In this document: piece by piece, positions 1-64,000 of the stretch
Layout of the letters: the number at the start of each line of letters is the position of its first letter
Position numbering within the stretch: position 1 is the first letter of the stretch
Origin: Octopus sinensis
Taxonomy: Eukaryota
DNA: 64,000 nucleotides
Assembly (NCBI RefSeq): GCF_006345805.1
Contig: NC_043000.1
Location: 144,584,001 to 144,648,000, forward strand
Direction: 5' to 3'
Position numbers and translations under genes: made by a program
The notes under the pieces: generated by a model
What the model was told of the DNA's origin: nothing
The model's input: only the letters and a program-made list of their open reading frames with translations
Databases searched by the model: none

Positions 1-57
1 TGACCGCAGTTAAATGTCTGAAAGAAGTAAAAAATACAAATACATCATATCATAATG

Positions 58-135
58 ACCTACACGTGTTTCCGCTACAGTGACTACTCTCTGGTGTGAT
101 ATTTGGTTATTTTCAACGCAGATTCGTCAGTGCTC
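58..135 (-). ncRNA. Degenerate hammerhead ribozyme motif, probably from a PLE pseudo-LTR remnant
   Basis: Minus strand reads CTGACGA...GAAACACGTGTA. The GAAACACGTGTA string is identical to the one in the PLE pLTR at 40684-40695. Stem II pairing is poor. Confidence 0.45.
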
Positions 136-3130
136 GTCCATTTGGTGATCCTAAAAGTGAACTGTGAGAAGTAAATTTGAGCTTGTGTTATACGGGATGT
201 GAGAGATATTATTTATAATTATGTACTCCTGGCCTCAATTTCCCCCCAGTCACTGGCTGAATTTAGGGCTTGTTCTAAAATAGCTCAAGGTCGAGAATTT
301 TGTTATTTTTTATTTGCTTTGGTTATAATGAATGCGGGATTTTTTTTTTTAGATTTCAGGTGTAGTGCTTATATTGAAGATTCATGTTTGTTTAAATTCA
401 TTTTTGCTTGGGTGGCTCAGAATTCGTGTTAAAAGTTGGGTAGTGTATTTGTCTCACTTTTTTGATAATTGTTATTAAATATTGTAATCTTAGGTTATGT
501 TATTTCATTTTCCACATGAAGTTTAATTCCTGCTGGGTTGTTGGCTATCTAGAATTATCCTTACTTCCCTTAAAAGTCCTATGATGTTTGCGTAAACATT
601 TAAGTGCTCCTCCTGGTTACTATTAATTAATGTGTCTCTAGTATTAATAAATATATTTAACATTGGTGAATTATGTTTCAACGTAGTGTTTCTCTCGTCA
701 TTCATAACTTAATATATATGTTTTTCTCTTGTATCGTATTAAATATTTTATATGATTTGTAGAATGATACATTAACGTATTTTTAGTACTACCGGATGTC
801 TTGAATCCTTATGTTGAGACTTAAATATATGTATGCGTATGTGTGTGTTAGAGTGTTTGTGTGTGTGTGTGGGTGTGTGTGTATGTATGCGTGTGGCAAA
901 TGAAACAAGGGTGATGGAATATAAGAGAATTTATTATTAATCGTGTATATGAGTAGCAATCGACAACTACTAAAGTTTGTTCTAATCGAAATAGTGAAAC
1001 GGAGATAAATAAACGAGGTACTTTATGAAACGTTATCTGACGAGACAAACCTGCTCCAAAAATGCACCACAAATTTTGTACTCTCACACTCGAGGTACCA
1101 ATGCAGGATGGTGCAAAAACATCGCGGGGAATAATAAAGGGCCACGTGGGTTCCATTTACTTAACTTATTTTCGCATTTCATTTACTCTAGAGACACGAA
1201 AGAATTATTGAAGTAAACTCAGTAGCATCTGAATCCATACTGTTGATGAAATGAGGCTTAAGCAGCATACGACCAGGTGCATATCCCCAATGTAAAATTA
1301 TTGCTTCTATGTGCGACTGATTATATTTACATTGTTAGATCTGTTTTTTAAGTCGAAGAAGTACAAGGCTTGAAAGTATATAATCAGTATTGTGGTCGAT
1401 TTATTCGACTAAAATTCTTCAAGGCGGTGGCTATGCATGGCTGCAGTCTAACGACTGAAACTAGTAATGTATTAATGTATTAAGCATAACACATAAAATG
1501 CTACCAGAAAGTCGCTCTGCAAAGTCAATATAATAATTGCCATATGCAAAGAACACATCTTACTGCACTCTATGACTGAAAAATAGCATGAAGTAATACG
1601 ACACTTGAAAACGATTGGATTAAAACGAATATGTATGTCAGCGGCAGCGATGAATAAAAAATCATTGCCTCCTAAATGAGGTAAATAATAAAGCGTGCAG
1701 TTGAAGAAAGAAAATCAAAATGGAAACATACGCTTTTGAATTATTATTCTTTTCACTTCAATCAATTTTTTTATAACCTCCGGAGGACTTAATACATACG
1801 CAAAATTACTCTTCTGATACTTTGCTGTGTAGTATGGCGATTGCACTTACATTTCCTTTTTATACAAGAAATTCATTGGTTAAAAGTTCCAGTTATTAAA
1901 ATTATTTTTGTACTTTATATGCAGAAGTATGATTACAGATTTACATGCAATTATCTAATAGTGAAGTAATATAAAATTTACTTTGAAATAAACGAAATAT
2001 TTATATGCATATAATAAAGGCAGTGCTCCAGCATGGCTGCAATCAGATGACTGAAACAAGTAAAGGAATAAAATAATAAAAGAATAGGCTACGAGAACTA
2101 ATTCAGTTATTGAAAAGTGCATCATAGGGTGAAACTTTAAAGCTAATCTTTGCTCCTCTGTGGTGTATCAGATACAATATAATCGAAAAAATCTTCCAAT
2201 CAATTCTGTATTAGAAGTATCCACTTTGTAGAGAAATAATATATTTACGCTAATTTTACGAAGATGGTTTATATTTTTGATTGTAATTGCAGTTCTATTT
2301 AAGTAAAGGTAGGCAAATATGCACAGGTGCATAAAAATGAGTGTATACAGACACACACGCACACACGCATGCATCTATGTAAGCAACAATTCATATATAT
2401 ATAGAAATTAGTGTATATACGTAAATACATGTAACATACAATAGTCTTGTATGCGTATACATGTGTTGATGTATGTAAATGTCTATATACATGTAAGGAT
2501 ACGTACGTGTATATACATCTTCACAGATATATATATTCTACTACTCATCACTAACCTGTCCTTTTAAGCAACTTAACTTATATTCCGAATTCTTCATTCC
2601 ACCTCAATTTTACTACACTTACCCCCGCTCTCTCTGCCCATCCCTTAAGCTCTATCACAATATACCTCACACTCCTTTACTCTTTAAACTCTCATCTCTT
2701 TACCCTCTCATCTCTTCCTCTCTCTCTCTCACCCTCTCCTCTTCATTCCTTCTATCATTTTATCCTGGCCACTAGCTAGTACACCTTTCCTTTCTACATT
2801 TCTTTGTAACACTCCCTCTTTTTTCTCTCTTCCTCTTTTTGATTTGATTTTACAGACAGATTCCCAACTTTTAAGTCAGTTCAAAAAAAATCTTTCGATC
2901 GAATGATACCGTTTAGAACACTCTATGCTTGGAATGGCCAATTATAAACACTATTGGAACTCACACACAAGTTACAGGAAACTTACGTATACATCATTCT
3001 GATCTGCTTAAATAATAGGACTGCAGATACAATATCCTTACGTAACTCACGTCTCTGTTTTCACTCCTACACTTCAGTTTGTATTTCACATCTTCTCTAT
3101 AATAACTATTACTTAAGCATTTTCTCGCAC

Positions 3131-3178
3131 CGTCTCTGATGAAGGGATAAATAAAATATCCGGGAAATAGCTGTAAAA
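3131..3178 (+). ncRNA. Degenerate PLE-type hammerhead motif at the end of a repeat segment (~2540-3240) abutting (TA)n
   Basis: tct-CTGATGA-agggata...tatccgg-GAAA-tAGCTgta, with a palindromic AGCT in stem III. Several pairs are mutated. Confidence 0.45.
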
Positions 3179-3244
3179 TCGCTTTATAACTGTTCTGAAA
3201 ACTTTCACAGCCTTGGATTTTTATCTCAGTCTCTTAATTGATAT

Positions 3245-3276
<32 letters not shown>

Positions 3277-3599
3277 ATAAATATTAGGGAATAAATCCAA
3301 ATTGTCTCGAATATATTTATATATATATATATATATAGATATATATATATATATATTATATATATATATATATATATGTTTTTATTAGTTAAACGCTTCT
3401 TTACAATTTCTGATAAAGTAGTAACTTCAGCTGAGCTGCTCTTCCATGTTATGCCTATGTTAATGGGGTCTCATATGGTATCTCAGACAAAAATGTGTCT
3501 AGATATATTAGAACACATTCACACCCACACCGCGCAAATATTTGAGGCTTTTTGTCAAAATGTTAAATGGATGTGCTCACTTGTAACAAACGTTTACAA

Positions 3600-4436
3600 T
3601 TTTCATAGTTTCTAACAATATTTTACAGTAGTGGTTCTTTTTTGTGGATGGATAAAGTGAAATTTTATCACAATGCATTGCCCTCCAGTTCTGATGTCTG
3701 TGGATTGTACACCTATGTCTTATCGACATTCATGTTGATCCTATATAGTTTTTATGGCAGCTCAAACATCTAATTACATAAATGAGGTTTCCATAGTTGC
3801 AAGTGAAGTTGGATTTAAATTTGAAATGTTTGCACTCGTCTAAAATAGAATTCTGATCTGTCCAAAAGATTGGGGCATGTTTTTTGTACTCTTGCATCCG
3901 TTATTCTTAAGAATAATTTAGTATTTGTGAGGATCTTCTTTAATGTCTTTGGTTGTTTACTGCTTTTAATAATCATTACAAATACGTAAAATTCCCTTCA
4001 GTTTGGGGTCCTTATGAAGTATTAGAAGATTTTGGACAATGATGTTAAAGGCTTCTTTTTTTCTGGGGTCGTATGTGTAAACATAAGTTAGTGCCTTTAG
4101 AGTAGATGTGTTATTGTGTTCGACTTTTCTTAATATAATATTTTTATGTAATGTATGATCCTTTCATTTATGAGTTGAATTGAGTAGTGTCTGTCCTGAA
4201 GGACGTTTTTAGGCTCTTGCTATCTTAGTTCTCTGGTATCTTTTTCGAACACTCTGGTGCAGATCCTTGTTGCACAGTTCAAGGAGTTATTTGTTTTGAT
4301 ATGTCTCGGGTGGCATGACCAAATAATAGATACTGTTTAGAGTCTGTGGTTTTGTAAAAAATGTCCGTTTCAATTAAAAAAAATAAATTTAACCAATATG
4401 TCTAGGAATGACAGTTCCTCTTGGTTGTGTTCCAAT
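3600..4436 (-). pseudogene. Penelope-like element fragment (RT C-terminus/thumb plus C-terminal GIY-YIG), Neptune-like
   Basis: Manual translation across frameshifts gives HNQEELSFLDILVK, IETDIFYKTTDSKQYLLF, CHPRHIKTNNSLNCATRIC and NFTCNYGNLIYVIRCLSCHKNYIGST. Confidence 0.8.
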
Positions 4437-4699
4437 ATATAAAAGATTACAGATGTACCTCCCCTTTACTGAAAAATACCTTGGTTACCAATTTTCCCTC
4501 CTAGCAAACAAAATGTCTAATTCAGAATTACATCCAAAATTCAAACTTTGAAAAGCAATAGCGAAACTGGTTATTATTTTGGAAGATAATACTTTTCTAT
4601 TATGATTCTAATATATTCTTTAGCCTTGTAAAACAAATATTCAGTGGTTTTTCAATTTATTTATTTCCGTATGTGTATACATATATAAGTGTGTATACG

Positions 4700-4905
4700 T
4701 GTATATTTGTGTGTCTCTGTTTGTCCGCAACCATCGCTTAACAACCGATTTCGACTTGCTTACGTCCCCGTAACTTAGCGGTTCGGCAAATGAAACCAAT
4801 AGAATAAGTACTTGGCTTAAAAAGAACAAGTCCTGGGGTCGATATGTTCCACTAAAGGCGGTATTCAAGCTTGGCCGAAATCAAATGACTGAAACAAGTA
4901 AAAAA
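4700..4905 (+). mobile_element. 3' half of tRNA-SINE family A (further 3' fragments at 1-33, ~1395-1465 and ~2017-2085)
   Basis: Matches the 3' part of 6150-6543 (gtccccgtaacttagcggttcggcaaa...aaatgactgaaacaagtaaaa). Confidence 0.8.
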
Positions 4906-4906
4906 A

Positions 4907-4995
<89 letters not shown>

Positions 4996-5989
4996 ATTTT
5001 TATGTATCATGAATATGCATGTATATATATGCTAGTGTGTGGCTATGTGTGTATTACCTATATATAAGAAAGCATGCATATAGACGAAAACAATACACGA
5101 TTTATACACATTTGTTTCTCTTCAACATATATGGAAACATGTACGGATTCACACACATTGTCACATACAATCATGCATATCCACAGACGTAGAGATGTAC
5201 TTAGATATGCACCTACAGAATCATCTAGTTTATAATGACTTTGAAATAATTCCTTGGAAGTGTGAATAACGTGATGATTGCATGGTAGTACAATAAACAA
5301 ATGCAATTAGTCAATGTCGTATCATAAACAAATCAGTTAATTACAAAATAAGCAATATTTTCAATACAACGCAATGCTCGAGTGTAGGGCATCAGCTATT
5401 CGTTTCAATAAACATTAGCAATTTATATGTAGATCACGTTGGTACAAAATGTGAACTTATATCAGTTACCGATGAAGTGGTGAGATAAAACAAAATGCAA
5501 TGTTGTTTCAACAATGACAAAAATTGACCCGGCATTTTAATGAAAGGTTATTAATAATATGCTGTATGATTTTCGATTTTTATCCTCATTTTTGTTTAAC
5601 CATAATCTTTGTTGAGAGTGACCGAAATAAAACACACGAATTTTTTTAGTTTTCACATACCGTTTCTTCGTGTGTATATACAAAATCATCTTCGGATTGG
5701 TAACGCTCGAATTTTTCAAGAAAAGGAATTATTTGAGGACGAGTTGAATTGATGTGAGGTTTCATGTTATTAATGAAAAGTTCCCTTTAACTTATTAATG
5801 TAACCCGTAAAATCATGTTAACCTGGCAAAAAGATAGCTTCCAACGGTACAACATGATAGCCTTTAATTTCAATGCTGGGTGTTTTTGTCATAACTTGAG
5901 GAATGAAGCAAGTAAATTTCCAAACTTTTGCAGGAAATGAAGTAAAAGCTTATTGCTGTTCTTTTTTGATTTTCCATTGCCTGGAAATA

Positions 5990-6138
5990 TTTCGTTACAC
6001 ATCTCTGAACAATTCAGCGGGAATTTCTGTCTTCGTGTGTGCTCCTGCTTGGCTTAATCCATTCTCTGGGAATGGTCTAAGTGGAACAGGAGCACACATG
6101 GAATGTGCCGCTGAAAAGGTTACAAATGTGTGACGAAA
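5990..6138 (+). other. Long imperfect hairpin in unique sequence (~150 nt, inner stem-loop 6035-6099)
   Basis: Nested complementary pairs: tttcgttacacat/atgtgtgacgaaa, ttcagcgg/ccgctgaa, tgtgtgctcctg/caggagcacaca, ccattc/gaatgg. Confidence 0.65.
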
Positions 6139-6149
6139 GATTGACAATA

Positions 6150-6543
6150 GGCGCAGGAGTGGCTGTGTGGTAAGTAGCTTATTTACCAACCACATAGTTC
6201 CAGGTTCAGTCCCACTGCGTGGCACCTTGAGCAAGTGTCTTCTACTGTAGCCTCGGGTCGACCAAAGCCTTGTGAGTGGATTTGGTAGACGGAAACTGAA
6301 AGAAGCCCGTCGTATATATATGCTTGTGTGTGTTTGTGTGTCTGTGTTTGTCCCCCTAGCATTGCTTGACAACCGATGCTGGTGTGTTTATGTCCCCGTA
6401 ACTTAGCGGTTCGACAAAAGAGACCGATAGAAGTACTGGGCTTACAAAAGAATAAGTCCCGGGGTGGAGTTGCTCAATTAAAGGCGGTGCTCCAGCATGG
6501 CCGCAGTCAAATGACTGAAACAAGTAAAAGAGTAAAGAGAGTA
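6150..6543 (+). mobile_element. Full-length tRNA-derived SINE, family A (octopus-type)
   Basis: A-box-like tggctgtgtggtaag, B-box-like ggttcagtccc, internal (TA)/(TG) stretch, and tail ggcggtgctccagcatggccgcagtcaaatgactgaaacaagtaaaagag. Near-identical copy at 55859-56385. Confidence 0.9.
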
Positions 6544-8023
6544 ATGGACTTGAGTTTAAATAAGGACAGAAATAAACGAGTAAAGAACGAATATATAGTG
6601 GATGTGTTTATTTGGTAATAATAAAAAAAAGGAAACACAAATGACCATCTCGATATAAAAATAGTTTAAGTTTCAATTCACGGATCCACATCAGCAATCT
6701 TACAACATAAATTAAAAAACATAACAAAGCAAAAGTATTTATAAAAGGAATTTTAAAAATTCATGCTCATGTTCAAGATTTCATTCCTATACTTTTATTT
6801 TTAATCGCATTTTTAATTTCCTTTTGTAAGAGATTTCGTTTATCCACCACTCGTTTATGTATATTATTTTTTTTTTAAATAGATTTGGCAAGAACTTCGA
6901 AGTTTCGACCTGTTGATCCATCGTTGGACTGATAATAAGGCTTCAGTCAAGGTCACCGTTAATATCTTCGTTTTAGAGAATAATAAAAATGTACTGTACA
7001 AAAATTATTTAGCAATCCTGCATTTAATGTAAAATTATTTTTGTAGCACGACGGACGCACATATATGCATGTATGTATATCTATATGTATCTCTCTTTCT
7101 TTATTACACTATATATATGTGCATATGCGTGTGTATGTGCTAGTGTGTATGTAAATGCACGTAAATGAATGGCCATGTTTATCAGAGCAAATAGGTACCG
7201 ACATATATATCTGAGAAGTACACACATCAAATATATACATGCACCTTTATACAAGTTGTGTACGTAAATACCTGTTGGAAATTAACTATGTTCCCAGTAC
7301 TCTCATTTCTTAGAGAGCACATTTACATCTAACTACATAAAGGATGGCGTCTTAAAATCTATAGATATCTTGCGTAGTATAACTTTGAATCAAAAGCCTG
7401 TTATGGCATTAATAATTTTATTAATTAAATAAACTTTATGTATAGATGTGCATGGCACCTGCAAAAACCTGTCTTTATCATAGCGTGTCCTGGCGCTATG
7501 TACGTGTTCATATGAATGTATGCTTGAGGTTGTTTTTAAATGTATATGTGTGTATTTTTTATATACGTCTGCGTCCATTTCTCATACAACATACACACGC
7601 TCTTCCACACATGGATATATATATATACATATTCGTATATAGGCACGTAAATATAAACCTACATACACGCATACAGTAACATTTAGAGACGCGATTTTAA
7701 TTAAAAATTAAAATGTAAAGTATTAGTTTCCAGTTGCATGTTTTAAGTTCTCTATTTAACTGAGGAAAACATTTAGGTGACTTAGTGCATTCGTGATTGA
7801 ATTAAATATCAGTCACACAATCATATTTACAGAAAACCGATAGTCATTTTTTCTTTCTTGTATCAATCCCAATACTAACAAGTTTATTCAACACTAGCAT
7901 CTATATCTCAACTAATGCTGCTACACATGTCACTCATTCTCTCCTTTCAATTCATTCCCTTTAATTTCTCCCCCCTTCCTCTTTCTCCTCCTCACATTCC
8001 TCCCCCTCCTCCTCCACCTATTA

Positions 8024-8068
<45 letters not shown>

Positions 8069-8107
8069 GTAATACTAGATAAAAATAATATTAGAAAATA
8101 ATAATAA

Positions 8108-8476
8108 CTAGCAGTATCGCCCAGCGTTGATCGGGTTTGTTTCGATCCTTCAGAATTGGAATTTTTGAAAAGTAAAAATGTTGTATTGTGTAACTTGCTA
8201 TTCTTTTTAAGTGAACATTTTACCGGTTGAAATGCACCAACAAATGGCGACACAGCAGTCAAAAAATCGTAAACAAAATAGGGATTTTCATAGAAAAAAA
8301 GCACCTTCTTGATGTAAATAATTCTTGGTGTTAAAATGGTCCGATGGAAGGAAGAGCTGGGCTTCTTCTATCATACTCTCAATTTTGGTCAACTTGCACC
8401 GCAGGTCTCGGAGGAGATAGTGTTAGTTGAAGGCTACCAAACCTGCCATACACAGACAACTTCAGCTTTATATATA
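8108..8476 (-). mobile_element. Non-autonomous Helitron-like element
   Basis: Minus-strand 3' end is CTAG|T with a subterminal GC hairpin (cccagcgttgatcggg). The terminus is shared with 51074-51452. The 5' end runs into (TA)n. Confidence 0.65.
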
Positions 8477-8600
8477 TATATATATTATATATATATATAA
8501 AACATATATATATATATATATATAATATAATATATATATATATACATGCATATATATATAATATATATATATATGTATGTATATATATATATATACATGC

Positions 8601-8632
<32 letters not shown>

Positions 8633-8634
8633 CA

Positions 8635-8675
<41 letters not shown>

Positions 8676-8695
8676 ATATATATATATTATATATA

Positions 8696-8767
<72 letters not shown>

Positions 8768-8774
8768 TATATAT

Positions 8775-8984
8775 GAGTACAGGACACCACAAATAAACGT
8801 AGAACACAACGAGAGACGAAAACATAAAATCAAACAAGGAAACAGACATTTTTTAAACAATGAAAAAACAGAGAGCAGGACAAACAATACTAGGAAAATT
8901 CCCCTTCATCAGCTGTCCCTTGTTTGACTCAATGCGTGTTTCGACCGAACGCACGCGTTATTTCTCTTCTCCATGTAAGTTTTT

Positions 8985-8988
<4 letters not shown>
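8775..8988 (-). mobile_element. ~210-bp insertion within a (TA)n array, unclassified (possible PLE pLTR fragment)
   Basis: Bounded on both sides by pure (TA)n. Contains CGAAAC and CTGATGA on the minus strand. Confidence 0.45.
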
Positions 8989-9058
<70 letters not shown>

Positions 9059-9105
9059 GGTCAACACACACATCGCATGCATCTGTTTTGTACGAATAAA
9101 TGCTC

Positions 9106-9136
<31 letters not shown>

Positions 9137-9226
9137 ACTGAAGCCATTCACACATACATACATAACAACACATGTCTGTCTGTTTTTGTCTGTCAATCAC
9201 TCACTAAAATGAAAGTTTAAAAAGCT

Positions 9227-9266
<40 letters not shown>

Positions 9267-9507
9267 TCCTTACACCGTCGCTGGAAGGGAACTTAACTCA
9301 TGTTTTGTAAATGATAATGGCGACAATACAGTGGATTTCTCCGCCGTGAAAATTGAAGTTGTGGCTCAAAATTATTTACCGCTATTCGCGGGTGCCTCGG
9401 GGAAAATAATTTGAGGAAAATACAACTAGGATCGTGACGAATGTCCTCCTAAAATTTGAGCGACATGCGTGCTAATTTGTGGATGTGCATAAACTACAAT
9501 CACGTAC

Positions 9508-9550
<43 letters not shown>

Positions 9551-9584
9551 TCCTGTCTTATATATATATATATATACAGATAAT

Positions 9585-9775
9585 CCTTTCTATTATAGAC
9601 ACACGGCCTGAAATTTGCGGGAAGGAGAATAAGTCGATTACATCAACCTCAGTGTATAACTGGTATTTATTAATCGACGCCGAATGAATGAAAGGCAAAG
9701 TCGACCTAGACGGAATTTGAACTCAGTATGTAAAATTTCGCCCAGCGAGCTAACGATTCTACCAGCTCGTCAACT
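9585..9775 (-). mobile_element. Diverged SINE family B copy
   Basis: Reverse complement resembles 44801-45000 (gagctggtagaatcgttag...gagttcaaattccgtc...aggtcgactttgcctttcat). Confidence 0.7.
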
Positions 9776-9784
9776 TAATAAAGA

Positions 9785-9844
<60 letters not shown>

Positions 9845-9916
9845 CACTACTACTCTAATAATTATAATAATAATAATAATGATAATAATAATAATAATGA
9901 TAATAATAATAATAAT

Positions 9917-10072
9917 AATTGCACTACTAGGCACTGCACACATCCTACGCAGAGCACTTTCAATACAGTAACCGTCAGAGCATCACAAAAAATCACAGCA
10001 CATACCCAAGGCACACAGAGCTGCGCTCAGTAGTGAAGTGAAAGCACGATATAAAAATAAAACTACTGAATG
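9917..10072 (+). mobile_element. 3' end of an R4/Dong-type RLE LINE in (TAA)n
   Basis: Encodes IALLGTAHILRRALSIQ* followed by the 3' UTR shared with 26167-26265. Confidence 0.85.
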
Positions 10073-10094
10073 ATAATAATAACAATAATAATAA

Positions 10095-10644
10095 TGCCAC
10101 GATGCAGTAGCATACAGCGGCTCTCATGGCTTCTGATAGTAACTGACTGGAAGTGTTATCATGCACATTGTTTTGTCTTAGTATAAAAGGTGGACTACAT
10201 CAAATGTTCTTTTCAATACCACAGGTTCGCTTGTCCGTTGTTTGACCTTAACCAGTTGAGCATATGATTTAATGGTTGATGATATGTGCATCATTCATCA
10301 TAAGTAAATGTAGTGGGGAAGCATCATAGTCATGTGCTGAGAGGAATTTTTTGGAGTTTGGATAAGTCACCACTAGAAACATGAGTGTTACATTTAACAT
10401 ACTTACACATCCCTTGTTCAGTGACCTTTCGAGCGGGATGGGCTATGCTATTCAACCAGAAGAAAATGTATTACTTGGTCCCAATTGCAAAGTCATGCAC
10501 TGTTTATCTTGATACGGGATCAGGTTGTCGCACTCATATGATTGTGATGCATGTGCCTGGTGTAACCTTATCAGTCATGATGAATGTAATGGGCTTTGTA
10601 TAATTTACCTCGACGTCACTTTGGCGATATGCATTGCTCTCTCA
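10095..10644 (+). mobile_element. Diverged copy of the ~555-bp (TAA)n-associated non-coding element
   Basis: Reverse complement of the 24122-24678 unit, with the same two ends. Confidence 0.8.
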
Positions 10645-11350
10645 ATAATAATGATGTTGATAACGATATCACCTGGACTTTCTGCTATTGTTGTTTGCTC
10701 TCTGGATATGATCCAGAAAAATAAGGTGGGAGATCATATGTTTTGAATATTGAGATATCCGGTGTCATCCCAGATGTAGCAACTCGTATGACTTATTTAT
10801 TCTTGCATGTGCGCTTCAGTTAAAGTCTTGCAAGAACGTACTCAAATGGCTTTCGCATTGGCACGTACAGTAGTCGTAGTTTTTGAAATTTATATATCAA
10901 TAAAAGATGCTTATTGAGGTGAATAACGCCGTTTAGCGGGCTTCCGTTAAAATTTGTGCTATAAGTATGATATACAGATTACTACTTCGAACTAACACTG
11001 CTTCCGTCAGTAACAACGAATATATAGGTATATAGAGGTATGTACATATAAGCGCATATACATACATGCATGCATACACAAACATTCATACATGTATACA
11101 TGCAGACATACATATACAGATGCGTACATGGATATATACATATGTGTGTATGTCTGTGTATAAATGTAAACAGACACGTATTTATTTTTTTCTATTAGAA
11201 GAGTGTATGTGTGTTGTACGATACGAGTACGATGATATTTTCTCGAACGCAGATTTGCCATTAGAACAACATGGCTGGTTGTGGATAAATTTTTCTGAAT
11301 ATTACGTTGTTTACACTGGTAGAAACTCATATGTGTACTGGCGGTGCAAA

Positions 11351-11385
<35 letters not shown>

Positions 11386-11466
11386 GTGTGTGTGTATATA
11401 CATGTATATATATATATAGATATAATATATATATATATTATATATATATATATATATATATGCATG

Positions 11467-11950
11467 TATATTAAATTAGAGATAAACCCACTATTAGGCA
11501 AATCAAACAGTGAAAAACATAAACCAATAATTAGAAATAAATTAATTAATATAGATACAAAATATATAAAATATAAAATTCAAAATTTAAGTTATTTAAA
11601 TTTAAAGTTTAAATTTTTAAAAATAATTAAATTATTAATTTATACTTATAAATTTATATATATATATATATTTTAATATTTTTAATTTTTATTATTATTG
11701 TAATTATTATTAGTATTTTTTACTTAAATTTAAATACTTCCAATTTTGAATTTTATATTTTATATATTTTGTATATTATATTAATTAATTTATTTCTATT
11801 TATTGCTTTATGTTTTTCACAGTTTGATTTGCCTAATAGTGGTTTTATCTCTAATTTAATATAACTATATATATTTATACTGCAAAATTAGATTTAATCC
11901 TAAATCTAATTTTTCACTGTAAGTTTGGATTCCCTCCCTAATATTATTAT
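11467..11950 (+). repeat. AT-rich asymmetric fold-back element (arms 11467-~11605 and ~11724-11863, plus ~90-bp extension)
   Basis: Direct inverted-repeat match. The right-arm end plus extension recurs at ~37339-37456, and the terminal piece recurs inverted at ~3279-3301. Confidence 0.8.
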
Positions 11951-11975
11951 AAATATATATATATATACACATATA

Positions 11976-13226
11976 TCAGGTCATTCCATACGTTCTATCC
12001 GGATTTTGAATAAAGAAAACAAGTGATCAAATGTTATATTTAATTGAAATTTAATCATCAATGTACTTTCCCTGATTATCAATGACTTTCGTCCATCTAT
12101 TTAAAAGTTTTTTAATCCCATCAATATAAAACTCTTTTCGTTTCAAACTATGAAATGACAGTTTCGATCTCCTCTTGGCTTGCGAAGTTTATGTCCTCTA
12201 AATGATTCTGTAAACTACGAAACAAATAGTAGTCTGGAGGTCGGGAGTATAAGCTGGATAATTTTTCACAACCAAGTTCTGCGATTTTCTGTGATGTGAT
12301 CTTTGCTATGTGGGGTCACGCATTGCCCTGAGGAAACATCATCCCTTTTCGATTCAATAAAGCAGGGTTTTTCCCCAACGTTTGGTTCAAACGCTCCAAT
12401 TTTTGACAGTAGACTCGAGCATAGATCGTCGCATTAGGTGGTAACAATTCAAAGTGAATTACTCCTTTGCAATCCCACCTGATAGAGAGGAGAAACTTTT
12501 CCCCTACGAAGTCCCATTCTCGGTTGTTATTGCGCCTTCTTCCTTTTACCAAACCACTTTTTACAACGTTTAACATTTCGATATAAGATCCATTTTTCGT
12601 CACCAGTCACAAGTCTATCCAAAAACGGTGAAATGAGTTCGCAAGAATGGAGAGAAGAGTAGATGTCAACACGGGGTTTGCGGTTGCTTTCTGACAAATC
12701 ATGAGGCACCCATTTTCAAAGTTTTGGATCATTTCCAAGTTGTTGAAGATGACGTTGAAGAGTTGTATGGTTTGAAGAAAGCTTTATTGTGAATTCTTCA
12801 ACTGGTAATGCAGGATTTTCTTCAAGTAATGCTTCAAGGAGCTTATCATCAAACTCAACTGGACGTCCTGTTTGATCTTCATCTTCAAGGCTGAAATCTC
12901 CACTTCTGAATTTTGCAAGCCATCTTCTGCAAGTTCTTTCATTCAAGCATTCTTTTCCATAAACTGAGTGTATGTTTCGAGTCACTTCGGCAGTAGAGTT
13001 TCCTATTTCGTACTCATAAAGCATTATGTGCCTTAAATGGTCTTTGGATTCTTCCTTGTTCGAAAGGGTTTTAATCAAAGTAATTTTAATTTTTTTATTC
13101 TGTAAAATAATATTTAATTAGTTTAAACGTACAGAAAAGCATAAAAGAATTTTTTAAATTCCATTAGACATTCTAAATTATTAAATTTCATTCACTTTAA
13201 AAAAAGTTAAATCGAACAGAACATAT
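11976..13226 (-). mobile_element. Mariner transposon with pseudogenised transposase (~13066-12051)
   Basis: HLRHIMLYE...CRRWLAKFRSGDFSLED..GRP, WVPHDL, VTGDEKWILY, YTPDL..DYYLFRSLQNHL, DNQGKYIDD*. The left end follows a TA and the right TIR is degraded. Contains stops and frameshifts. Confidence 0.9.
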
Positions 13227-13234
13227 ACATATAT

Positions 13235-13400
13235 AAAATTATAAATAAGTTTATCTACAAGATATCCCCATGCTAAATATAGCAGCCAAAACGTGACTCT
13301 AAAACCACATTAAATGGCCATTAAATTTGTTTTGTGAGTCAAGATTTGGCTGCTATATCTAGCATGTTGGTATCTTTTAGATACCCTTAATTATAATTTT
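13235..13400. repeat. 166-bp spacer-less imperfect palindrome centred on TGG/CCA (13317-13318), with right-hand extension to ~13475
   Basis: aaaattataa...catgctaaatatagcagccaaa pairs with tttggctgctatatctagcatg...ttataatttt. The arms are equal in length. Confidence 0.8.
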
Positions 13401-13520
13401 AATGATAACTATTACCTTTGAGATTTCCATCCCATGCTATCCACTGATAGGATCGATATTTTAGATAACCATCTTATCTATATTTATTTGAATATATATG
13501 TATATATATATATAATATAT

Positions 13521-13576
<56 letters not shown>

Positions 13577-13743
13577 ATATTATACATACATACATAAATA
13601 GATAGATGATAGATAGATAGATAGATAGATAGAGAAAAGAGAGAGAGAGATATAGGTAGATATAGATATATACAGATAGATAGATAAACAGAATGATAGA
13701 TACATAGATAGATAGATAGATAGACAGATAGATAGATAGATAT

Positions 13744-13830
<87 letters not shown>

Positions 13831-14134
13831 TGATCGCTAGCCACTACACATTCTTTATTTCACTTCCCGAACATCAAACTAATACATGTTTGTTGACTAC
13901 GTTAACTGTCTTCGTGTTTTGTTTTGTGTGTGAATTCTCCCTATATATACATATACATACACCCACACATACATACTCATACACAACATAGCCTGCATGA
14001 TATTAGAAGTGACTGGAAACTCAACTGCATCTAGTAGGACGTTTACCTCGAATTTTATAATACATTTCAAAATATTAACATTGTTATGTTATTCTGAAAC
14101 CAGCATTAAAAATTCTAATAAACAGATAAAAACG

Positions 14135-14305
14135 AAGAAAAGAAGAAATGCAACGAACGACAGGTCGTGCACGAGAAGTATATTAGCTTGACGGTCGGTA
14201 AAAGGAGAGAGTTCAAAGTTTCGAACATAGCTGTTCCTCCGAAAAACGAAAGGGAAAATCCAAAGAAGGACGAGTAGAAGAAACCGTCAGCAGATCACGA
14301 CTGGT
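14135..14305 (-). mobile_element. Highly diverged copy of the ~200-bp HHR/pLTR family
   Basis: Colinear with 63308-63514. Eroded core reads cggagga-acagctatgttc-GAAAC. Confidence 0.55.
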
Positions 14306-17147
14306 TGCAAATATATTTGCATAAACGTATACATATAAACATACAGATAAGTATACATACATGGATGTATGTATATACATACATGGATGTATGTATATAC
14401 ATACACATACATACATATATATTTATTTACCACACATATATATATATATACACAGAAGAGGGAATATACGAGAATATATTAATCACAACAATTGTTTCGA
14501 CACATATAGCATCGGGTACAGTGCCAATAAGTACGCTATTTACATATTTCTATTCAATAATGCAAATATGTTTCTGTATTAATACGTAATAATTTAAAAT
14601 GCACTTCTTTTATTGTTTTCTGCAATCATATATATATGGATTTTTTATCGGTTGGCCTTAAGTTACTCATGCTGAACAAATTGATTATGACAGTCATTCG
14701 GGATGTGACCTTTCTTTACATTTTACATGTTCTGAAATCACGTGCCTATATTTCCCAGCATTTTTCTTTTAACATAAATTTTAACTTGTATCATGTAGAA
14801 TGGACAAGGCTTTCTAGATCTCCCGGTCATTTTCAGGTGGTTGCGTTCATTACGCCCGCATAAAGTAACAATTTATATTAAAAAAATCATCAAGACATAC
14901 ATTATATGCAATTTGTCATCATGCTCGCCTTCGTTTGATCACAACTCATGAATATTTGTAGATGTTAATTGTTTTCCACATACTCTGTTCATGTAAGGGT
15001 AATCGCATCATATGAAAGCTATAAAAGGCATCGACTGAATTTCCTCGATTGAATTAATTGTCGCATCGGTCCCTTTTATCACACTGTGTATAACATATTG
15101 CAAATCATTACGTTTCGGTCGCAAAAATGCAATATTGAAATGATTAACTACACACCGCGTTTCTAATGGCTTCCGTAAATAGTTACAGTCTGCATACATA
15201 CCTTACAGGGATTTGTTTATATCCAACTGTCAGAATTACACATGATAGCATGTTGTAAATTCAATTTTGCTGTTATTACAATGAATTATACATTGAACAA
15301 CACCATCTATCAGCATTTCCATGAGGAATATGAATTTCATTAGATTGTGAGACGATTTCATATGATGGCGATGATCTATATATAAAATAACTAAATACAA
15401 TTGCTGCGATCGCCGCATTTATTACGAAGCATTTGCTATCTATTAAATTAGAAATCTACGTTTAAAGTGCAAACATTCTCCGATCAGTTAGTATAACGTA
15501 ACATTTCTATCAAGGAGTCCATTGACAATTTTTCGGTTCAAATAACTACGGAATGAAGATAATATTACTGAATTCTAGACTACCACATGCATAATTTAGA
15601 TGGTACCCAATGACCTAAATAAAATCTACACACGAATTCAGCAATATACGTTGAATTATATTCGTTTATAAACTGAGTTTATTAAACTATATCTAGAAAT
15701 AAGCATACTAGTACTTATGAGTACGTTAAAGTGTTAAAATTCTTTTTTTTTTTTTCGGCTCTTATTTCCTGTGCTTCTCTTTAAGAAGTTGCTTAACATT
15801 AAATGTTATATAGAGAGACTATCCGTTTCAAACGGCCAATTTATGTTCATTGTCCTTCGATTCCTTTCATATTTATACACTCTTTCCACTGCTGCGTATT
15901 ATACCTGTTTAAATTCATAAAACATATTGTTTTGCATCTGCCATGCCTTACTTTTTTGCGATTATCTGTTTATTTGGGGTATTTTTGTCCTTCATTGTCC
16001 ATATATTACTGCGTGTATGTGTATATATACTCCTCCAGCAAAATAAACATAAATATATGTGAGTGTGTGTCTGTGTGCATGTGAGAGTCCACGTATCTGT
16101 GTGTGCACGAGTGTGAGAGTGAGCGTTTATGTGAGGTGCGTCAATGTGTATGCGTATGCATTCATGTATGTATCCATGCTTGTATGTATGCATTGACATA
16201 CAATAATTGTTAGTCATAAACAAGTGCTTTATTACAAAAGATTGGAGTTGTTTTGAAATAAAATGCTTAGGAAAGGAAACTAGTACACTGTTGAATAACT
16301 GTTGGCGGTCGGAAGCCAAATGAGATGTATGAAAAAATTACACTGTTTGTTAGTAAAATCCTTGGAGCCATGAAAACTAAAGAATTTGGTATAATAATGA
16401 AACTGCTTTGACAATCATATTATTTGCTATAAAAGAAAAACAGTGGGGACACTTTGGAAGGAGACATTTTGAAATGCAACAGAGGCCCGGAGATTTGATT
16501 CAAATTAAGGGAAGGCAATTCTCTTTTAACTCACAAGAAATGCAACCGAAAATAAATTAACCAAAATAAAAGAAATTCCTGTTTTAACAGTACAATATAG
16601 TTTTCAGCATTTCATTGAATCATTCTGAATATTAGTGGCTTATACATAAAAGTTATATATTACTGTTTCTTGTATTAATGTGACCCCCAGTAGAGCAATG
16701 TCCACCTTATGCGAGCTGTAACTACTATCAAGCCTTTATCGATCTGTTAAAATTTCATTTGGAAAGGGAATTGTGGGTAAAGAGGTAAGAGCTATTGCTC
16801 CCAGTAAATTTGATAACAAATGTTAGGCTGGATGACCTACACAACTTTAAGGTGATGACCTACACAAATCATGCACCTGTATGCTTTAGAAAAATGTTAC
16901 TCGAATTCGATAATTAGACCTCTATAGGGCTTCCCTTGTGTCATAATCAGTGCATCATATATGTGCTCAGATTTGTTGTATATTATGTACAGTCAGTACA
17001 TTCCCTTCCCACACATTCTTCTATTCAACATATATGTAAATACGTACAAAAATTGTAAACTATCCTTGTAATAACTTTGTGTGGCTAGTAAAAAATTCCT
17101 CATTATTATCATCATCATCATCATCATCATTATTATTATTATTATTA

Positions 17148-17226
<79 letters not shown>

Positions 17227-17789
17227 TATTATTATTATTCAGTAGTCTTATTTTTATCGCGTGTTTTATTATTATTACCCTAGCCATAGCTGGACGTGTT
17301 GTTTTGAAGCTCCGTAAATGTTTTGAAAATTTCACTTGTGCAAAACGTTTTATACCTCATTTTTGTTGTTTAAGTTGTTTTGGAAGCCAGCTGCTCTTCC
17401 GGGGCAGGTGGGTGTTATAATACAACCCCCTTTCTTTGTTTCAAAATTCTTCGAAAGTATAAACATTGATCATAGGCGACAGATAGTGAGAGTGAAGAAG
17501 GAATGTTGAACACCAGGCTACAGGAAGATTTTCCTGTCCTCCCTACTATGATTGTCCGTAGACAAGTAGAAAGGGATGGAGAAGCGACAAGAAACGAAGT
17601 ACAAAGACGAGACGAGGTAGAGAAACGTTTTCATTACTACATGCAGGTGACACAAGCCGAAACGGCTTCGACGGAAATGGCAGTCGCAGAAATAATAAGA
17701 AAGAGAGCGAGATTAGCGACAGTAGTAGTGAAGGGACTGGTATAAATGGAAATAGTAGTAAAGGGGCATTCATTCGTAAATATTAGGGC

Positions 17790-19160
17790 ATCTAGAGAAT
17801 TTCTCACTATCTCCTTGGAAAATAAAAAAGGGAAAGCTAGAAAATACTTCGAAGTACACGAAGATAAATGGAAGGAGGGCGCAATTGTCGCTAAGTTTGG
17901 ATGTAATAGCCGTCCGTGAGACTAGGATCGCAGACACAGGGGCCTTGGTGCGCATTTTCGATGACTTAGAGACTTTTGCATCTCTTAGACGACCGAGAAT
18001 GGGGGCGGATTGCAATGTTGTTCAAAAAAGGCCTGGTTGTCAAGATACGGACGGTCTTCCTGGACCTGGAAGGTAAGTGGGTGGTCCTAGATGTGAACAA
18101 TAACAAAGACTGGAGTGGTGCTGCCTGCTTTCTTCAGACGTCTGGAGACCTTTCAAGGAAGTCTCGCTTTTTAGTGTTAGTGGGCGATTGGAAATCTATT
18201 TTGGGTGCGCGTGTGGATTGGGTGGGGCTAGCGGATATGAAAGCAGAGTGCGCAGGCCTCGCAACCCTTTTCAGTCGTTTCCAGATGGCAGACAGGTTCA
18301 GATTGGATTTCCCAAATGCTCCAGTGAGTGGATGTGTAAACAGTGTCGTGCCATCGAAATCATATCTAGATAAGGTATTTTGTAGACCAGCAGAAAGAAA
18401 TAGCACAGCGTGTCCAAAATTTGAATTCGCCAACTACACACATCACTAATTTATGATCGCTACGACTGACCTATGTAGGCTCCATTGACAGGGCTTCGGA
18501 TACTGAAAGATGAATGCGCCCTTCCCAGCTTGGCAAGATTTCAGAGACCGGCTTAAAAAGTTAGTTCATCGAACGTTGACGGGTGCAGTCGTCAAAGACC
18601 GATGGCGTGGTCCCTAAAACAGGCGATTAGAGAAGAAACTGTAGCTTTTAGCAGAGAACTAGCGATAGAGAAGACTAGAGTAGAGAGACACCTAGTTAGG
18701 AAATTAAAGGTGGCACACAGTTTAGGTATAGCGACCGACGTGCTGGCAACAAAACAACTGGTTCTGAACCAAGTCTTCAACCCAAGCATGAAGGTTGCAT
18801 TGTCAGAGCTAGGACACGTGCTCTAAAGCAGAAAGGAACGAAATCCGTTCGATAGTACCAGTTGGTCGAGGTCCAACGTGGTAATAAAACTACAATTCAT
18901 TCTTCGCGGTGTCGGGAAGGACATATGCTACACGAGCCGATGGAGATGTGCGCGGAATTTCACCAGCACTTTGCTGAACTGTACTGGGTGCGCAGTGGCC
19001 GGAGGTGAACTTCACTTCCTATCTAGATGGTATGCTGCGGCCTTCAGCCAGGAAGTGAAGTTCGGCGAAATGTCGAGAACAGCTGAAGATAAACGGGATA
19101 CGTTGGCTAGTTATACGAGGGAGAGGTCTCAGAGTTTGGACGGACTACCTCTCGAGCATT
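17790..19160 (+). pseudogene. L1/Tx1-clade LINE ORF2 fragment (APE endonuclease and linker); possible ORF1/UTR remnants upstream from ~17350
   Basis: LSLDVIAVRETRI, AMLFKKG, EGKWVVLDV, LVLVGDWKSIL, SYLDKVFC, GFGY*KMNA, SQSLDGLPLE. Many disruptions. Confidence 0.75.
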
Positions 19161-19337
19161 TTGATTACCTCAGTTATACCGAAAACATCCAATGCTACCT
19201 GATTCGAACTCTTCTACGTCACACCAGAGCGAATAGATGACACATCAACGGTAGTTTTTTCATTCTATTTTGATTTTTATACGTCCAGCCACGTGCTTTC
19301 ACATACCAGTTCTGCCACTCACACACACACACTCACA

Positions 19338-19428
<91 letters not shown>

Positions 19429-19689
19429 CTGAAGTTTACATTGCTGAATTTTTGAAATTCTAAGTTTAAGTTTTTTAAGTCTTTGAGTATTTCTTTTCCT
19501 CATATAAGTTTTGCTGTGGAATACAGTTTTCGTAATTGTGGATTTTTCAGTTATTGACAGGTGTTTACCTCTTTAATTCTTATCGTAAATTTAATTGTGT
19601 TGTTCCAATAAAAGATATGCGTTGTCAGGAAGAAAGGAAGGTAAAATTTTCCTAGAAAATTGTACATATTAAAGGTTTTAAATGTTCTA

Positions 19690-20650
19690 AAACTATAGTT
19701 TTTTTGCTAGATAAAAGATGTTTACGTTTCCCAATACACAGCGAGAAAGAAAAGGAGGTAAAAACTTTGTATTTGGCTGGATATTTTTTATCATACCTAA
19801 TGTGCCTACTATGACAGGAGTGGAGGCGGACTGACGGTAGCAGGAACGCGGTTTCGATTCCCAGACCGGACAATGGGAGTGTTTATTGAGCGAAAAAACC
19901 TAAAGCTTAATGCGGCTCCAGCAGGAGTAGTGACGAACCCTGCCGTAAACTTTCACCATAACTTTCTCTTACTCTTTCTTCCTATTACTGTTGTAGCTGT
20001 ATTTCAAAGGGCCAGCCTTGTCACGCTGAATATCGCCGAGAACTATGTGTTAAGAGTATAAGTATCTGTGAAGTGTTCAGCCACTTGCACGTTAATTTCA
20101 CGAGCAGGCTGTTCCATTGAATGGAAACCTCGTCGTCGTAACCGACTGAGTGCCACGATGACTATGACAGGAATTGTTTCTATTTGTAGAATCCACATTC
20201 GAGTTAACGCAGCTTTCAGATCTTTGTATTTTGCAAATTTTCCCGTTTCTTTGAGGGTAGCATTGCCATCTGTTGGTATTGATACAACGATTGGAAAGTA
20301 TTTCTTGATGTTCTCTGACAACTATATCCGGCTTATTGGCTTTCGTTTCTCTATGTGTATTGGTATATTCGAGACTATGATTGGTTTATCATTTTCTGAG
20401 ACCTTTTCTGGCGTGTGTTTATACCACCTTACTTCTGTAGTAATTGTGTAGTGTTGGCATAGCTTCTAGTGAATATAAGTCTCAACTCTGTCTTGTCTGT
20501 GAATATATTCCTTCTTAGCCAAGACTGGGCAGCCAGAGGAATATTTTTTTCTTGTTTCGTCTCCATCTCCACATATTCTGCAGTTACATTTTGTATTTCT
20601 TTTCATTACATTTTTTCGTAATTTATGGTTGGAAGGTTTTGATCTTGTGT
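19690..20650 (-). mobile_element. R4/Dong-type LINE fragment (CCHC/RLE region) interrupted by a SINE
   Basis: KPDIVV, VSIP, KFAKYKDLKAALTRMWILQIETIPVIV motifs. Confidence 0.75.
19820..20160 (+). mobile_element. SINE family C nested in the LINE, with 12-bp TSD
   Basis: TSD ACTATGACAGGA at 19808-19819 and 20161-20172. B-box-like ggtttcgattccc. Confidence 0.75.
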
Positions 20651-20659
20651 TATCATCAC

Positions 20660-20716
<57 letters not shown>

Positions 20717-22079
20717 TATTATTGTTATTGTTATTATTATCCTCCTCCTCATCATTAAGTCAGGGCACATGACCCAGTGGGCAGTATGTATCATTTATGA
20801 TCGTGAGGTCATGGTTTCAATTTTTTAACAGAATAGCATCTTGTCTTCTTGTGCAAAATACTTAATCTCGCGTTGCTCTCTGATCCCTTGGTACACCGTG
20901 AGCCCGTTCAAGTAACGCCGATTTGATGAAGAGATTGAGGTTAATGTACAGCACATAATTTTGACCACTATAAACAAACGTTGCTTGCAGGACACTCGGC
21001 AGAAGCGGAACACTCATATATCGTCTTCGATTGGTGAGTGCGGCACTGTTATTATTATTATTATTATTATCATCACCATTGTTAACACGGTGATCTTACA
21101 AGACTTTTAGTACGCTTGTTAAAAGAGAGCTTCATTACGCTTGTCATTGTGTTCTGAGCTCAAATTCTGCAGCGTTTTACTTCGAGGTCGACAAAAAAAT
21201 TGTGTACTGACGTCAATATAATTGACTTAAGCCCTTCGCCGATATTTGTAGCCTTTTGCCACAATTTGAATCGAATATACTAAGGTCACTAACTGGCAGA
21301 ATTATGAGCATTCTGTGAAAAATATTTAGCGACATTCCGTCCGTCTACATTTTCTGACTTCAAATTCAGCCGGAAGTCGACTTTGCTTTCATGTTTTAGA
21401 AGTGTAATCGACTTATTCTCTCCCCTGAAATTACTGACCAAATTTTTAATTGTAATCATTTTGTTGTTGCTTTAGATTTTGTCATTGTTGTTCTTGTAGT
21501 ATACAATAAATATTAAAATCCTGCTGCCATCATTCACCTGTGGTCAATAAATTTTATTACTTCTCTGGTACCGACGTCGTTTGCATCTACCAAATCCCCT
21601 CCAGTCATAATTTCAGTCTTTAATGCCACTCAGATATTAGTGTTGGTTGTCTTTTATATTTCTGGTGACGATTGCTTGATTTGTATTCTAAATTAAGAAA
21701 CATTATTATACTTTGTAGTAAATATCCATTTACCCTTTCCCTTCTTCGTCCTCCTACTCTTCCTCCCTTACCTCCTCATTATCATCGTTGGTATTAATGC
21801 TTTGTTATCGAGTTATCACGTATGGACACGGTATTTTGTCATGCAACCATAACATAATACAAAGTATGTTAAACGTTTTTTTATAAGTCAGTATCGTATT
21901 CTATTGAATTAGCGGCGTTCTTACATCACTAGCTATTGTTATCTCTACAGATTCGTTATGGAAAGTATAGCCACTGATTTCGTTACGACTTTCGCGTCCA
22001 ATGCTTGATGTAAACAACAATGAGATCAAAGATAAAAAATTTGGTTATGGGCCTATATGATATATTTCAGGAGTTTTTT

Positions 22080-23900
22080 CTCCTTTATCACCATACGTCC
22101 AACCTGTTAATCATTATCTCAGTGTTACAGAGCCGAAATGGAAAGATTTTTCTCTGAGAGAATGCTATACCCATCAGCTTCAGATCCCAAGGTCTCTCAC
22201 AATCCTCTTGATCCAAAGCTGAAGAAGCCCCATGCTACTTTTGAGCTGTAACTTATCTAACGAAAACTGGAATAAGGTACTCACCATTTCCAATGCGCCA
22301 ACTGCGATTATTTACGCTTGCTTCTAATAAGTTTCATACCTTTTTTGGTCTTCTTCTGAATCTGCCGTAGGTTGTTGCTCTGTCTTCCTCATTACTTAAT
22401 ATCTTTTTCTGGGGCTTGTTATATAAGTACTATAATATTTTGTACCTTTCTTGTGCAGAAATTTCATGTGTTGTGACACCTGGTGGTTTTCTTTTCTGTG
22501 ACAATCTCAGTCGACTTAACATTGGTATTCCCCAATTGTTTCACGTTTTTATGGTCACAATATTTGGTCAAATATGACAGTATTACTAATTGATATAAAA
22601 GGATGATTCTAGCGATATTATCGTTTTTGAGTTTACATTCAGTTGATGTTATCATGGTACATCATGAAGTTATATGGAAAATTATCTTTGACCGAACAAA
22701 CATTTCTGATATATCTTGCATATCAATATTTTTTGATTTTATCCAAAGGCAGTGTGCTAGCAGAATCATTAACACGCTGGGAAAATGCTTAGCGGAATTT
22801 CATCCCTTTGCCTTTTAAAATATAATTTCAACGACGTTGACTTCAATCTTTCATCTTTTCGTGCTCGATAAAATAAGCAACCTTGAACTTGCCGGCTTTG
22901 GGCCAAACTTTGAAATGAATATTTTCCTTTATCAAATTTGTGCGAAGAGCTTGATCTTAGGCTGTAAATATCTATTATTCTGCTTTTTTTCCTCTTAAAA
23001 GCCTTTTTGTTTTCACTTTCAAGATCTGTGATACATTACTTTTCCACGATCACTTTGTTCTTCCCTCATTTTCTTTTTATCATTTCAGCCAAATGCTGAA
23101 ACTGATGGTTTCAGCGTGTTGCTGTGAGTTTCTTGCATGATCGCACTCTCAGTCACTTAATGGAAATTCTTTCTTCTCACCCTCAGCGCACTTAGTTATA
23201 CATTGCCTACATGTCACGCCTGCTTTTCTCAGAATGTATAGTCGTTGTAATTCATTCGTTGTTCGTTGATAAAATTTTGCCTTTTTTCCTGTCCATATTG
23301 TGATAACTCTTATTTCTACCAGTGTGATTTCACCACACTGTACCTTAGACATGATATTGCCCGTGATATCCCCACACTGTACCTTACACATGATATTGCC
23401 CATGAATTTATATTTGTTATGCTATTGCCTCAATTGTTTTAGATAAAGAACATTTTTTAACGGGCCGGTAGTATTCTCTACGGTTGATATATTTCATCTA
23501 GATTTAAAGTATTTCCAAGAAACCGAGGGAATTACGTACTTTATTAGAATCAATCTCCTATCTAATCTCTTTAGATGTTAAACCATTCCAGATCTCTTTG
23601 CTAGATCTCTACGTCTTAATGTCATATGAACATTCTTCTGCATATCGAATGTTATCATCATATTTGCACTAAACGTTCTCACTAAGTTGGCATTGATTCT
23701 ACCCGATTTTCATTTCTTCTGTAGAGTTTCAAATCAGCCATAGAAAATATGATTTATTCTATCTTGTATCCCTTTCCCTAAAGCGTGTCCAACTTTTAAT
23801 TTCGCAGAATTTAACTCTGTGGAATCCGCTTATTTAAGAACAGTAGCTGTGGAAAGGTTTTACCTTGAAGTATCACTCATTTTCTTTTAAGTTCTCCGAA
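22080..23900 (-). mobile_element. Strongly decayed R4/Dong-like LINE sequence with SINE B remnants (other SINE B remnants at ~21085-21440)
   Basis: Patchy similarity to 27793-30220 (e.g. ELQRLYILRKAG). SINE B piece at ~22746-22920. Confidence 0.4.
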
Positions 23901-24121
23901 TATCGACTTCTATAGCACACAGAGTTATCATTTTTATTATTATTATTATAATTATTATTATTATCATCATCATCATCATCATCATCATCATGATCAACAC
24001 CATCACCACCACCAACACCACCGCCATCATCATCATCATTATCATCATCATCATCATCATCAGCATATCATCATTATCATCATCATCATCATTAACATTA
24101 TCATTGTTATTATTATTATTA

Positions 24122-24675
24122 TTGAGTGAGAGAGCAGTTCATGCCATCAAAGTGACACTGGGGTAAAATATACGAAGCCCAAAATACCCATCATGACTAC
24201 CCGTCTGATAAAGGTACACCAGGCACATGCATCACACCATATGTGCGCGACATGGTGATCTCATATCAAGAAAAACAGCACATGACCTTGCAGGTGGGGC
24301 CCAGTTAGAATTTTCTTCAGGTTGAGTAGCCCATCCCGCTCAAACGGTCCCTGAATAAGGGTTGTTTAAGGATGTTGAAAGAACCACCCAGGTTTCCAGA
24401 GGTGAACTATTCAAACCCCAAATAATCCCTCTCAACACATGGCTATGATGCTCCCCCACTACTTCTGCTCGTGATCAGAGATGCACATATCGTCAGACAC
24501 TAAGGGACATGCTCAACTGGTTAAGGTCAAACAACTGACAAGCATATCTGTGGTATTGAGCAGAATATTTGCTGTAGCCCATCTTTTATACCAAGACAAA
24601 ACAATGTACATGATAACACTTACAATCAGTTAAGATCAGAAGCCATGAGAGCCACTGCCTGGTACTGCATCAGGG

Positions 24676-24678
<3 letters not shown>
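24122..24678 (-). mobile_element. ~555-bp non-coding element in (TAA)n, full-length copy; further copies at 24741-25191, 25233-25749 and 26688-27138
   Basis: Four near-identical copies with an invariant left end (gagtgagagagcagttcatgccatc) and variable right-end truncation. Each is flanked by (ATT)n. Confidence 0.9.
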
Positions 24679-24742
<64 letters not shown>

Positions 24743-25191
24743 GAGTGAGAGAGCAGTTCATGCCATCAACGTGACACTGGGGTAAAATATACGAAGCCCA
24801 ATATACCCATCATGACTACCGTCTGATCAGGGTACACCAGGCACATGCATCACAACCATATGTGCGCGACATGGTGATCTCATATCAAGATAAACAGCGC
24901 ATGACCTTGCAGGTGGGGCCCAGTTAGAATTTTCTTCAGGTTAAGTAGCCCATCCCGCTCAAAAGGTCCCTGAATAAGGGTTGTTTAAGGATGTTGAAAG
25001 AACCACCCATGTTTCCAGAGGTGAATTATTCAAACCCCAAATAATCCCTCTCAACACATGGCTATGATGCTCCCCCACTACTTCTGCTCGTGATCAGAGA
25101 TGCACATATCGTCAGCCACTAAAGGACATGCTCAACTGGTTAAGGTCAAACAACTGACAAGCAAATCTGTGGTATTGAGCAGAATATTTGC

Positions 25192-25235
<44 letters not shown>

Positions 25236-25746
25236 GAGTGAGCGAGCAGAGCATGCCATCGAAGTGACACTGGGGTAAAATATACGAAGCCCAGTATACA
25301 CATCATGACTACCCGTCTGATAAGGGTACACCTGGCACATGCATCACAAACATATTTGCGCGACATGGTGATCTCATATCAAGATAAACAGCACATGACC
25401 TTGCAGGTGGAGCCCAGTTAGAATTTTGTTCAGATCGAGTAACCCATCCCGCTCAAAAGGTCCCTGAATAAGCCTTGTTTAAGGATGTTGAACGAGACAC
25501 CCATGTTTCCAGAGGTGAATTATTCAAACCCCAAAGAATCCTTCTCAACACATGGCTATGATGCTCCCCCACTACTTCTGCTCGTGATCCGACATGCACA
25601 TATTGTCAGCAACTAAGGGACATGTTCAACTGGTTACGGTCAAACAACTGACAAGCAAATCTGGTATTGAGCAGAATATTTGCTGTAGCCCATCTTTAAT
25701 AAGAAGACAAAACAATGTACATGATAACACTTCCAATCAGTTAAGA

Positions 25747-25749
<3 letters not shown>

Positions 25750-25787
<38 letters not shown>

Positions 25788-25892
25788 GTTATTATTGTTG
25801 TTGTTGTGTTGTTGTTGTTGTTGTTATTATTATCATTATTACTATTATTATTATTGTTATTATTATTATTGTTATTGTTATTATTATTATTA

Positions 25893-25959
<67 letters not shown>

Positions 25960-25978
25960 GTTATTATTATTATTATTA

Positions 25979-26042
<64 letters not shown>

Positions 26043-26065
26043 CATTATTATTATTATTATTATTA

Positions 26066-26111
<46 letters not shown>

Positions 26112-26139
26112 CATTATTATTATTATATTATTATTATTA

Positions 26140-26166
<27 letters not shown>
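25750..26166. repeat. (ATT)n/(GTT)n microsatellite; representative of many (TA)n, (ATT)n, (GATA)n, (CA)n, (CAT)n and (TAC)n arrays
   Basis: Directly visible. Other large arrays at 8469-8774, 13490-13830, 27139-27538, 31460-31730, 33535-33822, 41960-42190, 50015-50270 and 59880-60005. Confidence 0.98.
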
Positions 26167-26170
<4 letters not shown>

Positions 26171-26603
26171 TATTATTATTTTTATAGCGTGCTTTCACTT
26201 CACTACCGAGCGCAGCTCTGTGTGCCTTGGGTATGTGCTGTGATTTGTTGTGATGCTCTGATGGTTATTGTATGGAAAGTGTTCTGCGTAGTATGTGTGC
26301 AGTGCCTAGTAGTGCAATTTTCTGTATGTTATATGTGTTTGTAAGTCCTGGTGTTTTTGTTATGTATTTGTCCGAATATTTTTTTATCATGCCTAATGCA
26401 CCTACTATGACAGGAATTGCTTCTGTTTTCAGGTTCCACATTCTAGTTATCTCTATTTCCAGGTCTTTGTATTTTGAGAGTTTCTCCATTTCTTTTAGAG
26501 ACACGTTGTCATCTGCCGGTATTGATACATCAATGAGAAAGCATTTTTTTCTTCATGATCTCTGACAACTATATCTGGTCTGTTGGCCTTAATTTCTCTA
26601 TCT
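26167..26603 (-). mobile_element. 5'-truncated R4/Dong-type LINE (RLE domain and 3' UTR); shorter twin at 27539-27722
   Basis: NRPDIVVRD...LIDVSIP and KLSKYKDLEIEITRMWNLKTEAIPVIVGALG...ALLGTAHILRR. Confidence 0.9.
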
Positions 26604-26616
26604 CTCTATCTCTATC

Positions 26617-26689
<73 letters not shown>

Positions 26690-27138
26690 GTGAGAGAGCA
26701 GTTCATGCCATCAAAGTGACACTGGGGTAAAATATACAAAGCCCAATATACCCACTCATGACTACCCGTCTGATCAGGGTACACCAGGCACATGCATCAC
26801 AACCATATGTGCGCGACATGGTGATCTCATATCAAGATAAACAGCGCATGACCTTCCAGGTGGGGCCCAGTTAGAATTTTCTTCAGGTTAAGTAGCCCAT
26901 CCCGCTCAAAAGGTCCCTGAATAAGGGTTGTTTAAGGATGTTGAAAGAACCACCCATGTTTCCAGAGGTGAATTATTCAAACTCCAAAGAATCCCTCTCA
27001 ACACATGGCTATGATGCTCCCCCACTACTTCTGCTCGTGATCAGAGATGCACATATCGTCAGCCACTAAAGGACATGCTCAACTGGTTAAGGTCAAACAA
27101 CTGACAAGTAAATCTGTGGTATTGAGCAGAATATTTGC

Positions 27139-27189
<51 letters not shown>

Positions 27190-27208
27190 TATTATTATTA
27201 TTATTATT

Positions 27209-27280
<72 letters not shown>

Positions 27281-27496
27281 GTTATTATTATTATTGTTAT
27301 TGTTATAATTATTATTATCATTATTATTATTATTATTATTATCATTATTATTATTATTATTATTATTGTTATTATTATTATTATTATCATTATTATTATT
27401 ATTATTATTATTATATTATCATTATTAATATTATTATTATTATTGTTATTATTATTATTATTCATTATTATTATTATTATTATCATTATATTATTA

Positions 27497-27542
<46 letters not shown>

Positions 27543-27729
27543 TATTATTATTTTTATAGCGTGCTTTCACTTCACTACCGAGCGCAGCTCTGTGTGCCTT
27601 GGGTATGTGCTGTGATTTGTTGTGATGCTCTGATGGTTATTGTATGGAAAGTGTTCTGCGTAGGATGTGTGCAGTGCCTAGTAGTGCAATTTTCTGTATG
27701 TTATATGTGTTTGTAAGTCCTGATTATTA

Positions 27730-27792
<63 letters not shown>

Positions 27793-27793
<1 letters not shown>

Positions 27794-30216
27794 TCTATAG
27801 TCTTTAATTTTTATCACGTGATTTCACTGCACTACCGAGCGCAACTCTGTGTGCCTTGGGTACGTGCTGTGGTTTGATGTTACTGTAGTGAAAGTGTCTT
27901 ACGTAGGGTGTGTGCTATTTTCTTTATGGTACATATATTTGTTAGTCCCGGTGTTTTTATTACGTATATGAATATTTTATTTTATCATTCTTAATTTGCA
28001 TATTATGATTGGAATTGTTTTTGTTTTTAGAATCTACATTCTAGTTACATCTATTTCCAGGGATTTATATTTTCAAAGCTTCTCCAATTTCTTTTAGAGA
28101 AATATAGTCATTTGTTGGTATTCAATCATCGATTAGAGAGCATTATTTTCTTAATGAACTTTGATAACTATATCCCGCCTACTTGTCTTCATTTCTCTAT
28201 CTGTATGTATTGGCATTTCCCATAGTATGGTTGCTTTTTCAATTTCTGTGACCTTTTCTGGCGTGTCCCTATACTAGCATATTTCTGTTCTTATTCCATA
28301 GCATTATCATAGCTTCCAACGTATATAAGTCCCAACTCTGTCGTGTGTGTATGAATACATTCCTTCTGAGCGAAGACTTGGCAGCCAGACACAATACGGT
28401 TTATTGTTTCTTGTCCATCTCCACATATGCAAGCAGTTGTTCTGTTTCTTTTCATTATATCTTTTTGCTAATTTCTGGTTGGTAGGCTTTGGCCTTGTGC
28501 TACAATTAAAAATCCCTCTGTCTCCGCTTTGAGTCCTGAGCTTCTCAGCCACTGTTGGGATTTTGCTTTGTCTGTTACTTTCGCGTTTAGTTTAACCCAG
28601 TATTTTCCATGAAGGGACTTTGCTTGCCATCATTTTATCATTATATGTGCTGTTCCAGTTTTAATTTGGAATTCAGCTGTCTTGCAACTTTTGTTGTTTC
28701 TTCTTTATCTCCATAATTGTTAGTTAGCAAGACTTCTTGTTTGTATTCGTCAGCGTCTTTAAAAACTGAAATCAGTTTCTTGCTTTGCCCTTGTTTTGTG
28801 GCTATTTGTATTAGTTTTTCTTGTTTCTGAAGTAGGTATTTTTGTAGTTCTACCGTGGTTACTTTGTAATAGGTTTCTAGATGTATAAGGCCTCAAATAC
28901 CTTCTATACATTGTATATATAACATTTCTAAGTCAGACTTTATGTGGCGCATTGTAAATGCTGTCTTTAGTTTTCTTGTTTTCATGTCTACTTGGATTAG
29001 TTCATTTAGTGTTATTGTAGCTGTAACATATAACTGAGACCGCTAGAGTGTTGACACCTATTATCTTGTTTTTCGCATTTTAGCTCTGATTTCAATATTA
29101 ATCTAACGCGTCTATTGTATTCTTTTTTAATTTTCTCTTCCAGCTGTGTGTGTTGTATCGAATCTCGTTCATTCATTCCTAAGGATTTGTAAGTCTGGCT
29201 TCGGTCTAATTCATTTACATTGGCTAGTGCGATGTTGCTGCTCTTCCTTAGTTTTCCACTTTTCAAGATTGCTTTGGCACATTTTTCTGAGCAAATTTCA
29301 TGTTTATTTCTTTAGCAAATCCATGTACTGTCTGTAGTAATGTTTCCAGGTGTTTATTATTTGTAGTATACAGTTTTAGGCCATCCATATATGAGGTAGC
29401 TGACTGTTTTGCCGTAACGGCCGTATCCACATCTAGCTCTGTATAGCATGTCAGTTAAATGTGCCTGTGACAAGCAAAAAGGAGTGGAGAGAGCGTGTCT
29501 CACTGGAATATTCCTATTCCAACGCGCATGGCTTTGGATTTTATGAGTCCTTCTTTTGTCTGGAGCTGTAGCACTATCTATAGAATGTGTTAAATATTTT
29601 ATGATTATTGGTGCTACCGTGTTCATAGCTAGTGTTTCTAAGGTATATGTATGGGGAATAGTATGAAAATTATTTCGGTAATCGATCCAGGCCATACTTA
29701 GACCCTTCTTCTTTCTGCGGCTGTCTCCAGTTATGGCTTTGCTGATAATTAGCTGATATTCAATGCCGTATGAGATCATGCAGCATCCCTTCTGCTCTTC
29801 TGAAAAGAGGTTGGTAATTTTCTGCGATATTATTGCAATAAAGGCTTTGTAAATTGTAGGAAGATAGGTTACTGGTCTGTAATTTTGTTGGTTTGCTCTC
29901 TCAGTGGAAATGTGAATTGGAACAATTTTCCCTTCCATGAGCCATTCAGGCATTGTGTCTGACTCTGCTAGTATGTCATTAAGTTTCTCAGCTATCTTTT
30001 TATGTGTTCCTGTCAGGTATTTTAAGCAGAAGTTGGGGCTCTTATCGTGCCTGGGTACCTTCCAGTTGCTTAGTTTTGTAGTGCCCGGGTGATCTCTTCA
30101 GATATTTATGAGGTCCAGAGTTGTTCAGAGGCTGAGTTAGTTGTTTTGATACACAGTTTCTGCGGTTATTCATTCGCAGACCATATTTATTTCCAAAATC
30201 CTCCCCCTTCTTCTGC

Positions 30217-30220
<4 letters not shown>
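27793..30220 (-). pseudogene. R4/Dong-type LINE, 2.4-kb decayed copy with RT, CCHC and RLE
   Basis: PEWLMEG, NYRPVTYLPTIYKAF, EEQKGC, LSMAWIDYR and HDRVGTYIRWKL fragments. Flanked by ATT/CAT repeats. Confidence 0.85.
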
Positions 30221-30270
<50 letters not shown>

Positions 30271-30331
30271 TAATATTATTATTATATTATTATTGTTGTT
30301 GTTGTCGCTGTCGTTGTTGTTGTTGTTGTTG

Positions 30332-30382
<51 letters not shown>

Positions 30383-30384
<2 letters not shown>

Positions 30385-31030
30385 CAAACAGTTGGGAACA
30401 TGAAACACGTCTAGGGCTTGGAAATGATCACATCTCACTCCTCTGGAACTTCTCCATTAAAACTGACAGAAAGATATATGCAAATAGGCCAGGCGTTATA
30501 TTGATAAACTTCAGACAAAACCATGCCTCCTCATTGATATGACTGTTCCAGTCGATATTAAGGTGTCTGTCAAGATCTACCAGAAACTGGGGGAGTATAC
30601 ATATTTTGAAATAGAAATTGGCAAAATCTCGAACCTCAAGACTAAAACAATACCTGTTGTCATAGGTGCCCTAAGAATGATAGCAAAAAGGGTTGATTGC
30701 TATCTCGCTCAGATACCAGGAAACTCCAAAATGTCAGAAATTCAAAAGATAGTGCTCATGGGAACTGCCCATATCCTACGTAAAATATTCTCTATGAAAT
30801 CTCAAATTTTAAAACAAACTCAAAATTTTCTTGTTTTCTTAAACGTTCTCTAGAAGAATATTAAGTACAATAAAAATAGATGACACCCTAGGCATAATAC
30901 CAACATGAACTTCTAACTTGTTGTCTGTTGAGGTCTCTAGGTGAGATGTGGAGATAACTTGTACAAATACAAATACAAAGCAAATGTCAAACATAAGAAT
31001 AACAAGAATATGAAGGAAAAGACATAAAGA
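30383..31030 (+). mobile_element. R4/Dong-type LINE 3' fragment, second subfamily (other + strand fragments at 33208-33536, 33824-34600 and ~53690-53945)
   Basis: IPVVIGALRMIAK...IQKIVLMGTAHILRK. At 33.8-34.5 kb: AAQDQ, CRICNKVDEIID, KILWDFPIQTD. Confidence 0.8.
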
Positions 31031-31511
31031 GAGTAATAGCAGCAAATGAGAAATTTATTGTCTTCAAAGCTGTTGTAAACGCCTTTTTTTTCTTCATTTT
31101 CCTTGTGTTGCACAGCGTTGCACGTGCTAGCAAGACTTTGATCGTCCCTCTATTTGCCTTTTAAGGCGCTGTGTGGGCGGAGACAATTAATTTTCAAACA
31201 TTTTTCGCTGTCTTCGGACAGCAGAGGGGGTAAATAAAAAAAGAGTTGACACTCTTCTTCAAGGACAGTTTTAAAATTTCAAAACTGAAAAATGAAAAAA
31301 ATGGAGAATTTAAATTCAAAATTCACCCCAATAGTGGAAAGGTCCCGCCCAACCGTCCAGCTCAGCAACAGCCCAGTCGACCTGGCCACAGAAATGTCGT
31401 AAGAAATTTTCAGAAAGAATATTATCAGTAAAAGTTTAACAAAATCCACGAGCAGAGACCAATAATAATAATAATGATAATGATGATGATGATGATGATG
31501 ATAATAATAAC

Positions 31512-31574
<63 letters not shown>

Positions 31575-31608
31575 TAATAATAATATAATAATAATAATAA
31601 TAATAATA

Positions 31609-31681
<73 letters not shown>

Positions 31682-32360
31682 TGATGATGATGATGATGAG
31701 GATGATGATAACAACAACAACAATAACAACAACGATAGATTTATGAACCACAAGGGTTTACATGAAGAAAAATAGTCATGCTCCTCCTCATCATCATCTG
31801 GATAATATTGTCTGGATTACTAGAGCTTTCCTAGCCGAATAAGTGATCCTCGTCCTAACAAAACCCCTGTATGGATTGGAGAGCAACGTGCAATTATTTT
31901 ACACAAAAACAAAACGTGCAAGCCTATCTCAGGAACGAAACAACTACCTAGTGATCGGGAATGCAGCATCAACTTAACCACACGCCCATGATTCAAGGGA
32001 GTATCCACTCGATAATAACTTTTTATCAATAAGAGAATAACGTTACAAATATGTTTTTTGTGTACGTATATAGAATGCAGTTGAAATAATATAAAAATAT
32101 ATATCGAAGATATAGAGAAAATCTATACATTTCAAGCAATTTATCAGAAACATCATTAAATAGGAAATATATTCCTGTGATGACTAAGTACTTATTAGTG
32201 ATAATGAAGTTTAAACGGAATTTGACCCATAAAATATATCTTTGTCAAGCACAGTAAAATTCTATGCCACAATAGAGTAATTTTCTTCAAATATCCTTGA
32301 ATTCTGATACATACAGACATACACGCATGGATAGTTATAGTCACACACAATAAATATACG

Positions 32361-32413
<53 letters not shown>

Positions 32414-33530
32414 TAGATACATACATATATATATATATAATATATATATATAATATATAATATATAATATATATATGCATAGATACATACATATATATAT
32501 ATATATATTATATATATATATATTGCATGAGTGTCCTTCCTGCAAGCACTTCATTAAATGCAACTTATCTGTATATTATATATTCAAAGGAATGGTTACA
32601 TGATATGAAACAGAATATGGCTGCAGATTGATCTAGGTGCTTGTGCATATCTTCTATGTTGCGATTGTCATGCATCAGATATGAGAGCTACAACTACTAG
32701 TTTGTGTGACGTTATTATATCATCCAATCGACTGAATATCCTACATGTCGTGTATTATGCCATTCTTTTGCATTTCGCTCATCTCCTGCGCAAATAAAAT
32801 GCATTCCTCTTGAGTAAAATGGATTTATTTAGAACATCGTTTGCTTTATGCATAAATGTTGAAATACGAGGGTGAATTTATTATAACATCTAAGATATCA
32901 CATAAGATTATCTTCCGTTCTGTGTACGTATATCTGAACACACGTTCAGATACAATCATGCACCCGTGCATAGAGGCAAAAGTTTGCACACGCGCACAAT
33001 CACGGACATGAATAGTGAGGCGTAGCTCTATGCGAACGTAAATACATGCGCATAAGTGTGTGTTTGTGGGAGAGTGCGTATGAACATGCGCACAAAAAAT
33101 ACAAATCTCAGCATATTTACATGCATGCGTACACATGCATTTCGCTATTATTTTATTGCATATGTATTTGATAATAATAATAACAATGATGATAGGAAAT
33201 CGAGCTAACTAGAGTATGGAGGCTGAAAACAGAATCAAGATCTGGAAAGATAGGTGACTCGAATGTGGGCCATAAAAACAGAAAAAAGATTTTACTATAG
33301 TTGGCATTAGGTATGACAAAAAACATTCAGACAAATACATAACAAAAAGATCAGGAGTTATGAGAATATATAACACAGAGAAAATAGCACTACTAGGCAC
33401 CGCGCACATTCTACATAAGTCACATTCAATACAGTTAAAATACGAGCACCACAACAAACCAAGCACATACACGAGGCACACAGAGCTGCGCTCCGGAGTG
33501 TTGTGAAAGCGCATGATAAAAATAAGACTA

Positions 33531-33599
<69 letters not shown>

Positions 33600-33619
33600 A
33601 AGAGAAGAAGAAGAAGAAG

Positions 33620-33650
<31 letters not shown>

Positions 33651-33687
33651 GAATTATCCCCATCCTCATCATTATTATTGTTATTAC

Positions 33688-33803
<116 letters not shown>

Positions 33804-36800
33804 TATTACTATTATTATTATTACGAACCCTAAAAATGACACTGTCAATAATATACTTGCAGCGCAGGACCAAGATCTGGCCACGAACTGTAGAGTGAAT
33901 CCTAGGAATGAGTACGGGTCTCTACAGTGTCGCATCTGTAATAAAGTGGATGAAATCATTGACCGTTTCACGAACGTACCCATGCGCTACACTGCTCAAA
34001 ACCACTACAAGTTGTGGCGATACGACCAGGTAGCGAAAGTGCCACGTTGGAAACTTTGCGAAAATTGGGGGCTAGAGAGAAGCAAGACGTAGTATGAGCG
34101 CAAACTCCAGAGAGTGATGGTGTCGAAGACTCGCAAAATCCTCTGGGATTTCCCAATTCAAACAGATCAGGCGCTAGAGTATAACATACTAGAGCTAGTG
34201 GTGGTCAACAAGATGCACCATATGTGCTATATAGTTGACGTTCAATGCCCGTTTGACTCGCGAATAGTCAAGACGGAAGGCGAGAAAATAGTTAAATATA
34301 ACCCTCTTAAGTAAGAAATAGCCCGGCTATGGAAAAATGAAGAAGAAGGTGAGGATAGTGCTAATTATTGTTTGGACCTTGGGAACAGTTTCAGAGGGCA
34401 TCAAGGGGAATATAAAGGAACTTTGGATAGAGTGTCCAGTAGAAGTGTTATACAAGTTTTGCTTCCTTGCACAGCCAGAATAATCAGGAAAGTATTAGAT
34501 AGCTGAAAAGAACGGATAACATGGTACCAAAATGTATATGTAGCAAGCCCGCTACGTATGCATGACTCCAGGAGTTCCAACAAAACCTGTGATAAAAATA
34601 AATAATATATTCTACATGATATATATTCGGTTATTGGCCGCTATCATCGTCTCCAACACGTAACATGTACTTTATTCTATCGAGTATAATATTTATAAAT
34701 GTAATGGCAGCAAACATGCCAACGCGACTTTAGTGTTTCTCAAGTAAATAAAAATTGTTTGCTTATAATGAATTTGACAACTTTCATACATTATAGTGTT
34801 TATTCTTCTCTAATTGTGATACGTTACAAATGCTCTTAATCTTCAGCTATCTCATGCACCACTTGCGGGAACTGAACTTCGCTCATCTCAAAACTAGAGA
34901 AATTATGCCTCTTCAGAATGACAAAATTATAACAGAAATAAAACCGAATGTTGATCGCAATGTTATGACGGAAAATAAGTTCTTTAATATGATGCATAAG
35001 ATTAACGAATAGTGGTCTGCTGATATTTGCATCACGTTTGAAACACTGTCAAGTATACGGCATACGTGATGACAAAATGCAAGCAGACACCATAGAAGAC
35101 CCAAATGGAAATAGCAGTAATAAAAAAGAATGCATACCTATTTTACAGTCATGCTCACCTCACACATGGCATGCATCCAGCGATAATATTTTTGTGTAAA
35201 TTTGAAGATAAATTACACTGTTGTAAACACAAATTTGGTACACTAACAGTGTAGTATGGTATAGAGAATTAGTTTACAAATGTATTTGTCGGCGTTACAA
35301 TTTTATATGAAAGTAAATATGCATAACGAAAAACCCAGTTTAAATATAACGATGTCAGATAGTACAATATCAAAAATGAAATATGCAGAATCAGAGGAAG
35401 TCTTTAGATATATAATATCGTGAAATCGTCGAGAATCCGTCTCTTTTGAAAAGCGTCATCGATCTTTGAACAAAAGGAAATGGTTCGAAGACAACCTAAA
35501 TCGATATTACAATGTACAAAGGATATCAATGTATTGCTGCTCAAAGGAGAATTAGACTTCTCTGAAATGAGGAAAGATTATCCATGGCCAGTGTAACGTC
35601 CGAAAATCCAATCAGATTTGGGACAATCGATTGTGCCCATAGGAATGCCATAAGTTTCTTATACTCTACCGAAAATCTAATTTGACGACACCAAACAATA
35701 TAATATACACTTGGCCAAATATTTAACTGGGGTACATAAATTACAATGAGAGTAATGTTATTAAATATGTTACACTTGCCTTAGTGATAAAAACAACAGG
35801 TTCACTCAGTGAAAGACTTTAGTGTTCACAAGAAAAGAAAGGAAAATATAAAATTACCAAAGATAACAAAAATAAACAAACAATAATGAATGCACTGAAA
35901 ATTAACACGACGGGAAATCGACATGACGAGATTAAAATATGCATAACTTCAGAGACCTAGATACTTTTACGCAATTAACAACGAGTTGAGTTATAGAATA
36001 ACTGTTCTAGAAGAAGAAAGAAATATTTGGAAATAATGATGGAAAACTAATAGAATTAAATGCAACATAGGTTCTGAAAAACTGATGTTATTTTCTAAGG
36101 AGACTAACAATTTCAGAACAGATGTTCAAGTAACCGATAAATATGAGTGGAAAGAGACTTGTCAACACAGCAAATAATTTGTTCAATGATATTTCGACAG
36201 TTAAGGCTTAAAAATAGAGTTCCTATATCTTATTAACACATTATAGAATACAACTTATCAAGATATAATATTTCAATTATGCCTAATCAATAATGTTACT
36301 GTAGGGGATGTTATATCAATCTATTTCAATACTGAATCACTTCTTTCTCAATCATAAGTAGTGCTAGATATTTTGGTATAAAGCGCAACACAGGATACAA
36401 ATAGACGAGAATATTTACATATTTCATTCACTTTCCAGCATATTTTTCTTTTAGATCTTGATTTTAAAATTAATTCGGCCTTCGGTGACAAAAATTAAAA
36501 GTGTAGGAAAGCTCAAAAAAGTACCAGCGGTGTTGGTGCAATTATAGCTACTCCTTATTCGAATTTTATTTTGTTACTAATTATTTTTTCTTTATTCAGG
36601 CCATTATGCGCATAATTACCCTTCATGTTCTCATTGCCGTTTGAATGCGCAGTGGCTAATTTTTTTTTTAAGTTTTACCATTATTAAGTTTCAATAATAT
36701 ATGGCTAATTGTAAATGAATGGCCAAAATTTGTTCTTTTCTTATTTATATTTATTCCTCACACAGGAAAATCTAAATTGTGCTTTTGCTTGAGTCGCTTC

Positions 36801-37454
36801 CTAAAGTATTACCTCTTGTTGTCATGGTTTTATATCTTCCTATAACTCTAATGACGTAATACTATGAGAGAAATTAATTTTCTATGACAATCCCGGTTTA
36901 TTTAAGACACCCCGTACAAAATCCTAAATAATTCAGTGCAGTTTTAACTGCAAATCTGTTAATGAAGATATTATGCTATTAATTCAATTTTATCTCTAGG
37001 ATTATTGTGATTTTGTGTAGCTCCTGACCGGTTTGGAAATCATTTCTGAAAAGACAACCATATGCCAATAATCCATTTTTGCACACTTATTGTCTGAAAA
37101 AAGAATGTTTTTCTTTAGAAACAATTTTTGATAGAAATTCTTTTCAAGTCATTCATTCAAACATGTAAAAAAAATGATTACTCACAGTTATATTTCATTC
37201 AATGGTGTTTAGTGCACCTCTGATTAATTCATTCCGTCTTGTTAGAGGGAACGAATTCCTATATACATACATACATGGACACATACATATATACACAAAC
37301 ATATATACACACACGCATATATATATATATATATATATGAGTTGCCTAATAGTGGTTTTATCTCAAATTCATATTTTGTATATTTGTACTGTGAAATTTG
37401 ATTTAATCCTAAAGCTAATTTTTCCCTGTAAGTTTGGAGCAATACTCACTAATA

Positions 37455-37506
<52 letters not shown>

Positions 37507-37608
37507 ATATATATATCATATATACATACATATATATATATATATATAAAACATTATTGGTGAATTGAAGAAATGGAGCTGAACGCAGATTGAACAGAAA
37601 TCGTTTTA

Positions 37609-37697
37609 TTTCATTCTACACGTGTTTCGAAAGGCACAAATTACCAAAATCCGATTGAATAATGGGACCATATTGTGTCTTTCTCTTCAGGAAGAAA
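37609..37697 (-). ncRNA. Type I hammerhead ribozyme in PLE pLTR (inverted twin at 40615-40703, + strand)
   Basis: tttcttc-CTGAAGA-gaaagacacaa...ttgtgcctttc-GAAAC-ACGT-GTA-gaatgaaa, with palindromic ACACGTGT. Confidence 0.75.
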
Positions 37698-38297
37698 AAA
37701 GGAAATCCGTTAGAGAAACAAAAACAGAACAGAGGCGGAGCAAAAACCAAATCGAACTATGCTCCTAAGAGCCCATGGCGAAACTGTTTATCAGTGTATG
37801 CTGAGAACCGGTGGCTGAAGAATTCTACAGGTCAGGCATCGGTCAATCATGTGGGTGAGGGTGTATAGATGTTCTTAGTGACCGAGAATAAAGTTCTGAC
37901 TATTTAAGGAATATTGGATGTTTTATAAGGGGCGAGAAAAATCTACTTAGAGACGTGTGTGTGTGTATACTGTTCTATATATGTGTGTGTTGGCGTAGGG
38001 GTAGAAAACACTTTTTGTGTACGTGTGTGCGTTTGATCGTTCGGCTGTCAGTGGCTACTGCCGTGATAACCGTTGGGTGGCAGAAAGAAAAAAATATATA
38101 TATATATATTATGTTTTATGTGTGTGTGTGTTCATCTGAGCCGGCCTTGTCAAGGAAACCCCCCGCTGTGAAAAAACCAAGCCCCGTTTGTCTTACAGGA
38201 GTAATTCCCCTTGCAGTGGATAATCGTAGATATCTTAAAGGCTATTTCAGAATTTGTTACCAAGGGCTATGGGTGCCGGTATTATTTATAAACGCTA

Positions 38298-40500
38298 TTT
38301 AAAAGCCAGATAAGTGTAACGCCGCCAATGGGGGCATCGAAAAGCCGACTGTAAGAGCCCGTTTACCATCCGGCCTCTGGCAAACAAAATATGGAAGAGT
38401 TCGGAGACACAAAGGTTACACTGTCTTCTGCCCCTATCAAATGGGAGGGCCACCGACAAAATTGACCATTCCAGCCTGTAGCTTAAGTTCGTATCCTTCA
38501 GTCGCCATATTAGCTTACTGAGTCCCGTGGTCTGGCGCTTGTTCACGTCCCGAAAAGTTGCGTAATGATTGGAGACACGCAAAGACATCTTGAGGATGAT
38601 GCCCCTACATAAGTGAAGACATCTGAGTCCGTGTAAACCTTGCATTGGTAGACGGCGTTTTTGATCTTGGAGTTCGCCGACGTAAATCTTAATCTGCTAG
38701 GATTAGTTTCTGAAATTAGAACTGCGTTCCTGTCACTATATTCGTTCCGAGACCTGCAGCCGCTTACTACTCTATTTTCCACTACGTCACTATTAACTAT
38801 AGGAATAACCCCTGATTCTCCACTATCTATCAGAGTACTGTCAATGCTAGTGCCCGTGGTGCTGCTATTGCGGGAAATGATGCTGGGGTTGCTATGGGGC
38901 TCTCTACCCTACTCCTATTGTTACCGTCAACCACAACACCCCATTTATAACTATACCCCTAGTGGGTACTCCCTGGCTGGAGCCGAGATTATGTGTCACT
39001 GTACTGGCTCTCATATCATTATTACTACTATAATTATTCCTACTGAGCATTAAACCGGGAGCGGAAGAGGCTGTGCCTCCGGAAAAAGGTGATAGGGTCT
39101 TAGTAAGTAGCCTATTATTATGGGAGGCGATTATCTGGGCGAGGTTTTTAGTGTTGGAGAAAGCTATCCTAACTTTATGTGAGTTAACCGTGGAGTAATA
39201 TTTGGAATTTCTGGGGAAGTTATTGGCGATGGCTTGTCTAAACAAGAGGGGGAGGTTAGTTCTAATCTGCTTACCAAAGGGGATTACAAACCATATATGC
39301 TTATTCCTATCAGTGTGATGGGTCGGGACGCTAGCTCTCGCACTCTGGTGGGTGATTCTCGGATAAATAACGGGTCTTGGGTTAGTGTAAGACCTCCCGA
39401 CCGATAATTATCCTTGTTCGCTAAATTAAATGCGGGAGCGACTACCCCGGCATCCGCCGCGCTCCCGTCCTTACTTAAAATGTTAATGTTATTATATACG
39501 GCCCTATCCTGATGACCGAATGATGGCATCGGAAGGGCCGGATCAATATAAATTACCTTCTGCCTATAACCGGCCTTGGACAGTGCGGCGTTATAAAATT
39601 CCGCTTTCTGCATAAAAATATCGGCACTGGCGGACAAGCCAGACAATCTTAGAGAGATGTTTTTAACCAAATTGTCTGTTACGGTTTTGGCATGATTTGA
39701 GAAGACACTGACATACTTCAAATTAGTGGAAGGCTTATGGTAAGGGCAGTATGAGTCGCTATTAAGGTTAAGTGTAACGTCTAGGAAATTAGCCTTGGTG
39801 AGTTCATTATCAAAAACTATACTCATGCCCATTCTATTAAAAAACCTAGCTAACCTGCTCTTAGTTTTCTGCACTATTCTGTTCGTGGTGTTTTGCAGGT
39901 AAAACAGACAATCGTCACGATACAGGCCGCCCGCGATCTCCGGGAATTGGTCGGACAATTCGTAGAGAATATATATACCGACTAAATCGGCTATCTGCGC
40001 ACTATCCGAACTACCCATAGGCACATCAAATTCATTGGGAGTATTTTTACGGATCCACAACTTATTATCAAACTTAATAAACGATTTCCTGGCAACTAAA
40101 ATGATATCTATCTCTTCTCTGGTGAGGCCAGCCTTGTTGTGAGCATGCCAGAGGGCCTTATTTAGCACACTAGGGTTAATCGAGGGGTAGAAGCTGGCGA
40201 TATCAAACTGAATGAACCTAGTACGGTTCTTATTGGGGATGGAAGAGAACCACTTCACTACCTGGGAGGAGTTGGCCCAGAGGCTGAGCTTCAGCTTGTT
40301 TACTAAACTAGGATGTATTTATCTAAAATGTACTTACTGATTATCCCGATATCAGATCTAGCAGGGCATATGAGTCTTAGCGCTGGGTTGGTGTGGAAGT
40401 TAGGCTTATGGTCCTTCACTATAAATCTGGGTTGCTTGGGGCTAAGCGGCTGAGTTCTCATTTGAATTCGGTGTTTAAATATTATTTCCTTAATTTCCAA
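38298..40500 (-). pseudogene. PLE RT + GIY-YIG ORF, 5'-truncated, several frameshifts
   Basis: KDHKPNF..RLICPARSDIG, FIQFDIASFYPSI, FDVPMGSSD, GLYRDDCL, NFLDVTL, IWFVIPF, AVYQCKV..TYVG, LSKLIWRLK, CNLCVSE, CPH. Confidence 0.9.
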
Positions 40501-40918
40501 GTTTATTCATCTTTCTATTTCACATAATACATACCGCTTCGTCTTAGGAGCATAGTTCGATTTGGTTTTTGCTCCGCCTCTGTTCTGTTTTTGTTTCTCT
40601 AACGGATTTCCTTTTTTCTTCCTGAAGAGAAAGACACAATATGGTCCCATTATTCAATCGGATTTTGGTAATTTGTGCCTTTCGAAACACGTGTAGAATG
40701 AAATAAAACGATTTCTGTTCAATCTGCGTTCAGCTCCATTTCTTCAATTCACCAATAATGTTTTAATTTCAATTATCCGCACCAACGCACGGTTGCTTGC
40801 AACGCAGTGGTGTACCTCCAACCGTGCTGTTTACTGCTGTGATTTTTGCTACTAAGGTATCGGTTAACTTTTGATTAATCTACAACAAGATTATTCATCT
40901 TTCTATTTCACATTATAT

Positions 40919-40951
<33 letters not shown>

Positions 40952-41812
40952 CCTAGCAACGAAAATGAGTTTCAGCAGTGGCAAATCAAAATTATTCAAA
41001 CTTATGCTAAAAGATTCCAGAACCTGAAGGCTACAAAAAAAAGAAGCAAAAATCAAATAATGCTTGTAATCTTAGATATATGAATATTAAACTAAACACT
41101 CCGATATGGAGCAGTAGCATAGAGTATATAATTTGATTTAAATTATCAAATTATTTGAAACTCTACAATCTCGGGGCATTTTAACCAACTGTATGTATTT
41201 TTTCTTCTGTAGATTCTCATGCCATCAAGCAGACCTTCACTCTGGTTTTTAAGCCCATTTAAACACTGTCTATGTCTTGATTTTGAATGATGTTACAGAA
41301 ATACAGAGAGAATACTGAACAGTGCATCCTCGTGTATTTCTTATCCAAAATGGAGGTTAGCGCCAATACTTCCATGTGGCACGCGTTCACAGATGTGAAG
41401 ATATTTTTGTGGAAACCATTGCTTGCTTTTTTAACCACAAATGACTCAGACGCACACATACACATACAGGCATATATATAGATAAATTGAATGGGAGACA
41501 TTTGTACATGGATACACACATACAAACATATATCTATTTCTCTCACTCTCTCTCTTTCTAAATATATCCATCTATCTCTCTCTCTCTCTATATATATATA
41601 GAGAGAGAGAGAGAGAAAGAGAGAGAGAGGGACAGAGAGACAGAGAGACAGAAAGACAGAGAGACAGAGAGACAGAGAGACAGAGAGACAGACAGAATGA
41701 TAGATAGATATACGCACAAACTACTATACACAAATTTGCTACACACACATATATATATATATATTTATACATATATATATGTGCACATAGCAATGTATGC
41801 ATATATATAGAG

Positions 41813-41848
<36 letters not shown>

Positions 41849-42003
41849 AGAGAGAGAAGGGGAGTTAGAGAGAGATAGAGAACTATAAAGATATAGATAT
41901 ATGCACGTAGTATATAAATGCATCAGTATACTTATATCTATATCTATCTTTTAATAGATAGTTAGGTAGATAGAGATAGATAGATAGATAGATAGATAGA
42001 TAT

Positions 42004-42048
<45 letters not shown>

Positions 42049-43078
42049 AAGATAGATAGATAGATATATATATATATATAGATAGAAAGATAGATAGATA
42101 AATAGATAGATAGATAGATAGATATGTGGATAGGTAGATAGATATATATATAGATAGATAGATAGACAGATAAATAGATAGATAAAGATACTAAGCATGG
42201 GATACGTAGTTAAATAAGACATATGTGTAAGAGCAGAAGAGATTATATTTACTAAACTGCACATAATTCAGTCAAGTAATATTGTAGTTGCTGTTGTGCG
42301 AATATTCGAATTTCATACAATGACAATAAACTGAAAATAAATCTCATAGAAAGAACAAAATGAAAAAGGAGAATGATTTTGTTATTAGTAGACTTTTACT
42401 CTATATTATTGTTCACAAGCATACACACACATACACACAGACACACACATACACACACAGTTCAAATTATTCCCTTTGTAAAGAGTTTGAAATAAATAAA
42501 TTAATACAAGCCACTTTAATTGTAAAATGTACTCGGTATCAATTTAAAACATATCAAAATACCAGACCATAACAAAACCCAGATCAATAATTAGTATGAA
42601 TAACAAATGAAAAAAACAGTTATTTTGTTATTGTAGTAGTGGAACTGGTATTTAGTGGCGGATAATTTTGAAGATGCTGTTCTTTAAAGATCATGAGGAC
42701 GAGTATAATGTAGACGATATTTAATATCAGCAATGATGACGATAACGATGATTAATGAAGAGTCGGAGGAGGGGCCCGAGAGTTAATCGGAAGATGAGGA
42801 GGAGAGGTTGGATGACGACGAAGAGGAAGAGGATTACGAAGACAATGGCGATGCTGATGATGTTCACTATGATGACGATGGAAATTGTGATGCAGAGGAG
42901 GGTATATAATAAACTACATGATGCAGCATGTGTATGTTTATCTATGAGCGAATGCGTATATGCAGGTAAATAGATTCCGTGATATTGATGTCGCGACGAT
43001 TTTTCAGAAATCCTGCATTTATAATAATTTGTAATATATAATTAATTACCATGGTCTAATACGTTCCACACACATATT

Positions 43079-43110
<32 letters not shown>

Positions 43111-43115
43111 ATATA

Positions 43116-44509
43116 CAGGGTGTTCCAAAAGAAACAGTGCAGTAGGAATATGCTAATAACCCAAAGAAACAACTCACAGAAAAATACTATTTATTGCAAA
43201 TATTCACAAATTCAATACCTTATCAACTAAAGTACGATTGAGGATTGACTCATGCAGTAAGATATGATCTACAATAACTGTTGAAAGTGTGCGCCATTCA
43301 CCTGCAGACATAAACGAGCGCGACGCTGCGTGTTTTGAAAAACACACTCAAGTTCATCAGGTTGATGTTTTGAATAACACTTGTTATTTTCTGCTTCAGT
43401 TCATCCGTAGTTCGAGGATTGTCTGCATACACTGAGTCTTTCAATTTGCCCCACAAATAAAAGTCAGGAGGTGTTAAATCCGGTGATCGAGGTGGCCACA
43501 AACCACGAGAGATCACACGATCCCCAAAGACATCACCAACTGCAGCCATACTGACACGGGCCGTATGTGCAGTTGCACCATCTTGCTGGAACCAGCCTTG
43601 TTGCTTTTCTTGCTCCGTCAGTTGATCAAAAAATGGCTCCAGGATGTTATGAATGTAACACTCAGATGTGATGGTGTTTTCAAAAAAGATAGGTCCAATT
43701 ATACGCCGCCTTGACAAAGCACACCAAACACCAACTTTTTGATCGTGGAGTGGTTTCTGAAACAGAGCATGAGGATTTATTGTAGACCACACTCTAGAGT
43801 TCTGACTGTTCATGTACCCGGACAAATGGAACCATGCTTCATCACTGAAGAATGTATGGTTTAAAATGTTTTCACCTTTCTCTAGAATAAAATTTTCAAA
43901 CCACCGACAGAAGAGTACGCGTTTTTCTGAATCCTGAGGCTTCAGTTCATGAACAACATGCACTTTATATGGAAAGAATTTAAGTTGATGCACTGCTCGG
44001 TGAGTTGATGTTAGAGATATCCTAGTTTCTTGAGACAAACGCCTCAAAGACTTCATGGGCTCCTCTGCAGTTTGTTGGTAACATTCTGTAAGACTGTATC
44101 TGTAACGACTTTTGGGCGGCCACTTTGGGTTGTCTTGAACACTTCCAGTTTTTTTGAACTTATGCAACAAAGCGGAAACACAATTTCGATGCGGCAAACG
44201 TTCTGCACCAAATTTTTCTTGAAATGACTCTTGCACTTCTTTTGTGTATTTGCCACCATCTCGGAAAACATTTTCAACAATAAATATCCTTTCTTGTAAG
44301 GTCAGCACCATTTTCAAAGGGTCCCTGAAACAAAAGAATATTTAATATAAATATCTAAAATTTAGATATCTAACTTATCTAAATATAATATTTAAAATCT
44401 TTTGGGAAAACATTTTCAACTATAAATATCCTTTCTTGTGTTCAGTGCACTGTTTCTTTATGTATACCTATGAAAATGTTCAGTGCACTGTTTCTTTTGG
44501 AACACCCTG
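43116..44509 (-). mobile_element. Tc1/mariner-superfamily transposon (rosa/DD41D-related) with perfect 26-bp TIRs in (TA)n
   Basis: TIR cagggtgttccaaaagaaacagtgca at 43116-43141, reverse complement at 44484-44509, TA on both sides. Confidence 0.95.
43269..44311 (-). pseudogene. Transposase, near-intact but with about 3 frameshifts (two compensating)
   Basis: FSDEAWFHL, WFQQDGATAH, WPPRSPDLTPPDFYLWG. The expected SGRPK segment and the NGAHFQQLL* C-terminus lie in shifted frames. Confidence 0.85.
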
Positions 44510-44561
<52 letters not shown>

Positions 44562-44800
44562 TAATCCATAATGTATATATTCATACATTCTATATAATAG
44601 CCATTTCAGTATTTCACATTAGAGGCACCTTGATATTGGGGTCATGTAGGTACTAAACTCTAATTCTCTAACGTCCACGTTGACTCCATGTTCGATACAC
44701 ACTCATTGGACGTTCTGTGGTTTGAATTAGTCCTCATCGATGAGACGTTCATAATATGTAGAGCGTCATTGGTACAATCATAGCAACATACTTGATTCCT

Positions 44801-45002
44801 AAGGCGGCGAGCTGGCAGAAAGGTTAGCACGCCGGGCGAAATGTTTAGCGGTATTTCATCTGTCTTTACGTTCTGAGTTCAAATTCCGAGGTCGCCTATT
44901 CCTTTCAACTTTTCGGGATCGAAACTTTAAGTACAACTTGCTTACTGGGGTCAACCTAATCGACTGGTTCTCTCCCCAAAATTTGCCTAGATTAGAAACA
45001 AT
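44801..45002 (+). mobile_element. SINE family B with 13-bp TSD; other copies at 52054-52285 and a 5' stub at 45372-45416
   Basis: TSD ATACTTGATTCCT at 44788-44800 and 45003-45015. Head aaggcggcgagctggcagaa, B-box gagttcaaattcc. Confidence 0.85.
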
Positions 45003-45484
45003 ATACTTGATTCCTTCCATAAAATTATTACTCATCCCCACTTTTGGGATGGAAATGTGAAACCGAATAACAGCATTATATATACAATACGAAATGTGTG
45101 GGACTTTTGAAGAATTTATGTATAAATACACACAAAGTAATTTTAGCAAGAACGATAATATTCATCATTAAATTCTTCGTGGTATTCTCATAAAATGTAT
45201 ATAGTCATACTTTCTTTATAATAACCGTTTCCATATTTCATTTTACAGTCAGCTTGATATTGGAGTCATGTAGATGCTAAACTCTAATTCTGAAATGTAC
45301 CCATCGAGGATACGATCAAAATTTGTGTTCGCAGAGTGTCACTGATGCCAGCATAACAACATACTTGATTCCTAAGACGGCAAACGTGCAGAAGCGTTAG
45401 CACGCCGGGCGAAATGTATACATACATACGTACGTACATACATAAACATATATATATATATATATGTATGTATACATACATCAT

Positions 45485-45576
<92 letters not shown>

Positions 45577-46859
45577 GTATATTAAATGATTACCCATTGG
45601 TAGCAGGGGACTTTTCCAAACCTTCATTTCCTCATACTTTTCTAGATGAAGGGAAGAAGCTATGTATGAAAGAAATCATTTAAATTTGCTGAATCTGCCT
45701 TTCCCAATTCCGGACCTATTTTGTCCATTCTGCTTCTTTATATGAACGACTATTGTCTCTAGTGCACCCTACTACTACCTTGCTCTTTCTGTGATTCTTT
45801 GTCTCTCTGACAATTATTGATGTTTCTTTTTGTTTTCTTTCAAAATGTAGGCCCCATAAACATCTTAGAGAATGATGATGCGGAAATAACGATTTTGCTT
45901 CATCCAAGAGTAGTTCATTGCTGGGATTTCAACAACATGAGCAAAAAGTATTTCTAAAATAAATTCTAACCTCAAACTTCAACACAGATCTGCACCAAAT
46001 AATCAGTGTGCGTGAGTAAGAGAAATCATTTTCATACAGAAAGCTGGCTATTAACATAAATTATATTTTATATAGCTTTCATAAATCACTCTGTATCCAT
46101 AATAACATCCCTTACACACATGCACATACTCACACGCTCACAAGCACTCACACACTCAGTGTCAGTGATATACTTTATCAAGAGAGTGAAAGTGTGATAA
46201 ATAGATTGAGAGATACACTGAGAGAAGTGAATAATGAAAGACATAAGCAAATAGAAAGAAGGAGATGGAGGGAGATCTTTTCTGTTGCTGCTACATATTT
46301 TGAAATTTGAAAATTAAGTGAAAATTTTTAAATTCGGTATGTTGATGTACCATTTTACGCTGAATTTGTTATTGTGTTTTATTCCAGAAATATTTTAGAG
46401 TAATGTAACAGAGGTTTAAAGTTTGATAATTTTTTATCCAGTCAGAAAACAGGATTTTCTGCATAATAGTTGTGTATCATAAAATGTAAGTAAACATTGC
46501 TAGACAGATTATTAAACAAAATGGCCGAATCGTTAAAAATAATTCGGTCATACGAAAAGACATAGGTAGAACAGTACGTGTGAGATAATACGCATACAAA
46601 GACAGTGTAATAAAGTGTATGATAAATATATAGAGAGATAGCTGTATTGTGACAGAGCAATCTTAGGTTTGAAGATCTAAAAGTTATTTTTCGTAGTAAA
46701 TTATATTTCTTGCTATTACGTGCAGACACATAATAATAATAATTTGAGACGCAGATATCGAAAATCAAATTCGAGATCTCAGAGCTTTAGAGACTTTTGG
46801 AGTTAAATATACATGCTTAACCATATACACACTCATTTATATCGTGCTATTAATATATA

Positions 46860-48455
46860 TATTTATTTTATTTATTTATTTATTTTATTTATTTTATTTT
46901 ATTTTATCTAGTTTCAGCTCACGGGCTGTGGAAATGCTGCGGCACCGCCATTTGGTGTTGCTACATGATTTTACTTCAGGAATGCTTTTCAGCAATTGCC
47001 ATTTGGTGCATGAGAGAGTTCGACGCAGCTGCCCTCATCTGCACCTCCTGCCGTGAAGTTGATTCATCTGGGACACCTGACAGGAAGAGATCCAGTTTTA
47101 TTTTAAAGACATCTGCATCCACCCCATGCAGGTCTCTCAGGTTCTTCGGGTGGATATTGAAGAGCTGTGGGCTTCTGAAGCCCAGGCTATCACAGTATCT
47201 TTTCCTACGTGTTGATGGCAGATTTGGAGTCCTTGGCACTATGCAGTAGCGCCCAGTTCTAGCATTTGTGTAACTCTCGATGCCAAAGTTTGGGACAAGT
47301 GCCTCTAGGATCTTCCAGATGTATATTATGGCATATCGTTCTCGCCTACTCTTTAAGGAATAGAGTCTTAATCTCTTGAGTCTTTCCCAGTAGCTTATAT
47401 GCTGCACAGAGGCTATCTTCTTCGTGTAGCTTCGTTGGATCGCCTCAAGTTCTCTGATTAACTTGACACTGGAAGATGACCATAGCTGAGAGCAATAGTC
47501 AAAGTGGCTTAGGACAAGTGTCCTCCAGAGGACCATCATGATTTCCTGGTCATTTGTTCTGAAGGTTTTAAGAATCCATCCGGTCAGCCGCCTACATTTC
47601 ATTGCCAATTTAGCAACATGCACATGAAAGATTGCATCATCACTCATGTAAATACCCAGGGCTCGCACTGATTGTGCCTCTGGGATTGCAATCCCTCCAG
47701 GTCCAGTGTATTTATTGAGTATTGCATTTAGTTTTGCATGCTGATAGCATAAAGCTTGAAACTTTTCAGCATTGAACTGTATGCTATTCTTTTCAGCCCA
47801 CTTGTATATTTTGTCTAGCTCACATTGCAGGTACTTAGTGTCTTCAGGGTTCTGTATTGCCTGTGAAACTTTTGTATCATCTGCATAACTTGTGATCGTG
47901 GCTCTCTGCGTGGCTGTGGGCATGTCTGAGAGGGCCATTATGAACAGTAGTGGTCCCAAAACAGTATCTTGCGGAACACCGCTCAGTATTTGCGTGTTAA
48001 TGGAAGTGGCCCCACTGGCTACTACCGCCTGACTTCTATCCTTCAGAAAGTCATGAAGCCATTCTCCCAATTTTCTAACTATGCCAAGATCACGCAGTTT
48101 GTGACATATCATTCCATGCTCGACTTTATCAAAGGCCTTTGCAAAGTCGAGATATATCATTTCCACATTTGAGTGGTTCAGCAGTCGTTTCAGCACCCAG
48201 TCATAGTGTTCTGGAGCTGAGTTAAGCAGCTCCTTCCTGGTCGGAAACCATGTTGGGTGTCAGGCAGCAAGTCATTTTCTTCAAGGAAGGTGATTAGTTT
48301 CCTTATGACTATTCGTTCCATGACCTTGCTGATGTGTGAGGTCAGAGAGATAGGTCTGTAGTTCTTGGCCTCCGCTTTGCTACCTCCTTTATGAATAGGG
48401 CATATTTTACCTTCCTTCAGTTTTCTTGGAAGTTTGCCAGTTGCAAGGAAGCTCT
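46860..48455 (-). mobile_element. 5'-truncated CR1/L2-group LINE; RT C-terminal ORF 48196-46976, short 3' UTR and (TAAAA)n tail
   Basis: NYRPISLTSH, QHGFRPGRSC, YLDFAKAFDKV, SGVPQDTVLGPLLF, YADDTK, HFDYCSQLW. Confidence 0.9.
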
Positions 48456-50012
48456 GATATATATATATATATATAATATATATATATATATAATATATAT
48501 ATATATATTATATATACAAAAGATATATTTTGGTTGTTGGCATCCTTTTGTCTCGGGTGAAAATGGAGTTGTACATAAACTAATCCAGTCTGTTTTTGCA
48601 TTTCACGTCCTCTCCAGTTTTGCTCAGGCCTGGGCAAGATGTAAGAAAATCCTGGGTAGCCTAATCGTCAGGATTCCTTTCTCGACCTTGCTGATGTAGA
48701 CCAAAGGAGTGTTGAGCATTACGTTTGGCACCAGCATGGTTGCAGAAGCTGCCGGAAGAGTGTCGAGTCGAATTCTAAACCGCCTAGGGGCTCCACTCCC
48801 GATTTCTTTGAAGGTTTATCTCCTTTCCGTAACGCTGGATAGGTGCTCATACCGGGTACTGTCAGCCGGGGTCAGCTGATTATATATATATGTAATCACT
48901 GTAGACAGCAGTTCGCAAATATTCACCAAGCAGGAAAACCATAATCGTCAATAATTTTGACTAGGCTTTCAGAAGAACCTGCATTGCTAGAAATAAGAGC
49001 TAAACTGCTCTAATGCTGTCGACAAAGCACATAATTTTATGCATATATGTTGGCAGGGATTGTAATCGTCCAAAACACTTTCGAAAATTCTTTATACTTA
49101 CAATCAGGTTGCCTCCCTACTAAGGACTAGCTCGCCACCGGCAGATTCCGGACCTAATTCTTTATGAGTGTTTGTTTTCATCATAAAAATTTATGGATGA
49201 TTTAGTGAATCGAATGTGTGTATACAGAAAATTAATGTAGACAACACACACGCCCACACACACACACACCCACACACACAGCCACACAAACACACACACA
49301 TATAATAAACTCATGATGAGTAAAAGAGAGAGACAGAGAATGACAGAAAAAAGGAAAATGTATTTTGCATTTGAAAACTATGGAAATATTTTTTTAAAAA
49401 ACATTTCATTTAATTTTTCCACAATTTAATTGTTTTTCGTGATTTTCACCACGTTGAAAAAGTCGCAAAGACTGAAACCTGTACTAAAATGCTCTTCATG
49501 ATAAAATTATTTTAGGATTTTATACCTTGTCTTATTGTTCCCAGCATTTCGCCAACTTCTGTTATTGAAAACAGCATCAGACATAATGATAAAACAACCG
49601 ACATATTTTTTTCATACGTTTGCCTAAACTGATAAGATCTGTACTGCAGAATCATTCAAAATACAGGGCTTAAATTTCTCTTCCTGATGCCAGATCAGCC
49701 AATTTCACAGCACGAGTAAGTTCCCTTATTTTACCAAAACTAAACACGGAGGTAAAGCTATGGAAAAGAAATGAAATATTCTCACCTATATAGATGGTCT
49801 AGCATGTTTGCCACAAATAAGGTAAAAATTATACACAAGAAAAAACAGACATTCAATCATGCACACAAGCCCACATATGTATGTGTCTGTGTTTGTTCAT
49901 ATATACATGCATGTTAGTTAGTTAGTACTTATATATATATATATATGCATAAGAGAGAGAGAGAGAGAGAGAGAGTAGTAATGAATGCACGCACACACAC
50001 ACACACACACAC

Positions 50013-50101
<89 letters not shown>

Positions 50102-50116
50102 CAGATAGATAAATAA

Positions 50117-50271
<155 letters not shown>

Positions 50272-51023
50272 CGTATATGTGTGTATGTAAGTATGTATAC
50301 ATAGGGCTGTGAAAGAGAGAGAGAAATATATAAGGATGCGAAATTTAAGTGTAAGTTTGGGATATGAGTGTCTGTGCGTGTGTGTACATGTGGATGTCTG
50401 TGAGTTGTATGTGCATACAGGATATATATATATATGTATATATATATTTTCGCTTCACCTGTCCATAGTTTAGATTTCGGCAGCACCACGAAATAGATAA
50501 ATATTCACCGATTTGAAATTCTTGACACTGCTAAGTTAAGTGAACTATAACACCCTAGATTAAAGGATGTTGAAAATTTTATACGCCATAGCTCATCGAA
50601 ATAGCACAGTTCTTGTTGCATTTAGGCTACACATGAGTAGTAACGGCATTTTGCTTTCGTGGAAAGAAACGATGTGATATTCTCATTGACTTAACTCTTC
50701 AGTTAATCAAGATGTTTTATTCATCCTTCTTGTGGAACTAAATAATCTCAAGTAGGATTTAGCTAGAAAAAAGTTTTTCGTTCGGAATGTTTCAAATTCC
50801 CTGTGAAAAATATGCAGCGCTTTGAATTTGACTTGTTTGAAGATAATGCAAAATGTATCTTCTCTATCATTCTAGATTTTTCGTTAATCTATATGTGAAA
50901 ATGCTATCATATTTAAACGCATACCAGAAAAACATACTCATATAAAACTCAGCAGAGCAAGCCAAAGTAGACAAACATATCTGTACACACACTGTCACTC
51001 GTGCATCCACCCTCAAATATATA

Positions 51024-51073
<50 letters not shown>

Positions 51074-51074
<1 letters not shown>

Positions 51075-51449
51075 TAGCAGTATCGCCCGGCGTTGCTCAG
51101 GTTTGTAAGGGAAATAACTATAAAGCATTTTAGAGAGTTATAGCCAAAAAATAGCAAAAAAATGGAAAAAATGATGGTAAATTTTTTTTTGAGATTTAAA
51201 AAAGGTAGAGTTGCGTCCCCTAGACAGTTTGTGGTTCGTATTCCTAATTCTCGACCCCATGTCGAATTTATCGATTTTTTTCAGAACTGGGGGAACTTTT
51301 CAAAATTTTCGCTGCGTTAGTTTTGAATTATGACATTGGGCTATGTGTGTGTCAAGTTTCATCAGAATCGGTTGAAAGCCGTGGTCAGGGTGAGGGTACA
51401 AGCAAACAGACACCCAGAAACACGCACAGACAAACTGCCGTTTATATAT

Positions 51450-51452
<3 letters not shown>
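51074..51452 (-). mobile_element. Non-autonomous Helitron
   Basis: Minus strand reads A|TCTATATATAAA...CTAG|T with a subterminal hairpin (cccggcgttgctcaggg). No TSD. Confidence 0.75.
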
Positions 51453-51528
<76 letters not shown>

Positions 51529-51550
51529 GTAGATATATATATATATATAT

Positions 51551-51581
<31 letters not shown>

Positions 51582-51690
51582 CAACATACATACATACACA
51601 GGAACAAATACACATACCTCAGACACATAATGTAGATACATACATATGTACACAAGCACAAACACACACACACATATATATAAATATATA

Positions 51691-51726
<36 letters not shown>

Positions 51727-54678
51727 GAGAGGAGAGAGAGAGAGAGAGAGAGAGGCTGAGCTATTGTTTGAATCATTGTAACAATAGATAATACGAAGTT
51801 TCTTTATATTATAATCTCCTCAGAACTTAGATGTGGATCCAAGTAATTGTAGCTACTTCTTGCTTGTAAGTATTGTTACTATGGGGGTAGAGAACTGTAA
51901 ATGAGGGTTACTATAAACATTCCAGCGGTATGTATTGTGAATGCTGTACGTGTGTGTATAAGTGTGCGCGTGTGTGCGTGCGTGCATATGTGTGTACTTG
52001 TGTGTGTGTATATATTAAGGTGACAGTGTGTGTATATTAAGGTGTGTGTATAAAAGGCAGCGAGCAGTGAGAAACGTTAGCACGCCGGGCGAAATGTGTT
52101 GCCGTATTTCGTCTGCCGTTACGTTCCGAGTTCAAATACCGCCGAGGTCGACTTTGCCTTTCATCCTTCCGGGGTCGATAAATTAAGTACTAGTTACGCA
52201 CTGGGGTCGATGTAATCGACTTAATCCCTTTGTCTGTCCTTGTTTGTCTCTTCTGTGTTTAACCCCTTGTGAGTAGTAAAGAAATATATATTAAGGTGGC
52301 AGTTGGTTTTCTCACATCATAACATGGTAGTACTATGTGTGGTTTCCAGGAAGCAACAGACATGCAGACTATTAGAAAAAAAAACGACTCATTTCCAACC
52401 TTAATATCGAAATTCTAGAACGAGTTTCTGCCAGTTTCTTTGCATAGGATATTGACCAAATGCTTCAGCATATAACAATCATTCATGACATTGCTGTATG
52501 GTTTCCTCGAGGATAATGGAAAGTCGATAGAAAACATAATTCCCAAGGGTAGGAAGGTTCTGATGAGACGGTCTCAAATCATCTAAAGGGGGAATTAAAT
52601 ATAGTGGAGTATTCTATTTGAAACCAATATAGTACGAGATTGAAATTTATCTCAAATGCGCTCCTAAAAAAAGGAGTCGCACATAAAGATGTCAGGGCTG
52701 TGAAAATATATCTTCATTTGGTTACTAATAAATGCTCCCGCTGTTGTTGTTTGAAGCGAACTAAGGGTGTGTAGGTTTAAGTAACATTATATTTGGTAGG
52801 TGACTATATTTTAGGAGTGCAAAGTGTGTGAGAGGAAGATATGAAAACCTGAGAGGAATATATAATCATCTACCGTTATATTGACACTAGGTTTGTATTT
52901 TGAATCAAGAATACAACACCTGCTATTATGTCAGAGAATAGTTTTCTAAATAATAAACTTAATTGGATAAAGAATTAATGGATTTCAGAAGTACAATTAC
53001 TGATTACTAATTCAGATATACTTCGAATATATTAGATATGTAAATTATCCGAATCTTAATATGAAATACGTTTTAACGTACATGTCGCTTTAATGTACAT
53101 GTTCTATATGTATAGCAACAATTTTCATATGTATATATAGATTTACGTATGGAGAATACTGAATGCTACAAATCATATATTAGGAAATTTACAGTATAAT
53201 CTCAGGCACCTCCTGATTTTATATGGTAAAATTTGTCAGAGACAATGAGAGGAACACATTGGTCGGGTTCCAGAGGCTACGTTCAGCAAAAGTATCTGCC
53301 AATGATAATCTGGAAGATAGATTTTGATTCTTTAAAACCATTTTTATTTTTGGGGTAGGCATTTCTGCATTGATTTAAAAAAAAATCAAAGCGTCAAATC
53401 TAATCCAAACACACGCATATCATCATCATTGTTCGACCGTGGTCAAGACAATGGAATTTACCACCCTACGCCATCATAGCATTAAGGAGGTCCTCTTGCT
53501 GGATGCCATATACTTATGTGTGTGTATGTGTGTGCGTGTGTGTATATTTGTATGTGTGTGTGCGCGTATACGTGTGCGTGTATACATAAATGAAGGTAAG
53601 AGCTGAGTATGTCCTTATGTATAGAATACTTATTTGGAAAATTAGAAGATAAGATTTCCGAACATTCATCAAACAATGACAATACATATTTAGAACAAAC
53701 CCGCCAAAAGAAAAAACAACTGCAATTTGCTACTATTACGTCATATAAATAATACTAATAACTGAGATATGAAAGATTTAGCGTCTTAAAGCAAGAACTA
53801 TTCCTGTTATTGTAGATGCCCTAGTATGATAAAAAAAGGGGATGTCAGGAATATCTAGATAACACCCCAGAAGAAGCATGATCAAGAGAAAACCAAAGAT
53901 TGTGCTGACAAGTGCTGCCCACATCCTTAAAAGCTATCCACTAAAGCATGCAGACTTATGTTAACGCAATCATAAAAATGATACCTCACTATTCAAGTAT
54001 ATATATATACATTATAATACTCCATTTAGACATCAACGGGGAAATTTTCTCACACAATGGTAACAAGACCTGCTTACATTGTACCAAAGAATAGTAACAT
54101 ATTCTCACATTCAAGCACCAAATCCTGAATTTTGAACTAGTCTCTTCATGCAATTACAAAACCAAAAAAAGCACTAAAACTTTTCAAACCAATGATTTCA
54201 TCTAACGACTTAATGATATCTCAACATTTTCTTAGGTACCAACTTCACCATGCATTATTCTCATAAAATAAGCAAAAACTAGTTTTACAGCTTCGCACTA
54301 AACACGCACTTAGGAATTACTTAAACCACTCCAAATCTACAAACAAAATCCACGATAAAGATTTAGCATATGTGTAAACAATAACGTACACTCATATATT
54401 TTTATATTCAAGTAGGTTAGAATACACTTTTTTTATCTTCATTTTATTTATATTTTCTTAATACTTTTAATTACTTGGATCAATATTTTAAATAACATTT
54501 TATTTTATTCTTTTTTTTAAACATGTAATGACGCAATATATTTCTAATGCCCCACTTTCGCATAAATCCATGAGCCAAAGTTAATACGTTGTAAAATACC
54601 AAATCTGAAACAGAACTGAAGAAATATTTATGGACTCAAAACCCACAAATATTATCTCCATAAAACATAAATGTTAAA

Positions 54679-54880
54679 TTATTTACATTTGACGGATATT
54701 TGTACTCATGTTATTTGTTGTTAACACAACGTTTTAGCTGATATATCATCCAGCCTTCATCAGCTGTCTTGGGGAAATTTCGAACCTGTGTTCTCATTCC
54801 CAAGATATTTTTTGTAGTGGTTAAGAGCGCGGGCTACTAACCCCAATATTTCGAGTTCTAATCCAGGTAGTGACCTTAAC

Positions 54881-54932
<52 letters not shown>

Positions 54933-55102
54933 GTAACATCGAAAAATACCTTAGAAATGAGAACCAGTTTCGAAATTTCCCCAAGACGCCTGATGAAAGC
55001 TGGAGGGTATATCAGTCGAAACGTATTATATATGACAAATATCCGTCATATATAAATAATGTAAATAATGTACATAATTCCCCATCTCTTAAATATAGAA
55101 CT
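54679..55102 (+). mobile_element. Fold-back element: inverted HHR arm, tRNA-like head, (AAT)n, HHR arm, 3' extension; 12-bp TSD
   Basis: TSD ATAAATGTTAAA at 54667-54678 and 55103-55114. Arms 54679-54812 and 54942-55059. Head 54814-54875. Confidence 0.85.
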
Positions 55103-55858
55103 ATAAATGTTAAAATTTCTACAACTAAATCAAATTACTTATAGAACAACAAACCCGTTAAGGGAATAATATTCTGAACAACAAGCTTCACATTGATCTA
55201 TTTATGAACATCGAAGCACAACATGAATAGATTTCTATACTGACTACACGATGATGTGCACAAGCAATAACCCTCATCTTCTAAACACTAACAGGAAATA
55301 CCCTAAATAATATCAACAGCAACCAAAGAAACCTTTTGACAAATAAAAAAATACCACCAACTAAGATTTTTTGGGAAAATCCTAAAAATTTCATTAGAAA
55401 GTAACTGACTCACCCACTGACAGAATTTCTCAATGATGGATTAAATTTTGGACTTCGACAAAGCAAAGTATCAAATCCAAAACAATCAATTATAACTAAA
55501 AGCAATGACACATCCACAGCCCAAATAACGTCCTCTACTCTTCGAGTCCTTTTTCTGTGAACCGCTAATTCCATGGCATGAATCTTAAAAACTTATACAA
55601 AGTGCTACACGCATGGATATATTGTCAACAATAACATAACTGCAAACTTCATTAATAAAAAAATCTATCTACAACAATGCTCCATGCCAACCTAAATATT
55701 GTGCAGTTGATTCCCACGACCACCGGAAAATACTGTTCTCAACAAAACAGTAAAGGGCCAATAATAGCTTGATGTTCCTCAGTCCGTTGATTGTTCGCCT
55801 ATCTGAAACATCGAATTTACTATCAATACTATGCCATTAATTTATTATATATATACAT

Positions 55859-56385
55859 GCACAGGAGTGGCTGTGTGGTAAGTAGCTTGTTTACCAACCA
55901 CATGGTTCCAGGTTCAGTCCCACTGCGTGGCACCGTGTGGTAAGTAGCTTGTTTACCAACCACATGGTTCCAGGTTCAGTCCCACTGCGTGGCACCGTGT
56001 GGTAAGTAGCTTGTTTACCAACCACATGGTTCCGGGTTCAGTCCCACTGTGTGGCACCTTGGGCAAGTGTCTTCTACTATAGCCTCGGGCCGACCAAAGC
56101 CTTCTGAGTGGATTCGGTAGACGGAAACTGAGAGAAGCCCGTCGTATATATGTATATATATACGCGTGTGTGTGTTTGTGTGTCTGTTTTTGTCCCCCTA
56201 GCATTGCTTGACAACTGATGCTGGTGTTTTTATGTCCCCGTTACTTAGCGGTTCGGCAAAAGTGACCGATAGAATAAGTACTGGGCTTACAAAAGAATAA
56301 GTCCCGGAGTCGAGTTGCTCGATTAAAGGCGATGCTCCAGCATCGCCGCAGTCAAATGACTGAAACAAGTAAAAGAGTAAGAGTA
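55859..56385 (+). mobile_element. SINE family A with triplicated 62-bp head
   Basis: Repeat units start at 55873, 55935 and 55997. The remainder matches 6150-6543. Confidence 0.9.
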
Positions 56386-57403
56386 TATACATATATATGC
56401 GTGTATGTGTAGAGATATATATTTACTTATATTTTATGCATGTACATATATATACACACATAAATGTACATGTGAATCTCTGCATATGGATACACCTACT
56501 TGAACGTACATACACGCACGTGATACACACAAACACACAGATACATACGCATATATTGAGAGAGATAGAAAGAGGCAGAGAAAGTCAAGGATAAACAGGA
56601 AGAGAGAGAAAGAGTCAATTAGAGAGAAAAATGTCAGAAAACAGAAATAACAGACAGAAAACATAAAAAAACATACCGAAGTAATCAACGTAAATATATA
56701 TAATTTATTAATACGTTACTTTATGACAGTGTACCTAATTTTATGTTTAGTGAGTTTGTGTTTATATGATTTTTTATGGGTCCTATGAATAAACAGATAT
56801 AAAATTTCGAAGTAAACAAGTCGTCAAGCAATCACAATATGAAAGTCTAAAATTTCAATAGTTTCAAGAGGTTTTCGTATTCATTTTCTGCATAAAACTG
56901 CATTTTAGTAGATATGACTTTTCCAATGACCGTTTTAAATACGAAGATATATTTCAAGATTCCATTTTGCAGGAACAAAATCAATAAATCAATAATATCT
57001 CGCTTCAAACAGTCGAGAGAAATTTTCTACATCCTGATTCGTAGTTTACGCTTTACCTTTTCAACATTTATGGAGTACTACGTTGAGATTGAAACACACA
57101 ACACAGATTGCGTCTATTTTAACCATACTTCATGCATCATTAATTATTTATAAAAGTATTCAATAGATGAAACAGTGAAGAGAATAAAAAAAAACTGTGA
57201 CGTATTGTACATGGATATCGAATGATGTGTGTGAACTGTTGTAATTCGAGGTACTTTTATTCGTATATATATTCTGCATGGCTGAGTAAAAGGATCTTAC
57301 ACACATACGCAATCCTACGCAGTATCATATGATGCAAATATTTTGCACACAAATATATATGTATGCATCTCTCTCTCTCTCTCTCTCTGTATGTATGTAT
57401 ATA

Positions 57404-57435
<32 letters not shown>

Positions 57436-57739
57436 GTGTGCGTGTGTGTGTGTGTGTGTGCATTTATCTATACAACTGCGCATATATTATATGCATATAT
57501 ATGTGAATGCATGCACATGTAAATTTACACAGACATACACAAACATATACACACGAACGCACGACATACACACATAAAAATGCACATATATATTTTACAT
57601 ACGCATGCGAAATGGGGTGACTTTTCAGCTTCTAATTTCTTAGGTATATGCATTACAGAGATCACTATTTATTTCGGTGCCCTTCTGCTTTGCATATATT
57701 TGTGTTGTTACATAAGGGAGTCTATTTATACACGTCATC

Positions 57740-57880
57740 TACGAGGGGTTAGAAACCGAAATGTACCAATATTATTTTATCCACTTAGCTTTTCAAGTTT
57801 CTGCTTTTTTTATCGCCTTGAAAATATATTCTCAATTTGAACTAATGCATCGGTCCAGACGCGTTTTCCACTGTTCCAAG
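57740..57880 (-). mobile_element. Mariner 3' terminal fragment
   Basis: tacgagggg TIR-like start. Minus strand translates to QWKTRLDRCISSN*EYIF. Confidence 0.5.
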
Positions 57881-58463
57881 TGAGAGGGAGAGGGAGAGAG
57901 AGGGAGATAAAGAGAGAGAGAGAGAGTGAGAGAGGTTCCTTCTCATCTGATTACCAATTTTGTATCTACCACAACACCGAGGATTGAACGCGTTTCATCC
58001 TTCCTTTGCAGAAATTCTACTTTCTACAAATTTCTGCTTCCACAATTTTCATAGCATATAATATATGCAATGGTTAATCTTAACATTAACGGCATCAGAC
58101 TTACCAGTCTCAGAGGGCAAACAATGGACAAGGTCACTGCAACTTACTCGAAACACGGCAAGTCATAACTTTCACAGAACGAAGGAAAACGGCAAGATGT
58201 TTGTATGCTCGTAGTTATTTAGTTCTTTTAAGCTCAAATGAGCATTTCATAAGGCTATGGCTCTTGTGCTAGTGGCCTTCTTCATTTCCCATAGTATTTC
58301 AAAACCAAGTCGGAGCTATATAATCTGCGAAGGTTTCCTAGCTGAAAAAGTTTTACACACTTAATACAAGAAAGTATCGCCTATTGGGAGGAGGGTTCAT
58401 ATAATCAATTTCATGTCGATGGACAGCTATGTATATATATATATATATTAGCCTTTTCAAAAT

Positions 58464-58654
58464 GTGACCTCGTGTGTACCGTTGGTGATTTTTTCCCTCT
58501 GTCTTCCCTTCTCTGGATCTTTCCTTCTCCTATGTTTCCGACGAAGAGCTACGTTCGAAACGTTAAACCCTCCTTCTTTCCTGGCCGTCCAATAATACTA
58601 TATTTGTTCCACGTCCTCGCGTTGTTGTGTCTTTTTGTGTTTTCTTGTTTGGAT

Positions 58655-58660
<6 letters not shown>
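58464..58660 (+). mobile_element. ~200-bp solo pLTR-like element with minimal HHR, next to (TA)n
   Basis: gttt-CCGACGA-a-gagc-tac-gttc-GAAACGTT-aaac. Homologous to 63308-63514. Confidence 0.75.
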
Positions 58661-58695
<35 letters not shown>

Positions 58696-59137
58696 GGAGA
58701 GAGATACAGAGAGACAGAGAGAGACAGACAGACAGACAGACAAACAGACAGGCAGATGCATACATATATATCTATATTTCGAAAGTAATATTTATAAAAT
58801 TGGCTTCAAAATGATAAATAATACTGACGGTGAACGTGTTTCCTCTTGAATCGGTTTAAATGTTGGCTAACTGCACAGAATGTTGGTGATACCCGAGCTA
58901 ATAATAAGTTGCGTAACTTCGGTATTCATTCAGGTTCCTGATATTTCCACCCTAACTTCGAATGGCAGAAAAATAATAGACCATGAAATAGTTACGTCGA
59001 CAATGACACCAAAATGTGCACCTAAGAGTGAGCAGTTGAAACGCTGGTAGATATACAAAACTATGCTGTAAATAACTGTTTAATAAGATTATAAATGTGG
59101 AAAAAATTCTGTTCTCTTCACCATTATTAATACTATA

Positions 59138-59169
<32 letters not shown>

Positions 59170-59172
59170 GTC

Positions 59173-59210
<38 letters not shown>

Positions 59211-59888
59211 CATATTTACATTTATATCTTGTTATATCAGAGTACGTATATACACAGATAGATAGAGAAAGAAAGAAAGAAAGAAAAAAGAAAGAAAGAA
59301 GGAAGGAGAGAATTATGAAAACAAAGAATGAGAAGTCGTATGCTCCGATAGGTATACTATTCATAAGTATGCATCCATCTATATAGGGGTGTGTCTAGTA
59401 TGTATGCATTTTCATTTACATAAATCTGATTAACTTGTTTTATTTCATCTTAACACTCATTGAATTGCAAAACAAACAGCTTATGTCTTATAAGTATCTA
59501 ATTTAGTACAATTTTCAGCTTGAAAACAAAATTAAATGGCGTATGAACAACATCGGCTGTATTTCATAAATATTTACTCTAAATTTGTATCGTGTATTAT
59601 ACATATGCGTACATGTTAATATATCTCATTATTATTCGGATTCAATATTGCCCACCTTATAATATACATTAAGATATATACAATATTTAGCATATCACTG
59701 CATTCTGCTACTGTAGAATATATTATCCAGCAAATAAGCTGATATACCACTTTAGATTACAAAAGTTTGGAGGCATCGAAATGGAAAATTCCCATGTAAA
59801 GTGAATTGTATGAAATATTTTGCATAGCAATATTTAGTTGTATGTTAAACGTAAATTCAAAAACATGTTAGAATAAAAATTATTATTA

Positions 59889-59976
<88 letters not shown>

Positions 59977-60075
59977 CATCATTATTATTATCATCGTTAT
60001 TATTATATATACAAACATGCATATACATGTGTATGTTTGCATATATGTAGGTATATCTACATATACATCAAACAA

Positions 60076-60119
<44 letters not shown>

Positions 60120-60491
60120 TCATATTATATCACTATATCTGCATCCATGTGCACACATACACATGCATATGCACACACACGCACAAACATATATAGATGT
60201 ATATATATAGAGAGAGAGAGGAGGGGAGACGGAAAAATGGAGAGCTATGTGGACACTTTCATACAGAGACACACGCATTTATAAATACAAAAACATGATG
60301 TAGATGTTAAGACAGATGTTAAAAGAGAGATAATATCAAAAAATTTGTCTCTCCAATAAACAGAAAGATAAATGTGAATTTCCATACATACATATTTACT
60401 TATATTCTTGACTTATCAGAATACTTATCTGAGTATGTATAATATAAGTACACATGCATATGCAAGTATGCCAGTTGGTATCTCTATCTAT

Positions 60492-60534
<43 letters not shown>

Positions 60535-60558
60535 AACATATATATATATATATAAATA

Positions 60559-60888
60559 GTGAAGACGCATGGCTCAGTGGTTAGAGCGTCGAGCTTACGA
60601 TCGTGAGTTTGTGAGCTCGAATCCCGGACCGGGCTGCGTGCTGTGTTCTTGAGCAAGGCACTTTATTTCACGTTGCTCCAGTTCACTCAGCTGTAGAAAT
60701 GAGTTGCGACGCCACTGGTGCCAAGCTGTATCGACCTTTGTCTTTCCCTTGGATAACACTGGGGGCGTGGAGAGGGGAGGGCGACTGCTGGTCTTCCATA
60801 AACAACCATGCCCGGACTTGTGTCTAGGAGGGTAAATTTCTAGGTGCAATCCCATGGTCATTCATGACCGAAGGGGGTCTTTACCCTT
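60559..60888 (+). mobile_element. tRNA-derived SINE family D
   Basis: A-box tggctcagtggttagagc, anticodon-like ttacgat, B-box gctcgaatccc, and body cttgagcaaggcact...ctcagctgta. Confidence 0.8.
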
Positions 60889-60968
60889 TATATATATATA
60901 TATACATACATATACATATATATACATATATATATATATATATATGCATATATATATAGATATATATA

Positions 60969-61059
<91 letters not shown>

Positions 61060-62234
61060 GTACATAAATACATGCATACATACTTGTGAATGGTGACATA
61101 TCCATTCTTGAAATGTGTGCATAAACAGTATAATAACTAACTTAGTAGTAACGACAACAATGCCTCCGTTTTGAAAGAATTAACCTGAAATGTTATGATA
61201 TAATGCAATAGCATACTAAGCGTTTCATGGTTTGGGTATAGAACTGTGAGAGTGGAAATATTGCAAATCTATTTTACAACAGTTGTGCAAAGCACGAAAT
61301 GGTATATGTTATCAATAATGAATGAAACATCAACGAATACATAAATATGATTATTTTCAATTATATATGCTGCTGTTAAATTGAAACATATTTCGATGTA
61401 TAAAAAATTTATATAATATACAGACACTGCATTTATTTCCTATGGTAAAACATATCTACCGTGTATTTTCTTAAAATATTACTATTGTACATACGTATAT
61501 GCTGTATAATTTCGGATGTCTGAAGTAATTATTGCTCAGTCATAAGTCATAATTCATTGTGTCTGTTTTGGTAAATGTTTTATAATAAAATAGCCTTCGC
61601 CGTAGGTAATAGATTTAAACGCTTTCTCACCGAACGAAGTAGATTTTTATTACAAAAATATTTTTTAACAGTAATATTTTATTCCACAAGAGTAGAAATA
61701 TAGAAAAGTATAAGTTGAAAATGCATGGAGAAGAGTTGAAATTTTCCTATTATATTTAAAGTTTCGACCAGTTTGACACTTTACACTGATTTTCAAAATT
61801 TGAGATCGAAAGAAGTGGGTTCTGCCGCAACTGGTTTGCTTCTGATTAGTGTTTTAAGCTTGTCCTTTATTCTTATTTTCTGATGGGGAATATATGGCAC
61901 AAAATATTATATTTTGGGTAGGACTTGACTGATAAAGGATAGTTACGTGACAGGTCTTAGAAATATTTTTATATTCTATGCTACGTCTGTACAAAGGCAG
62001 ATTGAGCTGACCTAGAATATGATGTACATATGTTTTCACATAAGTCTGTGTCAACTTAGTGGAATCTGCCTAGTATCGAGGTTTTATATTTGTTAGCACT
62101 CAGTCTGAATTCATGTGAATGACGTGTTTCGAAGCTTTGGGTTTCCTGTAATAGGAGTGGAGGAGCTGCACTTTGTTGTTCCCAGTTTCTAACCAAAGTT
62201 CAGTATCGTATCACACCTATGTAGGACGTACTCC

Positions 62235-62455
62235 TTTAAGAATACAAAATGCACCAATGATAAATGCATGGTATGTAGGATTAATATTGGCCTTCTCTGT
62301 AGAACTAGAAATGGTGTCTACAGCCTAAAGTGCAAAGAGGTTGCTTGTAAAGACATTAACATGATATACATAGGTGAGACATCTAAGAGCATTGCGGAAA
62401 GACTAAATCAGCTTTCGAGACAATTTGACGACAAAAACAGTCCTCCATACTCTAC
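62235..62455 (+). pseudogene. PLE GIY-YIG endonuclease fragment (possible opposite-strand EN remnant at ~61860-62130)
   Basis: KCTNDKCMVC...CRTRNGVYSLKCKEVAC...IYIGETSKSIAERL. Confidence 0.7.
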
Positions 62456-62525
62456 CAAGATACCAACTTATGTATGTCTGTGGGAGTGTGTGCGTGTGTG
62501 TGTGCGTATATATATATATATATAT

Positions 62526-62572
<47 letters not shown>

Positions 62573-62733
62573 CGTATCTTTGCCATTTCAATATGGCTAA
62601 CCCCTAAGGGTGGATGCTACTATAGTTTTTAGCCCCAGGAGGACACACTCCTCCAGCTGGCCATAGACACACTTTCTGTGTCCTGTCAGTATTTGCAAAG
62701 GGAAGTCATCCTTCCCGTCTTCAACTTATGATA

Positions 62734-62778
62734 CACACGGACTCGAGTTTCGAGGTATTGACCTCTCGTCAGCGTGTG
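62734..62778 (-). ncRNA. Type I hammerhead ribozyme, copy 1
   Basis: cacacg-CTGACGA-gaggt-caat-acctc-GAAAC-tcga-GTC-cgtgtg. All core nucleotides and three stems are intact. Confidence 0.92.
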
Positions 62779-63086
62779 ACAATCATAGTTGTCGGCGAGA
62801 ATTAGATCTCCTTCACAAATACTTATACTTTTTCCAGCGCCCACTGTCGCTGATATTGAAAAAGTGAAATCAAACAATGATAAATATCAAAGTGAGTTAT
62901 ATACAGTAGCGGTAACACATCGTGACGTATTTTTGCCATTTCAATATGGCTAACCCCTAAGGGTGGATGCTACTATAGTTTTTAGCCCCAGGAGGACACA
63001 CTCCTCTAGCTGGCCATAGACACACTTTCTGTGTCCTGTCAGTATTTGCGAAGGGAAGTCATCCTTCCCGTCTTCAACTTATGATA

Positions 63087-63131
63087 CACACGGACTCGAG
63101 TTTCGAGGTATTGACCTCTCGTCAGCGTGTG
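63087..63131 (-). ncRNA. Type I hammerhead ribozyme, copy 2
   Basis: Identical to 62734-62778. Confidence 0.92.
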
Positions 63132-63166
63132 ACAATCATAGTTGCCGGCGAGAATTAGATCTCCTT

Positions 63167-63226
<60 letters not shown>

Positions 63227-63248
63227 TATATATATATATATACACCAC

Positions 63249-63307
<59 letters not shown>

Positions 63308-63310
<3 letters not shown>

Positions 63311-63514
63311 CTAATATAAACATGAACAAGGAGAAAACACAACAACGCGAGGACGTGGAACAAGTATAGAGTTATTGGACTTTCAGGAAAGGAAAGAAAG
63401 ACGGAGGATTTAACGTTTCGATGGGAGCTCTTCGTCAGAAATTTGTAAAAAAGGAAAAGTCCAAGGGAGGGAAGACGGAGAAAGAAAATCGCCAACGATA
63501 CACACGCGGTCACA
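63308..63514 (-). mobile_element. ~200-bp solo pLTR-like element with minimal HHR (63408-63442)
   Basis: attt-CTGACGA-agagctcccatc-GAAACGTT-aaat. Abuts (TA)n. Confidence 0.75.
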
Positions 63515-64000
63515 CATATACGTATGTATATATGTGTATATGCATATATATGTAGTTAAATGGATACGAATGTAAACAAAGAGACTCAGAGAGAGATAGG
63601 TACGTAGGTAATATGAACAGACAAGCACACATACACACATGCATACACAAATGAAGAGTGAAACACATGACATTACACATAATTCACACAAGGCACGTAT
63701 GGAGACACACATCTATACATATCAGATGCACGCACGTAGTTAGAAGGAGAGATACATACACACACAAACGCACATTCATATGAAGAATACATGCATATAA
63801 ACGTACACACATGCATACATATATATATATATGCATATGTATATATATATATGCATACATTCATATATATATATATAGATATGGGCATACATGCATACAT
63901 ATGTGTATGCGCACGCTCTGACACATATACATGCGCACAAACAAACAAAAAGAATGCAGCTCAGAGAACAGACAGAGTCAACGACTATTGAAAAGTTTGT

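Follow-up and report, generated by a model that had tools for sequence, protein, structure and literature searches.

Non-LTR retrozymes of metazoans have been described from coral, mussel and axolotl as units of 150-450 bp (350-390 bp in the mussel) that carry a type I hammerhead ribozyme and no open reading frame (ORF), with a G + C content under 50% and a well-paired predicted fold (PMC7229834, PMC7761336). The units are arranged head to tail as dimers to multimers, have neither a primer-binding site nor a polypurine tract, and are flanked by target duplications that, where present, exceed 4 bp. Expression, cleavage and circles have been shown for these elements, the circular RNAs of the mussel being 350-390 nt (PMC7229834). 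Penelope-like elements (PLEs) are named as likely helpers in both accounts, where, as far as cited here, no repeat motif points to the helper. Vertebrate non-LTR retrozymes lack autonomy as well, range from monomers to multimers and co-occur with intact PLEs (10.64898/2026.07.22.740005). The case made in that preprint is built on co-occurrence and on pLTR homology in Xenopus, and arrays are ascribed to local amplification; it covers 35 genomes, with no mollusc among the classes named in the portion used here. The giant squid genome paper gives 235 matches to the Rfam hammerhead_1 model, with no analysis of them in the section concerned (PMC6962438). For animal retrozymes, both the mobilising retrotransposon and the origin of tandems by reverse transcription round a circle have hitherto been hypothetical.

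PLE insertions show a tail at one end, an inverted 5'-truncated copy and a bias towards microsatellites (PMC8557442). In vitro, reverse transcription was shown to begin at two neighbouring internal sites with the tail between them, both target strands were extended and the protein was a predicted dimer (PMC11167929). The element concerned, the Poseidon element PAc of the green anole, is autonomous, has an AT-rich target, a tail of 30-40 bp and a hammerhead upstream of the start sites (PMC11167929). Some Chlamys PLEs, such as MRC1, are putatively non-autonomous and resemble autonomous families at their 3' end; most Chlamys are without a canonical hammerhead (PMC8557442).

The element analysed here lies in a 64,000-nt stretch of the Octopus sinensis genome (the window). 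It agrees with the coral, mussel and axolotl retrozymes in unit size (353 nt), ribozyme type, lack of an ORF, G + C content (42.8%, under 50%) and predicted fold; in contrast to them it is known from DNA sequence, and its insertion ends carry a PLE tail footprint that these accounts, as far as cited, do not give. It differs from the vertebrate retrozymes in that no homologous pLTR was found and in that its arrays appear to be made at insertion. With PAc it appears to share the two adjacent start sites bounding a tail (43-46 nt here), the AT-rich target, the extension of both strands and the upstream hammerhead, whereas a strict pairing of one short with one long end and arms from a single template are features that the cited text on PAc does not describe. 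The retrozyme class being already known, the existence of the element is no surprise. In the literature searched (Repbase and Dfam lay outside this search) no description of the 353-nt family or of the one-short-one-long rule was found; related families may be listed in the supplements of PMC7229834 or 10.64898/2026.07.22.740005. Because the family is young (about 1% divergence) and numerous, the type of helper and the origin of the tandems can be read from the structure of its insertions.

The tandem unit, its ribozymes and its relatives

The insertion is a partial tandem of 249-104-249 bp in (TA)n, as the first-pass annotation had described it, with repeats at 62569-62817 and 62922-63170 and a period of 353 (Table 1). 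The repeats differ at 4 positions (62578/62931, 62654/63007, 62697/63050 and 62792/63145), none of them inside the ribozyme core. With the monomer read as a circle in six frames, the longest stop-free stretch is 66 codons and the longest ATG frame 38, in agreement with the earlier statement that no credible ORF is present. Each repeat carries on the minus strand a type I core with all motifs and three stems, the two cores being 353 nt apart: CUGACGA (CTGACGA at 63125-63119 and 62772-62766), a 5-bp stem II closed by G-C, GAAA (GAAAC at 63104 and 62751), a palindromic stem III and GUC. The C of GUC is at 63093 and 62740, so that cores and predicted cuts are where they had first been placed. A motif search found the core on one strand only of the unit. 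Positions in the unit are given as q, with q1 the base directly 3' of the predicted cut.

Table 1. Features of the insertion and its target array, in positions of the window
Feature	Position	Strand	Description or basis
Whole insertion	62569..63170	-	602 bp = 1.7 units, single-armed
Upstream type I hammerhead	63087..63131	-	Rfam RF00163 and motifs; predicted cut 63093/63092
Downstream type I hammerhead	62734..62778	-	Rfam RF00163 and motifs; predicted cut 62740/62739
Cut-to-cut monomer	62740..63092	-	353 nt, 42.8% G + C, no ORF, predicted highly paired
3' junction, 'short' fixed end (q171-174) into (TA)n	62566..62572	-	probable reverse-transcription start
Tail segment q172-217 between two fixed ends	62876..62921	-	internal here, terminal in long-ended arms elsewhere
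5' truncation point q276, joined to (TA)n	63166..63170	-	junction mapping
(TA)n target array, 3' side	62507..62568	.	repeat scan
(TA)n target array, 5' side	63170..63309	.	repeat scan

Both cores matched the Rfam model Hammerhead_1 (RF00163) over its full length with an E-value of 2e-05, at a score of 32.2 bits, just under the gathering score of 34. The many Rfam matches to microRNA and snoRNA models were due to TA and CA repeats and all scored below the gathering score. No promoter was found, there being no exact match to the consensus RNA polymerase III boxes, and no tRNA gene within 62000-64000; a tRNA origin was rejected.

Folded as a circle, the monomer reached -115.1 kcal/mol against -83.0 +/- 5.7 kcal/mol for 100 shuffles (z -5.6), with 64% of its bases paired; the opposite strand folded nearly equally well (z -5.1). 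Three extra hairpins had been proposed, of which gccat/atggc and gacac/gtgtc form in the minimum-energy fold and gggaag/cttccc does not; the gggaag segment pairs 5' of the ribozyme instead, extending stem I into a rod. Stem III as a monomer hairpin is unfavourable (+2.9 kcal/mol), as opposed to -10.7 kcal/mol for a duplex of two copies, values that fit the dimeric hammerhead treated in PMC4209133. In the nearest-neighbour ensemble of the 602-nt RNA, stem III had a probability of 0.00 in both monomer and dimer form, and stem II of 0.29. Since neither form of stem III is populated in this ensemble, ribozyme activity is not predicted by folding alone.

The unit is repeated genome-wide: the exact 45-nt core occurs 587 times in the 2.72 Gb searched and its reversed control 0 times, indicating that the repeat is not due to chance. 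All 587 cores span the cut site unchanged. A DNA search gave at least 175 matches, the full-length ones 94-100% identical (best 40 of 1290 candidates scored). The family is dispersed over many contigs, at hundreds of TA-microsatellite sites, and its arrays reach about 10 head-to-tail units. In 36 loci, units diverged by 1.19% between loci, 0.92% within an arm and 0.70% between the arms of a locus; judged by a divergence of about 1% between copies, the family is young. A viroid-like replicating RNA was rejected as an explanation, given the core on one strand only and the hundreds of genomic copies.

Four older subfamilies were found as well: M (88% alike, period 352), B (about 78% alike, period about 357), F (period about 357) and D (period 326-373, with a different stem III). 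Across five subfamilies, 88% to under 78% alike, the period is mostly about 350-360 nt. Covariation in 34 ribozyme regions from subfamilies A, M, B and F, set against 500 shuffles, showed that the stems of the predicted ribozyme have been conserved across subfamilies by compensating pairs. Stem cells were paired in 93.5% (shuffles 89.1 +/- 0.5) and double-sided changes were found in 42 cells (15.1 in shuffles), values reached by 0/500 shuffles in both cases; two of the five covariation measures, which count pairs or types, failed against the shuffles (286/500 and 211/500). The double changes amount to about four events between subfamilies, in the outer stem I, stem I, stem II and stem III, and 19 of 33 rows leave the bottom base pair of stem II open. 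The palindrome of stem III, pointed out in the first-pass annotation, has been retained between subfamilies through a compensating change.

Insertion ends, arms and target

The ends were read in 49 loci, 39 of them top-ranked by similarity and 10 unranked, so that most belong to a sample biased toward copies carrying the full unit. In the 39 ranked loci the outer 3' ends fell at two fixed sites in 60 of 62 cases: 35 at a short site (q171-180 in the BLAST alignments, which extend a few bases into the TA; about q171-174 in fact) and 25 at a long site (q216-220). The remaining two were found in L067, where the end resolves to q217, and in L007, where it is atypical. Outer 5' ends in these loci (n=16) were scattered. 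Genome-wide, there were 213 exact junctions of the short end with TA and 235 matches to the long-end junction (96 forward and 139 reverse, some of the latter counted twice). Counted from the predicted cut, the fixed ends are about 171 nt and 217-220 nt downstream. A start of the insertions at the ribozyme cut was rejected, since the DNA copies start at the two internal sites, a point missed in the first-pass annotation. The window copy has its short end at 62569 and is truncated 5' at q276.

Insertions abut (TA)n, in which a target duplication would not stand out, are 5'-truncated and often consist of two head-to-head arms with both 3' ends outward; by their outer ends, 29 of the 49 loci are two-armed. 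One end was short and the other long in 22/23 two-armed ranked loci and in 5/6 unranked ones (27/29). Both exceptions carry an atypical end, and the same site was used twice in none of the 29. In subfamily M the rule held in 4 of 6 readable two-armed loci, the others being one long/long and one atypical. It was also followed, in all five head-to-head pairs, by a PLE family of this genome that carries an ORF and has a tail of about 56 nt. Fold-back synthesis was discarded as the source of the inverted arm, as the second arm is often longer than the first and extends past the start of the first.

This end pattern is the 'tail' footprint of PLEs. Fixed ends, tail, inverted arms and TA target are found family-wide and support both the retrozyme identity and the mobilisation by a PLE proposed in the first-pass annotation; we consider it very probable that the copies make up a genuine family of non-LTR retrozymes that was active recently and was moved by the machinery of PLEs. 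Spread as a satellite at the DNA level, by unequal crossing-over, gene conversion or Helitron-type rolling circle with the old ribozyme being incidental, would account for the tandem arrays and for the higher-order duplications of L073 and L078, and unequal crossover has been proposed for the local amplification of vertebrate retrozymes (10.64898/2026.07.22.740005). The copies of the 353-nt family, however, are dispersed, face outward into (TA)n with fixed 3' and scattered 5' ends, and obey a short/long rule in common with a family that encodes a reverse transcriptase. This polarity of the ends largely refutes the satellite explanation, which we hold to be highly improbable.

One haplotype, and probably one template, per insertion

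Haplotypes were compared in 45 loci, with L007, L062 and L066 omitted as composite and L241 as a duplicate. Position q66 (71 A, 62 T) was uniform in all 39 loci with at least two informative units (3000 shuffles: mean 12.2, maximum 22) and the same on both arms in 22/22 loci (shuffles: mean 5.0, maximum 12). The same was seen at q253 (uniform in 26/26 loci, 14/14 across arms) and q298 (29/29 and 15/15), and q285 was uniform in 26/27 loci of the first sample. There were 16 haplotype classes in the 45 loci, some of them private to one locus and present on both its arms (L067, L011, L238); the rare variant 169T, for instance, occurs in each of the 6 units that L067 has on its two arms. Among 177 variant cases, 109 concerned a single unit, 54 all units and 14 some of the units. 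Twelve of these 14 sit in the long arrays L073 and L078, whose periodic variant patterns suggest that they were duplicated after insertion or were misassembled. In a sample chosen for full units or cores, 69 of 74 arms crossed the cut site, 33 of them twice or more and up to 10 times.

A variant that is fixed in all units of an insertion requires a bottleneck of a single unit followed by renewed multimerisation, and the period kept in five subfamilies, although every copy is 5'-truncated, requires that multimers be built anew from a single unit. Both needs would be met by reverse transcription round a circle. The units of an insertion, on whichever arm, are likely to derive from a single, probably circular, RNA.

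Our preferred reading, with a probability of roughly 0.65, is a non-LTR retrozyme that a PLE protein, acting in trans, copies from one predicted RNA circle of 353 nt. A tandem copy would be transcribed, and two ribozymes, probably paired via the palindromic stem III, would excise the 353-nt monomer, which a host ligase would close into a circle. The PLE endonuclease would then nick both strands of (TA)n, and the two DNA 3' ends would both prime reverse transcription on one and the same circle, at q171-174 in one case and at q217-220 in the other; the two start sites may represent one per subunit of a PLE dimer. Synthesis would proceed round the circle and halt at variable points, after which the two cDNAs would be joined head-to-head, or one would be lost, as in the window copy.

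The main alternative is PLE-driven insertion from a linear RNA, either an uncut multimer transcribed from a homogeneous array or monomers that were cut and then linked through template jumping, with the ribozyme trimming 5' ends or serving the PLE protein. We regard linear templates as unlikely on balance; the uncut multimer is nevertheless a real rival. For a PLE in vitro, the ribozyme is dispensable and uncut RNA was used as main substrate (PMC11167929), and 8 of 9 frog retrozyme dimers were without cleavage (10.64898/2026.07.22.740005). A homogeneous source array would yield homogeneous daughters and explains any one insertion equally well, and L073 and L078 show that local higher-order duplication takes place. 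In addition, 5' ends are in excess just past the cut site: 12 of 74 arms end in q1-25 (p 0.006, for a window picked post hoc), 2 of them within 3 nt of the cut, an excess that may be due to templates of cut, linear RNA or to stalling within the long stem. On linear templates, however, copies would shorten with each generation unless multimers were rebuilt, yet the period has been kept in five subfamilies, and variants present either in all units or in one (163/177) speak for a single-unit bottleneck. The cut site left unchanged in the 587 cores and the stems kept paired by compensating changes also argue against a linear template.

None of 24 sequencing runs listed as containing the unit is recorded as RNA, which speaks neither for nor against expression. 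Of the four examined (organism labels A, C, A and D), whose contigs showed no ends of molecules, run X6, whose status as RNA is guessed, gave the unit as a single contig of 383 nt (353 + 30) with a depth of 139. In its seven differences from the window copy it agrees with the family majority, with 66T and 253A in addition; this haplotype is also present in genomic loci. The contig would correspond to a closed loop in the assembly graph, but tandem DNA or a multimeric transcript would yield such a contig just as a circle would, and the support it gives to the RNA circle is weak.

With more reserve, and as a possibility we hold slightly more doubtful than not, a lineage of small ribozyme-bearing RNA circles may have parasitised PLEs in at least five waves without ever being a terminal repeat, its insertions recording a dimer-on-one-circle mechanism whose short/long rule would be general to PLE integration. 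If so, a PLE dimer would take hold of one circle, and at either end of the cut (TA)n one of its subunits would prime at a fixed start site of its own and then roll round the circle; a general short/long rule would explain why PLEs have a tail at one end only. The family supplies a 353-nt template, mapped start sites and a defined target, with which the rolling-circle and helper hypotheses become directly testable, and the short/long and one-haplotype rules constrain models of PLE integration.

Penelope-like elements in the same genome

PLE protein searches, in which the best 150 candidates were scored per query, found younger PLE families with ORFs of 781, 775, about 900 and 960 aa. The first three have a cysteine motif before GIY-YIG, a feature given for Neptune and Nematis (PMC8557442), to which they would be assigned by this motif. 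By BLAST or profile, none of the four shares sequence with the unit. The remnant of GIY-YIG next to the insertion (62193-62441) was rejected as helper, being part of an old PLE, now broken, with a 3' end unlike the unit. Older relatives of the unit beside PLE ORFs (L047, L034, L132, L153, L157 and L161) were set aside as separate insertions that share TA targets, and the profile matches near PLE ORFs are separate insertions too.

The first-pass annotation had named, as a case against the retrozyme, that the unit might be only the pLTR of an autonomous PLE. In the five PLE families sampled, the unit matches no terminal repeat, and neither BLAST nor the subfamily profile detected homology to their 3' ends; this answers the objection for these five families only. 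An unsampled autonomous PLE whose 5'-truncated ends would make up the copies is improbable. It would fit the presence of all PLE end features, the position of frog retrozymes as sister to pLTRs (10.64898/2026.07.22.740005) and the palindromic-stem-III hammerhead in the pLTR of the 960-aa family, and the search was bounded by the 150 best candidates per query. The unit, however, closes head to tail on itself up to about 10 times, and the five PLE proteins match at 5 of the 49 family loci, at differing distance, in differing orientation and from differing families, none being a shared extension of the unit; a shared linkage to RT or GIY-YIG was thus not found in these loci. A retrozyme served in trans by a PLE remains the preferred reading over a pLTR.

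The window copy was inserted into a microsatellite of the old PLE to which the GIY-YIG remnant belongs; beyond the insertion, the 3' region of that PLE continues after 63520. This PLE occupies 62106-62441 and about 63520-64000 of the window and continues into L242:1-180. It consists of RT and GIY-YIG fragments, one piece of which is inverted, and a microsatellite-rich 3' region with its own tail, and has 3014 first-look candidates in the genome.

Several other PLEs were observed in the genome. L187:1-7260 (also L186 and L188-L190) is a young full-length PLE in partial tandem with the 960-aa ORF; the hammerhead in its pLTR combines the palindromic stem III with a very long stem II, and about 170 nt separate its two fixed ends, far more than in the usual tail. 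The young PLE at L146:1174-4874 and L150 carries overlapping open frames of 479 and 781 aa, where a single ORF is what has been described for PLEs; a canonical hammerhead was not seen in its 3' region. In the young PLE of about 900 aa (L156, L157, L159 and L163), arms lie head-to-head in (TA)n and just one of them bears a tail, of 56 nt; a canonical hammerhead was not seen in this PLE. Another small hammerhead-bearing element is present at L146:350-850 and 6290-6790, in a 1153-bp duplication.

Within the window, 63313-63510 on the minus strand holds another small element, whose hammerhead-like core, at 63438, is minimal; its contig depth is far above that of the retrozyme, so it probably belongs to a very high-copy family. 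Further hammerhead-like cores are found on the plus strand at 3135, close to a PLE remnant at 3691-4462, and at 54989. Another PLE remnant, at 38298-40542 on the minus strand, has 37-51% identity to the 960-aa family. Tandem repeats in the window include a 494-bp unit present twice (24699-25684) and a 62-bp unit present three times (55873-56058).
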